Shown piece by piece: positions 1 to 64,000 of a stretch of 64,000 nucleotides of DNA. A program made the position numbers and the translations under genes. Positions within the stretch are counted from its first letter, which is position 1. Every line of letters starts with the position of its first letter. Source of the stretch: a virus; IMG/VR virus record IMGVR_UViG_3300005264_000255, positions 14,497 through 78,496 of that record. One strand, given 5' to 3'. The notes under the pieces are model-generated. The model worked only from the letters and a program-made list of their open reading frames with translations, had not been told where the DNA came from and made no database searches.

Positions 1-389
1 ATAAACCTACCCATACTTTCAATAATTTTTTCTATAAGAGTTAAGATACCTGTAAAGATAGCTTCAATACCACGACCAATAGAATCAAATATGGATTCAT
101 TACCACAAGAAACATCTATATAATAACTACGTGATTCAATACCTATTATAGACATAGAGCTAGATATACCATGATTAACTACATCAGTAACTAAAACACC
201 ATTCCCTTCTAGAATTTCAGTTACGTAATCATCTACACGCTGTAAACCAGTAAGACTTCTTTTACATTTATCTAACTCTAGTAAATCTTGTTTAAGAATA
301 CTTTGTTCATTGATAAGGTTCATCGCAGAATCAGTATAGTTAAATGATATTTTAGAATTAATCCTTTTTTTACGTTGTACAGTAAACAT
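1..389 (-). CDS. Internal head protein (partial, runs off window start)
   Basis: ATG at 389 overlaps the stop of the upstream ORF (TAATG); frame stays open to position 1. Translation includes GIE-S and GNE-SIFDSIGRGIEAIFTGILTLIEKII, i.e. G-x-E cleavage sites followed by an amphipathic helix, typical of phiKZ-like processed head proteins. Confidence 0.6.
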   Translation of the reverse strand, partial: MFTVQRKKRINSKISFNYTDSAMNLINEQSILKQDLLELDKCKRSLTGLQRVDDYVTEILEGNGVLVTDVVNHGISSSMSIIGIESRSYYIDVSCGNESIFDSIGRGIEAIFTGILTLIEKIIESMGRF

Positions 390-1309
390 TACTTCACCTC
401 TAAAATTTTAGTTACCTTTAGTTTTAATTTGTTAACTTTATCCTCATAGTACTTTATAGCTTTAAGATTACCACTATTAGACTTAAGCTCTAAAAGTCTT
501 AACTCTAATAACTTAACTCTAGCTTTATGATAATCTGCTCTTAACATATCAATATCTACTAATAGTAGTCTTATATGCATTATAGGATTACCTATAAAAG
601 AACGAGATAATTCTGAATGATGTTTATTTTCATCTTTATAATTAAAGAATCCTAAAAATCTTTTAATAGTAGCCTGTGTATAAAAATCAGATATTTTAAA
701 AGTATCTTTAAAGAAACCCATAATTACGTCAGTTGGAATAACAGACATCTCTTCATTACGTAGTGTTTTTATCGTTGGTATGTTACCGATAGTTTCGACA
801 ACTTTATCTAAATTACTCTTTTCAAACTCAGGTATTAATTTTACTAGTGTTAATAAGTCGTTACCCGCTTTAGCTTTAATAGAAGTATCTAACTCACTAC
901 TTTCCTCAGTATAGAATTTATCTACTATATAAGTTAGAACATCTGTAATAATCTCACTAAAGTATATACCCTCTGATAACACAGCTAATAATATCTTATT
1001 ATTTAGATTATATGTACTCGTAGAAATTGTATCAGATACCTCTGATAAAACCTTCTTTTTAAGCATAGGAATTATCTTAAGATAACTTTCTTCTATCTTT
1101 ATCAATTTCTCGAAGAACTCTTTATCATCTTTTAAACATAATTGTGCAAATGGTAAACTATTAGATAAAATAGTCTGGTCACCGACTTCCTTTATCAGAG
1201 TATTCAGACTAGGAAGAATGTCACCACTTATGGTATCTTCTACACTGTCTATTAGTGTCATAATTTCATCTTGTTGTAAGATGATTGTATTAGTAAAACG
1301 TTTTCTCAT
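389..1309 (-). CDS. Virion inner-body/head protein (phiKZ gp90-like)
   Basis: 306 aa; FIGNPIMHIR motif then a C-terminal coiled coil (RVKLLELRLLELK...IKYYEDKV); synteny with the neighbouring structural block. Confidence 0.55.
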   Translation of the reverse strand: MRKRFTNTIILQQDEIMTLIDSVEDTISGDILPSLNTLIKEVGDQTILSNSLPFAQLCLKDDKEFFEKLIKIEESYLKIIPMLKKKVLSEVSDTISTSTYNLNNKILLAVLSEGIYFSEIITDVLTYIVDKFYTEESSELDTSIKAKAGNDLLTLVKLIPEFEKSNLDKVVETIGNIPTIKTLRNEEMSVIPTDVIMGFFKDTFKISDFYTQATIKRFLGFFNYKDENKHHSELSRSFIGNPIMHIRLLLVDIDMLRADYHKARVKLLELRLLELKSNSGNLKAIKYYEDKVNKLKLKVTKILEVK

Positions 1310-1322
1310 AAGTTTCCTTTTC

Positions 1323-2444
1323 TTAAAATGGTTGTTTATTGTTTAACATATCTTTTAGTAATGATGTAACATCACTCTCTTTCTCTTTTTTAAGCATATT
1401 AAAGTTAAGTACACTAAAGCTAGGAATACTATCTATTAACATTGTAAGTTCTTCATTCTCCACATCTACGAAAGTAACTGAGAAAGCCATTAACAAATTA
1501 GTTAAACTATCTTTATCTTTATCTTTTAGAATATTACCTTTAATCAGTTTGTTTATTGTAGCTATAGTAGAGTTATCTAGTATATAGATATTAAAGTTCT
1601 TACTAAATGTATTCTTATTATGTATCAAATCTTTAATACCATGTACCTTATCTACTTTGTTAAGATACTTAGCAAATGTACTTTCATTAGAAACCTTTTT
1701 ATCTTTATACTTTTTAACTAAATCTGTAGCAAAGATTAAATCAGATAAACCTATCATACCTGCACGATACTCATCTATTCTAGCAAATAAGGTTTTATCA
1801 GCATTGCTATCTAACATATTGTTAATTAAAGGATGAGCATCTACATATGTTATATTAGGATATACCACTAATGGCATAGTGAACACTGCTTTGTTACCAC
1901 TGGCTGTTTCAAACCCTAGTTGTAATTCATATGTATTAACGAAACTACTAACATCTTTTTGTATATAGTTATTGTTTTCTAACTTACTAGAAACTACTCT
2001 ATCTACTTTCTTAGCCTCTGTAGCAGGTAAAATACCATCTATATCTAAAAGGTCTTTAACATAATCAAAACTCTCAGTACCCTGGAAGATATCATACAAC
2101 TCACCAGCATCATCCATTAAGCTACTTTTACTAAGCTTATCTATGGCAATACTCGGTTTAATACCATACATCTCCACCATCACTCTAACAGCATTAGTAA
2201 CAATTGCTGTAAACAGAATAACCTCAGTTTTAATCATATCTCTTAAAACTGATTTATCCATATATTGTAAATTTTTGTCTATAATAATATTAGGAGTAAT
2301 TATAAATTTTGATAATAGTTTTGTCATCTTTCCTGACGATGAAATATCAGGCTCTAATTGTAAAACGTTCTCTTTCTCTTCATAAATATTCTTAATGATA
2401 TTACCAATAGTAAATATGCCACTTTTTGTACCACCTAAAGCCAT
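1323..2444 (-). CDS. Virion inner-body/head protein (phiKZ gp89-like)
   Basis: 373 aa; GTE-S and ATE-A protease-type sites, YRAGMI..SDLIFATDLV motif, C-terminal PF. Confidence 0.55.
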   Translation of the reverse strand: MALGGTKSGIFTIGNIIKNIYEEKENVLQLEPDISSSGKMTKLLSKFIITPNIIIDKNLQYMDKSVLRDMIKTEVILFTAIVTNAVRVMVEMYGIKPSIAIDKLSKSSLMDDAGELYDIFQGTESFDYVKDLLDIDGILPATEAKKVDRVVSSKLENNNYIQKDVSSFVNTYELQLGFETASGNKAVFTMPLVVYPNITYVDAHPLINNMLDSNADKTLFARIDEYRAGMIGLSDLIFATDLVKKYKDKKVSNESTFAKYLNKVDKVHGIKDLIHNKNTFSKNFNIYILDNSTIATINKLIKGNILKDKDKDSLTNLLMAFSVTFVDVENEELTMLIDSIPSFSVLNFNMLKKEKESDVTSLLKDMLNNKQPF

Positions 2445-2533
2445 AACCTGTCCTTAAATTAAATTTATTCATTTTATTACTTTAGTATAGGTATTTTTTA
2501 AATTGAAATACTATATTTAAAAGGAAAATAAAC

Positions 2534-3598
2534 ATGACAGAAAATTTAAACATCTATGACCATATTAATAATAACACTGTTGGTTTTAATGAGAAAGAAG
2601 TAGGTGACATGTTATATGGATTTAGTCATTCCGATCATATACCTTTCTTACCCTCTAATAAGGATAGAAGTGGTATTACTTTTTTTACTAAACCCCAATT
2701 AAATCTGACTGATATGAATATAAAGAATCTTCCAGGATTATATAGATTATTAACTAAAACACAAGCCTCTATCGGTAGGTTCGTCAGAACAACCTTAGAT
2801 CCAAGGTTATCATTTAACTTTAGTGATCCTCTATATCATCATGAGAAATTGAGTTCTCCTCTTGTTGATAAGTTTAATCCATTCATACCGATACTTTCTA
2901 ATACATTATTATCACTAAGTGGTTGGCCAGACGTTACTGTACCAACATTTACATCTAGTCCAGGGTTACGTAAAGAGCAATATACTATGGTAGATGGGAT
3001 TTTTGAAACCTATGATGCCTTTGATTTAACTGCTACATTTAAGAATTTCGTGAATGAACCTTTATCATTACTATTTGAAACTTGGTCCAGAGTACCGTCA
3101 GCTGTCTTTGAGGGTACTATGAATGACTATATGGATATAATGTTAGCTAATGAATTTAGTTATAATACAAGAATATATAAATTCATTATGGACGAGAGTA
3201 ATAGATTTATAACTAAGGTAGCTACTACAGGAGCATCATTCCCTAATACTGCTCCTATGGCTAGTTATTTTGATACCGATAGAAGTAAATCTTATACTGG
3301 ACAGAATGAAGAACTGTCTATAACATTTAAATCTGTAGGTGCTATATATAATAGTGATTTATCGTTACTGGAGTTTAATATGGTGGCAGCATCTTATAAT
3401 AGTGATGTATATAACTTACTCATGGGTGAAGAACATAATCTAGTTAAAATAGATTATGAGGTATTATCTTTATTCAGAGGTCGAGGTTATCCTGTTATCG
3501 ATTTGGAGACTAATGAATTATGTTGGTATATAAATAAAGATAGTCCTACATTAGCTAATGTAATTAAGGAATTATCTGAAAGTAAGGAAAATAAATGA
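2534..3598 (+). CDS. Virion structural/baseplate-associated protein (phiKZ gp88-like)
   Basis: 354 aa; G.TFFTKPQLNL, FIPILSN.L.SLSGWPD and YNTRIY motifs recalled from this core family; AAGGA RBS. Confidence 0.65.
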   Translation: MTENLNIYDHINNNTVGFNEKEVGDMLYGFSHSDHIPFLPSNKDRSGITFFTKPQLNLTDMNIKNLPGLYRLLTKTQASIGRFVRTTLDPRLSFNFSDPLYHHEKLSSPLVDKFNPFIPILSNTLLSLSGWPDVTVPTFTSSPGLRKEQYTMVDGIFETYDAFDLTATFKNFVNEPLSLLFETWSRVPSAVFEGTMNDYMDIMLANEFSYNTRIYKFIMDESNRFITKVATTGASFPNTAPMASYFDTDRSKSYTGQNEELSITFKSVGAIYNSDLSLLEFNMVAASYNSDVYNLLMGEEHNLVKIDYEVLSLFRGRGYPVIDLETNELCWYINKDSPTLANVIKELSESKENK

Positions 3599-6352
3599 GT
3601 ATCAGTGAATCAACATTATTAGAAATGCGTAAGTGTATCTATGACCCTAACTTAGTACAGATAAAAAATCTGGAACTTTTAACTAAAGGACTAGAGAGTA
3701 CGTTAGACATACCAGACCCGACTAGTCCATTCATGTTCTTACTAGAGAATAATGCTTTAAATACAACAGCAGCAGTACAGGAGATAAGTAGTAACCTTAG
3801 AAAGAATTATCCTGAATTAGCTACTACTAAACTAGACTTATATAACCACGTTAATACTAGTGAGATAGATGAGTATTTCTCTAAACCTAGTACTGCTGAA
3901 TTTAATATATATTTTAATAAGAAAGATTTACTTTCTTTTGGTGAAACCGTTAATGGTAACACTACTATAACGATACCTAAATATAGTAGTATCCTAGTGA
4001 ATGATATAACATTTACGTTAATTAATGATGTACAATTAACTATTTATAGTAATAACAAGATATTCACTAAATACATACATAATGAATTAGCTATTAGTTA
4101 TAATGTAGACCGTGCTGCGACTAGTACTATAGTTACTGATAGTAATGGACTTGAATGGGTTATGGTAAGTATAACGTTTCACCAATTAAAGAGATATTCT
4201 TTTAGAGAAACCTTAATGCAATCAGAATCTTTTAAAAGTACTATAAATTTTGATACTAATAACAATTACTCTTATATAGATGTTAAAAGTATAAACAGAC
4301 TCTATAGACCTAGAGATTCCGATTGTATATAACCTTAACAACCTAATCTCTACATATCTGGATATAACTGTTTTCACTACGTTAGGTGTATTAGACATAC
4401 CTTTAAGTCATTATGAAGTAAGTGATTTCGTTTTCACGATGGAAATACCTGCAACTACTGATGCTACTATTATAGGTATTAGTAACATATCCACATTCGC
4501 TAACTCTGATGACTTTACTGTAGGCGGTGTTGCTGAATTATCTTTTGTAGATTTAAAAAATAAAATAATTAACTATAGTACTGGCGATAATAATCTACCG
4601 ATAACTATAAACGAAGTTAAAGATACATTATTGAAAAATGACTTTACATTTATTGGTATAGAGAAAAGTCTATTAGAGAGTAAGATTTTGGCTACTAGAT
4701 ATATAGGTAAGTTGAATAATAAGGTAACGGCTACTTTCGATGATATTAATACTGAATTAAAATTTATGATTAATGATGTTAATAGTGTCAACTGCATCAA
4801 GAACGATACAAGTATTGTTTTTAACCCTTATCAGATGTTTAGTTTTAAAGATGGGACTATGAGAATAGTTAACGATACCGAACAGGCTGAAATATTATCA
4901 ATTATTGAAAAGAAACCTAGTGATTATAATAACTATAAACTCTTCTTTAATCTATTTAAGTATGTACTAGATTACGGTAACCATCTGAAGACAAGGATAT
5001 ACGATGTAAATCAGTCTAAAGTAACCAATCCTTATACTAAGTATGTTAATACTGATTTAGCTACTACGTTTAATATAACTACTAGAAGTTTAATATTCTT
5101 AAAAGATTCCTATAGTCTTAGAATAGCTATTGATATAACACCTGAACTAGCTACACTTAATATTGATCGATTATATTCACAATTAAGTTTAAAATTACTT
5201 AATAATGATATAATGTATTTTAAAGGAACTTCAGCTATTGTTAATAATCAAATAGTTATTACTACTACGATACCTATTGATGGTTATATTAATGATGAAC
5301 ATTACTTTATCACTGAAACACCTGATGGTCCTGTAAAACGCAATTACCTAAGTATTCTAAATAAGGGAACTTTAGATATTTATAGTACTGATACATCTAT
5401 AAGTAAATATAACACTATAAGTATTGATGACATTATCATAGATAACAGTACTTGTATTTTCTATAAGGAAACATTATCACTGGAGTTCGCTACATATCTG
5501 AAACATCTATATACAAATTATAAAATAGAATATACACCTAGAAAGTATTTAAAATATACTGAAATAGAATACTTAACTTATAATAAGAATGTTTATAAAT
5601 TGGATAAGGATGGATTAATAGAAACTACACCTGTAGTTGATGAAGATGGTAATACTAACGATGTAGTAATGACTGTGTTACACGAGGAGGGTTCTTATGT
5701 ATTAGATGGTAATGGTGAAAAGATAATCCTTCATAACATCGGTGACACCATCTTAGATGAGAACGATAGTCCTATAATTGATAAGGATATTGGTATAATT
5801 CATAAGGTTAATATGTTTCTTTTGGAAGACATCTTCCTAAGAGTGAATGAACCTACATATAATAAGTATAGGATAGATTACTTTCTTAAGATAACTGATA
5901 CCTTAAAAGAAGACATCTTACCTATAAATGATAATTTGTTAGAAAATACTGCATTACTATATAAGAGTCATAATACTGATAGTCCTGTTGAATTAAAGTT
6001 TAATAACATTATAAGTGCTTATGATAATTACATCAGTCCTACTATAACTTTATATACAAACTCTGATGCATCGTTAATTATTGATGATACTCTAATTATA
6101 AAGGTTTATGATTTTATTAAGGATAGAATCACTAAAGATGTGATTATTGCAGATATAGAGAAAGAACTAATGAAGACTCTGGATAGTGACATTATATCAA
6201 TTAACATTAGATTGGTAGAAGATGAAAATATTACTATTATTAAATACAACGATAACAGTAGTAGATTTATTATTAAAAAGAAATTAACATTAACTGTTAA
6301 CAAACTTTTAGGTATTATACCAGATATAAAAATAAATAGTCTAACACTATAG
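3595..6352 (+). CDS. Large baseplate/structural protein (phiKZ gp87-like), split by an apparent deletion/frameshift near 4295
   Basis: ORFs 3595-4332 and 4439-6352. The second frame is open and coding-like from ~4295 (TDSIDLEIPIVYNLNN...VFTTLG). N-terminal DPTSPFMFLLE...YPELA...DLYNH motif. Confidence 0.6.
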
Positions 6353-6371
6353 GGATATCCCTATAGTGTTA
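6342..6371. terminator. Perfect 30-bp palindrome between convergent genes
   Basis: TAACACTATAGGGATATCCCTATAGTGTTA; overlaps both stop codons. Confidence 0.7.
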
Positions 6372-6851
6372 ACAGTTTATAATGTGTCTGTATATCATCA
6401 TAACTCGAGCTCTATCACCATTTAGTAAAGTAAGAGTATCTGTAGCCATGATATCACGAATACCTACGAGAGCTGATTCCATCATATTACTGGTTGGTTT
6501 AAGATAGGCAACTAGTCTATGTTTTAGGAGTATCTTTAACTGTGATGTAAATTTATCAAAGTCGATACCAATCTCTTCATTGATTTCAAGACCCATAGTA
6601 TTAGCGAATATCGCCATATAATTGTTAACTTCATTAACGGTATATTTCTCTTCATAGAATTTTCTCATATCAAACTGTACCTTATCACAGATACCTATTA
6701 CAATAGTCATAAGTATACGTTCACGATCTACATAAGGTAGTGTTTCATAATCAGGAACTGTTTCTTTAATACAATTAAGTATACAACCAGCTATATCCCC
6801 TACCTCATATTCTTTCTCACGGCATAAATTAATTCCACTTAGGTATAACAT
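6369..6851 (-). CDS. Hypothetical protein
   Basis: 160 aa ORF with AAGGA RBS. Confidence 0.7.
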   Translation of the reverse strand: MLYLSGINLCREKEYEVGDIAGCILNCIKETVPDYETLPYVDRERILMTIVIGICDKVQFDMRKFYEEKYTVNEVNNYMAIFANTMGLEINEEIGIDFDKFTSQLKILLKHRLVAYLKPTSNMMESALVGIRDIMATDTLTLLNGDRARVMMIYRHIINC

Positions 6852-6869
6852 TTCTTTTTTCCTTTATTT

Positions 6870-8330
6870 CTATTTAAGATTTTTAAATTTAGCACCATAT
6901 AAATGCAACTCATTTTCTTCCATTTCTTCCAGATAATCCTCTAAGGTTTTCCCAGTAGAATAATCTACAGCTTCATTACCAAAATACTTATCACTAGCAA
7001 TCGTAGTGATGCTCTTCTTCAGGTTATCTATAACCTCTTTTATATTATCTATTTTATCTATAAGTATATCGCTATTACTCGTCTTATCGGATTTACGTAA
7101 TTCACGAATTAATTCCAATCGAAGCTTAACTAATCTTCTACCCATATTATCAAACTTAATAGTAGTATTTGTTCCTGTAGATATTGTAGCTATAAATATA
7201 CTTAATATAGATTTTATTATGTAACCTATAAGATAAGATAGTAACTTAACACTAACGTATATGACGAATACTAGTAAACCTAATGTACTCATTATTAAGT
7301 AAGACATTATAAACGCCATTATACCAATTATCATCATAATTACTTTTACAAACTGTGAACTAGTATCATCCTCACTATTCTGAATAATCAGTTTATTATA
7401 CTTCTGTTTAATCAAGGCTTTAGCAAAAACATCACCTAAACCAAATCTAGCAACAAACATATCTGATAATTGATTAAAATCAATTCTTACAGAGTTAGTA
7501 TTACCATCTATACGGTAAGTCTTTAACATAAGTACCTCTAACTCATTTAGGACAGCCACAGAGCCTTCTTTCTTATGTACACCACCATTTGCCTTACCAA
7601 CAGCAATCGATAGGGAATCAATAGCCTCTGTATTCTTATCAAACTTCTCATTTAAAAAAGTATCTATTAACGTAAAGTTAGTCTTTGTAGTAGTATGCAT
7701 ATATTCTAGGTAAGTAAATATTTTACCTACTTCAAACAACATTAGACTAACTACCTCTTCAGCTGTCATTGATACTAAAGTAGTTGTTAAAACATCTAAG
7801 CTGATATTAAACTCTGAACCAGTTAACCCTGATATCCTAGCATTTTTTAAATCTAAAGTAAACCCATCTGATTTTAATGCTTCGGTAATATCAGTAAGAG
7901 TCTTGTGAAGTATATTCTCTTTATAAGAACTCTGTGTAGACCATAAAACACTATCTTCTTTTCTTTTAGGAAACAATTCATCCATACTATTTAAAGCTAC
8001 GTTAACAGTACGATAATTTAGATTAGGCATTATAAGACTTGTTATCCTACTATCCTTCATTTTTTTAGCATCTACGGTAATCTTAATGCCAAATCTTTCA
8101 CTAAGTATATTAGACATCTTAGTGAAACTACTATCATAAATAGAATTCTTTATTAACCTACTGTATTTATCATAATTTTCATAAGAAGTATTAGTATCGT
8201 TAAGTGATATATCCTTATACAAGAGAGTTTTATTTGTTGTTTCCTGTAATTCATTTACTAAGGCATTCAGCTCCAATATATATAAATTATTTGTTTGTTT
8301 TTGAATAGATTCAGTACCATATGTAATCAT
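6870..8330 (-). CDS. Virion head/ejection protein with degenerate zincin-like motif and TM hairpin (phiKZ gp86/gp84-like)
   Basis: 486 aa; N-terminal GTE-S site; LFEVGKIFTYLE aligns with LHEIGHIFTLLE of the paralogue at 45101-47185; SDMFVARFG motif; long hydrophobic segment. Confidence 0.6.
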   Translation of the reverse strand: MITYGTESIQKQTNNLYILELNALVNELQETTNKTLLYKDISLNDTNTSYENYDKYSRLIKNSIYDSSFTKMSNILSERFGIKITVDAKKMKDSRITSLIMPNLNYRTVNVALNSMDELFPKRKEDSVLWSTQSSYKENILHKTLTDITEALKSDGFTLDLKNARISGLTGSEFNISLDVLTTTLVSMTAEEVVSLMLFEVGKIFTYLEYMHTTTKTNFTLIDTFLNEKFDKNTEAIDSLSIAVGKANGGVHKKEGSVAVLNELEVLMLKTYRIDGNTNSVRIDFNQLSDMFVARFGLGDVFAKALIKQKYNKLIIQNSEDDTSSQFVKVIMMIIGIMAFIMSYLIMSTLGLLVFVIYVSVKLLSYLIGYIIKSILSIFIATISTGTNTTIKFDNMGRRLVKLRLELIRELRKSDKTSNSDILIDKIDNIKEVIDNLKKSITTIASDKYFGNEAVDYSTGKTLEDYLEEMEENELHLYGAKFKNLK

Positions 8331-8426
8331 GACAATTCTTCCTTTTTTTATTTAAATCAATCTATTTTTTCTTTTTCCTAATGTTATGTAATCATTTTCT
8401 TGATTTAGATATTATAAGGAAATTAA

Positions 8427-8798
8427 ATGGCTACTTTTAGTATAGATGATTATATAGTTTTTAATAGTTTTAAAAACATTGATAGTATCTCGTGGGAAGT
8501 ATCTGAAACGGATACTTTTGAGGTTCTTATAGACCAGACATATAAGAATAAAGATATCAAATCTGGATGGTATAGTAGGTTAAATAAATTAGATGGTTCT
8601 GGGTACTACGATGAATTTACTACCCTCTATGCTAGATGTAAGATACACACAGTTAATGGTGAGTTTATAACTGAGTCAGATTGGTTTACTAAGGCAATTA
8701 ATCAGACTTTAGAAAAACGAGTTAGAATAACTAGAAATGGACAAGTAGTCGGTGAAGTATCTATAGACGAAAACAATAATTGTACAACCATATGGTAA
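8427..8798 (+). CDS. Small beta-rich (FN3/Ig-like) protein, possibly structural
   Basis: 123 aa; SISWEVS...LYARCK...ESDWF pattern, similar to the N-terminus of the 31752 ORF. Confidence 0.45.
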   Translation: MATFSIDDYIVFNSFKNIDSISWEVSETDTFEVLIDQTYKNKDIKSGWYSRLNKLDGSGYYDEFTTLYARCKIHTVNGEFITESDWFTKAINQTLEKRVRITRNGQVVGEVSIDENNNCTTIW

Positions 8799-8831
8799 CT
8801 AACATAACAGATTACTCTGTTATGTTAGTTA
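8796..8831. terminator. 16-bp-stem hairpin between convergent genes
   Basis: TAACTAACATAACAGA-TTAC-TCTGTTATGTTAGTTA. Confidence 0.7.
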
Positions 8832-10965
8832 AGTCGTAGTCTGATAACTCTTCTAGTAATGTTGAGTCTGTCTTAACATAATATCCTAAAGTCTCTAATA
8901 TCATATATAAGACCTTAACATTATCTTTTATAACTCTCTTATAATCTATCATGGATAATATCTCTTTAGGAATACCATTATTATAGACAATAATTAAAGG
9001 TAGTCTAAATGTAGTTACTTTATCCTTTTTAACTTTACCTAAAAATCTCCTTACATCATCAGCAAACTCTTGATTAGGCATATTATCTAATACTAATGCC
9101 ATACTTCTCTTAGAGGTAACCGTGGTTGGTAATTTAACAGCCATATACTGTGGGTCAGGAGCATTACCATATCTACTACTGAAAACATCCTGCCATAACA
9201 TATAATGCATATAGGGAGAGTCACTAGGTCCTTTAGCATAACCAGCAGGTTCTTTAATCTTTTCTAATTTTAATACATCAGGAGAACCATCCTTTATTTT
9301 ATTCAGTATCATCATCTCAGCATCAAGTACCATATCGATGAAGTGTTGTAACGGTATCTGTTTATTAGTTCTAACTAACTCCATTATCCCAACCATCATT
9401 TTCTCAGATAACTCCCTAATAGGACCATATACATTAGGAACTATTAGATTAACACCTTTCTTCTCTAGGTTCTTCATTGGATCAGATACCTGATATACAT
9501 TACCCTCCTGTACATTAACAGTAGCATAATAATGTTTACTAACATTTGTATTAACAAACACTGACCAAAAGAACTCATTCTTCATTGCTAAATGTTTAGC
9601 CTCTTCTGGATTAATATTCATGTTTGCTGCAAACATCTTAATATAGTGATCTGTTGATTGTGTAACTATTGTCATTATTGAAGCTGTTAATGTTACTGCC
9701 TCTTCCATAAATGTTACCTTACCATAATACCATTCCACCCATTCCTCATATGTAGCACAAGTACTATCTGTATCAGATAATACTATAGACTCTCTTACCA
9801 TATCCTTTATGTACGCTAATGATGGTGGAAATACTTCAGTTATTAAGAAAGCTTTTATTAAATCCTCATACTCAGTAAAAACATTATTTAGGTTAATAAT
9901 AAAACTAGCTATGTGTTGTTTATGCTCCAAGGTAAACTTATCTTTAGAGATACCCATTAATAATTTTGTATTTGCATGTACAGCTAGGTTAACTGCCCAT
10001 TCCTCACTATTACTAATAATAGCATCACACTTGTCCATAGGTATGTCTTCTAAATGTTTACGTAATAAATCATTCATCAAAGACCTAGTAATGTCCTCAT
10101 TATGTTTTCTAAAATGATAAAGGTCATTATGATAGGTAACATACGCTCTTTCTATCCCTGTAAGTTTAGTTAAGTATTCATAAATAATAGCCTCTTTCTC
10201 GAGGTTTCTCCAATACTTAGAAGTAGACTTCAATATACAATTCATTGTCTCTTGTGGTGTAGGTATCTTTAATCTATATTTAAGTACAGTATCACGTATC
10301 TCTCGTTCATCCATAGTTGAGACTATCGTAGCTATATGATTAAAAGTTATATCTGGATCTCTATAATGTCGATTACCTGAAATAATAGACTCTGATAAAA
10401 CATTACCTATACCAGATACTGCTCTTGTTATGGATGTAAGTGTATAGTGGGCTGATAGATTATACAGGATAGTTCCCATACTTGCGTAAGCACCTGATAA
10501 CGAGTTATTAAAAATCTTCATTACTTTCTGAATAACATTATGATATGTAGACTTAGTCATATCACCTGCCATCTTGAATTTAAAAGCTAGTTTCTTATTC
10601 TCACTTCTTTTTTTAACATTGATATTAATAAATTCAGCATGAAGTGAACGCTTCTTATCCTTAGAGAAGTATACTGTAAAAGATGGTACAATTATATCAC
10701 CCTTCTGTTTAACACTGGCTATGTAATTTAATAATCCTAATGACTTCTCTACACGGATACCTTTTAAATCCCTTTCGTAAAACTTTACAGTAGGATTCTT
10801 GAAACGATTCTCATCCTTTATATACTTACGTAATCTCTCTTCTGGATTTTTTATTTTATTCATTAAGGCTAAGACTTTTGAATTAATCTTAAGATAATCT
10901 TTGATAGGGTTAATCTTGCTTGTATAAAAGGATTTATCCCTCTTAAAAATATTTGATAATTTCAT
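8812..10965 (-). CDS. DNA polymerase, catalytic subunit of the split family-B enzyme (phiKZ gp50-like)
   Basis: 717 aa; Q..MKIFNNSLSGA (motif B-like), VLSDTDST (motif C), MKNEF, KHYYA, KKGV. Confidence 0.85.
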   Translation of the reverse strand: MKLSNIFKRDKSFYTSKINPIKDYLKINSKVLALMNKIKNPEERLRKYIKDENRFKNPTVKFYERDLKGIRVEKSLGLLNYIASVKQKGDIIVPSFTVYFSKDKKRSLHAEFININVKKRSENKKLAFKFKMAGDMTKSTYHNVIQKVMKIFNNSLSGAYASMGTILYNLSAHYTLTSITRAVSGIGNVLSESIISGNRHYRDPDITFNHIATIVSTMDEREIRDTVLKYRLKIPTPQETMNCILKSTSKYWRNLEKEAIIYEYLTKLTGIERAYVTYHNDLYHFRKHNEDITRSLMNDLLRKHLEDIPMDKCDAIISNSEEWAVNLAVHANTKLLMGISKDKFTLEHKQHIASFIINLNNVFTEYEDLIKAFLITEVFPPSLAYIKDMVRESIVLSDTDSTCATYEEWVEWYYGKVTFMEEAVTLTASIMTIVTQSTDHYIKMFAANMNINPEEAKHLAMKNEFFWSVFVNTNVSKHYYATVNVQEGNVYQVSDPMKNLEKKGVNLIVPNVYGPIRELSEKMMVGIMELVRTNKQIPLQHFIDMVLDAEMMILNKIKDGSPDVLKLEKIKEPAGYAKGPSDSPYMHYMLWQDVFSSRYGNAPDPQYMAVKLPTTVTSKRSMALVLDNMPNQEFADDVRRFLGKVKKDKVTTFRLPLIIVYNNGIPKEILSMIDYKRVIKDNVKVLYMILETLGYYVKTDSTLLEELSDYDLTNITE

Positions 10966-11020
10966 TAATATCCTTTAAATGTACTTTTTCAATTAAGACC
11001 TATTTATAATAAACTTATTC

Positions 11021-11048
11021 GATACTATACGGGCAACCGTATAGTATC
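11021..11048. terminator. 12-bp-stem hairpin, GCAA loop
   Basis: GATACTATACGG-GCAA-CCGTATAGTATC, just downstream of the 11053-12009 gene. Confidence 0.7.
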
Positions 11049-11052
11049 TCTA

Positions 11053-12009
11053 TTAATCGAGTATTTCTTTCTTATACATACTAATGACAGCCTTACTAAC
11101 CTCACTAGCATTATGTTTTCTTTTGTTATTATTAACTATTTTTCTAAACGATGAACGAGAATTAATACCCTCACTAATTACCATAGTTATAACTGCAATG
11201 AATGATGGAACATCTTCAATTATTGCGAATGATAACTCTTTAGCATCAATACTAAAGAAACCCCTAGAAATACTTTGTAACAGAATATCAACAGTAATAC
11301 CCTTAGTTCTTTCAGCATCACTTACAGCTTTAATATTAGTAACTAAACTACCTATGGTTGTAGATGGAAAAACTACTTCTTCGTTATCCCTAGCTATAAT
11401 AATAGACTTATATAGGTTAACCATACTACCCTTAGTTAATTCATGAACATCCTCTCTAGGTAACATCTGTATTGCTTTTTCGATAGAGAGTTCTTCGTCA
11501 TCACTAAGTAATGAGATAAAATGTAGTTTAGCTACTATCTTAACTGTCTCTGTTATAGTATGGTCATATAGTATAATAGAAACTATCGTAGATACCACAC
11601 TAGCAAACATCTCAGTGAGTGAACCCTTGATTGGATTTAACCAATGTAAATCTTTTTCTAATATAAGTCTAGTCATAACCATACGATATAAAAGGATAGT
11701 ACCATTATATTTATCATCTAACTTTTCTCTGATAGATAATATATCCTTTAAATTAGACTTCATATATGGTCTAAGATCGATAGCTATAACATCTTCGTTA
11801 GATGTATCCTTAAACACAAGAGGATGACTCCAAGGAATCAAATCCTTCTCTATATCATTTCTACCTGTAATTATCATTAACTTAGTACGATCTTCCATAA
11901 ACTCATAGTTAAGATTATCTTCACTCTCTATATTATATTCAGTAAGTTTATATACTAGTTTATCTCTATCAAAAAACGTACCTAATGTACCACTGTAAAC
12001 ATCTGACAT
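11053..12009 (-). CDS. Conserved chimallivirus protein (phiKZ gp52-like)
   Basis: 318 aa; IPWSHP....IDLR motif and C-terminal AIIEDVPSF; lies between the DNA polymerase and chimallin genes. Confidence 0.55.
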   Translation of the reverse strand: MSDVYSGTLGTFFDRDKLVYKLTEYNIESEDNLNYEFMEDRTKLMIITGRNDIEKDLIPWSHPLVFKDTSNEDVIAIDLRPYMKSNLKDILSIREKLDDKYNGTILLYRMVMTRLILEKDLHWLNPIKGSLTEMFASVVSTIVSIILYDHTITETVKIVAKLHFISLLSDDEELSIEKAIQMLPREDVHELTKGSMVNLYKSIIIARDNEEVVFPSTTIGSLVTNIKAVSDAERTKGITVDILLQSISRGFFSIDAKELSFAIIEDVPSFIAVITMVISEGINSRSSFRKIVNNNKRKHNASEVSKAVISMYKKEILD

Positions 12010-12071
12010 ACACTCTCCTTTTATTTAATTATTTCAGACTATTAATTCATTGATTTTTTAAAGGATGATAC

Positions 12072-12422
12072 ATGACAAAACAAAAGAAAGATAAGAAACA
12101 GAATAATAATGGTTTAACTACTACATTATACAAAATACCTAAATGGGTAAAAGATGTTGATGATATGTCTGAGTTTCTTGGGATTGATGGATTTAAATTT
12201 AATATACTAAAAAGCTTATTCTCAGCTAGAGGTGCTAGACATGCAGGTACTAATCAGTTTCGTGATAATAATAAGATATTACATTATGGTATACGAAATG
12301 TACTAACTGAAGCTAGGAAGTTAAAGAAACATACTACCGTATCAGATATATTATTAACTGTATATGATAAGTTATCGAAGAAAGAACGAAAGAAATTTAA
12401 GAAACTAATTAACAACACATAA
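12072..12422 (+). CDS. DUF3310-like small protein (possible nucleotide kinase-like)
   Basis: 116 aa; Y.IP....D..D..E......FNILK.......RD..KILHY pattern. Confidence 0.35.
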   Translation: MTKQKKDKKQNNNGLTTTLYKIPKWVKDVDDMSEFLGIDGFKFNILKSLFSARGARHAGTNQFRDNNKILHYGIRNVLTEARKLKKHTTVSDILLTVYDKLSKKERKKFKKLINNT

Positions 12423-12446
12423 GATAGGGAAACCTATCTTATGTGT
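12415..12446. terminator. 14-bp-stem hairpin, GAAA loop
   Basis: ACACATAAGATAGG-GAAA-CCTATCTTATGTGT between convergent genes. Confidence 0.7.
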
Positions 12447-12461
12447 AAATGTGTGTTATCT

Positions 12462-14131
12462 CTATCTATAACTATTAATGAACTGGTTATTATAATTAGT
12501 GTTAGTGTTATTGAAATTGGTATTTTGTGAACCAAATGACATATTACCTACAGCTGAATTATTGAATGATTGTAAAACAGATTGTAAGTTACTGTTATTA
12601 ATGTATCCAATATTAGGAGCTTAATTTCTAGATTTAACATACTTGATAATTTGTTAAGTACTTCTAGTTTTAATGTATATGGATCTTTACCCGTACATCC
12701 CATACATATACTAGTTGATGTATTTGAAGTGTTCCAGTCATCAACTAGTTTTGCATCATTTGTATTTTCAGTAATAAATACTACATCTATTTCAGATAAA
12801 TCTCTTACATTTTGTTCACCATCTAGGAACTCACCTATAGGAATATAAGAACCTTCATTAGCAAGAACTTTTATGTTTGGTAAATCATAACCAATAAGAG
12901 CACTTGCCTCATTAAGGATAAGGTCATTTGCAGCAGCTTTATGTTTGTTATCTAATAACGCAACAAATGGTTTCATAAATGAATAATCAGCACCATATAG
13001 TTCAACCTCTAATACAAAGTTTGGATTAAGTCTAAAGTGTGTGTTAATGATGTCCTGTATCATTTGTGGTTGAGCACTTTCATCTCTGAATGAAATCTTT
13101 TCACCTAGAGCGTTTGCGTCACCTTTGTAGTTAAGTATGTAGTTTAACGGTCCAGCATCATTAGCAATAATAAGTTGTTTCAAAGTTTCTTTGTTAGTAA
13201 AGATAGCAGAGTTAATTAAACCAAGTAAAACATATGATAAACTTGTACCAGCTGCACTAAACTCATTGAACTTGATGATTGGCTCAGCTATATTTCTATC
13301 TTGACCAGTGTACTGTAGATTTTCTCTACCTAGAATGAAGTCTAATACACCTGTTTGATTTACCAAGTTAATCTTTTTACTACTTGTGTTAAAACCTCTA
13401 ATATTATTTTTAGACGATAACGATGTTAAAAGATTGAAGTCAGTTCTAACTGGTCTACCAATCTTGTTATAAACTGTACCAGTAGTTAGTGATAACTCTA
13501 CATTAACACCTGTTTGGTTAGCAGTACAATAATCCTGTATACCTGGAATAGTAGGGTTTTTAAAGCTACCTACTTCTAAGTAGTATTTAGTAGCAATGAC
13601 ATTGTGAATATATCTTGCGATACTTATACCTGTTGTAGTCATGTCGATAGAATGTGATAGTACGAAACCATCTAATGAAACATGTGGTACATTTGGATAC
13701 TTAGAGTTGACAATTTCATTAATTTTATCATAAGTACCTTTTACGAATACATCACTTGTTACAAGACCAGCATCACTATTTCTAATTTGTTGTTCAGCTA
13801 CAATTTGAGTTACATTTAATGGCTCTCTACCTGTTGCTTCAACGATAGCTAAGAAGCTATAGACAACATTGTTTTCACCTTTGTAAGCATATAACACACC
13901 ACCGAACTCGCCATCTAATATTTCTTTTTCTAATTTAAAGATTTTGATTTCAATTTGAAAATCTTTAGCTGCCTCTACAGAAGCTAATGATAAATCGTTC
14001 AATGCTTTATTGCTACCAAAGTTATGAAGTAGTCCTGAACCAATACCAGATAAACCTAGAATACTTATGTTTGTACCATTGTTAGGAGTCTCTTCTTTAA
14101 TGTCGTTAGTCTCGCTGCGAGTTTCATTCAC
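12462..14131 (-). CDS. chmA: Chimallin (phage nuclear shell protein), with an apparent frameshifting deletion at ~12620 and a missing start
   Basis: Colinear matches to recalled 201phi2-1 ChmA: IGRPVRTDF/VGNPIRADI, DAGPLNY/DIGALGW, PNFVLEVELYG/PVFQIDLNRMG, IPIGEFLDGEQNVRDLSEID/IDLGNWFDGDEKRDRRDLD. An N/Q/S-rich C-terminal tail (APNIGY...NQFINSYR) lies in another frame at 12462-12620. Confidence 0.8.
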
Positions 14132-14223
14132 GTTTGTTAACTTAGCTCTTAACGGGTTATATAAATAAATTTATTTTAATGATTTTCATTTTCTTTGAAA
14201 TAAATTTATATATAGGAGTGGAT

Positions 14224-15300
14224 ATGTTTAACAATCTTTGGGATAGAGATAGAAGATACCGTACACATGTATACGGTAACATGGAAGTTATAAAGCAAAA
14301 TATTAATGATTCCCTTTTCACAGTACGTAATTATTATACCGATAAAGACCTGTTTGTAAGAAAACCTAATATTCTAGTCACTTTAATTAATTCTTTAAAT
14401 ATTGATTTTACTAAAGATCCAACAGACGTATTCATTCATTTAACAGAAACTGCATACTACCGTGCCAACAGTTTAAAGTTGGTTACATCTAATAATAAGA
14501 ATAGTTTCTCTTTTAACAATACGGTTATTCGTAACATGGATGAGTATTTCATCTATACAGAGGATACTTTCGATTATACTGACGATATTAACTATTTTAA
14601 CTTAACACCTATTAAATGTATACATAATACGCTAGACCATGTTTTCCTTACACATCCACAAAAGTTTAATGATACCTTAAAAGGATTTGATTACAGTATA
14701 TACAGTATAGATGTTATTATGTTAGGAATGCAATATTATCATTGGTATAAATATAGGATGTTTATGTCTGAGTCTACAGATGCTGCTAAGTTCATATATG
14801 GAATACCTTTAGTAAATAGTATAAATAGTATATTTGATATAAATTTAAGTAATAGGTTTATTAGGAAGATGAATGATGAGGATGTTAGTGATTATACTAA
14901 TCATAACGTTTTTAATCTTAGAGATGATTCTAAGAGGATTGATAAGCTATTAGACTTCTATGTTAAGCAAATGTCTAAGGATAATAGAATATACTACTCA
15001 GAGGCTTTATATGGTATTCCATTAATGATTACTAACAATGCCTTAGATATTATAAATATTCCACAGATACGTTATAATACGAATAATAAATGGATGGCTT
15101 GGTTGTTACGTATTGACTACTTTATATTCCTTTTAACTTTTATAGACAGTAAGCTTAACAGAGATACTATTAGTGAAATTAAAATGTTACTTAATTATGA
15201 TATTGGTAATAGGGTATTTGATATACCTAATAAAGATTTAAAATTTACTTTACAAGAAAAGATATACAATTTAACAAAATTAATAAATAAGGAGTTATGA
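14224..15300 (+). CDS. Conserved chimallivirus hypothetical protein
   Basis: Likely start ATG 14224 after AGGAG; VRNYY...V...NILV.L and IDV.ML.MQY..W motifs recalled from a phiKZ-like core family. Confidence 0.55.
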   Translation: MFNNLWDRDRRYRTHVYGNMEVIKQNINDSLFTVRNYYTDKDLFVRKPNILVTLINSLNIDFTKDPTDVFIHLTETAYYRANSLKLVTSNNKNSFSFNNTVIRNMDEYFIYTEDTFDYTDDINYFNLTPIKCIHNTLDHVFLTHPQKFNDTLKGFDYSIYSIDVIMLGMQYYHWYKYRMFMSESTDAAKFIYGIPLVNSINSIFDINLSNRFIRKMNDEDVSDYTNHNVFNLRDDSKRIDKLLDFYVKQMSKDNRIYYSEALYGIPLMITNNALDIINIPQIRYNTNNKWMAWLLRIDYFIFLLTFIDSKLNRDTISEIKMLLNYDIGNRVFDIPNKDLKFTLQEKIYNLTKLINKEL

Positions 15301-15881
15301 TGTCAGTTATAAAACATGCGATAGATAGAGTGCTATTAACAATACCTAAACATATACTTAAACTAGGTTTCTTAGAGGAGGTAAAAGCCTATCGTATAGA
15401 AACTACTCTTGAACAACAGATAAGTAATTTAGTTATAGATAACATAGTACTAACTGATATAAATTTACTAGGAGGAATTACTGTAAAGATTCCCATAGAT
15501 AAATGTTATACATATGAGTATAGACATGCTAGTAATGTATGTAATCGTATCATCAAGGTACCTTTAACTTTAACTGGTAATAAAAAAGGACAAGTATTTA
15601 GTAACCTTGACCTGATAGCTACTAATACCATTTTAGTTAATGATAATGTTTATAGTATATCATCAGGGTACATAGAGGTAGTCCTAGAGAACAATAAGAA
15701 CCTAAGTAATATCAAACGTGGTAATCAGTTAGATTTCAGTGAGATGGTTATCCTAGCTACTAAATCATATATCTATAATAAACTAATCATTGATTTAGAT
15801 AAAGGTTCTTTATACTATGGTCATGATTTAAATAAGGTATCCGATATAATAAGTAGTTACGAAACAGCCTACCCTGATTAG
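15297..15881 (+). CDS. Virion structural protein (phiKZ gp32-like), apparently internally and C-terminally deleted
   Basis: AID.V...IP..IL...F, V..D.NL.GG and LATKSYIYN.LII.LD motifs; collides with the convergent gene without a hairpin. Confidence 0.5.
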   Translation: MMSVIKHAIDRVLLTIPKHILKLGFLEEVKAYRIETTLEQQISNLVIDNIVLTDINLLGGITVKIPIDKCYTYEYRHASNVCNRIIKVPLTLTGNKKGQVFSNLDLIATNTILVNDNVYSISSGYIEVVLENNKNLSNIKRGNQLDFSEMVILATKSYIYNKLIIDLDKGSLYYGHDLNKVSDIISSYETAYPD

Positions 15882-16309
15882 GCATACTCCTTAGATCCAT
15901 TGTAGCGTTCCCAGACGATCATCCAATTACCATAAAACTTATATGCTCTTTTTAACTTTTTTATAACATAGTCCTCAGCTATCTTAGGTTTCGTTAATAG
16001 AAGGGTACCATACTTCGATCGATTGTATCGAGTATCTGGTATTTTATGTTCCTTGAAATACCAGTAAAGACTTACGTTATATCTACTATAATCATTATGA
16101 TCTATAGATATCTGCCATCTACCACCTTTAGACTCTTGCCAACAAATTGCACCAAGAGACCATCCTACATCATATTTTACTCCAGTAATATATGAATTAT
16201 AAATTACTATCTTTTCATCGAAGGATAGGGAATTCCAATCTTTCTCTTCTGGTGACATAGCACCAAGTACTCCACATATTAACAATATTGTCAAAATTAA
16301 TTTTATCAT
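15878..16309 (-). CDS. Exported lytic transglycosylase-like (SLT, T4 Vs.1-like) protein, possibly C-terminally truncated
   Basis: Signal peptide MIKLILTILLICGVLGA; AICWQES catalytic Glu motif; RYNGS motif. Confidence 0.65.
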   Translation of the reverse strand: MIKLILTILLICGVLGAMSPEEKDWNSLSFDEKIVIYNSYITGVKYDVGWSLGAICWQESKGGRWQISIDHNDYSRYNVSLYWYFKEHKIPDTRYNRSKYGTLLLTKPKIAEDYVIKKLKRAYKFYGNWMIVWERYNGSKEYA

Positions 16310-16803
16310 TTCCTCCAGTTATAGTATGTCAACCCCAATCTACCTATCATTTTCATAATAGCTTTTATTTCACGTACTTCTATATCTGAGTAATTGGGTA
16401 ACTCTCGTCTTATAGAAAACTCATTAGAATTAATGAGTTCATTTAATTCTCTATATAACCTAGACTCATTAACATACTTAGGTTCTTTAAACGAACTACC
16501 GATACTATCGTTTAGTTTAACTAACACCTTTCTATTAGCTAGAATATATTCAATTAATGAAGTTTTCATTTTTTCTATATCATTATTATCAGATAAGATT
16601 TTATCTATAGGAATAATAACCTCTTTCAAAGGAATTACATGTCCAGATGATGAAGACTCCTCCGTGATTACAGATAACTCTATGTCATCTAAATCCTCGG
16701 TTTCTATTGTAGCAAGTTTGTCCATAAAGACAAACTTGCCGTTCTTGGTTTTAAACATTAACGGATTTTGTAATGTCTTTTTTGTGGTCACTATGAATTT
16801 CAT
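16306..16803 (-). CDS. Hypothetical early protein
   Basis: 165 aa; AAGGAG RBS; directly downstream of a TATATTAC promoter. Confidence 0.7.
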   Translation of the reverse strand: MKFIVTTKKTLQNPLMFKTKNGKFVFMDKLATIETEDLDDIELSVITEESSSSGHVIPLKEVIIPIDKILSDNNDIEKMKTSLIEYILANRKVLVKLNDSIGSSFKEPKYVNESRLYRELNELINSNEFSIRRELPNYSDIEVREIKAIMKMIGRLGLTYYNWRK

Positions 16804-16825
16804 AGCATCTCCTTTTAACTTAATA

Positions 16826-16868
16826 TTTAACTATAATATTTAACCATAGTCTATCTAAGTAATATATA
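16826..16868 (-). promoter_or_regulatory. Early (virion RNAP-type) promoter plus leader hairpin
   Basis: Minus strand TATATTAC-TTAGATA-GACTATGGT-TAAAT-ATTATAGTT. TATATTAC is the described phiKZ early promoter consensus. Confidence 0.7.
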
Positions 16869-16886
16869 TGTAATAAAAAGTGGAGA

Positions 16887-17447
16887 TTAGGATATTTCTA
16901 ATATCCTAACAACATTAAATAATGTTAATATCTCACTTACTTCCCCAAGTTTCTTATTCTTAAAGAAGATATTATTATTAATAACTCTAATATTTAACTT
17001 TTTACCAGAATGGCCAATAACGTTAACATCATAACGTTTATTATTCTTAAAAACATTTCTATCTGTAACATCAGATATCTTCCTGACGAAGTTCTCTTTA
17101 TTCTTTATACATATGTTAAACTCTGGTACTAAGTAATTCTCACGAATGTTACCTATAGTTCTTTTAATTGTTGCTCCACCTGTACCCATGATAACCCCTC
17201 TATCTTTAGGGTCAGTAAATACCTGTACATTCTTATTTTCTAATATACGATTTAAAGGTATGACTGTATAGATATCAGCTATATCAGCCAGTCTAATACA
17301 TACGTAATCATCCATGGATAACATTTCATCGTACAGATAATGTTCTAACATATCATATTCTAACGAAGGTTGAGTCTTATGTATTTCTTTTAGGGTAAAT
17401 GTATCGCCTAATCGTATTTTAGTATTCAGAAGTTTAATTGTTTCCAT
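16887..17447 (-). CDS. KH-domain RNA-binding protein
   Basis: 186 aa; DRGVIMGTGGATIKRT is a canonical KH GxxG loop; second KH-like loop VIGHSGKKLN. Confidence 0.6.
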   Translation of the reverse strand: METIKLLNTKIRLGDTFTLKEIHKTQPSLEYDMLEHYLYDEMLSMDDYVCIRLADIADIYTVIPLNRILENKNVQVFTDPKDRGVIMGTGGATIKRTIGNIRENYLVPEFNICIKNKENFVRKISDVTDRNVFKNNKRYDVNVIGHSGKKLNIRVINNNIFFKNKKLGEVSEILTLFNVVRILEIS

Positions 17448-17505
17448 TTGTAATTCCTATTAATAATTTATATCTCAGTTAAGATGGTGTATTTAATAAA
17501 AAAAT

Positions 17506-17529
17506 AAAAGGAACTTCAACATTCCTTTT
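17506..17529 (-). terminator. Intrinsic terminator
   Basis: Minus strand AAAAGGAA-TGTTGAAG-TTCCTTTT followed by ATTTTTTT. Confidence 0.5.
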
Positions 17530-17647
17530 ACTGTATTTTAGAGTATATTTTAAAATATAGGTTAACTTGTTCACAAGTTAACCCTACCTTAACTAATCCC
17601 ATAGAGACTAGCCAATCTTTAAACCTTTTCTTAGCTAACATAGACAT
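17528..17647 (-). CDS. Small 39-aa basic protein (not in ORF track)
   Basis: TAATG coupling with the upstream ORF; MSMLAKKRFKDWLVSMGLVKVGLTCEQVNLYFKIYSKIQ; followed by a terminator. Confidence 0.5.
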   Translation of the reverse strand: MSMLAKKRFKDWLVSMGLVKVGLTCEQVNLYFKIYSKIQ

Positions 17648-17961
17648 TATAACATCTCCGTGGGTATTACCCTGTTTTTGTGTGAGTTAGATATAAACTC
17701 GTTTAGTTTAAAATCATGTGGTAAACTTCTACCATATGTTTTAATTAAATATATATCTAAATCATTAATATTATTAAACTCCTGTGTATTACATACACGA
17801 CTACTTTCCTCATATTCGTTGATAATGATACCACCATCTATACCGACAGACCCTGTTACTATATACTCTACGTCACTATACATAGTTGGATATTTAACAT
17901 CTACAGTAACAAATGTAGATGACTTTAGAGATAGCTCTATTTCATCTAACGATTTTAACAT
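17647..17961 (-). CDS. Hypothetical early protein
   Basis: 104 aa; AAGGAG RBS; downstream of TATATTAC at ~18017-18024. Confidence 0.65.
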   Translation of the reverse strand: MLKSLDEIELSLKSSTFVTVDVKYPTMYSDVEYIVTGSVGIDGGIIINEYEESSRVCNTQEFNNINDLDIYLIKTYGRSLPHDFKLNEFISNSHKNRVIPTEML

Positions 17962-17983
17962 AACCTACTCCTTATGTAAGTGT

Positions 17984-18025
17984 GATAACGTTAATGATTA
18001 ACTGTTATCTATATAAGTAATATAT
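17984..18025 (-). promoter_or_regulatory. Early promoter with sequence-divergent leader hairpin
   Basis: Minus strand TATATTAC-TTATATA-GATAAC-A-GTTAA-TCA-TTAAC-GTTATC. Confidence 0.65.
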
Positions 18026-18050
18026 AAGTGAAAAGAAATGGACGTTAGTA

Positions 18051-18083
18051 TACCTGACATTACCATTACAGTAATGTCAGGTA
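18051..18083. terminator. 13-bp-stem hairpin
   Basis: TACCTGACATTAC-CATTACA-GTAATGTCAGGTA. Confidence 0.6.
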
Positions 18084-18339
18084 GGTTTAGTTTGTTTCTG
18101 GATGAGGTGTAATGTACGGTATGTCGTATAAATAAAAAAAACGCATAATTCACAATGTTGTCTTAACTGTCTATCTGGAACTTAATGCTCATTGTTGTGT
18201 TAACTACATAACTGTCTATCTTGTGTTATTTAAATTTTATCCTTAAAATTTGTTTATAATATTTACCTAAAATTTACTTAAAATTTGTATATAATTTTAT
18301 TTACTTATATAATTAATTGAAATATAATATAATATAATA

Positions 18340-18370
18340 AAGAGGACTTCGTCCTCTTATTTTTTTTCTT
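18340..18370 (+). terminator. Hairpin with T-tract in the long intergenic region
   Basis: AAGAGGAC-TTC-GTCCTCTT followed by ATTTTTTTT. Confidence 0.55.
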
Positions 18371-18384
18371 TATTTTTTTTCTTT

Positions 18385-18530
18385 GTTGTGTGTAGGTACA
18401 GGTTAGGTATGGTATAGGCTGGACAATAGTCTGATCAGTCTTACTTAGCTCTCCCCCAATGAAATGGTCATTGGTCCAGTCTTCACTTTAGCATGATAAT
18501 TTATATATCATATTATATATATTAGAAAGT
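18385..18530. other. GC-enriched non-coding element (candidate structured RNA or origin element)
   Basis: CTGGAC/GTCCAG and CCAATGA/TCATTGG stems, C5 run, six GG dinucleotides in 18394-18422; shares motifs with 55428-55642. Confidence 0.35.
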
Positions 18531-18592
18531 TAAATATTTTTATATAAAATAGATAATGATAAGATTTATTGAATATACTATAAAGGAACATA

Positions 18593-21511
18593 ATGGAAGA
18601 CTTTAAGAAGATAAGATATGACTATAATCATAGAACAACTAGATACACATTCTATATGAATAATATAAAGAAGTTTAAGAAAGCATTAGAAACAGTAACA
18701 GGTAAATCATTTACTAAATATTTGTTTAAGAATGAAACAACTAGTAAATTTGAGATAAGAGAATTCTTTCTTTTAGAATTACATTTTGTATTAAAGTTAA
18801 TAAAATCAGATTATCCTAGTGTAGGATTAGATATAGGTGGTATCTACCTTAATAACCTAATAGAGTTCTTAGAGACAGTAACATGGTTACGTAATAGATA
18901 TATTGTAGATACTGATAAGTTGTTTGATTTAAACCATCTAAAAAGAAATATGAAGTTCTTACCTATGAAACACCAACTAGAAGGTTTTAAGAAATATGAG
19001 GAAGTTAAAGAAATGTCTAATCTATCTGGGTTCATGTTAGATGCAGAACCTGGTACTGGTAAAGATTTAATAAATGGTACTAAAGTATTAGTACCTAATG
19101 GTAGTAGAGTCATAGAGTCATTGAAAGTAGGTGATGTTGTTATAGGTAATGATGGACTACATACTAAGGTAACTGGTGTTTATCCACAAGGTTATAAAGA
19201 ACAGATCAAACTTACGTTTAAAGATGGTAGAGAATCAATATGTGGACTAGGTCATCTATGGGAGACCATTGTTAACGATAGTACTATGTTATTAGATACC
19301 TATGAAATTATAACTCTAATGGATAACAATATGAAAGTTAGTATCCCGTTATATAAACCAGAATTAAGTATTAGTAAAATAGATGTTATACCTACCTCTT
19401 TTAAACTAGGAGTATTCATAGATGCTACTACTAAATTAAAGTCTATACATTCACCTATAGGTGATTATTTTACTTTACCATTATCTTATAGGTATAATCT
19501 ATTACAAGGTCTTCTAAGTACTACTATGATTGATTTTACTGGTAACACATTAATCTACAAGGTAAAGGATATACGTTTAGCTAAATCACTTATTGAAGTT
19601 ATACATAGTATTGGTGATATCGCTACTATGGAGAAAAACAAAGATGATTATGATTTACACATAACATCTAGAAATCTTAAAGTTTATAGAAAAGGTTACA
19701 TCCTAGATATAAATGATTTTAATAATGATTTAAACTTAGAGTTAGTTAGACATGAAAGTATCGGTAAATTTGAATCTACATGTATAAGCGTTGATAATGA
19801 AAGTAAGTTATTCGTTATAGAAGACTATCTGGTAACTCATAACACATATATGTCATTAGCCTTAAGTGAGTTATTAGATTATGAATTAGTTATCATTGTA
19901 GCACCTAAGAATACTCTACATGAGGTTTGGTTAAAGTCAGTAACCGAAACATTATATAAGAGAAAACAAACTGCTGTAGTGCTTGGTACGGACTCTAAAG
20001 AATATAATGATGAGAAGTTTATCATAACTCACTATGAGTATCTTAAGAAGTTATCCCTAGATAAGAAATTAGCTAGAAGAATAAAGAAACTAAAACCTAT
20101 GTTAATAGTAGATGAGTTCCATAACTTCAATGAGATAACCTCTGGTAGGATACAAGTCTTAAGAGACTTTGTTACATATATGAAATTTACTGATATAGCA
20201 CTACTTACGGGTACTCCTATAAAAATGAGATTAAAAGAATTAATACCTATGTTATATCTGGTAGATAATAGATTCCCTAAGGCTAGAGAAGACTTTGAGG
20301 ACTACTATGCTAATCTACAAGGAATAAAGATAGATATGATTAGGCATAGGTTTAATCTTTATAAGAAACGTATACAGAGTACTAATACGAATAAAGGTGA
20401 GATAGAAATTAAAGAGTTTAAGATATCTTTGAAAAATGGTAATGATTTTACTATGGAAGCCATATCTTCACGGATGACTGAATATAAACATACTCGTTTA
20501 TTAGAATTAGAAAGTAATATGGATTCTTATAAGATAGAATTCAATAACTTAATTACCCAAGCCAGAACAACTATGATTAATAAGGGATTACTTATTAAGG
20601 ACATAGACGCTACATTAAAAGAATATAGAACCTATGTTAAGACTATTAAGAGTTATTCTGATAAGGGTAAGTTATATCGTATATACGATATAGTAAATAA
20701 AGCTAGTACCATAGAAAAAGAATTTATAACTAAATACTTAGATGGTGGTTTTAAGAAACACTTCAGACATATAGCATCTATAGTTAAGTATCCTAAATTT
20801 AAAGTACTTGGTGAAGCTTTAGGTAAAATCCTCTTAGGGTCTAGAATAGAGTGTTATAAGGGATTAGCTGAGAATTTAGAATATAAGAACTTACTAGGTA
20901 TAACTAATAAGAAAGGTTTAGTATTTAGTAATTATGTTAGTGTTTGTGATGCAGTGATTACAAAATGCAGATTAGAAGGTTTTAATCCTATTGGTGTTTA
21001 CGGCGAGCATATGGAGAATCTTAATAGTAATGTTAAGTTATTTAATGATCTATCCACAGATGTAAATCCTATAGTAGCTACTTATAAAGGTTTAGGAACT
21101 GGTGTCCCGTTAACTTCTGCTAATGTGGTTATCCTTATAGATACAGCTTTAAGAAGTTTCACATTAGAACAGGCAATCTCTCGTTCTTATAGAATAGGTA
21201 ATAATCATAAGGTAACTTGTATTTTTATTAAATTAGATACAGGTACTGAATATAATATAACTGAAAGAGATTTATATATCGTAAACACCTCAGAATACAA
21301 CGTAGAGATGATAACTGGTAACAAACCGATATATGATATACCTAGACAGACTTTGGAGTCTCCTGATGATGATACAGATGTTATCTCTGAAGAATTAGAG
21401 GAAGAGTTAGAGGAAGTAATATCTACGACTTTACTGAATGCCAATTTAATGGATACCAATATTATAATTGATTATGTAAAAAAAATAATGAAAACAATAA
21501 AAATAATATAA
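18593..21511 (+). CDS. SF2 (SNF2/DEAD-like) helicase containing an intein
   Basis: Walker A DAEPGTGK/T split by the intein; IVDEFHN (motif II), LLTGTP (III), LGTGVPL (V), QAISRSYRIG (VI). Confidence 0.85.
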   Translation: MEDFKKIRYDYNHRTTRYTFYMNNIKKFKKALETVTGKSFTKYLFKNETTSKFEIREFFLLELHFVLKLIKSDYPSVGLDIGGIYLNNLIEFLETVTWLRNRYIVDTDKLFDLNHLKRNMKFLPMKHQLEGFKKYEEVKEMSNLSGFMLDAEPGTGKDLINGTKVLVPNGSRVIESLKVGDVVIGNDGLHTKVTGVYPQGYKEQIKLTFKDGRESICGLGHLWETIVNDSTMLLDTYEIITLMDNNMKVSIPLYKPELSISKIDVIPTSFKLGVFIDATTKLKSIHSPIGDYFTLPLSYRYNLLQGLLSTTMIDFTGNTLIYKVKDIRLAKSLIEVIHSIGDIATMEKNKDDYDLHITSRNLKVYRKGYILDINDFNNDLNLELVRHESIGKFESTCISVDNESKLFVIEDYLVTHNTYMSLALSELLDYELVIIVAPKNTLHEVWLKSVTETLYKRKQTAVVLGTDSKEYNDEKFIITHYEYLKKLSLDKKLARRIKKLKPMLIVDEFHNFNEITSGRIQVLRDFVTYMKFTDIALLTGTPIKMRLKELIPMLYLVDNRFPKAREDFEDYYANLQGIKIDMIRHRFNLYKKRIQSTNTNKGEIEIKEFKISLKNGNDFTMEAISSRMTEYKHTRLLELESNMDSYKIEFNNLITQARTTMINKGLLIKDIDATLKEYRTYVKTIKSYSDKGKLYRIYDIVNKASTIEKEFITKYLDGGFKKHFRHIASIVKYPKFKVLGEALGKILLGSRIECYKGLAENLEYKNLLGITNKKGLVFSNYVSVCDAVITKCRLEGFNPIGVYGEHMENLNSNVKLFNDLSTDVNPIVATYKGLGTGVPLTSANVVILIDTALRSFTLEQAISRSYRIGNNHKVTCIFIKLDTGTEYNITERDLYIVNTSEYNVEMITGNKPIYDIPRQTLESPDDDTDVISEELEEELEEVISTTLLNANLMDTNIIIDYVKKIMKTIKII
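19064..19843 (+). mobile_element. Class-3-type intein (260 aa) with degenerate LAGLIDADG endonuclease
   Basis: Begins DLINGTKV after GK and ends VTHN before Thr; block B HLW, block F CISVD, block G T; endonuclease remnants LGVFID, LLQGLLSTTM, LAKSLIEVIHSIG. Confidence 0.85.
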
Positions 21512-21539
21512 CTACATAGGGACATCCCTATGTAGTTAT
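21508..21539. terminator. Near-perfect palindrome between convergent genes
   Basis: ATAACTACATAGGGA-CA-TCCCTATGTAGTTAT. Confidence 0.7.
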
Positions 21540-21544
21540 TAATA

Positions 21545-22336
21545 TTATAAGTTATAGTCATATACTCCATGATTATCTAACTCTTCAATATTGAATTTTC
21601 TAATACTATATGTACCTTCTCTTATAAAAGTTAACATATAACAAATATCATCGCTATAAAGAATGTTTTCTAATTCACTATCTAATACATTAGTATCAAG
21701 AGTCTTAGTACTAATGGTTAGAGTTTCACCTAATGATAAACGGTTATCATCTAACTTAGGTAATTTTTGATTATATACGAAGTTAAACTTCTCTAAATAA
21801 GTCAGAGGTAATGCCTCTGATAGCGTAGGTTCATCATCAATACCTGTAATAGTATCCTCAAGGAAAAATGCATCTAGTTGTGCTTCAATATTATCAGAAG
21901 AGTCAAAATCAATAGCATAGTCTATCTTAAATTTCTCTAATGCAGCAGAAACATAAGGATGTGTTTCAGAATATTCTATAAGTTTTGGCATGTCTTTATC
22001 ATATTCATCTATAGTAACTCTAGTCTGTATAGGTATATTATCTCTTAGAGTTATTATAGACGCTCTATTAGCAAGTAAACGATTAGTATAGTTAGTTAAC
22101 TTGTTTTGGTAGAATTCCAATACAGCAACGGTATGGTCCTTAGATAGTTCAGGTATCTGTTTATCTGCATCTACGATTACTTGTTCCTTATCGATATAAG
22201 CAACATCATAGTTACCTCTATGGATATATTTAGAACTAACATAACAACATACTTCACTTACTACAGTGCTCTTATTTAAAATAGCTAATCTATCTTGGTT
22301 GTTTTTAATGTCAATTATACTTCTGATTAATCTCAT
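21545..22336 (-). CDS. Hypothetical protein
   Basis: 263 aa ORF with AAGGA RBS. Confidence 0.7.
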   Translation of the reverse strand: MRLIRSIIDIKNNQDRLAILNKSTVVSEVCCYVSSKYIHRGNYDVAYIDKEQVIVDADKQIPELSKDHTVAVLEFYQNKLTNYTNRLLANRASIITLRDNIPIQTRVTIDEYDKDMPKLIEYSETHPYVSAALEKFKIDYAIDFDSSDNIEAQLDAFFLEDTITGIDDEPTLSEALPLTYLEKFNFVYNQKLPKLDDNRLSLGETLTISTKTLDTNVLDSELENILYSDDICYMLTFIREGTYSIRKFNIEELDNHGVYDYNL

Positions 22337-22339
22337 GGT

Positions 22340-23083
22340 CTATCCTTTTATTTTTAAAATTCTATAAGTTTTATTTTGGTCATTAACGACTAACTCTAGT
22401 GACTCATTTTGATTACCAATATATGGTAATAATGGTAGTCCTGTATCATCTGAGTATTCAGCTAGATTAATTACGGCTGGTGTATCCATTATAGGCGTTA
22501 TAGTTTCCGCCATAGGTTGTACTGAGTTTCTATTTGTTTTTTCAGGATGAATAGATTTACGAGTACTACCTAATTCTGAGGTTGGACCATTAATGAATAT
22601 CTCACTACTGTTACCCTGTGGGTTAAATGGATTACCACTACTATTTAATCCAGGGATAGTAACTCCACTAGTATTACCAATTTGAACACCCATAGGCTGT
22701 TGTTGCATATTATTGTTATTATACATAGGGTTGACGTTACCTATATTTTGTCGCATACCTGGTTGTTGTATCGGATTACCATTTTGATCTATCTGATAAA
22801 ACTGAATATTATCATGCATATATAAGTTACCCTGACCATCTTGCCATACATCTGGATTACCCATATTGTTTTTACGAATAGGAGTTAATCCATTGTTATT
22901 TTGCTGTTGCGTATATTGTTGTGTATTTTGGTACATACCTTGTTGCCTTTTTATAGGATTACCGTTTTGATCTATCTCAATTAGGTTACCCGAATTATCC
23001 TTAGCGTATAAACAGTTATTGCCATCCTGCCATACATTAGGGTTGTTAAAGTTATCGTAATTTACTGGTCTCATGCCATTCAT
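22340..23083 (-). CDS. Q/N-rich low-complexity protein with a duplicated ~30-aa module
   Basis: NPNVWQDGNNCLY...IDQNGNPI and NPDVWQDGQGNLY...IDQNGNPI. Confidence 0.7.
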   Translation of the reverse strand: MNGMRPVNYDNFNNPNVWQDGNNCLYAKDNSGNLIEIDQNGNPIKRQQGMYQNTQQYTQQQNNNGLTPIRKNNMGNPDVWQDGQGNLYMHDNIQFYQIDQNGNPIQQPGMRQNIGNVNPMYNNNNMQQQPMGVQIGNTSGVTIPGLNSSGNPFNPQGNSSEIFINGPTSELGSTRKSIHPEKTNRNSVQPMAETITPIMDTPAVINLAEYSDDTGLPLLPYIGNQNESLELVVNDQNKTYRILKIKG

Positions 23084-25505
23084 GTATATTCCTTGTATTT
23101 ATTTTTTTGCAAAAAAATAGAGCCGTCGTTGTCATTAGGTTCTTCTTCCATAACAGCGTCTTCATCTGTTTCAGTATCTAATGTATCATCATCATCAACA
23201 ACTTCCTCCTCTATATTATTTATCTTTTCAATCTTCTCATCAAGTTCCTTTTTAATCTTATTATTATTCTTTAAGAATGGTATTGCAAGTACTCCAAGGT
23301 TTTCTATAAAGTAATTAAATTCTTCCAATAAAGTATCATTAGGCTTACCATCTTCGTCATGCATAAACATATTAGTAAAGTCAGGCAGTAGATTATTTTC
23401 ATCTACAAACTTTCGTAGTAATATTGCTTTAAATGCATTTTTAATATTATCTATATTATCACCTAGAATACCAGCATTTTCATTAGTTATAAAATCAGTA
23501 GTAAATAACTTATCTAAAATGATATCTAACATATCAGTATAGTTTTCTACCATAGCAGTAGATCTATCCTCCTCTACCTCTTGTAGTGTAGGTAAGCTTA
23601 CTTTAACATGTTTCATTACAATTTTACTTACATTAGTCACTAGTGCTTCATCAGTAATACTCTTTAATACGGCATTATTAACATTCCTATCGTTTTTAAT
23701 AAGGAATTTTCTAATCTTCTTTATGTTATTTAAAGTAATACCCTCTATAACACTAATAAGTTTTTTATCTACTAACATCTTCTTAGTAAGGTCTCTAACA
23801 ATTAATTTATTAAAACCTTTCTGTAATTTCAGGATACGCTTATTCAACAGAGCTCTATTGTTTTATTGTTTTTAACTGTTGTAGCTAACTCAGGTCCTTT
23901 TGTTTCATCTAACAATTCAGGTGTTACATATAGTGTTCTATAAATCTGTTTATCAATATCCTCGATTAGCTGAGTATCTACAGGATTAATCTCATTCTTT
24001 TTTTCTTCAATTTCAACATTAACATCAGGTAAGTTAGGATGTTTAGCTTCTACAGCAAATCCAAGACTATGAGCCCAATCTACGAAACTATTAACATCTA
24101 ACATACCTACAGGTAAACCAATCTTACGATTGTTCATCACGTTAGTAACTATCTTTCTTAAGTTTTGTTTATAGTTAGCATCATCAGGATCTAAATCTAT
24201 CTTGATGTTAGTTGTACTTATACTACTTTTAACATATGCTAGTAAATTTGTAAACATTAATATAGATCTAATACTAACCAAAGTAGTAACCTTTTCAAGT
24301 AACGACTTCCCAGTACCATTAGGTCTAAAGTTAATAGCATAGTAACTAACCATTTCAGCAGGTACATATATCACGTTTAGTTTACTCTTATCCAGTATCT
24401 TATCACTTATAGCTAATAAAAGATTATCATCAATTTCATATGTAGCATCTAAGGTATTTATGCCATGCTCATTTGTAATAAATTTATCAATATCTTCTTT
24501 TATTATAGTATTTCTTAGACCCTCTAAGTTTTTTAGCTTAGGTATAAGAGCGTTTTCATTTTGGTATTTTTTACGTATTTGAGTAAGTATATCTTTATTG
24601 GCATCCATAGCATCATCAATACCACTACCATGTAATCTATTAGGTGAGATATTACTACCATTTAAGTTACTACCATCTTCATTAAGTATTATAAAATAAC
24701 CGTAATGTACCTTAACATCAGACTTGGATGTAATAGGGACTACTGTACTAGTATCAAGTTTCTTAATAATAGTTTTTGATACATCATTGTTAAAATCAAG
24801 GATATCTTCATTATTATCATTTTTCTTACCATTAAATAAAGCTTTCTCTAGGGCTATTGTTACCTTAGATAGGTCATTGTGTTTATATACCTTTTTTTCC
24901 ATACCAGTACGAATGAATTTCTTCTTAACATCAATGTCAATGAGTTTATTTAAATTATTAGTAACAGTGACATTAGTATGTGTATTATTAACAGAGTTTG
25001 TTCCATTTATATTACCTCGTTTAAGATACATAGAATTTTCCGTACCACTGGCAATTTTCTTACCCCTATCCATTATACCTTCTAAATATTCTTGAGTTAA
25101 GTTTAACTCAGCATATGAACCTCTAGTATATAAGGTTTCTGTAACGATCTCACTTAGTTTTTCAACTATTCCATATTCGTTAACAGCATGTTCTTCAATG
25201 ACACTGATATAACTATTAACAATATCCGAAGGTAGTGTTGTAATTGATAATTCAAAAAATAATGATTCTGTCTCCATATCATTGGGTGTTAAAATAAGTG
25301 AAGTTATGGTTTCCATAATTAATTCAAGTTCTGGATATAACTCAATCATATCATCAACAGTTTTACATATATCACTACTATATTTACTTACAGCCGATGC
25401 CTCTCTATAATCCATCATTACGTCAGTATCAGGGAAGTTAGTCTTCGCCTTATCCATGAATCTACTCTTCTTTACATTGGGTTTTTTTATATCCGATTTA
25501 CTCAT
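23080..25505 (-). CDS. Portal protein (phiKZ gp129-like), frameshifted by an 8-bp tandem duplication
   Basis: LYPELE...SLILTPND, H.GYFIIL.EDG, Y.A..F...GTG.SLL and LDPDD motifs. Removing one ATTGTTTT copy (23857-23872) fuses the two ORFs: ATTVKNNRALLNKR. Confidence 0.65.
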
Positions 25506-25557
25506 TTTTTAATTCCTTTTTCATTTTTTTGATTACATAATTACCAATGGAGTACAA

Positions 25558-28500
25558 ATGATAACTTTAACAACATACTATAAGAATATTCTAAACTTTA
25601 TAAATAGTTTAACCATCAAAATAGATGATATTCAAATACATCAAAACTATCAGACCTATGTTAAGTATAATAGGATGGTACCTGAACAGAGTGACTCTAA
25701 GTATTATCAGAATATTTGTGGTATTAAAAATATAAATGACTATACAGTTTATATTAATGCATATGAGAATATTGAGTTAACACGAGAGTATCTTAACAAT
25801 GATTACCTACTTAAGGAGAGATTACGATTATTTAGTACAGACTTTAATACTCTATGTCTAAACAATCCAGGGATGACAGATTATATTAGGGGATGTCTGT
25901 CTGACAATGAAATGTCAGATGTTCTTGATGCACCTAACTATACTATCCTAGATTATGATAAAACTTTTTTACTTAGTAACGAACTAAGTATCATATCTGA
26001 ACTAAACATATACATTAAACAATATATGTCCAGATTCCATAATGTTAAGTATATCACTGAAGAGTTATATATGCCTTCTTTATTATCAGGACTATATAAC
26101 GCTTTATTCCTAAAAGTAATTTCATTAAAGGTTAAAAACATACTTTCATATAAAACTGACGCCTATCATAGGGAAGTATTCTTTAAGTCATATAAGAGTT
26201 TAAATAATGAAATGGACCTATTTAATTTAGAAACAAATATTTGGGTATATGGTAACCTAAAAAGAATGAAGAAAAACATAGGTAAGAATAATATACTAGA
26301 TAATATACTACTAACTATATTTGATAACAATAGTATAGGTGTTAATAATATTAGATATGTATCTGATTTACCAACACTAATAACTAATAACCTAGAGAAG
26401 TATAATAAAGAGTATTATAAGAATAACTATACCCTTCTAAGTATAGATGCTAACTTAAGTGGTTACAGTAAAAGTAATACTAATTATCCTTTAGAGAAAC
26501 TAGAGAGTCTTCTTTATGAGAATGAGTTAGTTGGTAACGTTACTAGTGATTTAATCATAGACGAGATGGATGAGATTCTAGCTGATAAGAGTCCTACGAC
26601 TGAGAACGCTAGTAAGTTATTTATATTAGATACACCAGAAAAACTTAATACGTATTATTATAATAGTCTAATACTAGCTATAAGTAACTTTATCAATATC
26701 AAAGATAAGAATATGTTTACATTTACTTTAGATTATCGTAATACGGTAGACTCTAAGATATATAAATTAGACATGATTGATGTAGAGAATATTATCATCT
26801 ATACTTTAGCTAAGTATTACAAGATGACTAGTAATGAATTTACTATTAAATTTCCAGGAGTTTATGATAACCCTAATAAAGAAGTCTTAATGAAAAAGAC
26901 TTGGTATAAAGATAAGTTAACACCTATCGTGGACTACATTATGAATGCTAAGGATCTAAATTTAAATATTTATAATAGAGAAACTATGAGACGTAAGTTT
27001 AAGAGTATCAGAGAGATAGATACTAAAACTTGGTATGTTTTATCAAACATAGTAGATAATGTTGCTAAGACAGATATAAATTACTTATACAGTGGTCTTT
27101 TAGTTAATAAAGAGATTACATATGACATGTCAGTTATAGATGAATATCTTGGTGATAAAGATTTATATAGACTAATAGATTCAAATAGTTTGGATATTGT
27201 AACTGAGTTATTATGTGAAATAACAGGAATACCTGTAGACCATGACAGTCTTATTATAGATAAATTTAAAAAGACTATTAGGTTTTTTAATAAGGTAACA
27301 TCTTATACCATAGATTTATTATTAGATGATTCATTTACCAGAACAGATGTTGATAATAATACGTTAACAAATAACTTAAATCTTAGTTATAAGTCATTGA
27401 TGGAAGTTAGGGATATTAATTGTAAGTTTTATGAGGATTTAAAATTCTGTATACGAGATACTAATTTCTTAGATTACGATATTAGACAAGTAAGAGACAG
27501 TCATATTCATAATACCAATGAATATACAGAACTACCTTGTGTATTAGATTATGATAGAGTATATACGATACCTATGTTAACAGGAAAGTTTTCTCGTACT
27601 ATGGGTAAAAAGTATACATTAAATATTGATGAGAATGTTTTTAGTGACCGTGGTATTGGTTATTATAATAGTGACCAATTAGCTAATACTAATGAACATA
27701 TAGACTACTCTCCAGTTGTTCAATTTGGTTCAAGTCCTATGACACCTATTAATGTAACGACTAAGACTAACATAGATGTACATCCTAAGAAATATAAATT
27801 AGAATATACTAATATAGAGAAGATAACAGATCATCTTCATGGTGTCGATATATTAGATACTGATAAGAACAATATCTTTAATATAGGTAGTACAGATAAA
27901 TCTAGTTTAAATACACAGTCAGCTATATCCCTATTAACTATAAATGCTAAGCATAAAACATTTATAAATAATCACTATATAAATGGTTTAAAATATACTG
28001 TCCCTATAGGTAAGGAACTAGAATACTTTGAGAATAGGAATCTATTGGAGATTAATCCTCATATGGAGAATATACCATTACGACAGATAGGTACCCCTTC
28101 TGTATCACAATTTAGCATAGTTACTGATACAGGTACGAGATTTACAACAACACCATATAAGTTAGCCTATATTAATATAAAACGTATCATAGATAATTTA
28201 TCTGGTATACATATGGTTGATATTAATAAGAATAGTATCTTTAATACAGGTAGTGTGGATAACTTTAGCTTAAGTACACAATCACCTATGTCGTTAATAT
28301 CTGTAAAAACTAAACAGAAGATATTTAACAATCACTATATAACTGGAATGCAAAGTGGTACATATACAGAGACAGGTATAACAGACGTTGATACTGTTAC
28401 TAGTAATGTATTTACAGATAAAACAGATAGTATTTCTCTTAGTAGTATTCCTGAAATAGGTAGTATTCCTATAAGTAGTAATATTAAAGAATATCCCGAT

Positions 28501-28569
28501 AGTTTTGAAGATGTGGATTTTGAGATAACCAGTGATGATGACATCGTTATTGATATAGTAAGTAATTAA
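25558..28569 (+). CDS. Large virion structural protein (phiKZ gp128-like) with a C-terminal internal duplication
   Basis: 1003 aa; KYYQNICG, YIRGC and VYGNL..M.KNIGKN motifs; divergent from the portal gene. Confidence 0.6.
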   Translation: MITLTTYYKNILNFINSLTIKIDDIQIHQNYQTYVKYNRMVPEQSDSKYYQNICGIKNINDYTVYINAYENIELTREYLNNDYLLKERLRLFSTDFNTLCLNNPGMTDYIRGCLSDNEMSDVLDAPNYTILDYDKTFLLSNELSIISELNIYIKQYMSRFHNVKYITEELYMPSLLSGLYNALFLKVISLKVKNILSYKTDAYHREVFFKSYKSLNNEMDLFNLETNIWVYGNLKRMKKNIGKNNILDNILLTIFDNNSIGVNNIRYVSDLPTLITNNLEKYNKEYYKNNYTLLSIDANLSGYSKSNTNYPLEKLESLLYENELVGNVTSDLIIDEMDEILADKSPTTENASKLFILDTPEKLNTYYYNSLILAISNFINIKDKNMFTFTLDYRNTVDSKIYKLDMIDVENIIIYTLAKYYKMTSNEFTIKFPGVYDNPNKEVLMKKTWYKDKLTPIVDYIMNAKDLNLNIYNRETMRRKFKSIREIDTKTWYVLSNIVDNVAKTDINYLYSGLLVNKEITYDMSVIDEYLGDKDLYRLIDSNSLDIVTELLCEITGIPVDHDSLIIDKFKKTIRFFNKVTSYTIDLLLDDSFTRTDVDNNTLTNNLNLSYKSLMEVRDINCKFYEDLKFCIRDTNFLDYDIRQVRDSHIHNTNEYTELPCVLDYDRVYTIPMLTGKFSRTMGKKYTLNIDENVFSDRGIGYYNSDQLANTNEHIDYSPVVQFGSSPMTPINVTTKTNIDVHPKKYKLEYTNIEKITDHLHGVDILDTDKNNIFNIGSTDKSSLNTQSAISLLTINAKHKTFINNHYINGLKYTVPIGKELEYFENRNLLEINPHMENIPLRQIGTPSVSQFSIVTDTGTRFTTTPYKLAYINIKRIIDNLSGIHMVDINKNSIFNTGSVDNFSLSTQSPMSLISVKTKQKIFNNHYITGMQSGTYTETGITDVDTVTSNVFTDKTDSISLSSIPEIGSIPISSNIKEYPDSFEDVDFEITSDDDIVIDIVSN

Positions 28570-28578
28570 TCTTAAATA

Positions 28579-28611
28579 TATAACTATACAGGCAACGCCT
28601 GTATAGTTATA
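28579..28611. terminator. 15-bp-stem hairpin between convergent genes
   Basis: TATAACTATACAGGC-AAC-GCCTGTATAGTTATA. Confidence 0.7.
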
Positions 28612-29263
28612 AGTCAATTTTTAAATGCATTGCGTTAAAGTATGCTTTTAGTGTATTAGTCGTTCTAGTAGGTTTAGCATATTTCAGTATAGTCTCTGTA
28701 TCAATAGTACCATACTTTTTAATACCAGATATCATTAAGTTACTGGTATCAGCATCAGCACGAAGTTGATTCATCTCTATAGCTGCTTCAGATAAGTCCA
28801 TACTGACCAATAATTGTAACTCACTATTACTCATCTTACTGGATCTACTGTCACCACTAACCTGCCCAGTAATACTATCTGTACTTTTATTGTTTTCAGC
28901 AACAGAAACACCTTTATCTACAGTCTGTTTTGTTCTTCTAAAAGGTAAAATATAAATAGCATTCTTGTTAAGTGTTTTTCTAGTAGGACCATCTACAGTT
29001 TCTCTATATAGATGTTGTGTTAACGGTCTTCCAAACCTCTTTAATAGTTTTAGATTATTCTCAACACTTATATTAGATATCTTAGCATCTACAGGAACTA
29101 TTACATTTAATATATTATCTTCTAAATTTAACATAAAAGAATCGAACTCTTTATTATTCATGCGTTTAAACATATTAGTATAGAGTTCTATGTTAATCTT
29201 ATCAGCCTTCATATCACCGATAGTCTTTAAAATCTCTTTCTCAATATCTCCTCTTTTACTCAT
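28607..29263 (-). CDS. Virion RNA polymerase beta C-terminal subunit (phiKZ gp149-like)
   Basis: LPFRRTKQ..K..SV......D.ITGQVSGDSRSSKMSNSE, equivalent to the RpoB C-terminal TQQP.GG...GEME region; C-terminal AMHL. Confidence 0.75.
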   Translation of the reverse strand: MSKRGDIEKEILKTIGDMKADKINIELYTNMFKRMNNKEFDSFMLNLEDNILNVIVPVDAKISNISVENNLKLLKRFGRPLTQHLYRETVDGPTRKTLNKNAIYILPFRRTKQTVDKGVSVAENNKSTDSITGQVSGDSRSSKMSNSELQLLVSMDLSEAAIEMNQLRADADTSNLMISGIKKYGTIDTETILKYAKPTRTTNTLKAYFNAMHLKIDL

Positions 29264-29267
29264 ATTG

Positions 29268-29984
29268 TTATCCTAATGGAATATATATCACATCTTTATT
29301 AACACTACCAACATAGGTTAGTTCTTTACTTTTATCGCTGTTATTAATGATTGTCCATAATTTAGGTATATCTAAACCACTCCAGTTAATATCAGCTGTT
29401 TTAATAGCCAAAACATCAAGTACCTTTACATCGTGTCTTAACTGCTTAGTCGGACCGACAGCTGTGTTAAGTTGGTCAGATAAATTTGCCATACCTAATC
29501 CAGTAATATCTAATGTGATTCTTTTAATAGTTTTCCCTATAAGACTCTTAGCTACTATAATATCATTTTCGACTTGTGTCTCTGGAAATGTTAAATTACT
29601 CACATACTTATCTGTATATCTAATAGAGTCATATATTACTATATCACTTACTAATGTTTTACGGATAAAGTCATCAGCATCAATATCTTCTATCATAGGG
29701 AGATTAACCAATTGATTAGTTAAAGAATCAAAGAAGATTACATTATTAAAACCTTGACTATTCAATGATTTACATATATATGTTAAGTTAGTCTTAGCAA
29801 TATTAGTATCCACTACATTATTTATAATATCCTCTATAACTATATCTGTAGTCTGTATTAATGAATTTTCAATGAACTTAGGAGTAAGAGTCAATATTGG
29901 TAGAAACTTTTCCTTATTAACCTTGATTACACAATTCTCTTCAGAATTAATTGTGTTTACTATTTTATAAACCTTGTTACTCAT
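29268..29984 (-). CDS. Hypothetical protein
   Basis: 238 aa ORF in operon. Confidence 0.7.
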   Translation of the reverse strand: MSNKVYKIVNTINSEENCVIKVNKEKFLPILTLTPKFIENSLIQTTDIVIEDIINNVVDTNIAKTNLTYICKSLNSQGFNNVIFFDSLTNQLVNLPMIEDIDADDFIRKTLVSDIVIYDSIRYTDKYVSNLTFPETQVENDIIVAKSLIGKTIKRITLDITGLGMANLSDQLNTAVGPTKQLRHDVKVLDVLAIKTADINWSGLDIPKLWTIINNSDKSKELTYVGSVNKDVIYIPLG

Positions 29985-29985
29985 T

Positions 29986-30315
29986 TTACAACCTTTTATG
30001 TTTTATTAAGAATGGTATAACAGTATCTCTCAATGAAGATAACCAGACGTTATTTGATTGTCTTAAATCAAGAAGTGCCAATGATGAAGATGCATCGCTA
30101 ATATGTAAACTTGCAGCTATGAGTACTTTACTTGTTAATATTCTATTAATAAGTATTTTCTGAATCATATCATTTCTAGTTAATACGGTTTTATCCATTA
30201 TAAGCATTTCTATATATAGATTATCAGCACTGGTCTCATCTATCTCTTTAACTAGGTTTAAAAAACTATCACCAATAGTTCCTGCTACTTCCTCATTTAT
30301 CTTCTTTTTACTCAT
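29986..30315 (-). CDS. Hypothetical protein
   Basis: 109 aa; ATGA overlap with the RecA-like gene. Confidence 0.7.
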   Translation of the reverse strand: MSKKKINEEVAGTIGDSFLNLVKEIDETSADNLYIEMLIMDKTVLTRNDMIQKILINRILTSKVLIAASLHISDASSSLALLDLRQSNNVWLSSLRDTVIPFLIKHKRL

Positions 30316-31643
30316 TTCTTCTCCTTAATTTCTTTTTTAAACCAATATGGTTCATATACACCAGCGGCAGCTTTTAATATATCTAATGTTGAGAATGGTA
30401 GTAATTCTGTTTTATACTGATTGGGAGTATGCCATGTTCTAGTTTTACTTAGAATAAAATCCCAATCATAACCACGCTCTATCATTCTAGTATATAACTC
30501 CTCTGGTGTACATAGATACTTTGCGTATTGTTTCATAAATATCGTCATCTGATACATTTCACCTATAATAGTTAATGCATTTCTTAATTTAGGGTCATTA
30601 TCAATTTTACTCCTAACTGTAGTTCTACCTAATTTAACCTCAGGATAGATGGCTACAGAATAAGAAAGGTTATTTCCTACTAAACCATATTTGTTAGTTT
30701 TAATAAGGTGAAAATATGAAAGTTCTGATAGGACACCCTCACTCTGACTAACAAGTATCTCTATGACATAACCGCTAGGTCCTGACTTACTTCTTAATTG
30801 TTTTAATTTAACTATGTTTAAATCAGTAGCTACATCTTCCTTACCCCTAGGATACTCAGGCATCTTAGTAGTATTATTCATAAAAACACTACTGTCAAAT
30901 GCCTGCCAGAATGATGTCGATAAAAATAATAACTTATCTGATATACCTTTTATCTTTTGTCCTCTTTTAACATGTTGTAGTGCTTTATTTGGTTGTGGTG
31001 CGTATGGTCCACTTGCCATGTTTATCTCATTACCAACATGTGCAGTTAAAATAAAATTAGTATCTGTGTTATATGAAAGATTTGGTAATTCTCTAACTAC
31101 CTTAGTCTTGAATAATCCTTGTTGCATAAATAGAGTATTACTATTATCAACATCACCTCTTTCTACAACATCAGTAGTTTTACTAGATTCAAATTCAGAG
31201 AAACTATCTATCTCTATAAAACTAGGTATTTTAACCTCTAAAGGTTTGTTAGTTATTCTGTTAACAAAACAGGTATATACCATCTTATTAGACTTATCTT
31301 TCTTCTTCTCTTCAGCAGCTTTATATACAAGGTCTAACCAGTCATCAGCATTCATATCAGCTTTCATTATGTATGACCATGTATCAGGGTTAAATAGTGG
31401 TTCAGGTTTGATGTATTTCATTCTTACTGATAAACTGTTTATCCTGTCTAGGTTCATAACCATATTGTTTTCAGTATCATAGGTATGCATAGTTACTTGT
31501 TTATTATCATTTTTTAGACTGTAGTTTAATCTATCAGCAGCAGTTAACATTATGTAGTGAGATATAGTAGATTTAAAACTGTTACCTATTCCTGCTATTG
31601 CTGTTATGTTAATTGATACTGGGTTAGTTGATTTAATTTTCAT
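30312..31643 (-). CDS. RecA/UvsX-like ATPase (phiKZ gp152-like)
   Basis: Walker A GIGNSFKST, YDTE, Walker B IEIDSFS, LTAHVG, LRSKSGPSG; N-terminus looks shortened. Confidence 0.75.
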   Translation of the reverse strand: MKIKSTNPVSINITAIAGIGNSFKSTISHYIMLTAADRLNYSLKNDNKQVTMHTYDTENNMVMNLDRINSLSVRMKYIKPEPLFNPDTWSYIMKADMNADDWLDLVYKAAEEKKKDKSNKMVYTCFVNRITNKPLEVKIPSFIEIDSFSEFESSKTTDVVERGDVDNSNTLFMQQGLFKTKVVRELPNLSYNTDTNFILTAHVGNEINMASGPYAPQPNKALQHVKRGQKIKGISDKLLFLSTSFWQAFDSSVFMNNTTKMPEYPRGKEDVATDLNIVKLKQLRSKSGPSGYVIEILVSQSEGVLSELSYFHLIKTNKYGLVGNNLSYSVAIYPEVKLGRTTVRSKIDNDPKLRNALTIIGEMYQMTIFMKQYAKYLCTPEELYTRMIERGYDWDFILSKTRTWHTPNQYKTELLPFSTLDILKAAAGVYEPYWFKKEIKEKK

Positions 31644-31751
31644 TGAATTTCCTTTTAGTTTACTATTCAGTTAAATTAATGATGTTAAAAAAGGAAATAA
31701 ACTTAGTTATTATTTTTTAATTTGAATTAAATATATAAAGGAGTTTATGAT

Positions 31752-33563
31752 ATGTTATATAATATTGGTGAATGGAAATCTGAAACAGGACTTATTCACA
31801 ACAAAACATCTTGGAAATTAACCAGAGATGTGGACGGTTTAATGATTGAAGAAGAAGTTGTAGAAAGTGATACATCTCTTAATGCATGGGAAGTTAAAAA
31901 GATTATCCCTACAGGTGAGATATGGTATGTTAGTGCCTTGAGACACTTAATAGATACTGCAGGTAATGATATATCCAATAATAAATGGATAGGACCATAT
32001 CCTGTCATTAGTGATGAGTCTAATGTTAGTGACTATTTAGCTCCAGAGTTTTACATATCTGAACCTTATATAAACAAGTTGGCTTATGTACCAGGTATGG
32101 GCATTAACTTATCTGTTAATATGTACGAGAGTAATGTGGCATATGATCGTACTCTTCTACTAATAAAGGATGATAATAACATCATTATCTATAAGGCAGA
32201 GTTAAATCTAACTAAAGATACATTGGATTATCAGATACCTATTAGTGCTTTCAATTTTACAGATAAAAATGTATTACAAATTGAAATAGTTAATATTGCT
32301 AAACATTCTACGGTATCTCCTATATGTAGAGAACATATTATTTTAAAAGATGTTTATTATAATATAATCGGTAATACGTTAGGACTGAATCCACTTGAAT
32401 CTAATTCGTTTACAGTTAAAGGTACAGCGTCGTTACCTGTTATTGTTAATAGTGTTAAGCTATTAAATACTAAAAGAGAGTTTATTTGTGATTGTATTAT
32501 TGAGACAGATGGTTTTACAGTTCCTGCTGTCATGACACATAACCAAAGTTACCTAGTAGAAACAGTTTTAGAGTATACTGATGAGAATATTAAAAGTAAA
32601 TTAGTAACTGATTATCTTTATTTAAGTACTATGTTACTTACTGAAAAGACCAATATAGATCCTAATTATAAATACGAGTATACACTTAGTCAAGTCAAGT
32701 CGATTAACTTGGGTACTAGTAATGATAACTTAGTTAGTGATATAGGATATAATACTGAAGAAATGTTTAGTAATCTAATACCTATTATAGGTAAGGTTAG
32801 TAATAAGTTAGATAACTATATATATGACTCAGAATTAAATAACTTTATCGTAGGTAAATCATCTACATATGATTTTGATATGCCTCATACATTTAGATTA
32901 TTAACTAAAGATAGAGGTTACTTATCTTATAGTCTAAACGATAGACTTGTTATTGAAGTACTTAAATATGATGCCTATACAAACACCTTTACTAATCTAG
33001 TTACTATAACTACAAATATCCGTACATCTAGTGGTAACATAGGTAAAGTTGTAGAGATGAATGATGAGTATTATGTATTTGGTTTAAATCCTGATAATAC
33101 ACAAGAGATAAATGTCTATAAGTTAGACATCATGTCGTTAACATTAACTTTAATTAAATCAGTGATTATAGATAAACCTTTAACCGATTTAACGGCTACT
33201 TCTTTAAGTGATACAGAAATCATTATAACACCGTTTGGGGAAGATGTTAATAGATTATATAAGTATAATATCACACAGAACAATATAGATGTTACATTAG
33301 CAATGCCTTATAGTTTTATAGGTACTGAGCAAATGAGTGTTAAATTAAGAAATGGTAATATTCTTAATGTTAAGACTAATTATGTAACTTCTAACCTAGA
33401 AGTTTTCTATATGGATACTGTTAAAAATGTTATTGAAGATATGTCATATGACCTAGGTTTAAATGTAGGAGTTACTATCCAGAACATATCCATGTTAAGA
33501 AATGGTAAAGTACTTTTAACTACTAAAACAGATAATCATGTTTATATATATGAATTAAAATAA
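31752..33563 (+). CDS. Probable virion tail-associated protein (Ig/FN3-like N-terminus, beta-propeller-like C-terminus)
   Basis: 603 aa, beta-rich; repeated LRNG.IL / LRNGKVL blade-like motifs; directly upstream of the tail sheath gene. Confidence 0.4.
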   Translation: MLYNIGEWKSETGLIHNKTSWKLTRDVDGLMIEEEVVESDTSLNAWEVKKIIPTGEIWYVSALRHLIDTAGNDISNNKWIGPYPVISDESNVSDYLAPEFYISEPYINKLAYVPGMGINLSVNMYESNVAYDRTLLLIKDDNNIIIYKAELNLTKDTLDYQIPISAFNFTDKNVLQIEIVNIAKHSTVSPICREHIILKDVYYNIIGNTLGLNPLESNSFTVKGTASLPVIVNSVKLLNTKREFICDCIIETDGFTVPAVMTHNQSYLVETVLEYTDENIKSKLVTDYLYLSTMLLTEKTNIDPNYKYEYTLSQVKSINLGTSNDNLVSDIGYNTEEMFSNLIPIIGKVSNKLDNYIYDSELNNFIVGKSSTYDFDMPHTFRLLTKDRGYLSYSLNDRLVIEVLKYDAYTNTFTNLVTITTNIRTSSGNIGKVVEMNDEYYVFGLNPDNTQEINVYKLDIMSLTLTLIKSVIIDKPLTDLTATSLSDTEIIITPFGEDVNRLYKYNITQNNIDVTLAMPYSFIGTEQMSVKLRNGNILNVKTNYVTSNLEVFYMDTVKNVIEDMSYDLGLNVGVTIQNISMLRNGKVLLTTKTDNHVYIYELK

Positions 33564-33565
33564 TT

Positions 33566-33598
33566 TTATAAGGAATGGATAATATCCATTCCTTATAA
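33566..33598. terminator. Long hairpin
   Basis: TTATAAGGAATGGATA-A-TATCCATTCCTTATAA. Confidence 0.65.
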
Positions 33599-33664
33599 TT
33601 TTTTAACTTAATACAATGATGATTTTAAATCTAATCATAAAAAATAAATAAATGAGGTAAGATT

Positions 33665-35791
33665 ATGAATGTTAATATAACTAATGCGGCTTCCCAAGTA
33701 ATACACCTAGGTACGCTGGATAGTAGTGCGTTACCTGTTGTACCTACTACGGTTACTGTATCTACACATGTTCCTAGTGTTTTAGGATTTGGCAGTATGG
33801 GTCCTGATACTAAAGAATTTTTAGATGGTACTAGACTTAAGGCGTTATATGGTAGTGATACTTTTGATAGAACAAAAGATTTCTTTACACATACAACAAG
33901 ACTAGCTGAAATTGTTACTGGTGCTGGTAACTCTATTATGTATACTAGAATTATCCCTGAGGATAACAAAACTATTGCTAATACAACATTATATTTAGAT
34001 GTTTTAAAAGATACTGTAAACGTTTACAAACGTTATGCTGATGGTAGTTTTGCTTACGATGGCAATGGTGATAAGGTAGTCGATAAGACTGTTGAAGGTT
34101 ATAGATTAAAACTGATAGCTGAGTCTTCTGATACAGATGATATTTTAACTGACTTTGGTGCTAAGGTATCTAAACCAGGTTACATGACTGATATGGATGG
34201 TAAAAAATCTACTATGATTCCTATCATAGAAAGACGTGCTAAATATAAAGGTAAAACTTATAATGACTATGGTCAAGTATTCTCAGTACCTACTATAGAA
34301 GATGTAGATAATACTATTATAACTTCTAATTTAGCTTTACCATATGAATTTGGTATGTCTAAAAGAGCTGATAAAAATAGTACTGGTTATCCTGTTGCTA
34401 ATATATTCGGTAGTAACTATAACCAATTTGTATTTATGAAAGATGCTGTTGATAATTTAGATAGTAAAGTAGATTTTACAAGTACTTGTAAAAAATGGTA
34501 TAACCTAACTAACAAGTTATATTCTTTGGTATATCCTAGAATGGAAAAACCATATGTTTATTTCAAAAACTTAGATGGTATTTTAGAAGATCTAATGGTT
34601 GCTGAAGCTGAGTATGTTAACGGTATGGTTACAGATATTGAAGGTGTAGAAACATCTACTTTTAGCTGGATGGACTTTGTAGAGGGATATACTGCTTCTG
34701 AACAATTTCGCTTATTAAATCCTTTTACAGCTATGTCGATTAAAAAGGTACCTAACTTTACATTCTATATGGATGATAGTGTTGTTGAAATGGCTCCTAA
34801 TCATAAAGAAGCTTATTTTAGTAGATCAACTCCTATCTATTTAGATAATGGTGCTGATGGTACTCTTAGTCAAGAAAACCTTGAGAAAGGTGTTAGTTTA
34901 TTTATGGAGAAATATTTAGATCCTAACAGTAACGTTATGAGTGTTGCTAACAACCTAGAAAACGTTATGTACGATTCTGGTTTTGAAATTGATACTAAGA
35001 AAGATTTAATTAACTTTATTAGTCTTAGAAAAGACACATTCCTAGGTTTAAGTACTAGAGTAAATTCTCTAGGTGATGATAAAGTAGATACTCTTGTTAA
35101 GCAGAGAGCTATAGGTGTTTCTTTAAAAGCTGCGTTAGCTTTAGCTCCTGAATCAGTTTTCTTTAATACAAGTGTAGCTAGAGCTATTATAGTTGTAGGT
35201 TCTGGTATAGATGTTTTAGATCCTTCTGAACATAGATATCCTTTACTTATGGATATTGTTGCAAAAGCTGCTAAAATGATGGGTGGTACTAGTTGGAAAT
35301 CTGAGTTCTTATTTGATCGTGGTGGTAAGAATGAAATTATTAATTATTCAGATATTGAACCAAAAGAAATACCAGCTGGTGTAATTGCTGATTTATGGAA
35401 CATTGGATTAATCTGGCCACAATACATCGATAGAGGTAAATATTGTTTCCCAGCTATGAATAGTGTTTATGATATTGACTCATCTGCATTAGGAAACTTC
35501 TTTGCAGGTATTGCTTTAACTATTACTACTAAAGAAGCTGATGCTGTTGGTAGATTATATAATGGTGACATGTCATTGAGTCCTAATGAGTTTATCGCAA
35601 CTATTGAATCTGAATTGATTACTCGTTTAGATGGAAAGTTTGGTGGTATATTACAAACATCTACTAAAGCACGTATTAGTGATTTTGATGCATTACGTGG
35701 ATACAGTTATACTGTTAATACACAATTAACTGGTGGTATCATGAAAACAGTTATGATTCACTATAACGAAATGTTAAACAACATAGAATAA
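33665..35791 (+). CDS. Tail sheath protein (phiKZ gp29-like)
   Basis: 708 aa; G..D.S, LYG..TFD, YDSGF..DTK, R.D.F, PES.FF.T...R and D..RGYS....MKTV motifs. Confidence 0.85.
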   Translation: MNVNITNAASQVIHLGTLDSSALPVVPTTVTVSTHVPSVLGFGSMGPDTKEFLDGTRLKALYGSDTFDRTKDFFTHTTRLAEIVTGAGNSIMYTRIIPEDNKTIANTTLYLDVLKDTVNVYKRYADGSFAYDGNGDKVVDKTVEGYRLKLIAESSDTDDILTDFGAKVSKPGYMTDMDGKKSTMIPIIERRAKYKGKTYNDYGQVFSVPTIEDVDNTIITSNLALPYEFGMSKRADKNSTGYPVANIFGSNYNQFVFMKDAVDNLDSKVDFTSTCKKWYNLTNKLYSLVYPRMEKPYVYFKNLDGILEDLMVAEAEYVNGMVTDIEGVETSTFSWMDFVEGYTASEQFRLLNPFTAMSIKKVPNFTFYMDDSVVEMAPNHKEAYFSRSTPIYLDNGADGTLSQENLEKGVSLFMEKYLDPNSNVMSVANNLENVMYDSGFEIDTKKDLINFISLRKDTFLGLSTRVNSLGDDKVDTLVKQRAIGVSLKAALALAPESVFFNTSVARAIIVVGSGIDVLDPSEHRYPLLMDIVAKAAKMMGGTSWKSEFLFDRGGKNEIINYSDIEPKEIPAGVIADLWNIGLIWPQYIDRGKYCFPAMNSVYDIDSSALGNFFAGIALTITTKEADAVGRLYNGDMSLSPNEFIATIESELITRLDGKFGGILQTSTKARISDFDALRGYSYTVNTQLTGGIMKTVMIHYNEMLNNIE

Positions 35792-35815
35792 ATTAAATAA
35801 ATAAAAGGATATGTT

Positions 35816-36610
35816 ATGGCAAGAAATAATGTTAAGACAATAAACGTAGATAACAGTTATTTAAAATCTGATGATATTAATGACTATGGTGTTACTGACT
35901 TACCTAGTATAGATATTAGACATGGTGGACAGTGGGGTAGATTACCTCGTATTGGTGGATTAGATAACGATGAAAACATTCATGAATGGATGCATGAACA
36001 ACGCTATCAAAAGCGTGATGTTATTCCAATAGTACTTAACGCACCTAGAGGTTTTGATTTATTTCCTAATGGAGGTACATTTAAACAAGGTGTCAAGGCT
36101 ATGCTGGAAGTTCATGCTAAAACTATTACAGGCATAGATAGCTCGTTAACTATGGAAGTTAAGGAACATGACCTAGGTATCAATGGTGGTAAGTTTAGAG
36201 AGGTCACAGGCTCTACAAGAGCCTCTACTGACATAACTATTACTGTAGAAGAAAAAGAAGGTAACCCTTTTGAAATTCTTTTAGATGTATGGTGTCGTTA
36301 TCTATTAGATGATCCAGATTTACATGCACCACTTATTACTAGATTGTTAGATATTGGAGAAATACCTGCTGTATGGTCTGATGATTATAAATCAATGACT
36401 GCCTTATTCATAGAGCCAGATGTACTATTAAGAAAACCTGTACATGCATGGTTAGTATGTAATTTATTCCCAGATACTAATCCAGACATCACTGGTAGTA
36501 AAGACAAGATGGCTGCAAATGAGTTTAAAGATATGAAAAAAAAACAAAAAAAAACTATAACAATAGTCCTTTCGGACTATTGTTATATAATTATTACTAA
36601 CCTGCAATAA
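35816..36610 (+). CDS. Tail tube protein (phiKZ gp30-like), C-terminus apparently lost at ~36535
   Basis: D...GGQ.G, APRGF, E.H...I.G and LFIEPD....P..AWL..N.FP motifs. After ~36535 the ORF reads through a poly-A tract and a terminator hairpin into the convergent gene. Confidence 0.7.
   Translation: MARNNVKTINVDNSYLKSDDINDYGVTDLPSIDIRHGGQWGRLPRIGGLDNDENIHEWMHEQRYQKRDVIPIVLNAPRGFDLFPNGGTFKQGVKAMLEVHAKTITGIDSSLTMEVKEHDLGINGGKFREVTGSTRASTDITITVEEKEGNPFEILLDVWCRYLLDDPDLHAPLITRLLDIGEIPAVWSDDYKSMTALFIEPDVLLRKPVHAWLVCNLFPDTNPDITGSKDKMAANEFKDMKKKQKKTITIVLSDYCYIIITNLQ
36556..36587. terminator. 14-bp-stem hairpin (GAAA loop on minus strand)
   Basis: TATAACAATAGTCC-TTTC-GGACTATTGTTATA. Confidence 0.7.
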
Positions 36611-37079
36611 GTGCTTGTAATCTTTTCTCAGCATCTTTGATAACTTTTTTATGTATACCAAAACGACTAGATGTTGTTGTCATATTGATTTTAGGTCTAC
36701 GTACAATGTCTTCAGGTTTCTTACTACCAACAACCAGACTAATCTTTCTAGTCATATCGATATCATACTGGATAGTATCTTTTTTATCCAATCCAAATGG
36801 CAGTTTAGCATGAATACTTTTGTTTTCCTTATTTGCTTTATAAATACCCTCAGCAGCATCAACAATTTTTGCATAAGAAGAACTTAAATAGTCTTTATCG
36901 AATGTAGCAACTTTACTTAACGTTTCTTCATCGATACCAGCTTCTTTAGCTTTTTCAACATATAGTTTTTTATCGACAGTGATTGTTGTAACATTATCTT
37001 CAGTTTCTTGCACTAACTCTACATCTGCAAAGCTCACAGGTTTAATTTCTTCAACTTCTACTTTAACATCAGTACTCAT
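36597..37079 (-). CDS. Hypothetical protein, probably early
   Basis: 160 aa; AAGGAG RBS; CATATTAC promoter variant at ~37134-37141. Confidence 0.7.
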   Translation of the reverse strand: MSTDVKVEVEEIKPVSFADVELVQETEDNVTTITVDKKLYVEKAKEAGIDEETLSKVATFDKDYLSSSYAKIVDAAEGIYKANKENKSIHAKLPFGLDKKDTIQYDIDMTRKISLVVGSKKPEDIVRRPKINMTTTSSRFGIHKKVIKDAEKRLQALIAG

Positions 37080-37210
37080 TGGTACTCCTTTTTTGTTTAT
37101 GTATTAACGATTATCTATAATAGACTCATTTAAGTAATATGTATATAAAAAAATATAGAAATAAAAAATTACTTTTATCTTGACCGTAAATATGAATATA
37201 AAGGATTACC

Positions 37211-38087
37211 ATGTCACTAACAATACAACAAGCAATACCTCAGGGTGTGAACGATGCGTTAACTATGACAGGGAGTATAATCAAATCTGTTGATGTTGCT
37301 AGCACTGCTGTAAGTAATATTAACAGTATAGTTGATGAGTGTACAGGTTTTAGTCTATCTGGTATGGTAGACACTAGTGGTCTGTCTGATATGTTAGATA
37401 CTAGTAATCTATTAGGATTACTTGATCCAATGGATAAGTTATTAGGTAATATGTTAAACATTGATTTACCTGAGATTACTCTTGGCAAGTTAGAGTTAAC
37501 TGCACTTAAGGGACTCACTAGTGGGTTTGAATGTGCCTATAAAAATTTAGCTAATCCAATTAATAAAAGTTTATCTTTTATGGATAATTATGATAAATTA
37601 ACAAACATTAATTGTCAGGATAGTAGTGCTAACACTGATACCCCTACCAGTAGACATAATGCACTAAAAGCAGCTGCAGGTATGGTCATTACTTAGTACT
37701 GTAGTTAGTGATAAGTTTGATTTAAATGTAAGTAGTAGCTTATTAGACGATGTTAGTTTAAAGAGTTTTTTACCTGAACTTATAGCCCTAGATGAAAAAC
37801 CTATTAGTAGTATATTTAAAATTGATAATAGTGCTAAGTTATTACCTGATAAATCTTCTATGTTAAATTTCGGAGTAGACCTATCTACTCCCTACACGAT
37901 GGCTATTGAAACAAGTCCTAAGATACAAGAAATAAGTAGATTAGCCACAATGGATTCTAACTTGTCAATGCCATCTTTACCTAAGGTAGGTAGTTTAGGA
38001 ATTGGACAAAAACTACATAGTATAAATATTGCTAGTAAAATAACTAAACCGCCTAGTTTTGGTTCATTAAAATCTATGATAGCTTAG
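37211..38087 (+). CDS. Probable structural protein (phiKZ gp28-like position), interrupted near 37690
   Basis: ORF 37211-37696 plus a downstream coding-like frame ending at 38087; convergent with the gp27-like gene. Confidence 0.35.
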
Positions 38088-38106
38088 GAATTATCCCTAA
38101 GCTATC
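38078..38106. terminator. Hairpin between convergent genes
   Basis: GATAGCTTAGG-AATTATC-CCTAAGCTATC. Confidence 0.65.
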
Positions 38107-38108
38107 TA

Positions 38109-40192
38109 TTAATATAGTTCACTATAATTAATTTGTTTATGATCACTCATCGCAGATAAAACACTAAACATACCACCAGATGAAGCCATATCACCAGTCT
38201 TGGCACCTAGAAATTCAGAAGTATACATTAAATCATGATCCTGTAAAAATCTACTAAATTTAATTTTAGCTTTATCAAATACATGCGTAGTCGAAAACAA
38301 GTCTCTGCCACATAATGTCTGTATGTACCTACTTAACCCACCTTCATCGTCATATAACACACTACCAGATGATAATAAATCAGTTGGTGTTGGTGCTGAT
38401 ATAACACTAGCAAAATCAGTTACAGTAAATGTAACGTCAAACGCTAATGGTCTTCTTGCTTTATTATATGGTAAGTTAGAACTACCTGCAGTAATGGTAA
38501 CCGAGGTAACCATACCCTTATCTATTCGTTCTAATCCACGCACAAAGGCATTGCATAAAAAAGGACTAGTATAAGACTTGGGTCCTGTAGATTTAGGTAA
38601 TACCGTAGCTAGTACAGCAGATAACGGTATATAAAGATTTTGTAGTTGTGCTACTGGATGAGCCGATGGACTTCTTAATGGCATTTTAAATGTATGATTA
38701 GGTAACGACGCAGTACTACCATCCCATCTTTTATTAACCTCTAATGTAGAGCCTGCTATAAAACCAGCTACTACATTTGTAAAACCTAATGTTAAGCCAT
38801 CAGTAGCACCAACTACAACATCCGTAACGGATCTCATTATATCCGAAAGTATAGGTATTTCACCACCACCTAGGTTAAACTTCATATCTCTAAAGGTTTT
38901 ACCCATATTGTTAACTTTCTCATCTAAACCAACAGTAGTTGTAGTATTAGAAAAACTAGTCGTTGTACTACCTACATGATCTACTCTAAAGACAGCATAT
39001 CTAGCACCTTCATTAAATACAGATTGCATGGTTTCTGTATAGTTATCTAACCAACTCTTACTATCTTCTTCTCTTAACTCACGATTATATGTACCATCAT
39101 CATCTGTGGCGAATGCTTTACTAATACTTTCAGCAGTAGCAGCCGCAGCATCCGTCAGCAAGTCTTTTAAATCTTTAGGCTTAGTACCGCTGTCATAGGT
39201 TTTATCTTTCTTTAAATTTTTAGACAATCTAGTCCATAAGTTATTATCATCACTATCGGCAGTTACATCATCTACCTGTAAGTCTTTTACAGTATATAGA
39301 TATTTCTCACCATCAGCTTCAGTTAATGTTTTATTCTCTATAGCCGATAATAAGGATAATCTATTAGCTCTGTGTTGGTTAATTCTCTTTTGTCCTCTAG
39401 TTATCATAGCATGAATATTAATACCATTCTGAGAAGTGATAATGCCAGGCATTATCTTTTTAATAGCAGCCAAATCTGTACTAGTAATACTAAGTGGAGC
39501 ACCCACCCTTTTACTATCTTTTTTATCATCTATAAACATTGAGAGGATAACATATTATTGGCAAATCCTATAGTCATTTTTAAAGCTAAAACAGCTACAG
39601 TTACAACAGGAAAAGCTATCATCAATGCTGCTATGCCTGTAAACTTACCTACATTATATGCTAATGGACTTCTACCTGAGTTAGCAATAACCGCTGTCTT
39701 ATAATCAACACTAGAGAATAGATAATATAGAACATTATTAAATTTAGCAAAACCTAGTTCCATATACACATTGGTGGAGTTATCATCTATCGCTGTACCA
39801 TAGTAGTTACCCATTCCTACATTAACATTCATCTCGTTAACTTTAACCCTGCGATTACTACTTAATAACCCTGGATTTCTAACATCACAATATCTTGTAA
39901 ACTGTGGACTAACATTAATACTAATGTTTCCACCCATACTAGTATCGACTACTTTACTACTTACGTTAGTAGTAAATCTCTTTCTCTGATATACGTTAGA
40001 TAAATCCTTAGCTCTTATCATAAACCCATTAGAGACCCAATCATTATCTATAAACTTTACTTCATCATCTATCTTCTTTTCACTCGGTAATGTTATATCA
40101 TAACCATCATCAGGTATCTTAGTATTACCAATAGGAGCACCTACTCCTTTACCTAATAATGATTCTAATTTCTCTGTAGTTATATTTCCCAT
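38109..40192 (-). CDS. Baseplate/tail structural protein (phiKZ gp27-like), split near 39545
   Basis: N-part: DTSMGGN..IN..PQFTRY.D, GMG.YY..AIDDN. C-part: FRVD......SFSN, W..S...LP, LPKSTG..SYTSPFLC, GM..S..IT.G.SNL motifs. Confidence 0.65.
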
Positions 40193-40209
40193 ATTTCATC
40201 CAAAAAAAA

Positions 40210-40608
40210 TTAAAGTATATTAATATTTTTATAATTCTTAAGTCTTAAAAGATTAAGTATTATACTAACATCTGATGTAGTAATATCCGATATCTCTAAT
40301 TTAAGAGTTACTGCAGACACTATCATGATAGTGTCAGGTAATATCCAGTCATCTGCTAATATTACCTCATTTCCATTTTTATCTTCAAATAGATAATACA
40401 TAGCGTCCTCAGCACTTACTAGAGTTAAACCTGTCTCAGCTACAAGTTGTTGTCTAACTGTAGTAACATCTGTAAATACACCAGATGTTTTTATCATCTG
40501 ATGTAACCCGCCTATCCCTATTACTTTCATATCCTTATACATGTTATCTATTACAGTATTCGATATTGTAGTAAAATTATATATAGTATTAAAACCTAAC
40601 ATTAACAT
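40210..40608 (-). CDS. Small conserved protein, possibly SH3-like barrel
   Basis: 132 aa; YYLFE..NG.....DDWI...TI pattern. Confidence 0.45.
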   Translation of the reverse strand: MLMLGFNTIYNFTTISNTVIDNMYKDMKVIGIGGLHQMIKTSGVFTDVTTVRQQLVAETGLTLVSAEDAMYYLFEDKNGNEVILADDWILPDTIMIVSAVTLKLEISDITTSDVSIILNLLRLKNYKNINIL

Positions 40609-41279
40609 CCTTTAATTTCATATTTAGTCAAACCATTCTTTTTATTATACATTAGTAGTATAGTTTTAAAGATTATGTCATCACCATTTTTGATTTGACC
40701 TATAATAAGTAAGTCCATTATTTCAGTAAAATTAACAATACCTAAACCCGCTTGAGATCTTAATACATCAGTAATATCACTACGGTTAGCCATTTCAGCT
40801 ATATCTGCTTGAAATTCGTAAATCTCATCTAAGAATATGTCATCCTCAAATCTATCGTTAACGAAAACATTACATAAATCATTAACAAAGTGAGTTATTG
40901 AGATACTACTCATATCGTGATTACTATATATGACCGACTCATTATGACCTTCATCGTCCTCCTCGTCGTCCATATACCCAAGTATAGTAAAGATCTCGTA
41001 TAATAAGAAATGAGAGATAGCGTACTCATATACCAATGATTCTACTTGTCTATAATAGGTATTATATTTATCCTTATCTGAATTTCTTATAACCTCAGCA
41101 GTACTCATTATAGAACTTATAAACTCGTCAACAATTAATACAATATTACATAAACGAATTTGAATTAATACACTTCTATCATATTTCTCACATATAAGTC
41201 TTTTATATAGCATTTCTGAAACAATCGTAATGGGTCGTTTCAGTTCATGAATATTAATCTGATACATCGATACTCTCAC
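40602..41279 (-). CDS. Hypothetical protein
   Basis: 225 aa ORF in the phuZ-downstream operon. Confidence 0.65.
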   Translation of the reverse strand: MRVSMYQINIHELKRPITIVSEMLYKRLICEKYDRSVLIQIRLCNIVLIVDEFISSIMSTAEVIRNSDKDKYNTYYRQVESLVYEYAISHFLLYEIFTILGYMDDEEDDEGHNESVIYSNHDMSSISITHFVNDLCNVFVNDRFEDDIFLDEIYEFQADIAEMANRSDITDVLRSQAGLGIVNFTEIMDLLIIGQIKNGDDIIFKTILLMYNKKNGLTKYEIKGC

Positions 41280-41691
41280 TTATTAATCGATTAACAAACA
41301 TAACTGTCTCAAGTGTACGATGTTGATTACCGATTACATTTTCCCGCTCAGTAACTAACTTCTCTGATAGGTTAGCCTTCTTATAGAAATCTTTTATTTT
41401 AGTATTTAAAAATCTTAAATAAACTATTGGACATACATGTAGATTTTTACTAAGATCGACATGTCTAAGACGCATCTTCTTACTAGCATTATCAATAATA
41501 GAACTACTCATATATACATCAGCTAGATACTCCTCAGTACTTATTACTTGTCTCTGTTTTGCTATACTTTCTTTTATATGCATGAAAATCTTTTTACATA
41601 TACGCTTACCTTTATCATGTCGTTTATGCATCCCATGGATTAATATAAACGATGCTGGTATTACTAAAAAATCTTGCTTTGTTAAGGCCAT
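41254..41691 (-). CDS. Conserved hypothetical protein
   Basis: 145 aa; FYKKA..SE.L motif; AAGGA RBS. Confidence 0.65.
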   Translation of the reverse strand: MALTKQDFLVIPASFILIHGMHKRHDKGKRICKKIFMHIKESIAKQRQVISTEEYLADVYMSSSIIDNASKKMRLRHVDLSKNLHVCPIVYLRFLNTKIKDFYKKANLSEKLVTERENVIGNQHRTLETVMFVNRLISESIDVSD

Positions 41692-41711
41692 TCTTTCTTT
41701 CCTTTAAATGA

Positions 41712-42035
41712 TTATTCGTAACTATATTCTATATCTATAAATAGATATTTACCTTTATGATATATCCTATCTATTTTAACACCAGTCTGTACCTTGTTGG
41801 AAACTGGACTGTTTATCGCTATAGTTCTTTCTAAATTAGTTATTACTGTAACTAACTGATTATAATTTATATTAGTGACATCGATATTTTCTAGATTACT
41901 TATAAAGTCATTTATATAATCACGTGTCCCTGGTTTTCTATATCTACCTAAAAGTATTAATTCAGATTGATAGAACGGTACTACCTTACCTATAAAACTT
42001 TTAAATAATGTAATATCTACGGTGACAATCTCCAT
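41712..42035 (-). CDS. Hypothetical protein
   Basis: 107 aa; AGGAG RBS. Confidence 0.65.
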   Translation of the reverse strand: MEIVTVDITLFKSFIGKVVPFYQSELILLGRYRKPGTRDYINDFISNLENIDVTNINYNQLVTVITNLERTIAINSPVSNKVQTGVKIDRIYHKGKYLFIDIEYSYE

Positions 42036-42037
42036 AA

Positions 42038-42631
42038 CTACTCCTGCATCTTTAATATGCCTATACTATAATTATTATATAATTTACTTAGAATAAAACA
42101 ATTCCTATTTAATCCTCTATCTTCTAGTGTAAATATATCATGTATAACACCATTATACTCGATTTGTAAATCTTTAAAGTATAGACTTATACTCTCTGTT
42201 ACATATTTTATACAATGATTTATCATTTCGTCATTACTTATAAAATATTTATACATATATGTTTTATCTAATGTAATCATAAAACTCTCATTAACTAAGT
42301 TAACGATATTCTTAGCGATACCAACGGAATTATTATCTAAACCACATAACATAATTCCTTTACATATATCCTTATATAATAACTTACCATAATCTAACAA
42401 AATTTTATCTGTTTCCTTAGCAGTAAAAACATCTTCTAATCCTGAAAATAACTTATGTATGTTAATATATACAATATCAGGATTTATTTTAATAATATAG
42501 AAACTATCTATATCTTCCTTACGTATATGTAGTTCCTGATAATCCTTAAAGAGTATCTCACTTAACATTTTATTTATTGGGGTGTCATGCATAACCAAAA
42601 TTATCCTCTTCATATAGTGGTCTATTCTCAA
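42038..42631 (-). CDS. Hypothetical protein
   Basis: 197 aa; true start may be downstream (ATG ~42613 or ~42589). Confidence 0.6.
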   Translation of the reverse strand: MRIDHYMKRIILVMHDTPINKMLSEILFKDYQELHIRKEDIDSFYIIKINPDIVYINIHKLFSGLEDVFTAKETDKILLDYGKLLYKDICKGIMLCGLDNNSVGIAKNIVNLVNESFMITLDKTYMYKYFISNDEMINHCIKYVTESISLYFKDLQIEYNGVIHDIFTLEDRGLNRNCFILSKLYNNYSIGILKMQE

Positions 42632-43442
42632 TTTTTACTTTACCCTCATAACTTACCAACGCATTGTTAATCATTTTAGCAAATTCCTCAGAATTTTCAA
42701 AAGTATTATCGGATAAATGTTGTTCGGATACTTCATTAACAACTGTGCCTGTTGATTGATCCATTAAATATAATTCTTCATTTAATAAGTATCTACGTGA
42801 TGACGGGCTATTATATAGATAAATACCTAAAGAACAACCATTTGATTTTATTCTAATAGTACTATCATCTTCCATGTCCAATGTACGCTTTACCTCATTA
42901 ATCACTAAATCAAAAATCTCTACCATTAGGTATACTGCATTATCGTTTAAGTATGTTAATGATCTAATATAATCCGTAACATTATGATAAACTATAGCAC
43001 TTTTATTTACTAATATAAACCTATCCGATATGTTAAAGATATCTTTTTTAACAATGTTAGATTCGCTATGTATATTTAACATATAATAAGACTCCATATA
43101 ATGGAATATGAATTTAAGGATACCTGTAATTGAGGGTACATCATTAATACACTTACTAATGTATCGATAGTTCCCACTAGTTAACGATAGGGTATCGTGG
43201 ATAGTAATTCTTCTGTTCTTTACAAAATCTACCAGCATAGCCTTATTCGATATATTCATATGGTTATCATTATACAGAAGAAACGGAGTTATCTCATTGT
43301 TAAAAAATAACCCTATAGGATTAATACTTAACTCAGTTAAAATCAACTTTACTTTATACATGATCTCTGATAGACTGCGTAGTTCGATGAAGCTCTTAAC
43401 CTTACATCCATCCAAGTCATCTTTAACCTGCTTTTTTATCAT
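42585..43442 (-). CDS. Hypothetical protein
   Basis: 285 aa; coupled to the upstream ORF. Confidence 0.65.
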   Translation of the reverse strand: MIKKQVKDDLDGCKVKSFIELRSLSEIMYKVKLILTELSINPIGLFFNNEITPFLLYNDNHMNISNKAMLVDFVKNRRITIHDTLSLTSGNYRYISKCINDVPSITGILKFIFHYMESYYMLNIHSESNIVKKDIFNISDRFILVNKSAIVYHNVTDYIRSLTYLNDNAVYLMVEIFDLVINEVKRTLDMEDDSTIRIKSNGCSLGIYLYNSPSSRRYLLNEELYLMDQSTGTVVNEVSEQHLSDNTFENSEEFAKMINNALVSYEGKVKIENRPLYEEDNFGYA

Positions 43443-43732
43443 TACGGTACCTCTTCTAATAAAATATCGATAGCTCTACCAGGAGTTAGATTAACAGTAA
43501 TATCCCTTAGAATCATGTATGAAACAGGATGACCAACATTATCATCTAACATCATATGGATTAGAGTATAAAGACCATTCATAACTTGTATAAAAATACT
43601 ATCGTTAAATGAGTTACTAATTACACATAAAGACTTAATACTTAAGGCTAACTCATCTTTAGTCTCTAAAAGGATTAAATCCTTATTATTAATACATATA
43701 TGATGTATAACTTTATGTGTTATTAAATTCAT
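43442..43732 (-). CDS. Hypothetical protein
   Basis: 96 aa; AAGGA RBS. Confidence 0.6.
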   Translation of the reverse strand: MNLITHKVIHHICINNKDLILLETKDELALSIKSLCVISNSFNDSIFIQVMNGLYTLIHMMLDDNVGHPVSYMILRDITVNLTPGRAIDILLEEVP

Positions 43733-43779
43733 CTATTTCCTTATATACTATCATTTTAATACGTTATCATACAAAACTA

Positions 43780-43809
43780 TATCTTACAGGACTTAAGTCC
43801 TGTAAGATA
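43780..43809. terminator. Perfect 30-bp palindrome downstream of phuZ
   Basis: TATCTTACAGGACTTAAGTCCTGTAAGATA. Confidence 0.7.
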
Positions 43810-43829
43810 GCTTAAAATGATTCTAAACG

Positions 43830-44876
43830 TTATTGTAAAATACCTAAACCAGTAATATCATCATTCAAATCTATATCATCAAATGGATCATACTCTACCT
43901 GTAGTAATTCATCCATCTTAATTAACTCTGCATTAAGAATTTTAGTTTCTTTTTGTAAGATGTTTTTTCTAAATAATAGATATAATGGATACTGTTTATA
44001 TGTACTTGCTAGCTTTGCTGGAATCACGCTAGTTTTGTTATGAAATAATGGTACCTGAATATCAACAGCTTCCTTATCAGAAATGATAGTTCTACTCATC
44101 AGCGTATCTACATCACCAAGTGTACCAACATTTATACCAATACTATATATACCTGGAGGTACTGTAAATGTAGTATAGTTAGTAGCATTAAAGAAATTAA
44201 TCATATCCTGATCATCAACACCAGTTAACGTGCCAGATGTAAAAACTGATATAGTTGATAACAGAGTAATTATCTTCTTATTTACATTTTCTTCAGAGGT
44301 AACAGTAGTGTTGTTCTTTACAGTATTATTATAGTATATAACACATAAAGCTTTCTTGTTAGATAAAGCAGCCTTTTGTAAAGTACGTATCGTATGTATG
44401 GTATTCTTAAGATTTAAATAATTACTACTATCACCGATTGTAGCTACAATAACATTGTAACCTTTACTTAACATAAAACCTGTTAATAAAGATGCTATAT
44501 TACCACCAGAACCACCACTAGCTGAACACATGATTACATAGTAATTATTTTTATTATTTTCAAACTTCTTTTTATCTAAATATCCTTTAAGAAAAGTGAA
44601 GATATCAGTAGCTAAATCCATATCCTTCTTCTCACCACCAGCACCATCGATTTGACTAGTAGCGATTCTATCTGTTGTGATTTTGGTAAATTTTGGTATA
44701 AAGTCTGTATAGTTATGGATAGTTTTATGTGTTGTATCTAATAACTCAATATCTACTTCACTATATCCTTCACCTAATTCTTTTAAAGTATTATGTGTCG
44801 TTATACCTAAATTAATACCTGCACCACCACAACCGATTATAGTTAACTTACCTGTTTTATTATTCATTATTTTCAT
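43830..44876 (-). CDS. phuZ: Phage tubulin PhuZ
   Basis: IGCGGAGIN, DT, GAG and SASGGSGG tubulin signature; T7-like loop GVDDQD; acidic C-terminal tail ending GLGILQ. Confidence 0.9.
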   Translation of the reverse strand: MKIMNNKTGKLTIIGCGGAGINLGITTHNTLKELGEGYSEVDIELLDTTHKTIHNYTDFIPKFTKITTDRIATSQIDGAGGEKKDMDLATDIFTFLKGYLDKKKFENNKNNYYVIMCSASGGSGGNIASLLTGFMLSKGYNVIVATIGDSSNYLNLKNTIHTIRTLQKAALSNKKALCVIYYNNTVKNNTTVTSEENVNKKIITLLSTISVFTSGTLTGVDDQDMINFFNATNYTTFTVPPGIYSIGINVGTLGDVDTLMSRTIISDKEAVDIQVPLFHNKTSVIPAKLASTYKQYPLYLLFRKNILQKETKILNAELIKMDELLQVEYDPFDDIDLNDDITGLGILQ

Positions 44877-45027
44877 TCCTTATTTTTTGTAGAGATGTTG
44901 ACTCTACTATATGATTATCAGAAGTAATATCTGGACCTGTTGACACATTACTACTTACCCCTATATGACTGGTAAAAGTAGTACCATCAGCTAATTATCC
45001 TTTGCTATTTTCATAGTCTTTTTAATA

Positions 45028-45070
45028 TTTAACTATAATGTTTAACCATAGTCTATCTAAATAATATATG
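45028..45070 (-). promoter_or_regulatory. Early promoter variant plus leader hairpin, upstream of phuZ
   Basis: Minus strand TATATTAT-TTAGATA-GACTATGGT-TAAAC-ATTATAGTT. Confidence 0.65.
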
Positions 45071-45100
45071 CTTGTTATGTATTCGAGTTAATTATAACTA

Positions 45101-47185
45101 TCACATATCCTCTTTTTTATCTAATTTATCATATGGTATATTAATTATATTAGATTCTTTTAATGCTAGTTTCCTAGAATTATATATCGGATCAATAAGT
45201 ATTACATCATTATGCATATTAACTCCCCAGTTACCAGTATGTGTATCTATACTAGGACTTGTATCATAATGATTGTAATTTGTTTTTAAGTAATCAAGAA
45301 GTAATGTTAATTCTTGATTTACCGACTTAGTGAGTTTCTTTTTACCTAGTTGTAATGTCTTCTCTATCACATCAACACTACCAAGTTCACCATAATCTAT
45401 GTAAACCTTTTGAAGTATTTCAGTATGTACATTAAGTTGTTTGTATTCCTTTTCACTAGGTCGTTTTAAATATTCTATTTCTAATATGTATAATACCTTT
45501 TCGTTATTTATTGGAACAACATCCACTCTATATACCTTAATTCTCGGATTAAATATCTGCCATAGTACCTTATCAGCTTCTAGTGTCAGACTTACAACAC
45601 TGGTATTAGTCATATCTTTTCTATCTTTTAAAACAGGAACTAAAGCAAAACCTGCTATACCTCTTCTCATTTGTAAAAGATGACTACTCATAATAGCTAA
45701 GATACTATCCTCTTTATTATACATAATCTCCATATCATATGTTTTTAGTATATCGTTTATCGGTTTAATAATATTCTTATTTTTAAATGCGTTAGCAATA
45801 AATGTATTATAAAAACCGGTGTTATTATCAGGTATATTAATATCTGTGTAATACTTATCGACATCCTTGATATAGTTTCTATGTTCTAGTCCCACAGTAA
45901 ACTTAGCACTACTTAAGTATATATCATTATTTATAAGACTATCCAATGTAGCACCCAGATTATCACTTATGTTTAAATTACTACCTAGTGTACTATGTAG
46001 AAAAGAACCAAAGAAACTATTCATAAAACTCTTATCTAGAATTTTTATCTCATTATCTATATCTTCTATATCTTTCAGTAATACTTTAATCTCATCTTTA
46101 TCTAAATTAGAAGTTCTTAACATAAAAATGATGGATGTTCTTATCTTAACAAAACGTTCTGATAATGTACCATGTTCATCGTTACTATAGTTACGATGTT
46201 GTTGTAATTGTATAAACCTATTAGTATTACCTATTATGGTTCCTATGAAAGAGAATAACACTAAATTAAAAATATACAATGGAGATGCTGTTATAAATAA
46301 GATTAAGGTTATTATTATAGTATTAATTAACCATATAAACATTCCCAGAATAAGAAAGTTTTCATAACTGAGTTCTTTAGTCTTACTGAGTTTGTTTAAT
46401 GTTTTAGTTAACTGAGCACCATATCCAAACTTACTTACAAAACTATCGGCTTCATATTCAACATCGGTATCATCAGTTTCTCTACCACTAGTTAATAGTA
46501 TACCATCAAACTTACTTGTTAGTTTACTGTATACCTTAGTAATACCATCTTTACTATTAAGTTGTTTATCTCCTGTTATTACCAACTCATTAACAACTAC
46601 ATCAGCGTCATTTAGTAGTAAGCCATTTAACAATGAGGATATACTTTTATTAGTATCAGCATACATTTCTAATAGTGTAAATATATGACCTATTTCATGG
46701 AGTATAATGGCTATGAAATCATCCTTGGTAACATCCATAGACATACTTCTTAAAGAAACTAATAAGGTAAAACTGTAATCATCACTTAATCCGTTAATCT
46801 TACATTCTTTTAAATCTATGTCTATTCTATTCTTCTCTATATACTTTTCAAATTTAACTAACTGTTTACTAGCTTTGTTAACATCTTTAGATAAATCGTT
46901 CATACTAAAATTACTTTTTATCTGCTTAGTATTAAAAATAGGGAATACTGCGAATGTATTGGAATTCCTTAGATTAATGTTTAGATTAAAACGTTTCTTT
47001 AACATCTTATTAAACATTTCATTTATGTTTTTTAAATCATTAGTAAGCTCTTTTTTATCAATACTTTTCTTTCGATAGTATAATGTACCTACCTTTCTAA
47101 GTTTATCGTATACTATCGATATATCGTTGATAACCTCATCGTTTAATTGTGCCTGTATAATAGACTCTAAACCTACTTTAATCAT
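45101..47185 (-). CDS. Virion head protein with zincin HExxH motif and TM segment, fused to a C-terminal kinase-like domain
   Basis: Likely start ATG 47185 (AAGGA RBS); KVGLE-S; AIILHEIGH; EYEADSFVSKFGYG; hydrophobic hairpin; TVGLE-H; then LEIEYL...SIDTHTGNWG...ILIDP. Confidence 0.65.
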   Translation of the reverse strand: MIKVGLESIIQAQLNDEVINDISIVYDKLRKVGTLYYRKKSIDKKELTNDLKNINEMFNKMLKKRFNLNINLRNSNTFAVFPIFNTKQIKSNFSMNDLSKDVNKASKQLVKFEKYIEKNRIDIDLKECKINGLSDDYSFTLLVSLRSMSMDVTKDDFIAIILHEIGHIFTLLEMYADTNKSISSLLNGLLLNDADVVVNELVITGDKQLNSKDGITKVYSKLTSKFDGILLTSGRETDDTDVEYEADSFVSKFGYGAQLTKTLNKLSKTKELSYENFLILGMFIWLINTIIITLILFITASPLYIFNLVLFSFIGTIIGNTNRFIQLQQHRNYSNDEHGTLSERFVKIRTSIIFMLRTSNLDKDEIKVLLKDIEDIDNEIKILDKSFMNSFFGSFLHSTLGSNLNISDNLGATLDSLINNDIYLSSAKFTVGLEHRNYIKDVDKYYTDINIPDNNTGFYNTFIANAFKNKNIIKPINDILKTYDMEIMYNKEDSILAIMSSHLLQMRRGIAGFALVPVLKDRKDMTNTSVVSLTLEADKVLWQIFNPRIKVYRVDVVPINNEKVLYILEIEYLKRPSEKEYKQLNVHTEILQKVYIDYGELGSVDVIEKTLQLGKKKLTKSVNQELTLLLDYLKTNYNHYDTSPSIDTHTGNWGVNMHNDVILIDPIYNSRKLALKESNIINIPYDKLDKKEDM

Positions 47186-47346
47186 ATCTGTTCCTTTGTC
47201 TTTAGTAATCAATCTATGAATATGTTGTTATTTTTTACTACCTTTTCCTAATAAAAAGGATTTCTATTAATTAATACGATATACCTTTATTACCTTGATT
47301 ATTTTTAAAGTAATAAAAATATAAAATTTATACACAAGGAACGACT

Positions 47347-48171
47347 ATGAAAAAACCTTTAATTAAATGGATCAATGGTAAGCAACAGTTACTAGGTGAA
47401 TTAAGAAAACTAATGCCAGAGAAGTATAATCATTACTACGAACCATTCTTCGGTAGTGGTGCGTTGTTCTTTGATGTTAAACCTAAAGATGCAACCATTG
47501 GTGACCGTAACAAGGAGTTAATTAATTTCTATACTGTAGTTAGAGATGCTCCTAAAGAACTCTTAGCAAATGTATTAACACATAGTAATACTTCCGAATA
47601 CTATTATACTATACGTAACCTTGATAGGAATACTGTATTCTTTAACAAACTATCTGACATTGTAAAGGCTGGTAGATTTATATACTTAAACAAATCCTGT
47701 TTTAATGGACTTTATCGACTTAACAAGTCTGGTCATTTTAGTGTACCTTTCGCTAAGTACGATAAACCGATATACTGTATTCCTGAGGATGTTTTAGAAA
47801 GTAGTAAATTACTACAGAATACTAAAATCTATTCTGGTAATTTTGATAAAATTAAAAAGGATATTAAGAAAGGAGATCTTATCTATCTTGACCCACCATA
47901 TCATCCTTTATCTAAAACAGTAAGACCTATAAATCCTGCGGATAATAAGTTTAATGAAAAGAACTATAACGATGTAAAGAAATTATGTGATTACATAGAT
48001 AGTATTGGTGGATACTTTATGGTATCTACTACGTATTGTAAGTTTATTACTGATTTATTTAAATCTGATAAATATCATTTACATAAGGTTACGAATGTTT
48101 GTGGTGCTAAAATATCCTTAGTAGGTAGACAAACAGTACAAGAGGTAATCATTACAAACTACACTAACTAG
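47347..48171 (+). CDS. dam: DNA adenine methyltransferase, Dam/D12 family
   Basis: KW..GK, YYEPFFGSGA, FIYLNK.CFNGLYR.N..G.F.VP, YLDPPY and EVII.NY motifs. Confidence 0.9.
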   Translation: MKKPLIKWINGKQQLLGELRKLMPEKYNHYYEPFFGSGALFFDVKPKDATIGDRNKELINFYTVVRDAPKELLANVLTHSNTSEYYYTIRNLDRNTVFFNKLSDIVKAGRFIYLNKSCFNGLYRLNKSGHFSVPFAKYDKPIYCIPEDVLESSKLLQNTKIYSGNFDKIKKDIKKGDLIYLDPPYHPLSKTVRPINPADNKFNEKNYNDVKKLCDYIDSIGGYFMVSTTYCKFITDLFKSDKYHLHKVTNVCGAKISLVGRQTVQEVIITNYTN

Positions 48172-48193
48172 GAGCAATGCTCCTAGTTAGTGT
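48161..48193. terminator. 16-bp-stem hairpin
   Basis: ACACTAACTAGGAGCA-A-TGCTCCTAGTTAGTGT. Confidence 0.7.
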
Positions 48194-48375
48194 CTGTATA
48201 AATGTAATCTATCGTAACGCATATTCCGTTATTTTCCAATATAATATGGCTCGTTACTTTCAACAACCTACCATAATATCTCCTTCATTTAATTTTTAAT
48301 CTGTAAGGTTTAAGATACATATCGCCCATATGTGCTTTATGTTTCTTTCCTTATAAGTATAGTTCATATTAATTA

Positions 48376-50112
48376 CTATTTAAAAGTAATATATGTAGAA
48401 TTTAACATTATCTTATTATGGTTTCTAAATGAGTTAATTCCCATTGTATATACCATTCTAATAAACTTGTTATTCTTTATGTTATTCTCAAACTCTTCAA
48501 ATTCTTTTTCTTTTATAGTATAGAAAGCACTAAACACTGTTTCACTCTCAGGATTAAACTTTATATTTACAGATAGGTAATTAGCACTCTTTTTAAAAAT
48601 TCTGTAACTATCTATATAAAAATCAGAACAAAAGCTAGGTTTCTCAAAACCAATACCATATGGACCTATATCTACTATGTCGAATAAACTTAATATAAGA
48701 TGTTTAACGCTGTAAATATAATCATCTACATAATGGTTAGCTATCCCTTCCAATTCATGAGTACTGACCTCTTCTTGAAGTAGCTTATAGAATAGTTCTA
48801 TATCAGGTAGTATCTTCGCACCTATGGCTTTAGGATGTCCACCATGACTAACTATTATATCACTCTTTTTAGCAATATCGTCTAAAAGTAATTTTATATT
48901 AAGATTTTCATCCTGACTTCGACCACTACCAGAGTAATAAGTTTTACCTTTCTCAGTAACCTTAGTAAAAACTATAACTAACTTAAGATTATCATCATAC
49001 ATAACACCACTACTAATGATACCCTGTACTCCATTAGAGTTATCAGCAAGTATTACTTTTATGATACCATCTGTAAATTCTTTATTTTTAGGATTATGTC
49101 TAGCATCAGATGTCTTCTTTTTACGTTTATCATTAATCTCTATAGCACTATTAAGAAAACTTTTACTATCCTCTAAAGACTTACTAACAAGTACTTCATA
49201 ACTTAGTCTAGGGTCAGCAATTCTACCTGTAGCATTTAATATTGGTATAACATTAAACCCTAGTATAGTTTCATCTATAATATATGATGTGTTCAGATGT
49301 GTTTTAATATACTCCCAGAAAGGTTCATGTTTAATTTTACTACTATTAATATCTACTAAAGCTTTAATTACTATCTTCCTATTAACATAGTTCCTTAAAT
49401 CCATACAATCTGATATAATAGTTAAACCTACATAAGTTAACATATAGTAAATATAGTTAGTAGTCTCTATAGGAATATCTTTATTAAACTGTTTATAGGC
49501 ATGTAATAACGTAAAGTATATTATACCTGGGTCAGTTACAATAACTTTACAGTTTAATCCATCTCTTATCCTAGTTAAGTTAACCCTATTAGCAGAACCA
49601 TGGTCACTAGTCATAACTAGTGCTATATCTTTATACTGTAAAACTTCCTCAGTTAAGTTATCATTTATACCATTACCATCATTACGCTTATTAATGATAA
49701 CCTCAAAGTTATCATATTTGAAAACATTACTAAAGAATTTTTGACCAATAGCAGCAGAACCAACACCATCAAGGTCATAATCCGATAATAGTAATATCTT
49801 ACCATTTTCTTTCATAACATCCAGTAAAACTCTAGTACTATCTACTAATTCAGGTAACATAGATTCTAAGAATGATGGCTCCAGTATATCAGCTAACTTA
49901 GTATTATAATACTTATCTAAAGATTCAACTCCATCATGACGATTAGCCATAATATTACGTTGTAGGAATGATGAATAATATTTACTAACATTATCCACTA
50001 ATGCCTGTTCAGGTTCATTTATTACAATATTATCATTAGCTAAATCATCACCTAATTGACCGTATTGTATTTCGTAACCATTAGGTAGGGTTACTGTCTT
50101 ATTTTTATTCAT
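48376..50112 (-). CDS. recJ: RecJ-like ssDNA exonuclease (DHH family), DHH motif missing in this sequence
   Basis: DYDLDG, TSDHG, ISDCMDL...NR, P.LNA.GR, N..RK, GSGRS, GGH..A.G and GPYG.GF..P motifs present; IVTD is followed directly by PGIIY. Confidence 0.8.
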   Translation of the reverse strand: MNKNKTVTLPNGYEIQYGQLGDDLANDNIVINEPEQALVDNVSKYYSSFLQRNIMANRHDGVESLDKYYNTKLADILEPSFLESMLPELVDSTRVLLDVMKENGKILLLSDYDLDGVGSAAIGQKFFSNVFKYDNFEVIINKRNDGNGINDNLTEEVLQYKDIALVMTSDHGSANRVNLTRIRDGLNCKVIVTDPGIIYFTLLHAYKQFNKDIPIETTNYIYYMLTYVGLTIISDCMDLRNYVNRKIVIKALVDINSSKIKHEPFWEYIKTHLNTSYIIDETILGFNVIPILNATGRIADPRLSYEVLVSKSLEDSKSFLNSAIEINDKRKKKTSDARHNPKNKEFTDGIIKVILADNSNGVQGIISSGVMYDDNLKLVIVFTKVTEKGKTYYSGSGRSQDENLNIKLLLDDIAKKSDIIVSHGGHPKAIGAKILPDIELFYKLLQEEVSTHELEGIANHYVDDYIYSVKHLILSLFDIVDIGPYGIGFEKPSFCSDFYIDSYRIFKKSANYLSVNIKFNPESETVFSAFYTIKEKEFEEFENNIKNNKFIRMVYTMGINSFRNHNKIMLNSTYITFK

Positions 50113-50226
50113 TTATTATCCTTTCTTTAATCTTTCATATAAGTAATGTTTGTTAATGAAATATCTAGTAAAGATGTATCTATTTGATTACTTACTTTTA
50201 TTTGATAAAACACTATAAGGATATTT

Positions 50227-51447
50227 ATGAACAAGTATAAAGATATAAAAGATTTTATGGCAATAAAACTTAAACATATTAAGATAAATAGTAAGTTAAC
50301 CAAGAGGATTAGACAATTCAGATATGAATGGTCTGCTAAGAGTGACGATTATCTAGATTTTCTAGGTAGTAACCTATTAGGTGTCCATTATATAAGATTT
50401 TCTGAATTAGATAATATTAAGCTCATGAATGATACTTTACATATAGAGGATTACAGTATTCTCCAAAAGGAGATATTCGATGTACCTGATATGAAAAAGA
50501 AATATAAGGTAGCCTCCAACATCATTTATCAGGTATTAATGTATCTAGCTTATCGTTACTTAAAAAGTAAAGATTTATCTAAGGATGAAAGAGAGAATGG
50601 TATCAGAGAGTTATTTTTATTAATGGAATATAAGATGTTTACTTCTTTATATAGTAGATACTTCATATATCAAACACCTGAACCTATTGCTGTAACAGTA
50701 TACAACAGACTATCTCATAAATACCTTATAAAGAATTTAGAGAACTGGCAAGAGTTATTTGAATATAGGGTTAATATATTATTAGAAAAAAATAGTGTTA
50801 ATAATAAGCAATTAAGTAACTATAATACTCTGAATAGTATTGCTTTAATATCTGCTATACAAACTAAACTACGTGGTAACGTAAAAGAAATCTATGTTGA
50901 ACTAATAGATGTTATTGAGAATGATGATATAATGAAGATAGAATCTTCCACATATGTAGGTGGTGAGGCAGGTGTTGAGCAGGGTAAGGAAGTTACTATC
51001 GGTAATCATATCTATATAAACAGAATAAAGCAAATAGCTCAACAAAAACATGATTTTATAGATAACGAAACCATAAAGATAGTTAGTACTCTGTTTAATA
51101 ATGTAGATGAAGATCTTATAAAAAAATTCCTTATATGTATGACTAACGATAAATTTATACAACATGATGAATTACAAAAAATAATAGAGACTTCTATGCT
51201 TATTTCATTTGCATACCTACAACGTATGAATGTTAATGTGGAAAATAAAGAAACCATACCTAAAGCATTGATAAATATTAGATTTTATTGGGCTAGTAGT
51301 AAGGTTAAGAATGAAGAGATGAATACTATTAAAGGACGATTAGCAGTTAAGGCTAAGGAATGTATCAATCGTAAGACAAACTGGCTATTAACTACCTTAG
51401 CGTTAAGCTACGTAATATACATATATCTAAGAAGTATGAAGAAATAA
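50227..51447 (+). CDS. Conserved chimallivirus protein (probably structural)
   Basis: 406 aa; FLGSNLLGV..IRF, YK..TS..S.YF and L..K..IK....W motifs. Confidence 0.55.
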   Translation: MNKYKDIKDFMAIKLKHIKINSKLTKRIRQFRYEWSAKSDDYLDFLGSNLLGVHYIRFSELDNIKLMNDTLHIEDYSILQKEIFDVPDMKKKYKVASNIIYQVLMYLAYRYLKSKDLSKDERENGIRELFLLMEYKMFTSLYSRYFIYQTPEPIAVTVYNRLSHKYLIKNLENWQELFEYRVNILLEKNSVNNKQLSNYNTLNSIALISAIQTKLRGNVKEIYVELIDVIENDDIMKIESSTYVGGEAGVEQGKEVTIGNHIYINRIKQIAQQKHDFIDNETIKIVSTLFNNVDEDLIKKFLICMTNDKFIQHDELQKIIETSMLISFAYLQRMNVNVENKETIPKALINIRFYWASSKVKNEEMNTIKGRLAVKAKECINRKTNWLLTTLALSYVIYIYLRSMKK

Positions 51448-51569
51448 AAAAAACAGACATAAAAGTTCGTTCTTCTATGAAGGTCATAATATCGTAAATT
51501 ACCCCATTGAAACATACATGACTATTCATACAGTAGATCTTACCTCTCCCGTCAAGAGTAGTTAGGTAG

Positions 51570-52001
51570 TCATGATTGTTTGTTACACTTAATTATACAA
51601 GGTAATTTATATTTAAACGAAGGATTCGTTATACCACTTTCATCATCAGATACAATTTGACCAGATACATTATGGTCTATTGATTTAAGTATATCTTCTT
51701 TAGTCATAAGTAGAATAGTACTTCCTGATCCTATGACACCTTTACCAGTAAATTGACTATGTCTCCATGACTGCTCTGGTGTAGCTCTAGGTTTATACCA
51801 TAGCTCTCCATTTTCATCGATTATAACGATTTCATAATCATTAACAATCATATTATCAAAGTTATCCATAAAAACTTTATTAAGTAATTTTTTACTAGGA
51901 TACCACTCACCTTCTGTGTCTTTCTCATATAACAGATTATCATTACTTACGAAGAACATGCCATTGTTATAGATATGTCCTTTTATTTCTTTTAAATTCA
52001 T
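51570..52001 (-). CDS. Hypothetical protein
   Basis: 143 aa ORF. Confidence 0.65.
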   Translation of the reverse strand: MNLKEIKGHIYNNGMFFVSNDNLLYEKDTEGEWYPSKKLLNKVFMDNFDNMIVNDYEIVIIDENGELWYKPRATPEQSWRHSQFTGKGVIGSGSTILLMTKEDILKSIDHNVSGQIVSDDESGITNPSFKYKLPCIIKCNKQS

Positions 52002-52052
52002 TGTTAAACCTTCTTATTATATTTACTTTACCTTTATCAGGTTAGTTTATCT

Positions 52053-52904
52053 TTATATTGTTTTCATAGTCTTTTGTTTAGCTAGTGTAAGTCTAGCTGC
52101 ATCACTAACATTCCAACTAAGATCCTCTATAAGTACATCTAGTCCATAACCTAATTTAGCTACTGTTTCTCTAACCTTAGGACTTTTATCCCGTATAAGT
52201 ATATCTAATCCATATGAATGTTTAGCTACTATTTTTCTAATCTCTGGATGGTAATGATTTATAAGTATGTCTAATCGGTATCCGCGTTCGGCAAGTACTG
52301 TGAGTACTTCAATACTGTTATCATTAATCAGTATATCTAAACCATAACCATATTTAGCAACTGTCGCTCTTACTGTTTCATGTTTATCATTAACTAGTAT
52401 ATCTAAACCATAACCCTTACTAGCTATTAAGACTCTAATGGGTACATTAGTATCATTAATCAATATATCCAACCCATAATCCTGTAAGGCTACTGAGTAG
52501 CGTACAATCCATGATGAGTCATGAATTAATACAGATAGACCAAAACCTGTATCGGCTACCGTACGCCTAACAGCAACTGCCTTATCCTGTATCAGTAGTT
52601 CTCGATAATAATGATGTCTAGCTACTAACATACGAACTTCTGTAACTTTACTTTTGACAAGCTTATCCCAATCTACATTTTCTTCTATGAAGTAAGTCGA
52701 AACAGCTAATAAAACCTTACTTTTATATTCCTCTAAATCGTCTAATGTAATTACTCTATCATCCAATAAATCTGTAATGTCTCTAGGTAGATATAACTCA
52801 TTATCCATAAACTCTTGCACTGAATACATCTTCCCATTTGTAGCTATATATTTACCCAGTATATAGATAGGTTTTTTATTCATTAGGTTATCTACAATTT
52901 GCAT
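52053..52904 (-). CDS. HEAT/LRV-like 22-aa repeat protein
   Basis: About nine repeats of GYGLDILxNDxxxxVRxxVAxx. Confidence 0.75.
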   Translation of the reverse strand: MQIVDNLMNKKPIYILGKYIATNGKMYSVQEFMDNELYLPRDITDLLDDRVITLDDLEEYKSKVLLAVSTYFIEENVDWDKLVKSKVTEVRMLVARHHYYRELLIQDKAVAVRRTVADTGFGLSVLIHDSSWIVRYSVALQDYGLDILINDTNVPIRVLIASKGYGLDILVNDKHETVRATVAKYGYGLDILINDNSIEVLTVLAERGYRLDILINHYHPEIRKIVAKHSYGLDILIRDKSPKVRETVAKLGYGLDVLIEDLSWNVSDAARLTLAKQKTMKTI

Positions 52905-52920
52905 ATTTATCCTTTATATG

Positions 52921-52951
52921 TTATAACATAACCGAAATGGTTATGTTATAA
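52921..52951. terminator. 13-bp-stem hairpin
   Basis: TTATAACATAACC-GAAAT-GGTTATGTTATAA. Confidence 0.65.
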
Positions 52952-52955
52952 TTGA

Positions 52956-53192
52956 TTAATGAAATCTCTTATGATTACTTTCTCTCCAAATTTTAAAATT
53001 ATTACCATAAGTAATAATAATTCTTTTAGCTAGTCTAATGCCGAAGGTACCTGATAGTAATGTATTACTCTTTTTTAATTGTATACCTCTAGCCATTGAA
53101 GCAGGTCTTATCGTATTATTTGCGAACATATCCATAACAAATTTACGTACTTCTACTAAATCCACTACCTCCGTTGTAGCCTCTGACTCCAT
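52956..53192 (-). CDS. Hypothetical protein
   Basis: 78 aa; overlaps the thyX 3' end. Confidence 0.55.
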   Translation of the reverse strand: MESEATTEVVDLVEVRKFVMDMFANNTIRPASMARGIQLKKSNTLLSGTFGIRLAKRIIITYGNNFKIWRESNHKRFH

Positions 53193-54154
53193 ACCATAAC
53201 CTCTTTTATAAAAATTTTCATAACTTTATTGGGAGTGTTATCAATAATATCCTGTAATTCATCCCGTAAGTTACTATTAAATAACATTTTATCTATAAGT
53301 TTATCTAATCCAGTTTTAATGGTTGTATCTTTAGTAAATATATATTTACCTTTACCTGTATATATAAGAAATCTAAATGACTTTATGTTTTTTAAGTAAT
53401 GATATATCCTATAATTAGATTGGAATATACTATCTACATATAAGAATTTATGTTCTAATGGTAATTGTTTAAATAAACACATAGCTAAATCTTGTATTTC
53501 TAATAAAGCACTCTTAGAACTTCTTAAGGTTAAGAGGTTTTGTAAACTTCTAGCATTTATAGTATATACCAATTTTGTAAGAAAAGACTCTGGTATGTTA
53601 TACTTAGCTATGTCATTACTTGTTTTCATTCTTAAGTTAAATCTTAATTGCTCTAACATCTCTATACTAGTTACATCAGTTAGGTCATTACCAACAAAGT
53701 AAAGATAATGTTGTGCTCTCATGATTTCATCTTCTTCTAATTGGCATTTAAAACTATAAACATCTTTGAAGCTTTCGTCCTCAGGGTTATAACCTACCTC
53801 TGTAGGATTAATAAGTGTTGGTGTTATAAATCTATCAACTCTACTCTTAAATGGTTTTTCATGGATTAATTTATTACTTAAAGTATATCTACTAGATTCA
53901 ACACTAAGACTAGCGATACGATGTCTTGCCAACTCTTGTATAGCAGCTCGACTTAAATCATTAATAGTAAATGTATAAACAAGATGTTCTACAGTACTAC
54001 CATGTTTAAATTGATTAACAACCCTATCTAACCTACCTAAGTCTACTTCATCCTTTTGTTTATCCCAACAAGTACCAACAGCTCTATCTGCTATTGCTAT
54101 ATCTGTATTACTTAATAAACATACACTATGTTTACTTCTTCTAAATTTGCTCAC
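53165..54154 (-). CDS. thyX: Flavin-dependent thymidylate synthase
   Basis: H.S.VEH, SR...QELARHRIASLSVESSRY and NARSL.N...LR motifs; extra C-terminal ~85 aa. Confidence 0.92.
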   Translation of the reverse strand: MSKFRRSKHSVCLLSNTDIAIADRAVGTCWDKQKDEVDLGRLDRVVNQFKHGSTVEHLVYTFTINDLSRAAIQELARHRIASLSVESSRYTLSNKLIHEKPFKSRVDRFITPTLINPTEVGYNPEDESFKDVYSFKCQLEEDEIMRAQHYLYFVGNDLTDVTSIEMLEQLRFNLRMKTSNDIAKYNIPESFLTKLVYTINARSLQNLLTLRSSKSALLEIQDLAMCLFKQLPLEHKFLYVDSIFQSNYRIYHYLKNIKSFRFLIYTGKGKYIFTKDTTIKTGLDKLIDKMLFNSNLRDELQDIIDNTPNKVMKIFIKEVMVWSQRLQRR

Positions 54155-54701
54155 AAATAACTCCTAATTTTTTTAATAACGGTATACTTGACATATCGCT
54201 ATTTTCTTTTTCATAATATATCTTCGTTATACCCATAGTAACTAATATCCTACTATAACGCTTACTAGGTGCTATAGTAGTATATATTGTACTATCGTTT
54301 ATTTTTACATTATTCATTATAATGTTACCTATCATGTTCTCTTCAGCATGTAAGTAATGATCCTCACTTGCTAAATACTTATTACGATAAATGTAATATG
54401 CAGTAAAATCATTAATCGACATCTTATCCTGTAAACAGTGGTGTCGATCTCTATACATAGTTTCAGTATCCTTACCTGTTTTATCTATGATTTCCATATC
54501 GTTTATTCTTAACTGTTCTTTACAACGAGTACATTTTATAACATAGTCTTCACAATCATTATCTACATAACCCTTAGGCGTTCCATTAACACCACTAGCT
54601 ATTATACATTTATCTTTAACTAATACACATCCAACATGATGTTTATTAGACTTACTTTGTAAAGATAACGTCCTAGCTACCTCCATAAAATTACTATTCA
54701 T
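54141..54701 (-). CDS. dCMP deaminase-fold protein lacking the PCxxC zinc cysteines
   Basis: VGCVLVKD..IIASGVNGTP.G...C and HAEEN motifs; PSKRY in place of PCxxC; CxxC-containing insert. Confidence 0.7.
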   Translation of the reverse strand: MNSNFMEVARTLSLQSKSNKHHVGCVLVKDKCIIASGVNGTPKGYVDNDCEDYVIKCTRCKEQLRINDMEIIDKTGKDTETMYRDRHHCLQDKMSINDFTAYYIYRNKYLASEDHYLHAEENMIGNIIMNNVKINDSTIYTTIAPSKRYSRILVTMGITKIYYEKENSDMSSIPLLKKLGVICEQI

Positions 54702-54761
54702 TTATTTTCCTTTTAACATTTATATTCATATAAGTAATATGTTTTTATAAACATATCGACA

Positions 54762-55106
54762 CTAATAAGGTAAATATTCCCTTACATCGGTATGTGAAGA
54801 ACTATCATCTATAATCAATATCTGTTTTATACCCAGATATTTCAATAAATCATAGTAACGAGTACTAGGTTCAGATGTTGATAAAACTATACCATCTTTT
54901 AGAGATATATGTCTTAATATTGTAGTACTTAACATATTCTCTTCAGCATGTATAGTATGGGTTAAATCACTACCTATAGAGGCTGAGTTACTATTAACTC
55001 CTGTACCAATAATCTCATCTTCTTTTAAAACTAAACAAGCATGAGATTCTTTACAATCACTAAGTTTTTGTAATGTTTTTAACAATACGATTTCTTTAGC
55101 ATACAT
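54762..55106 (-). CDS. Second, minimal deaminase-fold protein lacking PCxxC
   Basis: ACLVLK...IIGTGVN, HAEEN, EPSTRY and LGIK motifs. Confidence 0.65.
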   Translation of the reverse strand: MYAKEIVLLKTLQKLSDCKESHACLVLKEDEIIGTGVNSNSASIGSDLTHTIHAEENMLSTTILRHISLKDGIVLSTSEPSTRYYDLLKYLGIKQILIIDDSSSHTDVREYLPY

Positions 55107-55129
55107 ATCTTATTCCTTTTAAAAATATA

Positions 55130-55172
55130 TTTAACTATAATATTTAACTATAGTCTATATAAGTAATATATA
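55130..55172 (-). promoter_or_regulatory. Early promoter plus leader hairpin for the deaminase-thyX operon
   Basis: Minus strand TATATTAC-TTATATA-GACTATAGT-TAAAT-ATTATAGTT. Confidence 0.7.
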
Positions 55173-55311
55173 AGTGAGTTACTATGGAGGTTTACTAAAA
55201 TCATCATAGTCATATCATATCAAGATGTTAACATAGTTTATACCTATTATATTTTTTTACTCTAACTATAGTTACTATATATTTTATTTATCTTATAAGT
55301 AATATTTTTTT

Positions 55312-55332
55312 TATATATATATATATATATAT
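55312..55332. repeat. (TA)n microsatellite in an AT-rich tract
   Basis: About ten TA units preceded by a T run. Confidence 0.8.
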
Positions 55333-55427
55333 CACATAGTGATAACTTAGTTATAAATTACTTAGTTATTTATATCTTATATTTACTTATTTATCTTAGA
55401 TGGTTAGCTATTGATTATGTGCATGCT

Positions 55428-55642
55428 CCCACCCCCACCCCCTAGGGGTTTATTCACTTTGCCCAACTCCCGAATCGGGTAGTGTTGGCTCCCTAGTAAT
55501 CCACCGCATAACGCTCCACCAACATACCCATCTTGCGATAGGTATGCAGGCTTCACTGGCAGTGGATGTAGAACGGGACGCACTCCTAGTTAGGTGCTAA
55601 ACTAAAAGTGTACGCAACAATAACAGGTCATGATAAATTCAA
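55428..55642 (-). ncRNA. Candidate structured non-coding RNA (multi-branch, about 160-210 nt) ending in a G-run
   Basis: GC-rich island with no ORF; nested helices contain G-U wobbles and a GCAA tetraloop only when read on the minus strand; downstream G5TG5TG3. Confidence 0.55.
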
Positions 55643-55731
55643 AGTTTGTATTGTATTTAGATACTTAAAGTCTTTCTACATTTCAGACAAATGATGTCGT
55701 TTATATTTTTATTTGATAAAAAGGAAAATAA

Positions 55732-57852
55732 ATGATTTTATTCTATGAAGATTGGTATAGTGATTCACATCGTTTAGCTATACCAGACACTAAAACAAAA
55801 AATAAGTCTTTCTTAAGAATGGCTGGGATATTTAAAAGGATGGGTGTTAAGAATCACCTGTTTCTATTAGCTCTACATCACCCTGAATTACAAGGTGTAG
55901 ATCCACATAGTTCCGATTTAACTAAAGAACAGAAACTATTAATAGGTAAAGAAGTTAAGGAAAATCCATGGTACTTCTTTAGAGAAGTGTTAAGAGTACC
56001 ACCTCCAGCAGGTAGTCGACCTATTTCACTAACTGCTAACAGAGCTAATATAGCAGTAATATGGTTATCGTTAGTACATGTAACCAGTTACCTTATACAA
56101 CCTAGACAAACTGGTAAATCTTTAATTGGTAATGCCATAGATGCCTATTCGTTAAACATAGCCTGTGTTAACACTTATGTATATTTATTAACTAAAGATG
56201 ATAAACTTCGCTCTAAGACAGCAGTTGCCATTAGAGACCTTATAGAAGGTTTACCTCATTATTTACAAATAATGAATAAAAAAGATATTAAGAATACTGA
56301 GAAGATTACAGTTAAAGCTTTACAAAATGAATTTACTATATCTGTAGGTCAGAAGGATAAGAAAGCGGCTGATAATATTGGTCGTGGTGAAACTATTCCT
56401 ATAGTAAGAATAGATGAGTTTGGTTATATATTTAATATAGAAACAAGCTTACCTGTTTTATTAGCAGCCACTACGGCAGCTAGAGAAGAAGCTAAGCGAC
56501 AGAATGCACCTCACTATACCATGTTTACAACTACACCAGGGAAGTTAAATAGTCCAGATGGTAGATTTGCTTACAGTGTATATAAAGAGTCTCTAAGATG
56601 GTCTGAGAAGTATTATGATGTTAAAGATGAAGATGGTATTAATCTAGTATTAGAAAAGAATTCTAATAGCTTTAAAGTTATGTTATTGGAATTTAATCAT
56701 AGACAACTAGGTGTTACTGATAAATGGTTACTAGATAGAATGTCTATAGCATTAGCTAAAGGTGAAAATGCTGAATCTGATTATTTAAATAAGTGGATTA
56801 ATGGTAATGTTACTGCACCTATACCTAAACAGTTTATAGAGTTAATTGTAAACAGTAAAATAAATGAACCTAATCCACAAATTACGAAATATGGATATGT
56901 ACTTAATTGGTATATTAATCAGTCAGCTATTCATGAGATTAAGACATCTGGGTTTATAGTATTTGGTTTAGATACATCTGATGCTTTAGGTGGTAAGTCT
57001 GATGGTATTGGATTAGTAGGTAGAGATAGTCGTACTAGTAAGGTAGTGTGTGGTGGTAGCTATAACGAAACAAACCTTTCCATCTTTGCAGATTTCTTAG
57101 TAGAGTTATTAGAAGAGTTTCCTAGATCATTACTTATACCAGAAAGAAGAAGTTCTGCTAGTGCTATCCTAGATCACATGTTTAGAATTATGGTAGTTAA
57201 AAGAATGAATCCTTTTAAAAGAATCTTTAACAGCATTGTAACTAAGTTATTGGATAACGATATAACTAATAAGTTATTATCTGGAGTACCAACATTATTA
57301 ACATTAGAGAAATATAAGAAAACATTTGGTTTTGCTACTAGTGGCGGTGGTGAGAATTCTAGAGGTTTACTATATGGTAATGTATTCAGAGCTTCGTTTA
57401 CATACGCAGCAGATAAGGTACATGACCCTGTACTAATACATCAGTTAACTAGTTTAAAAATAGTTAATAACAGAATTGATCATGACTCTGGTGAACATGA
57501 CGATATGGTTATTGGTTGGTTGTTAGGTTACTATGTTTTACAGTATGGTAAGAATACTCATATATATGGACTAACTAACAATCTGAAACTTAATTCAGTT
57601 ATTGATTTAGAATTAACTATTAATAATCCTGATATAGATAAGAAAGTTATTATGAAACAAGTAAGACTTAAGGATGAAGCTGAATTCTATCTACAAAAAC
57701 TTAGAGGAGCTAAGAATGAATCCATAGGTACTAAACTATTGACTAAGATTAACTTTATACGCAGTAAGATAGATTATAAGATAATTACTAATTTAAATAT
57801 AGAATCGTTATTAGAAGACATTAAAATGTATAGAAAATTAAAAAAGAAATAA
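55732..57852 (+). CDS. terL: Terminase large subunit (phiKZ gp25-like)
   Basis: NPWYFFRE; Walker A QPRQTGKS; Walker B IDE; FTTT coupling motif; nuclease GLDTSDA and RIDH....HDD motifs. Confidence 0.92.
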   Translation: MILFYEDWYSDSHRLAIPDTKTKNKSFLRMAGIFKRMGVKNHLFLLALHHPELQGVDPHSSDLTKEQKLLIGKEVKENPWYFFREVLRVPPPAGSRPISLTANRANIAVIWLSLVHVTSYLIQPRQTGKSLIGNAIDAYSLNIACVNTYVYLLTKDDKLRSKTAVAIRDLIEGLPHYLQIMNKKDIKNTEKITVKALQNEFTISVGQKDKKAADNIGRGETIPIVRIDEFGYIFNIETSLPVLLAATTAAREEAKRQNAPHYTMFTTTPGKLNSPDGRFAYSVYKESLRWSEKYYDVKDEDGINLVLEKNSNSFKVMLLEFNHRQLGVTDKWLLDRMSIALAKGENAESDYLNKWINGNVTAPIPKQFIELIVNSKINEPNPQITKYGYVLNWYINQSAIHEIKTSGFIVFGLDTSDALGGKSDGIGLVGRDSRTSKVVCGGSYNETNLSIFADFLVELLEEFPRSLLIPERRSSASAILDHMFRIMVVKRMNPFKRIFNSIVTKLLDNDITNKLLSGVPTLLTLEKYKKTFGFATSGGGENSRGLLYGNVFRASFTYAADKVHDPVLIHQLTSLKIVNNRIDHDSGEHDDMVIGWLLGYYVLQYGKNTHIYGLTNNLKLNSVIDLELTINNPDIDKKVIMKQVRLKDEAEFYLQKLRGAKNESIGTKLLTKINFIRSKIDYKIITNLNIESLLEDIKMYRKLKKK

Positions 57853-57861
57853 CTATTAAAT

Positions 57862-57891
57862 ACATAACAACGGAATATTCCGTTGTTATGT
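57862..57891. terminator. Perfect 30-bp palindrome between convergent genes
   Basis: ACATAACAACGGAATATTCCGTTGTTATGT. Confidence 0.7.
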
Positions 57892-59213
57892 TAGTCCATG
57901 AGTTCAGATAGAGCCTGTCTTATTTGTGGTAGCTTACTAGGATCATCTAACGCAGCAATACACCAATTTAATTTTTCATTACGTGATTTCCCATCCTCTT
58001 TTTGAGTTGAGTATCTGTCAGACATATTCTTCGTGTATCCATGTTGATTAATCTGATTAACCTGTGGGTAATCAGGATGATCGAAAATTGGTTGTCTAGT
58101 AAATCCTGCCATCTCCCGACTAATATTAACCATATCAGCTACTCCATTGACGTAATTTGAAATATCATAAACATCATACTGTCCTTGTGGGCGAAAACCT
58201 CGTTGTGATTGATACGGTTGAAATCTATTATAACTATTTTGTTGTCGGTGAGGCTGATATTGTTGACCATGTTGAATTTTAGCTTTATACATATCTTTAG
58301 CAACTATCATTTCCAACATATATATAAACTCTTCCATATTCAGTTCTGAACTATAGTCGAAGTCTCCTATAGTAGGAGCTGTTAAAAATCTGTCGAATTG
58401 ATCTTCATTAAATACAGGATTATTTGGAGATAATAACCCTGCTTTAAATAACTTAAACCCAATAACAAGCTCATCAAGATCACCTCCTGTAGTTAATGGT
58501 ATTATTGCATTTATAACACAATGACCATGTGGTATATGGGTATTAAAGGAAGAATCAGGTGTCTTACTATATATTATAAGAGTTTCATCAGCTACGTTTA
58601 TTGCAAACATGTATCTTTGGTTATTAAACGGTTTAGTGTTGAAACGACTTTCATTAGGTAAAAATGTACGACCTATAAAAATATCAGCTGGGTTAGCATT
58701 TACTTGAAATTCATTAGACATTTTTGTTTCTTTTTTATATTCATCATTATTAGATGTAATGTAATCAGCTAAGTTTATAAATGTTTTAACATTTTTTATA
58801 ATGTCTAAGTAATCAATTTTATCTAACATATCATATGTAAATTTTATGATATCGCCAGTCTGACTATCATGAATTACTATTACTTTATCGTCAATAGCGT
58901 GTGCTAAATTTTCTTTAGTCCCTTTATCCCTATGTATTTTATTTAAAATGATATTATCTTTTAAAGAGAAACGTTTAGAATAGTCAAATATATACGCAAT
59001 ACTATATATACGATCATCTATTGTAGGATCTTCTGATGTCAAAACTAGGATACCTCCTTTTGTATCATTTAAGTTTTCTACGAATATAATAGACTTATCT
59101 TCAACTAGACTATTATACCCAGATGATAATTCAGCTGTAGTTAAAATACTACCTAACTCCAACCCCAACCCTTGTTTACTTTTACTTGTTTCATTTTTTG
59201 TATTTAAACCCAT
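57891..59213 (-). CDS. Hypothetical early protein with a Q-rich segment
   Basis: 440 aa; AAGGA RBS; downstream of a TATATTAC promoter. Confidence 0.65.
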   Translation of the reverse strand: MGLNTKNETSKSKQGLGLELGSILTTAELSSGYNSLVEDKSIIFVENLNDTKGGILVLTSEDPTIDDRIYSIAYIFDYSKRFSLKDNIILNKIHRDKGTKENLAHAIDDKVIVIHDSQTGDIIKFTYDMLDKIDYLDIIKNVKTFINLADYITSNNDEYKKETKMSNEFQVNANPADIFIGRTFLPNESRFNTKPFNNQRYMFAINVADETLIIYSKTPDSSFNTHIPHGHCVINAIIPLTTGGDLDELVIGFKLFKAGLLSPNNPVFNEDQFDRFLTAPTIGDFDYSSELNMEEFIYMLEMIVAKDMYKAKIQHGQQYQPHRQQNSYNRFQPYQSQRGFRPQGQYDVYDISNYVNGVADMVNISREMAGFTRQPIFDHPDYPQVNQINQHGYTKNMSDRYSTQKEDGKSRNEKLNWCIAALDDPSKLPQIRQALSELMD

Positions 59214-59247
59214 GACATATCCTTTGCCTTATTCAGGACTCTTTAAT

Positions 59248-59292
59248 TTTTAACTATAATAAGTAACTATAGTCTATATGAGTAATATATAT
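59248..59292 (-). promoter_or_regulatory. Early promoter plus leader hairpin
   Basis: Minus strand TATATTAC-TCATATA-GACTATAGT-TACTT-ATTATAGTT. Confidence 0.7.
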
Positions 59293-59320
59293 GTAAAAAA
59301 GAAATAGAGTAAAAAAGTAA

Positions 59321-59350
59321 ATAACTATACAGGAAAACCTGTATAGTTAT
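59321..59350. terminator. 13-bp-stem hairpin
   Basis: ATAACTATACAGG-AAAA-CCTGTATAGTTAT; same arm sequence as the 28579 hairpin. Confidence 0.7.
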
Positions 59351-59354
59351 AGTT

Positions 59355-59765
59355 TTATTTAAATGTTGGCAGCATATCCATTATTTCACTAACAGTCATA
59401 TCAGCAAGTGCATCTTTACTAGTATCATAGTATTTACCCCATACAGCATCAGACCAAGCTACATAAGCTTCTTTATTACTAGCAAACTTACAAGCATGCT
59501 CTATATTTTGGAAACCATTAGCTACAGCTTGTGTATTTAGCAACTTAGTGATACCCTCTTGACAAGCGTCAGTCTTTTCAACAGACATCTTAACTTGCAT
59601 AGCATCCCATTCATCTTTATCCCATTTAGAAATAACTATATGGTCTTCAGGTAGTTTATCTTCAATGTCTGTTTCTAAACATTCCATTACCATCATATCA
59701 TCATCATCAATGACCATATTCTCTTCATCTAAATTTTCTACTGGTGTATATTGTACTACTAACAT
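59355..59765 (-). CDS. Acidic hypothetical protein; C-terminus resembles tail-fibre-assembly/DUF4376-like domains
   Basis: A..NGF.NI..AC.FA....Y..W.D.VW...Y....LP pattern. Confidence 0.4.
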   Translation of the reverse strand: MLVVQYTPVENLDEENMVIDDDDMMVMECLETDIEDKLPEDHIVISKWDKDEWDAMQVKMSVEKTDACQEGITKLLNTQAVANGFQNIEHACKFASNKEAYVAWSDAVWGKYYDTSKDALADMTVSEIMDMLPTFK

Positions 59766-59812
59766 TTGTACCTCTTTTTATTTAATTTGGAGTTCATATA
59801 AATATAAACACT

Positions 59813-59848
59813 TATATGTATTTATATATGTATTTATATATGTATTTA
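59813..59848 (+). repeat. Three tandem copies of a 12-bp unit
   Basis: TATATGTATTTA x3, intergenic. Confidence 0.8.
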
Positions 59849-59923
59849 CTATAACTCATATGAATATATAGACATATAAGTTATAATCTTGTTATTTCAT
59901 TAAAATAAATTTATATCTTTCAC

Positions 59924-61429
59924 TTAGTATGTCTTCAAGAGAGTTGCTTTCATAACAATTGAAGTATAGTGCATTGAGTTGTTATATACCCTACTAGCTC
60001 CAGTTAATGTATCTACAATCTTAAATGGTTCTTTAAACGGAACAACATGCCCTATAAGTAAATCAAGCATCTTTAGTTTCATTACTATAACTTTACATAA
60101 TAAAGTTTTAGGGTTAGTATGTTTAAATGTCCGTATATGTCTAGTGGTTATTTTAGATTTATTATCAACGATAGTGTCGATATATTTCAGTATAGTTATC
60201 TCTGCTTTCTCCTCATTTAGAATAATAAGATACTTCTCCAGTTTATTACACGGACTTTTATAGATTAAAGCATCACCCTGAAGTGTGGTAGTCTTCGATA
60301 TGTCATGTATTTGATGTGGATACGTATCATGTGTTGCTATTTCAGCAAGTTGTTTTTTCCACAATGAAAGATCTTCAGTCTTGTTACCTTTGCTATCAAA
60401 CAGTTTAGAACCAGATGGAGTTCCAATAAACAACATCATAGATTTTGGTAAATCTTGTAAAAGAGTTGATTTGTCTTTATTACCCTTAATGTCATTTGTA
60501 TGTGTTTCATCTGCCTGTGGTGATTCTTTGTTATCTAAATATAAATCTATCGAGGTATTTGTAATCAGCTCATGATAACTATATGCGGTAATCTGTTCAT
60601 CTATTAACATACGACTAGACTGATCGAGTATTTCTGGAAAATTAGGAATATTTAATACGGTAGCAGGTAATCTTCCCTCTAATACAAGTTTTCTACAGAT
60701 GAGTTTTTCTTTATTTGATTTAAGATTATATAAATCACTAGTTCCTACAATACGAACGTATCCGTCAGCATGTAACTGCCCAATATGGAAATGTCGCATA
60801 TCCTTGTTAATATATATAAAATATTCCTTACTAACACGAATAGTTACATTATTCACATATACCTCATTACGTTCCAGTTTTTCACCAACAACATAGGGTT
60901 TATCTTTTATATGTGGTGCTGAAACAGTTATATCTGGGTAGTCAGAGTCAAAATAACCATAATCATCCAAATGTCTAAAGTATCTATTAATACCTCGTTT
61001 ACTATTGCTAGTCTTAAACTCTATATCAGATAAGTCTATCTCCTCATTAATTACATTACTAAATGACCACTTTTGTATATTATCAGTAGTAACTACATAA
61101 TCTAGTGGTATAGTGTTTTCTTCAACAAAATTTCTAGCATATAACATTTGTAGTATAATACAATCAGTTTTGTCTAAAACCTGTGATGAATTAATTTCTC
61201 TTATAATTCTTAAACGTAATTTACCATGAGAAACTACTAATTTACATATATAAATGATATGGTAAATTTTATCGGTAATATCACTCTGGTTGTTTATACG
61301 TACCTGATTATCTAATGACTTAAAATATTTACTAGTACAAATAACCAAACCATTACGTTCGTCAATTGTCGCTGGTACCACATTCTTTACCTCTGGGTCG
61401 AATATACTATTTACTTTTAAATTTTTCAT
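59924..61429 (-). CDS. Hypothetical protein
   Basis: 501 aa; AAGGA RBS. Confidence 0.7.
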   Translation of the reverse strand: MKNLKVNSIFDPEVKNVVPATIDERNGLVICTSKYFKSLDNQVRINNQSDITDKIYHIIYICKLVVSHGKLRLRIIREINSSQVLDKTDCIILQMLYARNFVEENTIPLDYVVTTDNIQKWSFSNVINEEIDLSDIEFKTSNSKRGINRYFRHLDDYGYFDSDYPDITVSAPHIKDKPYVVGEKLERNEVYVNNVTIRVSKEYFIYINKDMRHFHIGQLHADGYVRIVGTSDLYNLKSNKEKLICRKLVLEGRLPATVLNIPNFPEILDQSSRMLIDEQITAYSYHELITNTSIDLYLDNKESPQADETHTNDIKGNKDKSTLLQDLPKSMMLFIGTPSGSKLFDSKGNKTEDLSLWKKQLAEIATHDTYPHQIHDISKTTTLQGDALIYKSPCNKLEKYLIILNEEKAEITILKYIDTIVDNKSKITTRHIRTFKHTNPKTLLCKVIVMKLKMLDLLIGHVVPFKEPFKIVDTLTGASRVYNNSMHYTSIVMKATLLKTY

Positions 61430-61450
61430 GTTTTTTCCTTTTTTATATAT

Positions 61451-61478
61451 AACAACAGTAACAATTGTTACTGTTGTT
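61451..61478. terminator. Perfect 28-bp palindrome
   Basis: AACAACAGTAACAATTGTTACTGTTGTT. Confidence 0.65.
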
Positions 61479-61495
61479 TTTCAGTTGGTTTTTAA

Positions 61496-62098
61496 CTAAT
61501 CGATATCCGTAGGATCCATATCGTTGGCAATCATATTATTCAAGATGTCCCAAGTATCCTGTATGATAAGTCTATCCTCCATATCTAATGGATTACCCTC
61601 GCTAGTATTAGTGAAAGACATATAACCTGTACCATCCTTGCGATGTTGTAAAGTACTATCTATAACATTCAGATAGTCTAAACGTTTAAAAGGATCTACT
61701 CCCTCGTTCTCATTGTCATACCATTGTCCTCCATATGCGTTAATTCGGTTAAGGGTACCTTTTCTATATATGATAGGATTAGCCATTATATATCTACGCA
61801 TTATATAGTTGGTACCTTGAAAGTTACTTTCATTAATTTGTGTAATAACATCCTCACTATTAATAACTCCTGTTCTTGTTAAGTTCTTAATAGTATTCTG
61901 TATGAAATTATTATTGTTAAAGTAGTTATACATATTGGATAGACTATCTTTGAACATGTTACCAGCAGTACCTAGTCTATTAACATATTCATTATACTTG
62001 GTCTTGATATATTCATTATTTCTACCCATTACATTCGTATTATTGGCAATACTATAAGTTAACCCAGGGTCGTTTGAACTTATAAAATTATATTTCAT
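61496..62098 (-). CDS. Conserved chimallivirus protein (phiKZ gp174-like)
   Basis: MRRYIMANP, Y...W.D, DY..V.D and C-terminal DPT motifs; near the prohead protease gene. Confidence 0.55.
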   Translation of the reverse strand: MKYNFISSNDPGLTYSIANNTNVMGRNNEYIKTKYNEYVNRLGTAGNMFKDSLSNMYNYFNNNNFIQNTIKNLTRTGVINSEDVITQINESNFQGTNYIMRRYIMANPIIYRKGTLNRINAYGGQWYDNENEGVDPFKRLDYLNVIDSTLQHRKDGTGYMSFTNTSEGNPLDMEDRLIIQDTWDILNNMIANDMDPTDID

Positions 62099-62156
62099 TT
62101 TATTCCTTTATCGATTTTTCAGTTTAATAAATATTTATAGAAAACTATACATAGGT

Positions 62157-62711
62157 TCATCTGATGTTGATATATGTTATACCATCATCTTTTACCTTAT
62201 TTATTCTGTAAAATGTAAATATATCATCTCTACATAGAACTTCGATTCTTGTTTTATCAAAGCTCAATACGTTAGTATTGGCATATTGTACAATTGGAGT
62301 ACATTTAGATTGCATCATAACTGATGGAGTCTCACGGAATAATGTATATGGTAACGAGATACATTTACTTTTAGTTTTATTACATAAGTCGAGTATCTTA
62401 CCTCCATCACGATAACTCCAATTATCGTATAGGACATATGTAGTACTAACTGTAGTAGTTTCAACGACATGATGTACTATCAGTCCTAATTTTAACAATA
62501 GGAGAATAACTAATAATACTCCATGTATTCGATTTTTAAATACTCCTAGTAATATCAAAAGTAAAACTATACCACTATATTGTAGATATATAATAATAGG
62601 GTCAGTTTTACCAGCAGTAAGATAAATCAGTATTGCTATAACTGGTACAAGTGCAAAAATGACTCGCTCAAGTACCATCATGAATATTGACGTAGGTTCA
62701 TTAGTTTTCAT
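62157..62711 (-). CDS. Early membrane protein (three predicted TM helices)
   Basis: Three hydrophobic segments in the N-terminal half; Cys-containing C-terminal domain. Confidence 0.65.
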   Translation of the reverse strand: MKTNEPTSIFMMVLERVIFALVPVIAILIYLTAGKTDPIIIYLQYSGIVLLLILLGVFKNRIHGVLLVILLLLKLGLIVHHVVETTTVSTTYVLYDNWSYRDGGKILDLCNKTKSKCISLPYTLFRETPSVMMQSKCTPIVQYANTNVLSFDKTRIEVLCRDDIFTFYRINKVKDDGITYINIR

Positions 62712-62745
62712 GGTTTTCCTTTACCTTAAATAAGGTCTTTAGATT

Positions 62746-62788
62746 TTTAACTACGTTTATTTAACTATAGTCTATCTAAATAATATAT
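62746..62788 (-). promoter_or_regulatory. Early promoter variant plus leader hairpin
   Basis: Minus strand TATATTAT-TTAGATA-GACTATAGT-TAAATAA-ACGTAGTT. Confidence 0.6.
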
Positions 62789-62804
62789 CGTTAAATAAAT
62801 GTAG

Positions 62805-62838
62805 ATATAATATAGTGACTTACGCCACTATATTATAT
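62805..62838. terminator. 13-bp-stem hairpin
   Basis: ATATAATATAGTG-ACTTACGC-CACTATATTATAT. Confidence 0.55.
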
Positions 62839-63187
62839 TATGTAATTTTAAATAGGCATGTACGGCATCATTATGTATTACTACATATTTATTAAATTCA
62901 TCACATTCAAATACTGAATAAATATTATGTAATTTAATAACCTCGTTAAATTCTTCTACTTCGTAAATATCACTTATCTTAGTTATTTCTATTTCAGTAA
63001 TAGTTACTAATTTATCTAAATCATCAATCTCAAATACTATACGAACTAGTATACCTGATGCCTCTATTTGTTTAGTGTTTTTATTCAACTCTTCAATATA
63101 GGAATTATGTGCACTAATAGCCTCAAGAGTTTCCTTGGGTATACCTAGACTAAGTAGTTCACTATTCATTTTCTCTTTTTTACACAT
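62828..63187 (-). CDS. Hypothetical protein
   Basis: 119 aa ORF after the protease gene. Confidence 0.6.
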   Translation of the reverse strand: MCKKEKMNSELLSLGIPKETLEAISAHNSYIEELNKNTKQIEASGILVRIVFEIDDLDKLVTITEIEITKISDIYEVEEFNEVIKLHNIYSVFECDEFNKYVVIHNDAVHAYLKLHNII

Positions 63188-63188
63188 A

Positions 63189-63941
63189 TTACCATCCTAA
63201 TATTTTATCAGTGATTGTCTCATTCTTTTTAATACTATTAATCATACGATCTATAGGATTATTATCCTCTGTACCAGCTGTAAGACTTTTTAATTTGGGT
63301 ATACAACAATCAGTTAAACATAAACTACCGTCAACATAACTTTTGTTCTCAATACCAACACTATGCCATTGTGTAGATCCAGTAACACCATTTTCATGAA
63401 CATAATCCCAAGTACTAAACTCAAGAATGTCTCTTACACGTATATTTCCTATGTTTGATTCATGAACCATAGTACGTACACTCAATGCAACATTTTCATT
63501 AGGATTAGATAAGTACTCTTCTAAGTATTGCCCATAAGGTCCTTCTGGTTTTATCCAACCACTTACAGTATAGATAGGATACTTCTCCCATCCTCTTTCT
63601 GTTCTACCAGTATTTGTAAACTGAATCTTTCTAATATGACCACAGATTCTATCAGGATGTAGAAGAGCTATTCTTTCTACTAAATCTCTCTGATTTAGAT
63701 TATTAAAATCAGGATGATCATGTTCGGCTTTTAATATACCCTCTTGTATTCTAAATCCTAATATAGATTCAGGACTCAAATGGTATTGTAAGTTACTCAT
63801 TTTATAAAAAACACCTGAGTTATTGTATGTGTTAACAGCACCTAGATTTACCTGATAATAACCATCTTCATCCTTAACAACACTCTGTTTACCAGTATTT
63901 TTACTATTTCTATTTTTACCTTCTATCGTATAAGTACTCAT
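63189..63941 (-). CDS. Prohead (head maturation) serine protease (phiKZ gp175-like)
   Basis: LGA.N..N..G..Y, AEHDHP (His), P.GPYG..L...L.NP.ENVALSVR (Ser) and TWDYV.E.G motifs; C-terminal GIE/GTE putative autocleavage sites. Confidence 0.85.
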   Translation of the reverse strand: MSTYTIEGKNRNSKNTGKQSVVKDEDGYYQVNLGAVNTYNNSGVFYKMSNLQYHLSPESILGFRIQEGILKAEHDHPDFNNLNQRDLVERIALLHPDRICGHIRKIQFTNTGRTERGWEKYPIYTVSGWIKPEGPYGQYLEEYLSNPNENVALSVRTMVHESNIGNIRVRDILEFSTWDYVHENGVTGSTQWHSVGIENKSYVDGSLCLTDCCIPKLKSLTAGTEDNNPIDRMINSIKKNETITDKILGW

Positions 63942-64000
63942 AACTACCTTCTCTTTTTAATTATTTTCAAAGTATTGTATCTGTACCTACAGGAAACCCC

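Follow-up and report, generated by a model that had tools for sequence, protein, structure and literature searches.

The window, a stretch of 64,000 nucleotides from the 78.5-kb virus record IMGVR_UViG_3300005264_000255, carries a GC-rich intergenic island (55421-55640) flanked by a deaminase-like gene on the minus strand and by terL on the plus strand. The features of the locus were located as follows:

54762-55106, minus strand: deaminase-like gene, covering positions 20-99 of the 102 positions of the deaminase-fold profile
55156-55177, minus strand: putative early-type promoter TCACTTATATATTACTTATATA, lying ~50 nt ahead of the deaminase-like gene
55180-55421, no strand assigned: spacer of very high AT content, containing a (TA)~10 run, short direct repeats, and two putative early-type promoters facing left
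55293-55313, minus strand: second putative early-type promoter AATATTACTTATAAG, a D2 repeat, pointing to the deaminase operon
55422-55448, minus strand: mini-palindrome CCCCUAGGGG, then the conserved G-rich 3' box GGGUGGGGGUGGGAGCAUG (55440-55422, 19 nt)
55607-55631, minus strand: conserved 5' box AUGACCUGUUAUUGUUGCGUACACU, 25 nt, matched to boxes in the related contigs G006 and G007
55732-57852, plus strand: terL (PHROG terminase large subunit), complete, aligning from residue 1 to its relatives, divergent from the element and outside it

The early-type sites were taken as promoters from their motif and position. The window has four such sites, each preceding a minus-strand gene by about 50 nt, where 0.06 would be expected by chance.

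Composition analysis showed that the island was the sole strong GC island of the record, with 54.7% GC compared with 29.4 ± 4.3%. In the scan with 150-nt windows, the top window started at 55431 (GC 0.547; mean 0.294, sd 0.043) and the runner-up had a GC of 0.42; the outlier status was unchanged when the whole 78.5-kb record was scanned. The only ORF in the island was a 59-aa GTG frame (55404-55583, minus strand), which had no Pfam match and, among 5.8 billion proteins, no homologue but itself. The initial annotation was therefore right in describing the locus as the largest GC-rich island without a credible ORF, and the G run that it had placed above an AT/(TA)n tract was also recovered: the G/C run CTCCCACCCCCACCCCC (55426-55442, 14 C in 17 bases) was the top run of the record, the next having 10, and it adjoined the most AT-rich 200 nt of the record (55205-55404, 16% GC), in which the (TA)~10 run covered about 55312-55333. 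High GC content in a long intergenic region is also the signature by which structured RNAs are sought in AT-rich genomes (GC-IGR approach, PMC6429828).

Covariance-model search of the whole window against Rfam 15 gave 0 matches at the gathering score. When 55100-55800 was searched at E values up to 10, only two chance matches were obtained, both outside the island; the phi29-type packaging RNA (RF00044) was unmatched in this region and the group I/II intron models were unmatched at the island even at E 10, so that the element belongs to no named family at either threshold, as had been proposed. The Rfam search of the relatives' loci gave no match. ARAGORN predicted 0 tRNA or tmRNA genes in the window and 0 in the contigs G000, G001, G006, and G007. 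By blastn, the island matched nothing in 50,697 phage records; a second copy elsewhere in its own record and repeated short motifs within the island were not found. Pattern scans of IMG/VR with a 20-mer, the terL start context, and the internal-loop pair returned either nothing or chance matches, and a literature search found no description of an RNA family to which the island belongs. The stretch was contained in two sequencing runs of one marine-sediment study, both of DNA and none of RNA; the contigs of both runs were identical over the island and thus added no variation.

Folding of the minus-strand core (55450-55615) gave -66.1 kcal/mol (z -4.22), and 0 of 200 shuffles were as good, compared with -48.2 (z -1.44) for the plus strand of the core and z -0.3 for a longer plus-strand stretch. 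The minus-strand fold had 50 pairs, seven of which were G-U, in agreement with the earlier claim that folding favours this strand. In 160 control windows taken from this genome, z averaged -0.5 (sd 1.2), with a minimum of -3.95. Because the background reaches -3.95, the fold score of the island taken alone is unusual and not off the scale, and the real outlier among the properties of the island is its GC content rather than its fold score. The predicted stems were as follows:

55605-55610 with 55455-55460, minus strand: P1, closing stem CACUUU/AAAGUG of the constrained fold, its 3' strand inside the shared AGUGAA motif
55580-55597, minus strand: P2, small hairpin GCAC..GUGC of the initial annotation's model, competing with a hairpin of the minimum free energy (MFE) fold at 55610-55581
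55490-55578, minus strand: P3, long arm present in the MFE, centroid, and constrained folds, composed of UCCC/GGGA, a 9-bp stem, a purine-rich 3x3 internal loop, and a GCAA-capped 11-bp stem (55547-55522)
55461-55489, minus strand: P4, hairpin GCC..ACU.CCCG AUU CGGG AGU..GGC of the predicted fold

Every stem of the multi-way junction drawn in the initial annotation was thus present. The junction itself was obtained as a four-way form when the closing stem was forced (-63.5 kcal/mol, 2.6 kcal above the MFE), and the unforced MFE fold paired CACUUUUAGUU with AACUAGGAGUG instead.

Judged by sequence comparison, the element has relatives in islands of the phage contigs G007 and G006. Four copies were found in three phages: the window copy, a copy at 56.5k in G007 between a 542-aa gene and a 60-aa gene, a copy at 17.5k in G006 upstream of phuZ, and a diverged copy in G006 upstream of terL. 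All carriers were uncultured phages from marine sediments or vents. The 5' box in the 78.5-kb record was the unique best match of the G006 box and the joint best match of the G007 box, and in the reverse search the window 5' box had its unique best match in G007. Its identities with the boxes of the 17.5k copy of G006 and the 56.5k copy of G007 were 20/25 and 20/24, and all three copies fitted the pattern (A/U)U(G/A)ACCU..GUUGCG..CACU. Scanning with a 5' box pattern returned only G006, G007, and three chance matches in GC-rich coding DNA; among the records of 19 relatives, only G007 matched. The G-rich 3' box (consensus GGGUGGGNGUGGGAGNAUG) lay downstream of the 5' box on the same strand in the window and its relatives. 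Between the window and G007, this box agreed at 17/19 positions, the two were reciprocal unique best matches at <=2 errors, and the order and strand of both end boxes were identical; AGUGAA also preceded the G box in G007 and L051. The box matches of the G006 island upstream of phuZ with the window were weaker than those of G007. In the predictions for three members, the first 19 nt of the 5' box were mostly single-stranded, with P(unpaired) of 0.70-0.73, and the 3' G box was only partly unpaired (0.24-0.42).

Local alignment gave z values of 3.9 for window-G007, 20 for G006-G007, and 6.6 for G007-L051. All four copies folded better on the sense strand, the sense and antisense z values being -4.2 and -1.4 for the window, -6.0 and -3.3 for the 17.5k copy of G006, -4.5 and -1.1 for G007, and -1.9 and +0.2 for L051. 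Comparison of the G006 and G007 stems showed 36 pairs, 13 of them changed on both sides and 0 broken, and the G-U pairs changed position within a 17-bp hairpin. When the G007 copy was cut from the 5' box to the G box, its MFE fold was the same four-way junction as drawn for the window; in the G006 copy this junction was possible at 14.6 kcal above its MFE. The equivalent P1, UCACUG/CAGUGG, closes the predicted junction in G007 and G006, where the fifth pair is G-C and not U-A as in the window. Common to the window copy and the G006 and G007 copies are thus the two end boxes (5' and G-rich 3'), the predicted four-way junction, and folding that favours one strand; however, the body of the window copy could not be aligned with those of the other two, and has neither the 17-bp hairpin capped by UGGAAAGGGA nor the AACAGUGGGGGAAA segment found in them. 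As the bodies are not alignable, covariation was testable with the window copy at one P1 pair only. The covariance model R2, built on the two closest relatives, left the window copy unmatched in a whole-window search at E up to 10; in a targeted 461-nt search with filters off, its best match was the element end to end, at only 6.6 bits and a rough E of 0.038. The single-sequence model R1 found no match in 115 terL loci and five whole relatives, and only noise with the filters off.

The surroundings of the copies were also alike. Each of the four was followed, in the same orientation, by an AT-rich tract, a putative early-type promoter, and a gene (the deaminase operon, phuZ, a 115-aa gene, or a 60-aa gene), and in 4/4 copies the G-rich box was followed by AT-rich, repeat-bearing DNA. 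In G006, the third most AT-rich window followed the tail of the element and carried 21-42-nt direct and inverted repeats.

In our judgement there is about an even chance that the island is a free-standing minus-strand gene (about 55631 to about 55422) for a structured non-coding RNA of ~210 nt, belonging to a small family not described before; we infer its transcription, its end positions, and all of its functions. With similarly middling confidence, the window copy may be counted as a diverged member of this family. The putative family is so far confined to three closely related, uncultured, AT-rich jumbo phages of the nucleus-forming type. Its members would consist of a 5' box predicted to be largely single-stranded, a fast-changing body that keeps the architecture P1-P4, and the G-rich 3' box. 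The junction would serve as a stable scaffold, and the two sequence-conserved boxes would be the working ends, binding a partner protein or a C/U-rich nucleic acid. Such an RNA would act in trans during infection and not on terL.

The element is independent of terL. The TerL protein was 37-41% identical to PhiPA3-type terminases, its best relatives were P0002-P0009 (57-64% identity), and TerL-anchored scans of metagenome and genome collections found no relative closer than L051. A chimallin PHROG match (E 1.5e-11) and the presence of PhuZ in a relative agreed with the earlier assignment to a nucleus-forming lineage. Relatives at 50-67% TerL identity had only 44-111 nt before terL and no element, and 103 of the 117 terL loci had <150 nt upstream of terL. 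Since most terL relatives are without the element, a packaging role is not supported, and since copies lie next to phuZ (G006) or between unrelated genes (G007), there is no conserved linkage to packaging genes; the packaging RNA, one of the readings of the initial annotation, is thereby left unsupported. The element is similar to phi29 pRNA (RF00044) in size, in its multi-helix junction, and in lying beside a packaging gene in this phage, but differs in having no Rfam match and in having homologues beside phuZ and other genes. The packaging machines of phi29-like and of phiKZ-like phages come from separate, unrelated lineages.

The element is also not the 5' UTR of either neighbour, because the putative early promoters of the deaminase operon intervene on one side and because TerL is complete, with its likely promoter motifs to the right of the island, on the other. 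A riboswitch or leader of the deaminase/ThyX operon was rejected on the same ground, the putative promoters at 55177-55156 and 55313-55293 lying between the island and the operon. No gene diverges from the 5' box in G006 and G007, so this box is not the promoter of a neighbour. TTGA at 55642-39, noted earlier as resembling motifs before other genes, was not confirmed as a promoter, the sigma-70-type scan being at chance level, and neither a promoter nor a terminator was assigned to the element. The motif CATGATAAWTT was rejected as the start of the RNA: both plus-strand genes have it at a distance of 101-103 nt upstream, where it may serve as their promoter. TATCTAAAT was rejected as a promoter box, being an 8-mer common throughout these genomes. 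Reading the G box as a Shine-Dalgarno-like site before AUG and a mini-ORF of 6-10 codons, a pattern present in 4/4 copies, was unsupported, AAGGA being the sequence that this phage uses at its ribosome-binding sites.

Another explanation, already raised in the initial annotation and in our view unlikely, is an RNA-primed replication origin. A minus-strand transcript, folding while it is made, would prime leftward DNA synthesis from its 3' end, once its G-rich 3' box had paired with the C-rich template in an rG:dC hybrid that persists, or in a hybrid G-quadruplex, at the edge of an AT-rich unwinding element. The models for this are the R-loop primer RNAs, namely ColE1 RNA II, the mitochondrial CSB II transcript, and T4 oriF/oriG. 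The element would resemble them as a structured transcript and in having a G-rich segment beside easily melted AT-rich DNA with putative promoters nearby, but has no homology to them, and its length is about 210 nt compared with about 550 nt for ColE1 RNA II. In all four copies the conserved G box directly precedes AT-rich, repeat-bearing DNA, the window G box (55422-55448) abutting the most AT-rich 200 nt of its record and the G006 tail preceding the third most AT-rich window; however, intergenic DNA is AT-rich genome-wide, and the AT tract is at least partly explained by two putative early promoters. These promoters could themselves activate an origin by transcription. Such transcriptional activation of origins is known from lambda and T7. 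A genome with two copies would agree with there being more than one origin, an arrangement known from T4, but cumulative GC skew tracked gene orientation and gave no separable origin-type switch in the records, which represent 29-42% of the genomes. The genes around terL are on the minus strand and terL stands by itself on the plus strand, so that the site has no global strand switch. No intrinsic terminator was found after the G box, unlike a neighbouring, different small-RNA candidate, which ends in a canonical one. The G box has only three G3 tracts, so that an intramolecular three-tier quadruplex is not conserved. A conserved four-way junction with compensatory changes exceeds the needs of a primer, although ColE1 RNA II is structured too. 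A wider proposal, rather unlikely in our view, has the family marking where replication starts in a nucleus-forming jumbo-phage lineage: a folded transcript would bring its G box into an R-loop or hybrid quadruplex at the border of the most AT-rich DNA of the genome and prime synthesis inside the phage nucleus, by a mechanism similar to that of ColE1 or of mitochondria.

It is decidedly unlikely that the island is a DNA-level site, bound as a duplex by a phage protein and acting as an early-promoter control element or insulator, a centromere-like site, or a packaging site. The common arrangement of the four copies with the AT tract, early-type promoter, and gene would suit such a site, as would end boxes that are conserved in sequence around a middle that is free to vary; the advantage of one strand in folding in 4/4 copies, the G-U pairs (A-C mismatches on the other strand), and the compensatory changes in the G006 and G007 stems would however be left unexplained. 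As in lambda, cos or pac sites are classically located just before terL. A copy lies directly before terL in 2/3 phages, but most relatives have no element there, and the island has no repeated short motifs.

A functionless, decaying remnant of foreign or mobile DNA, such as a relic of an intron or homing element, a captured fragment, or a piece of a pseudogene, is very improbable. The element is patchy among terL relatives, varies in genome position, and has a GC content far from that of the genome, and the terL region of the clade is a hot spot for inserts (an insert of roughly 500 nt in L128; Hint/intein domains in several relatives). However, no intron or other Rfam model matched the island even at E 10, TerL and the deaminase-like gene are intact without the island, the 59-aa minus-strand frame inside has no protein homology, and DNA searches of the 50,697 phage records and of the rest of its own record found no match. 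That phages with TerL only about 60% identical retain both ends and the fold argues for selection.

The least probable explanation is that a rightward transcript from 55343-55364, where a 22-nt inverted early-promoter copy (86% complementary) faces the island and makes plus-strand transcription into it possible, forms a C-rich 5' leader or regulator of terL, directly upstream of which the island lies in two phages; yet plus-strand folding is no better than shuffles, the G006 and G007 homologues have no downstream gene on that strand, the promoter-like copy differs from the ATTACTTATAT core at two positions, and terL is probably late-type, with its own AT-rich upstream region and ATGAT-type motifs shared with other genes.

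What is new here is that the window element is tied to the G006 and G007 islands as one putative family. The candidate RNA gene can be compared with phage RNAs already described. Small RNAs are known from phiKZ and 201phi2-1, for example sRNA005 upstream of the gp182/gp277 tail gene (PMC11512511). Like these and like ROOL and GOLLD, the element is a phage-encoded, intergenic structured-RNA candidate conserved among related giant phages, and is likewise recognised by fold and position and not by a known motif. ROOL and GOLLD are large, phage-borne, and present in Rfam, whereas the element is far smaller, at ~210 nt, and has no Rfam similarity. It further differs in that it is not derived from a 5' UTR, has no intrinsic terminator, and has conserved end boxes including the G-rich 3' box. 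The sRNAs of phiKZ and 201phi2-1 were observed as transcripts, and the window element is a prediction from sequence.

Nucleus-forming jumbo phages are a very active field in which, to our knowledge, hardly any work has gone into non-coding RNAs and no replication origin or packaging signal is known. The putative family is compact enough to study, with two sequence-invariant boxes around a fast-evolving predicted four-way junction and up to two copies per genome, always beside extremely AT-rich, promoter-bearing DNA. If it encodes a trans-acting RNA, it would be a new class in phage riboregulation; if it encodes a primer RNA, it would show where these phages begin replication. As none of the carriers is in culture, its practical value is limited at present.

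Other candidates near terL and elsewhere were also considered. A 15-18-nt minus-strand match to the 5' part of relatives' terL (YRKMG vs. FKRMG) was at chance level, and recurs because the terL loci are homologous to each other. GC-rich spots near terL in L047 and L046 proved to be small protein genes. The second locus of the initial annotation was rejected as a paralogue, as the two intergenic regions have only the early promoter in common; that locus belongs to a different small-RNA candidate.

The 150 nt from 55431 had a GC content of 54.7% against 29.4% for the window, nearly six standard deviations above the mean; the next-highest value anywhere in the window was at most 42%. This island was also the sole strong GC peak in the whole 78.5-kb virus record, which CheckV estimated to be 29% complete. 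It was located in a 625-nt gap with the following neighbours:

left of the island, minus strand: operon of two deaminase-fold genes and thyX
55732-57852, plus strand: terL

The sole ORF within the island was a 59-aa GTG frame, which matched no family and had no homologue but itself among 5.8 billion proteins, and no tRNA or tmRNA was present. The GC outlier and the frame without homologues bore out the GC-rich, ORF-free island of the initial annotation. Only two sequencing runs carried the island sequence, both of them DNA runs from a single marine-sediment study, and their contigs were identical.

The minus strand of the core (55450-55615) folded at -66.1 kcal/mol (z -4.22) versus -48.2 (z -1.44) for the plus strand, and 7 of the 50 pairs in the minus-strand fold were G-U, which become A-C mismatches on the other strand. 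The annotated minus-strand preference and G-U pairs were thus reproduced, and every stem named in it was found in the predicted folds. Its closing stem, CACUUU/AAAGUG, held in part: when forced, it gave a four-way junction, but the MFE was 2.6 kcal/mol lower without it and put CACUUU into a local hairpin instead. Control windows from the same genome (n = 160) had a mean z of -0.5 (sd 1.2, minimum -3.95); against this background, the fold score should not be overrated.

The minus-strand 3' end of the island, CCCCUAGGGGGUGGGGGUGGGAG, was the top G/C run of the record (14/17 vs 10 for the runner-up), and the 200 nt after it had the highest AT content of the record (16% GC), with a (TA)~10 run inside. 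The G run noticed above an AT/(TA)n tract was confirmed. Among the 17-mers of the record, CTCCAACCCCAACCCTT ranked second in C content; it was found at 59157-59173 (plus strand) inside the 5' part of a 440-aa minus-strand gene. It shared 14 of 17 positions with CTCCCACCCCCACCCCC of the element in the same orientation, and may either reflect G/W/L codons by coincidence or be a related site.

Three contigs of related phages, G006 (99 kb), G007 (106 kb) and G001 (155 kb), were fetched whole and screened for ORF-free GC peaks. Copies of the element were located as follows:

G006:17436-17680, plus strand: copy about 420 nt upstream of phuZ (PHROG tubulin PhuZ, E 3e-44)
G007:56505-56770, minus strand: copy between 542-aa and 60-aa genes, 2.5 kb from a helicase gene

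The G006 copy had a folding energy of -94.2 kcal/mol (z -6.0; antisense z -3.3) and the G007 copy of -103.6 (z -4.5; antisense z -1.1). With a local alignment z of 20, the two are, judged by sequence, clearly homologous. Their consensus structure had 36 pairs, 13 of them changed on both sides and none broken, and in a 17-bp hairpin the G-U pairs moved position; in these two sequences only, the changes look like those of a selected RNA structure.

At L051, the terL locus of G006, the arrangement was as in the window (early promoter, AT-rich DNA, GC-enriched ORF-free island, terL), with TerL 59% identical and an unrelated left-hand gene in place of the deaminase. The L051 island had the strongest C run of its locus at the start, and its minus strand folded better (z -1.9 vs +0.2). 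It gave no overall alignment with the window island; by local alignment (z 6.6), it is homologous to the G007 copy.

The window element was linked to these copies by its ends. Its 5' box (55631-55607, AUGACCUGUUAUUGUUGCGUACACU) was identical at 20/25 positions with G007 and 20/24 with G006, and its G-rich 3' box (55440-55422, GGGUGGGGGUGGGAGCAUG) at 17/19 with G007. When both strands of the 78.5-kb record were scanned, the single best match of the G007 3' box was at 55422 and that of the G006 5' box at 55607, which was also one of the two best matches of the G007 5' box. In reverse, both window boxes had their unique best match in G007 at the G007 element, and in G006 the window G box matched best, and uniquely so, at the element upstream of phuZ. 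Order and strand of the boxes were the same in the window and G007, with separations of 166 nt and 206 nt, respectively.

When the G007 copy was cut from 5' box to G box, its MFE was a four-way junction in which UCACUG/CAGUGG formed the closing stem and the arms were a small hairpin, a long arm with a capped end and another small hairpin; this predicted structure matches the four-way junction originally drawn for the window. At its fifth pair, the closing stem had U-A in the window and G-C in the relatives. Other results spoke against membership. No alignment was obtained between the bodies of the window element and its relatives. With a covariance model built on the cores of the G006 and G007 copies, a search of the whole window did not report the window copy; in a targeted search of 461 nt, run with filters off, the top match was the element end to end, but at only 6.6 bits (rough E 0.038). 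We conclude that the window element is a diverged family member, with homologous ends, a remodelled body and a conserved topology.

A 22-nt motif, TCACTTATATATTACTTATATA in minus-strand reading, had four copies in the window against 0.06 expected, each time some 50 nt before the start codon of a minus-strand gene. It contains TATATTAC, which we take to be the phiKZ early-promoter core. The copies were as follows:

16852-16873, minus strand: early-type promoter motif, TATATTACTTATATAG(ACTATAGTTA)
18010-18031, minus strand: the same motif
55156-55177, minus strand: the same motif
59275-59296, minus strand: the same motif
further variants

The motif was dispersed in front of many minus-strand genes and also occurred in relatives G001 (12 copies), G008, G006, G007 and L046. 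The copy at 55177-55156 and a second good copy at 55313-55293 both lie between the island and the deaminase operon; the island was therefore ruled out as the leader of that operon. An intron or missing exon of terL was ruled out as well, since TerL aligned to its relatives from residue 1. No promoter could be assigned to the island itself, a sigma-70 scan being at chance, and no intrinsic terminator was found in a scan 3' of it. In all four copies, the strand of the G box was the coding strand of the next downstream gene, which was preceded by an early-type promoter.

A free-standing structured noncoding RNA gene is predicted as the most likely reading of the island, with about an even chance of being correct. 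The conserved 5' box, which was predicted to be largely unpaired in three members (probability about 0.7), and the G-rich 3' box would then be the functional ends, and the junction would serve as scaffold. An R-loop or RNA-primed origin is unlikely: its one sequence feature open to testing, a G-rich RNA segment bordering very AT-rich, repeat-bearing DNA, recurred in 4/4 copies, but it is common in this genome for spacers to be AT-rich and to contain early promoters, and the GC skew of the available fragments only followed gene orientation. A site acting at the DNA level is a still fainter prospect, and a functionless relic is improbable. A plus-strand leader, towards which a degenerate, inverted early-promoter-like sequence (plus strand, 55343-55364, 86% complementary to 55160-55181) points by aiming rightwards into the island, seems least probable of all. 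The packaging RNA initially proposed had rested on the position next to terL and was not upheld, because this linkage is not conserved: copies of the family lie next to phuZ and elsewhere, two are present in a single phage, and the majority of terL genes in the clade lack the element.

An Rfam search gave no match at gathering in the whole window and none inside the island at E up to 10, in agreement with the initial annotation, which recognised no named family, and none of the papers in the literature searched described such an element. The phages phiKZ and 201phi2-1 are known to have sRNAs of intergenic and 5'-UTR origin (PMC11512511), and GC-rich islands are a recognised hallmark of structured RNAs in AT-rich genomes (PMC6429828). 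The feature is therefore of a known kind, but its family is new. The present work connects the G006 and G007 copies with the window element, defines the end boxes, adds the second G006 copy and separates the element from terL.

An AUG with a mini-ORF of 6-10 codons followed the G-rich box after 1-14 nt in 4/4 copies (window 55422-55404, minus strand, and loci L164, L157 and L051 of relatives), with the peptides MHIINS, MRVNQLC, MLNINVNNRQ and MKKNKE. The AUG fell within the conserved box GGGAGNAUG in the window and G007. These mini-ORFs are probably chance in AT-rich DNA.

TerL of the window had 37-41% identity to terminases of PhiPA3-type and other phiKZ-like phages, and a chimallin-like shell protein was encoded in the window (PHROG 'nuclear shell protein', E 1.5e-11); the label of a nucleus-forming phage is therefore reasonable. 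Among 117 terL loci drawn from IMG/VR, metagenomes and MAGs, 103 had less than 150 nt in front of terL, and a single-sequence covariance model of the island found no match over the terL loci. Between the convergent terL and 440-aa genes, a 38-nt gap held a perfect 13-bp palindromic hairpin (57862-57891, ACATAACAACGGA..TCCGTTGTTATGT), probably a bidirectional terminator halting antisense read-through; lacking a T run, it was missed by the simple terminator scan. Near terL in two other relatives, GC-richer spots at L046:6466-6714 and L047:2571-2723 (both minus strand) were rejected as RNA islands because they are genes for small proteins (82 and 50 aa) that have good ribosome-binding sites.

A second small-RNA candidate was found at three places:

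window 18325-18505, minus strand: candidate upstream of a helicase gene
L164:18998-19185, minus strand: the same candidate in a relative
L170:6560-6745, minus strand: the same candidate in a relative

In it, a hairpin led into GGGGG(G)A, next came a variable middle, and a canonical intrinsic terminator closed the element; the candidate was kept in G001 and in G007, in the latter again upstream of the helicase gene. Of its 23 consensus pairs, nine were compensatory, terminator-stem pairs among them. It was rejected as a paralogue of the main element because only the early promoter was common to it and the terL-upstream gap.

The window TerL aligned full-length to hundreds of jumbo-phage terminases; PHROG terminase profiles matched only its first 163-217 residues and Pfam gave no match. 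Judged by these searches, current profiles cover the C-terminal two thirds poorly. An in-frame insert of about 500 nt in a relative's terL (L128:2670-3178), lying between residues 242 and 258 in window TerL numbering, could be an intein or intron, and Hint/intein Pfam domains were present in the TerL relatives P0069, P0094 and P0096; in this clade, terL is a hot spot for selfish inserts. Finally, L130 (G008) and L051/L140 (G006) were on IMG/VR contigs of the same sample, one stopping in terL at residue 458 and the other beginning at residue 412; the two contigs are probably pieces of one phage genome.
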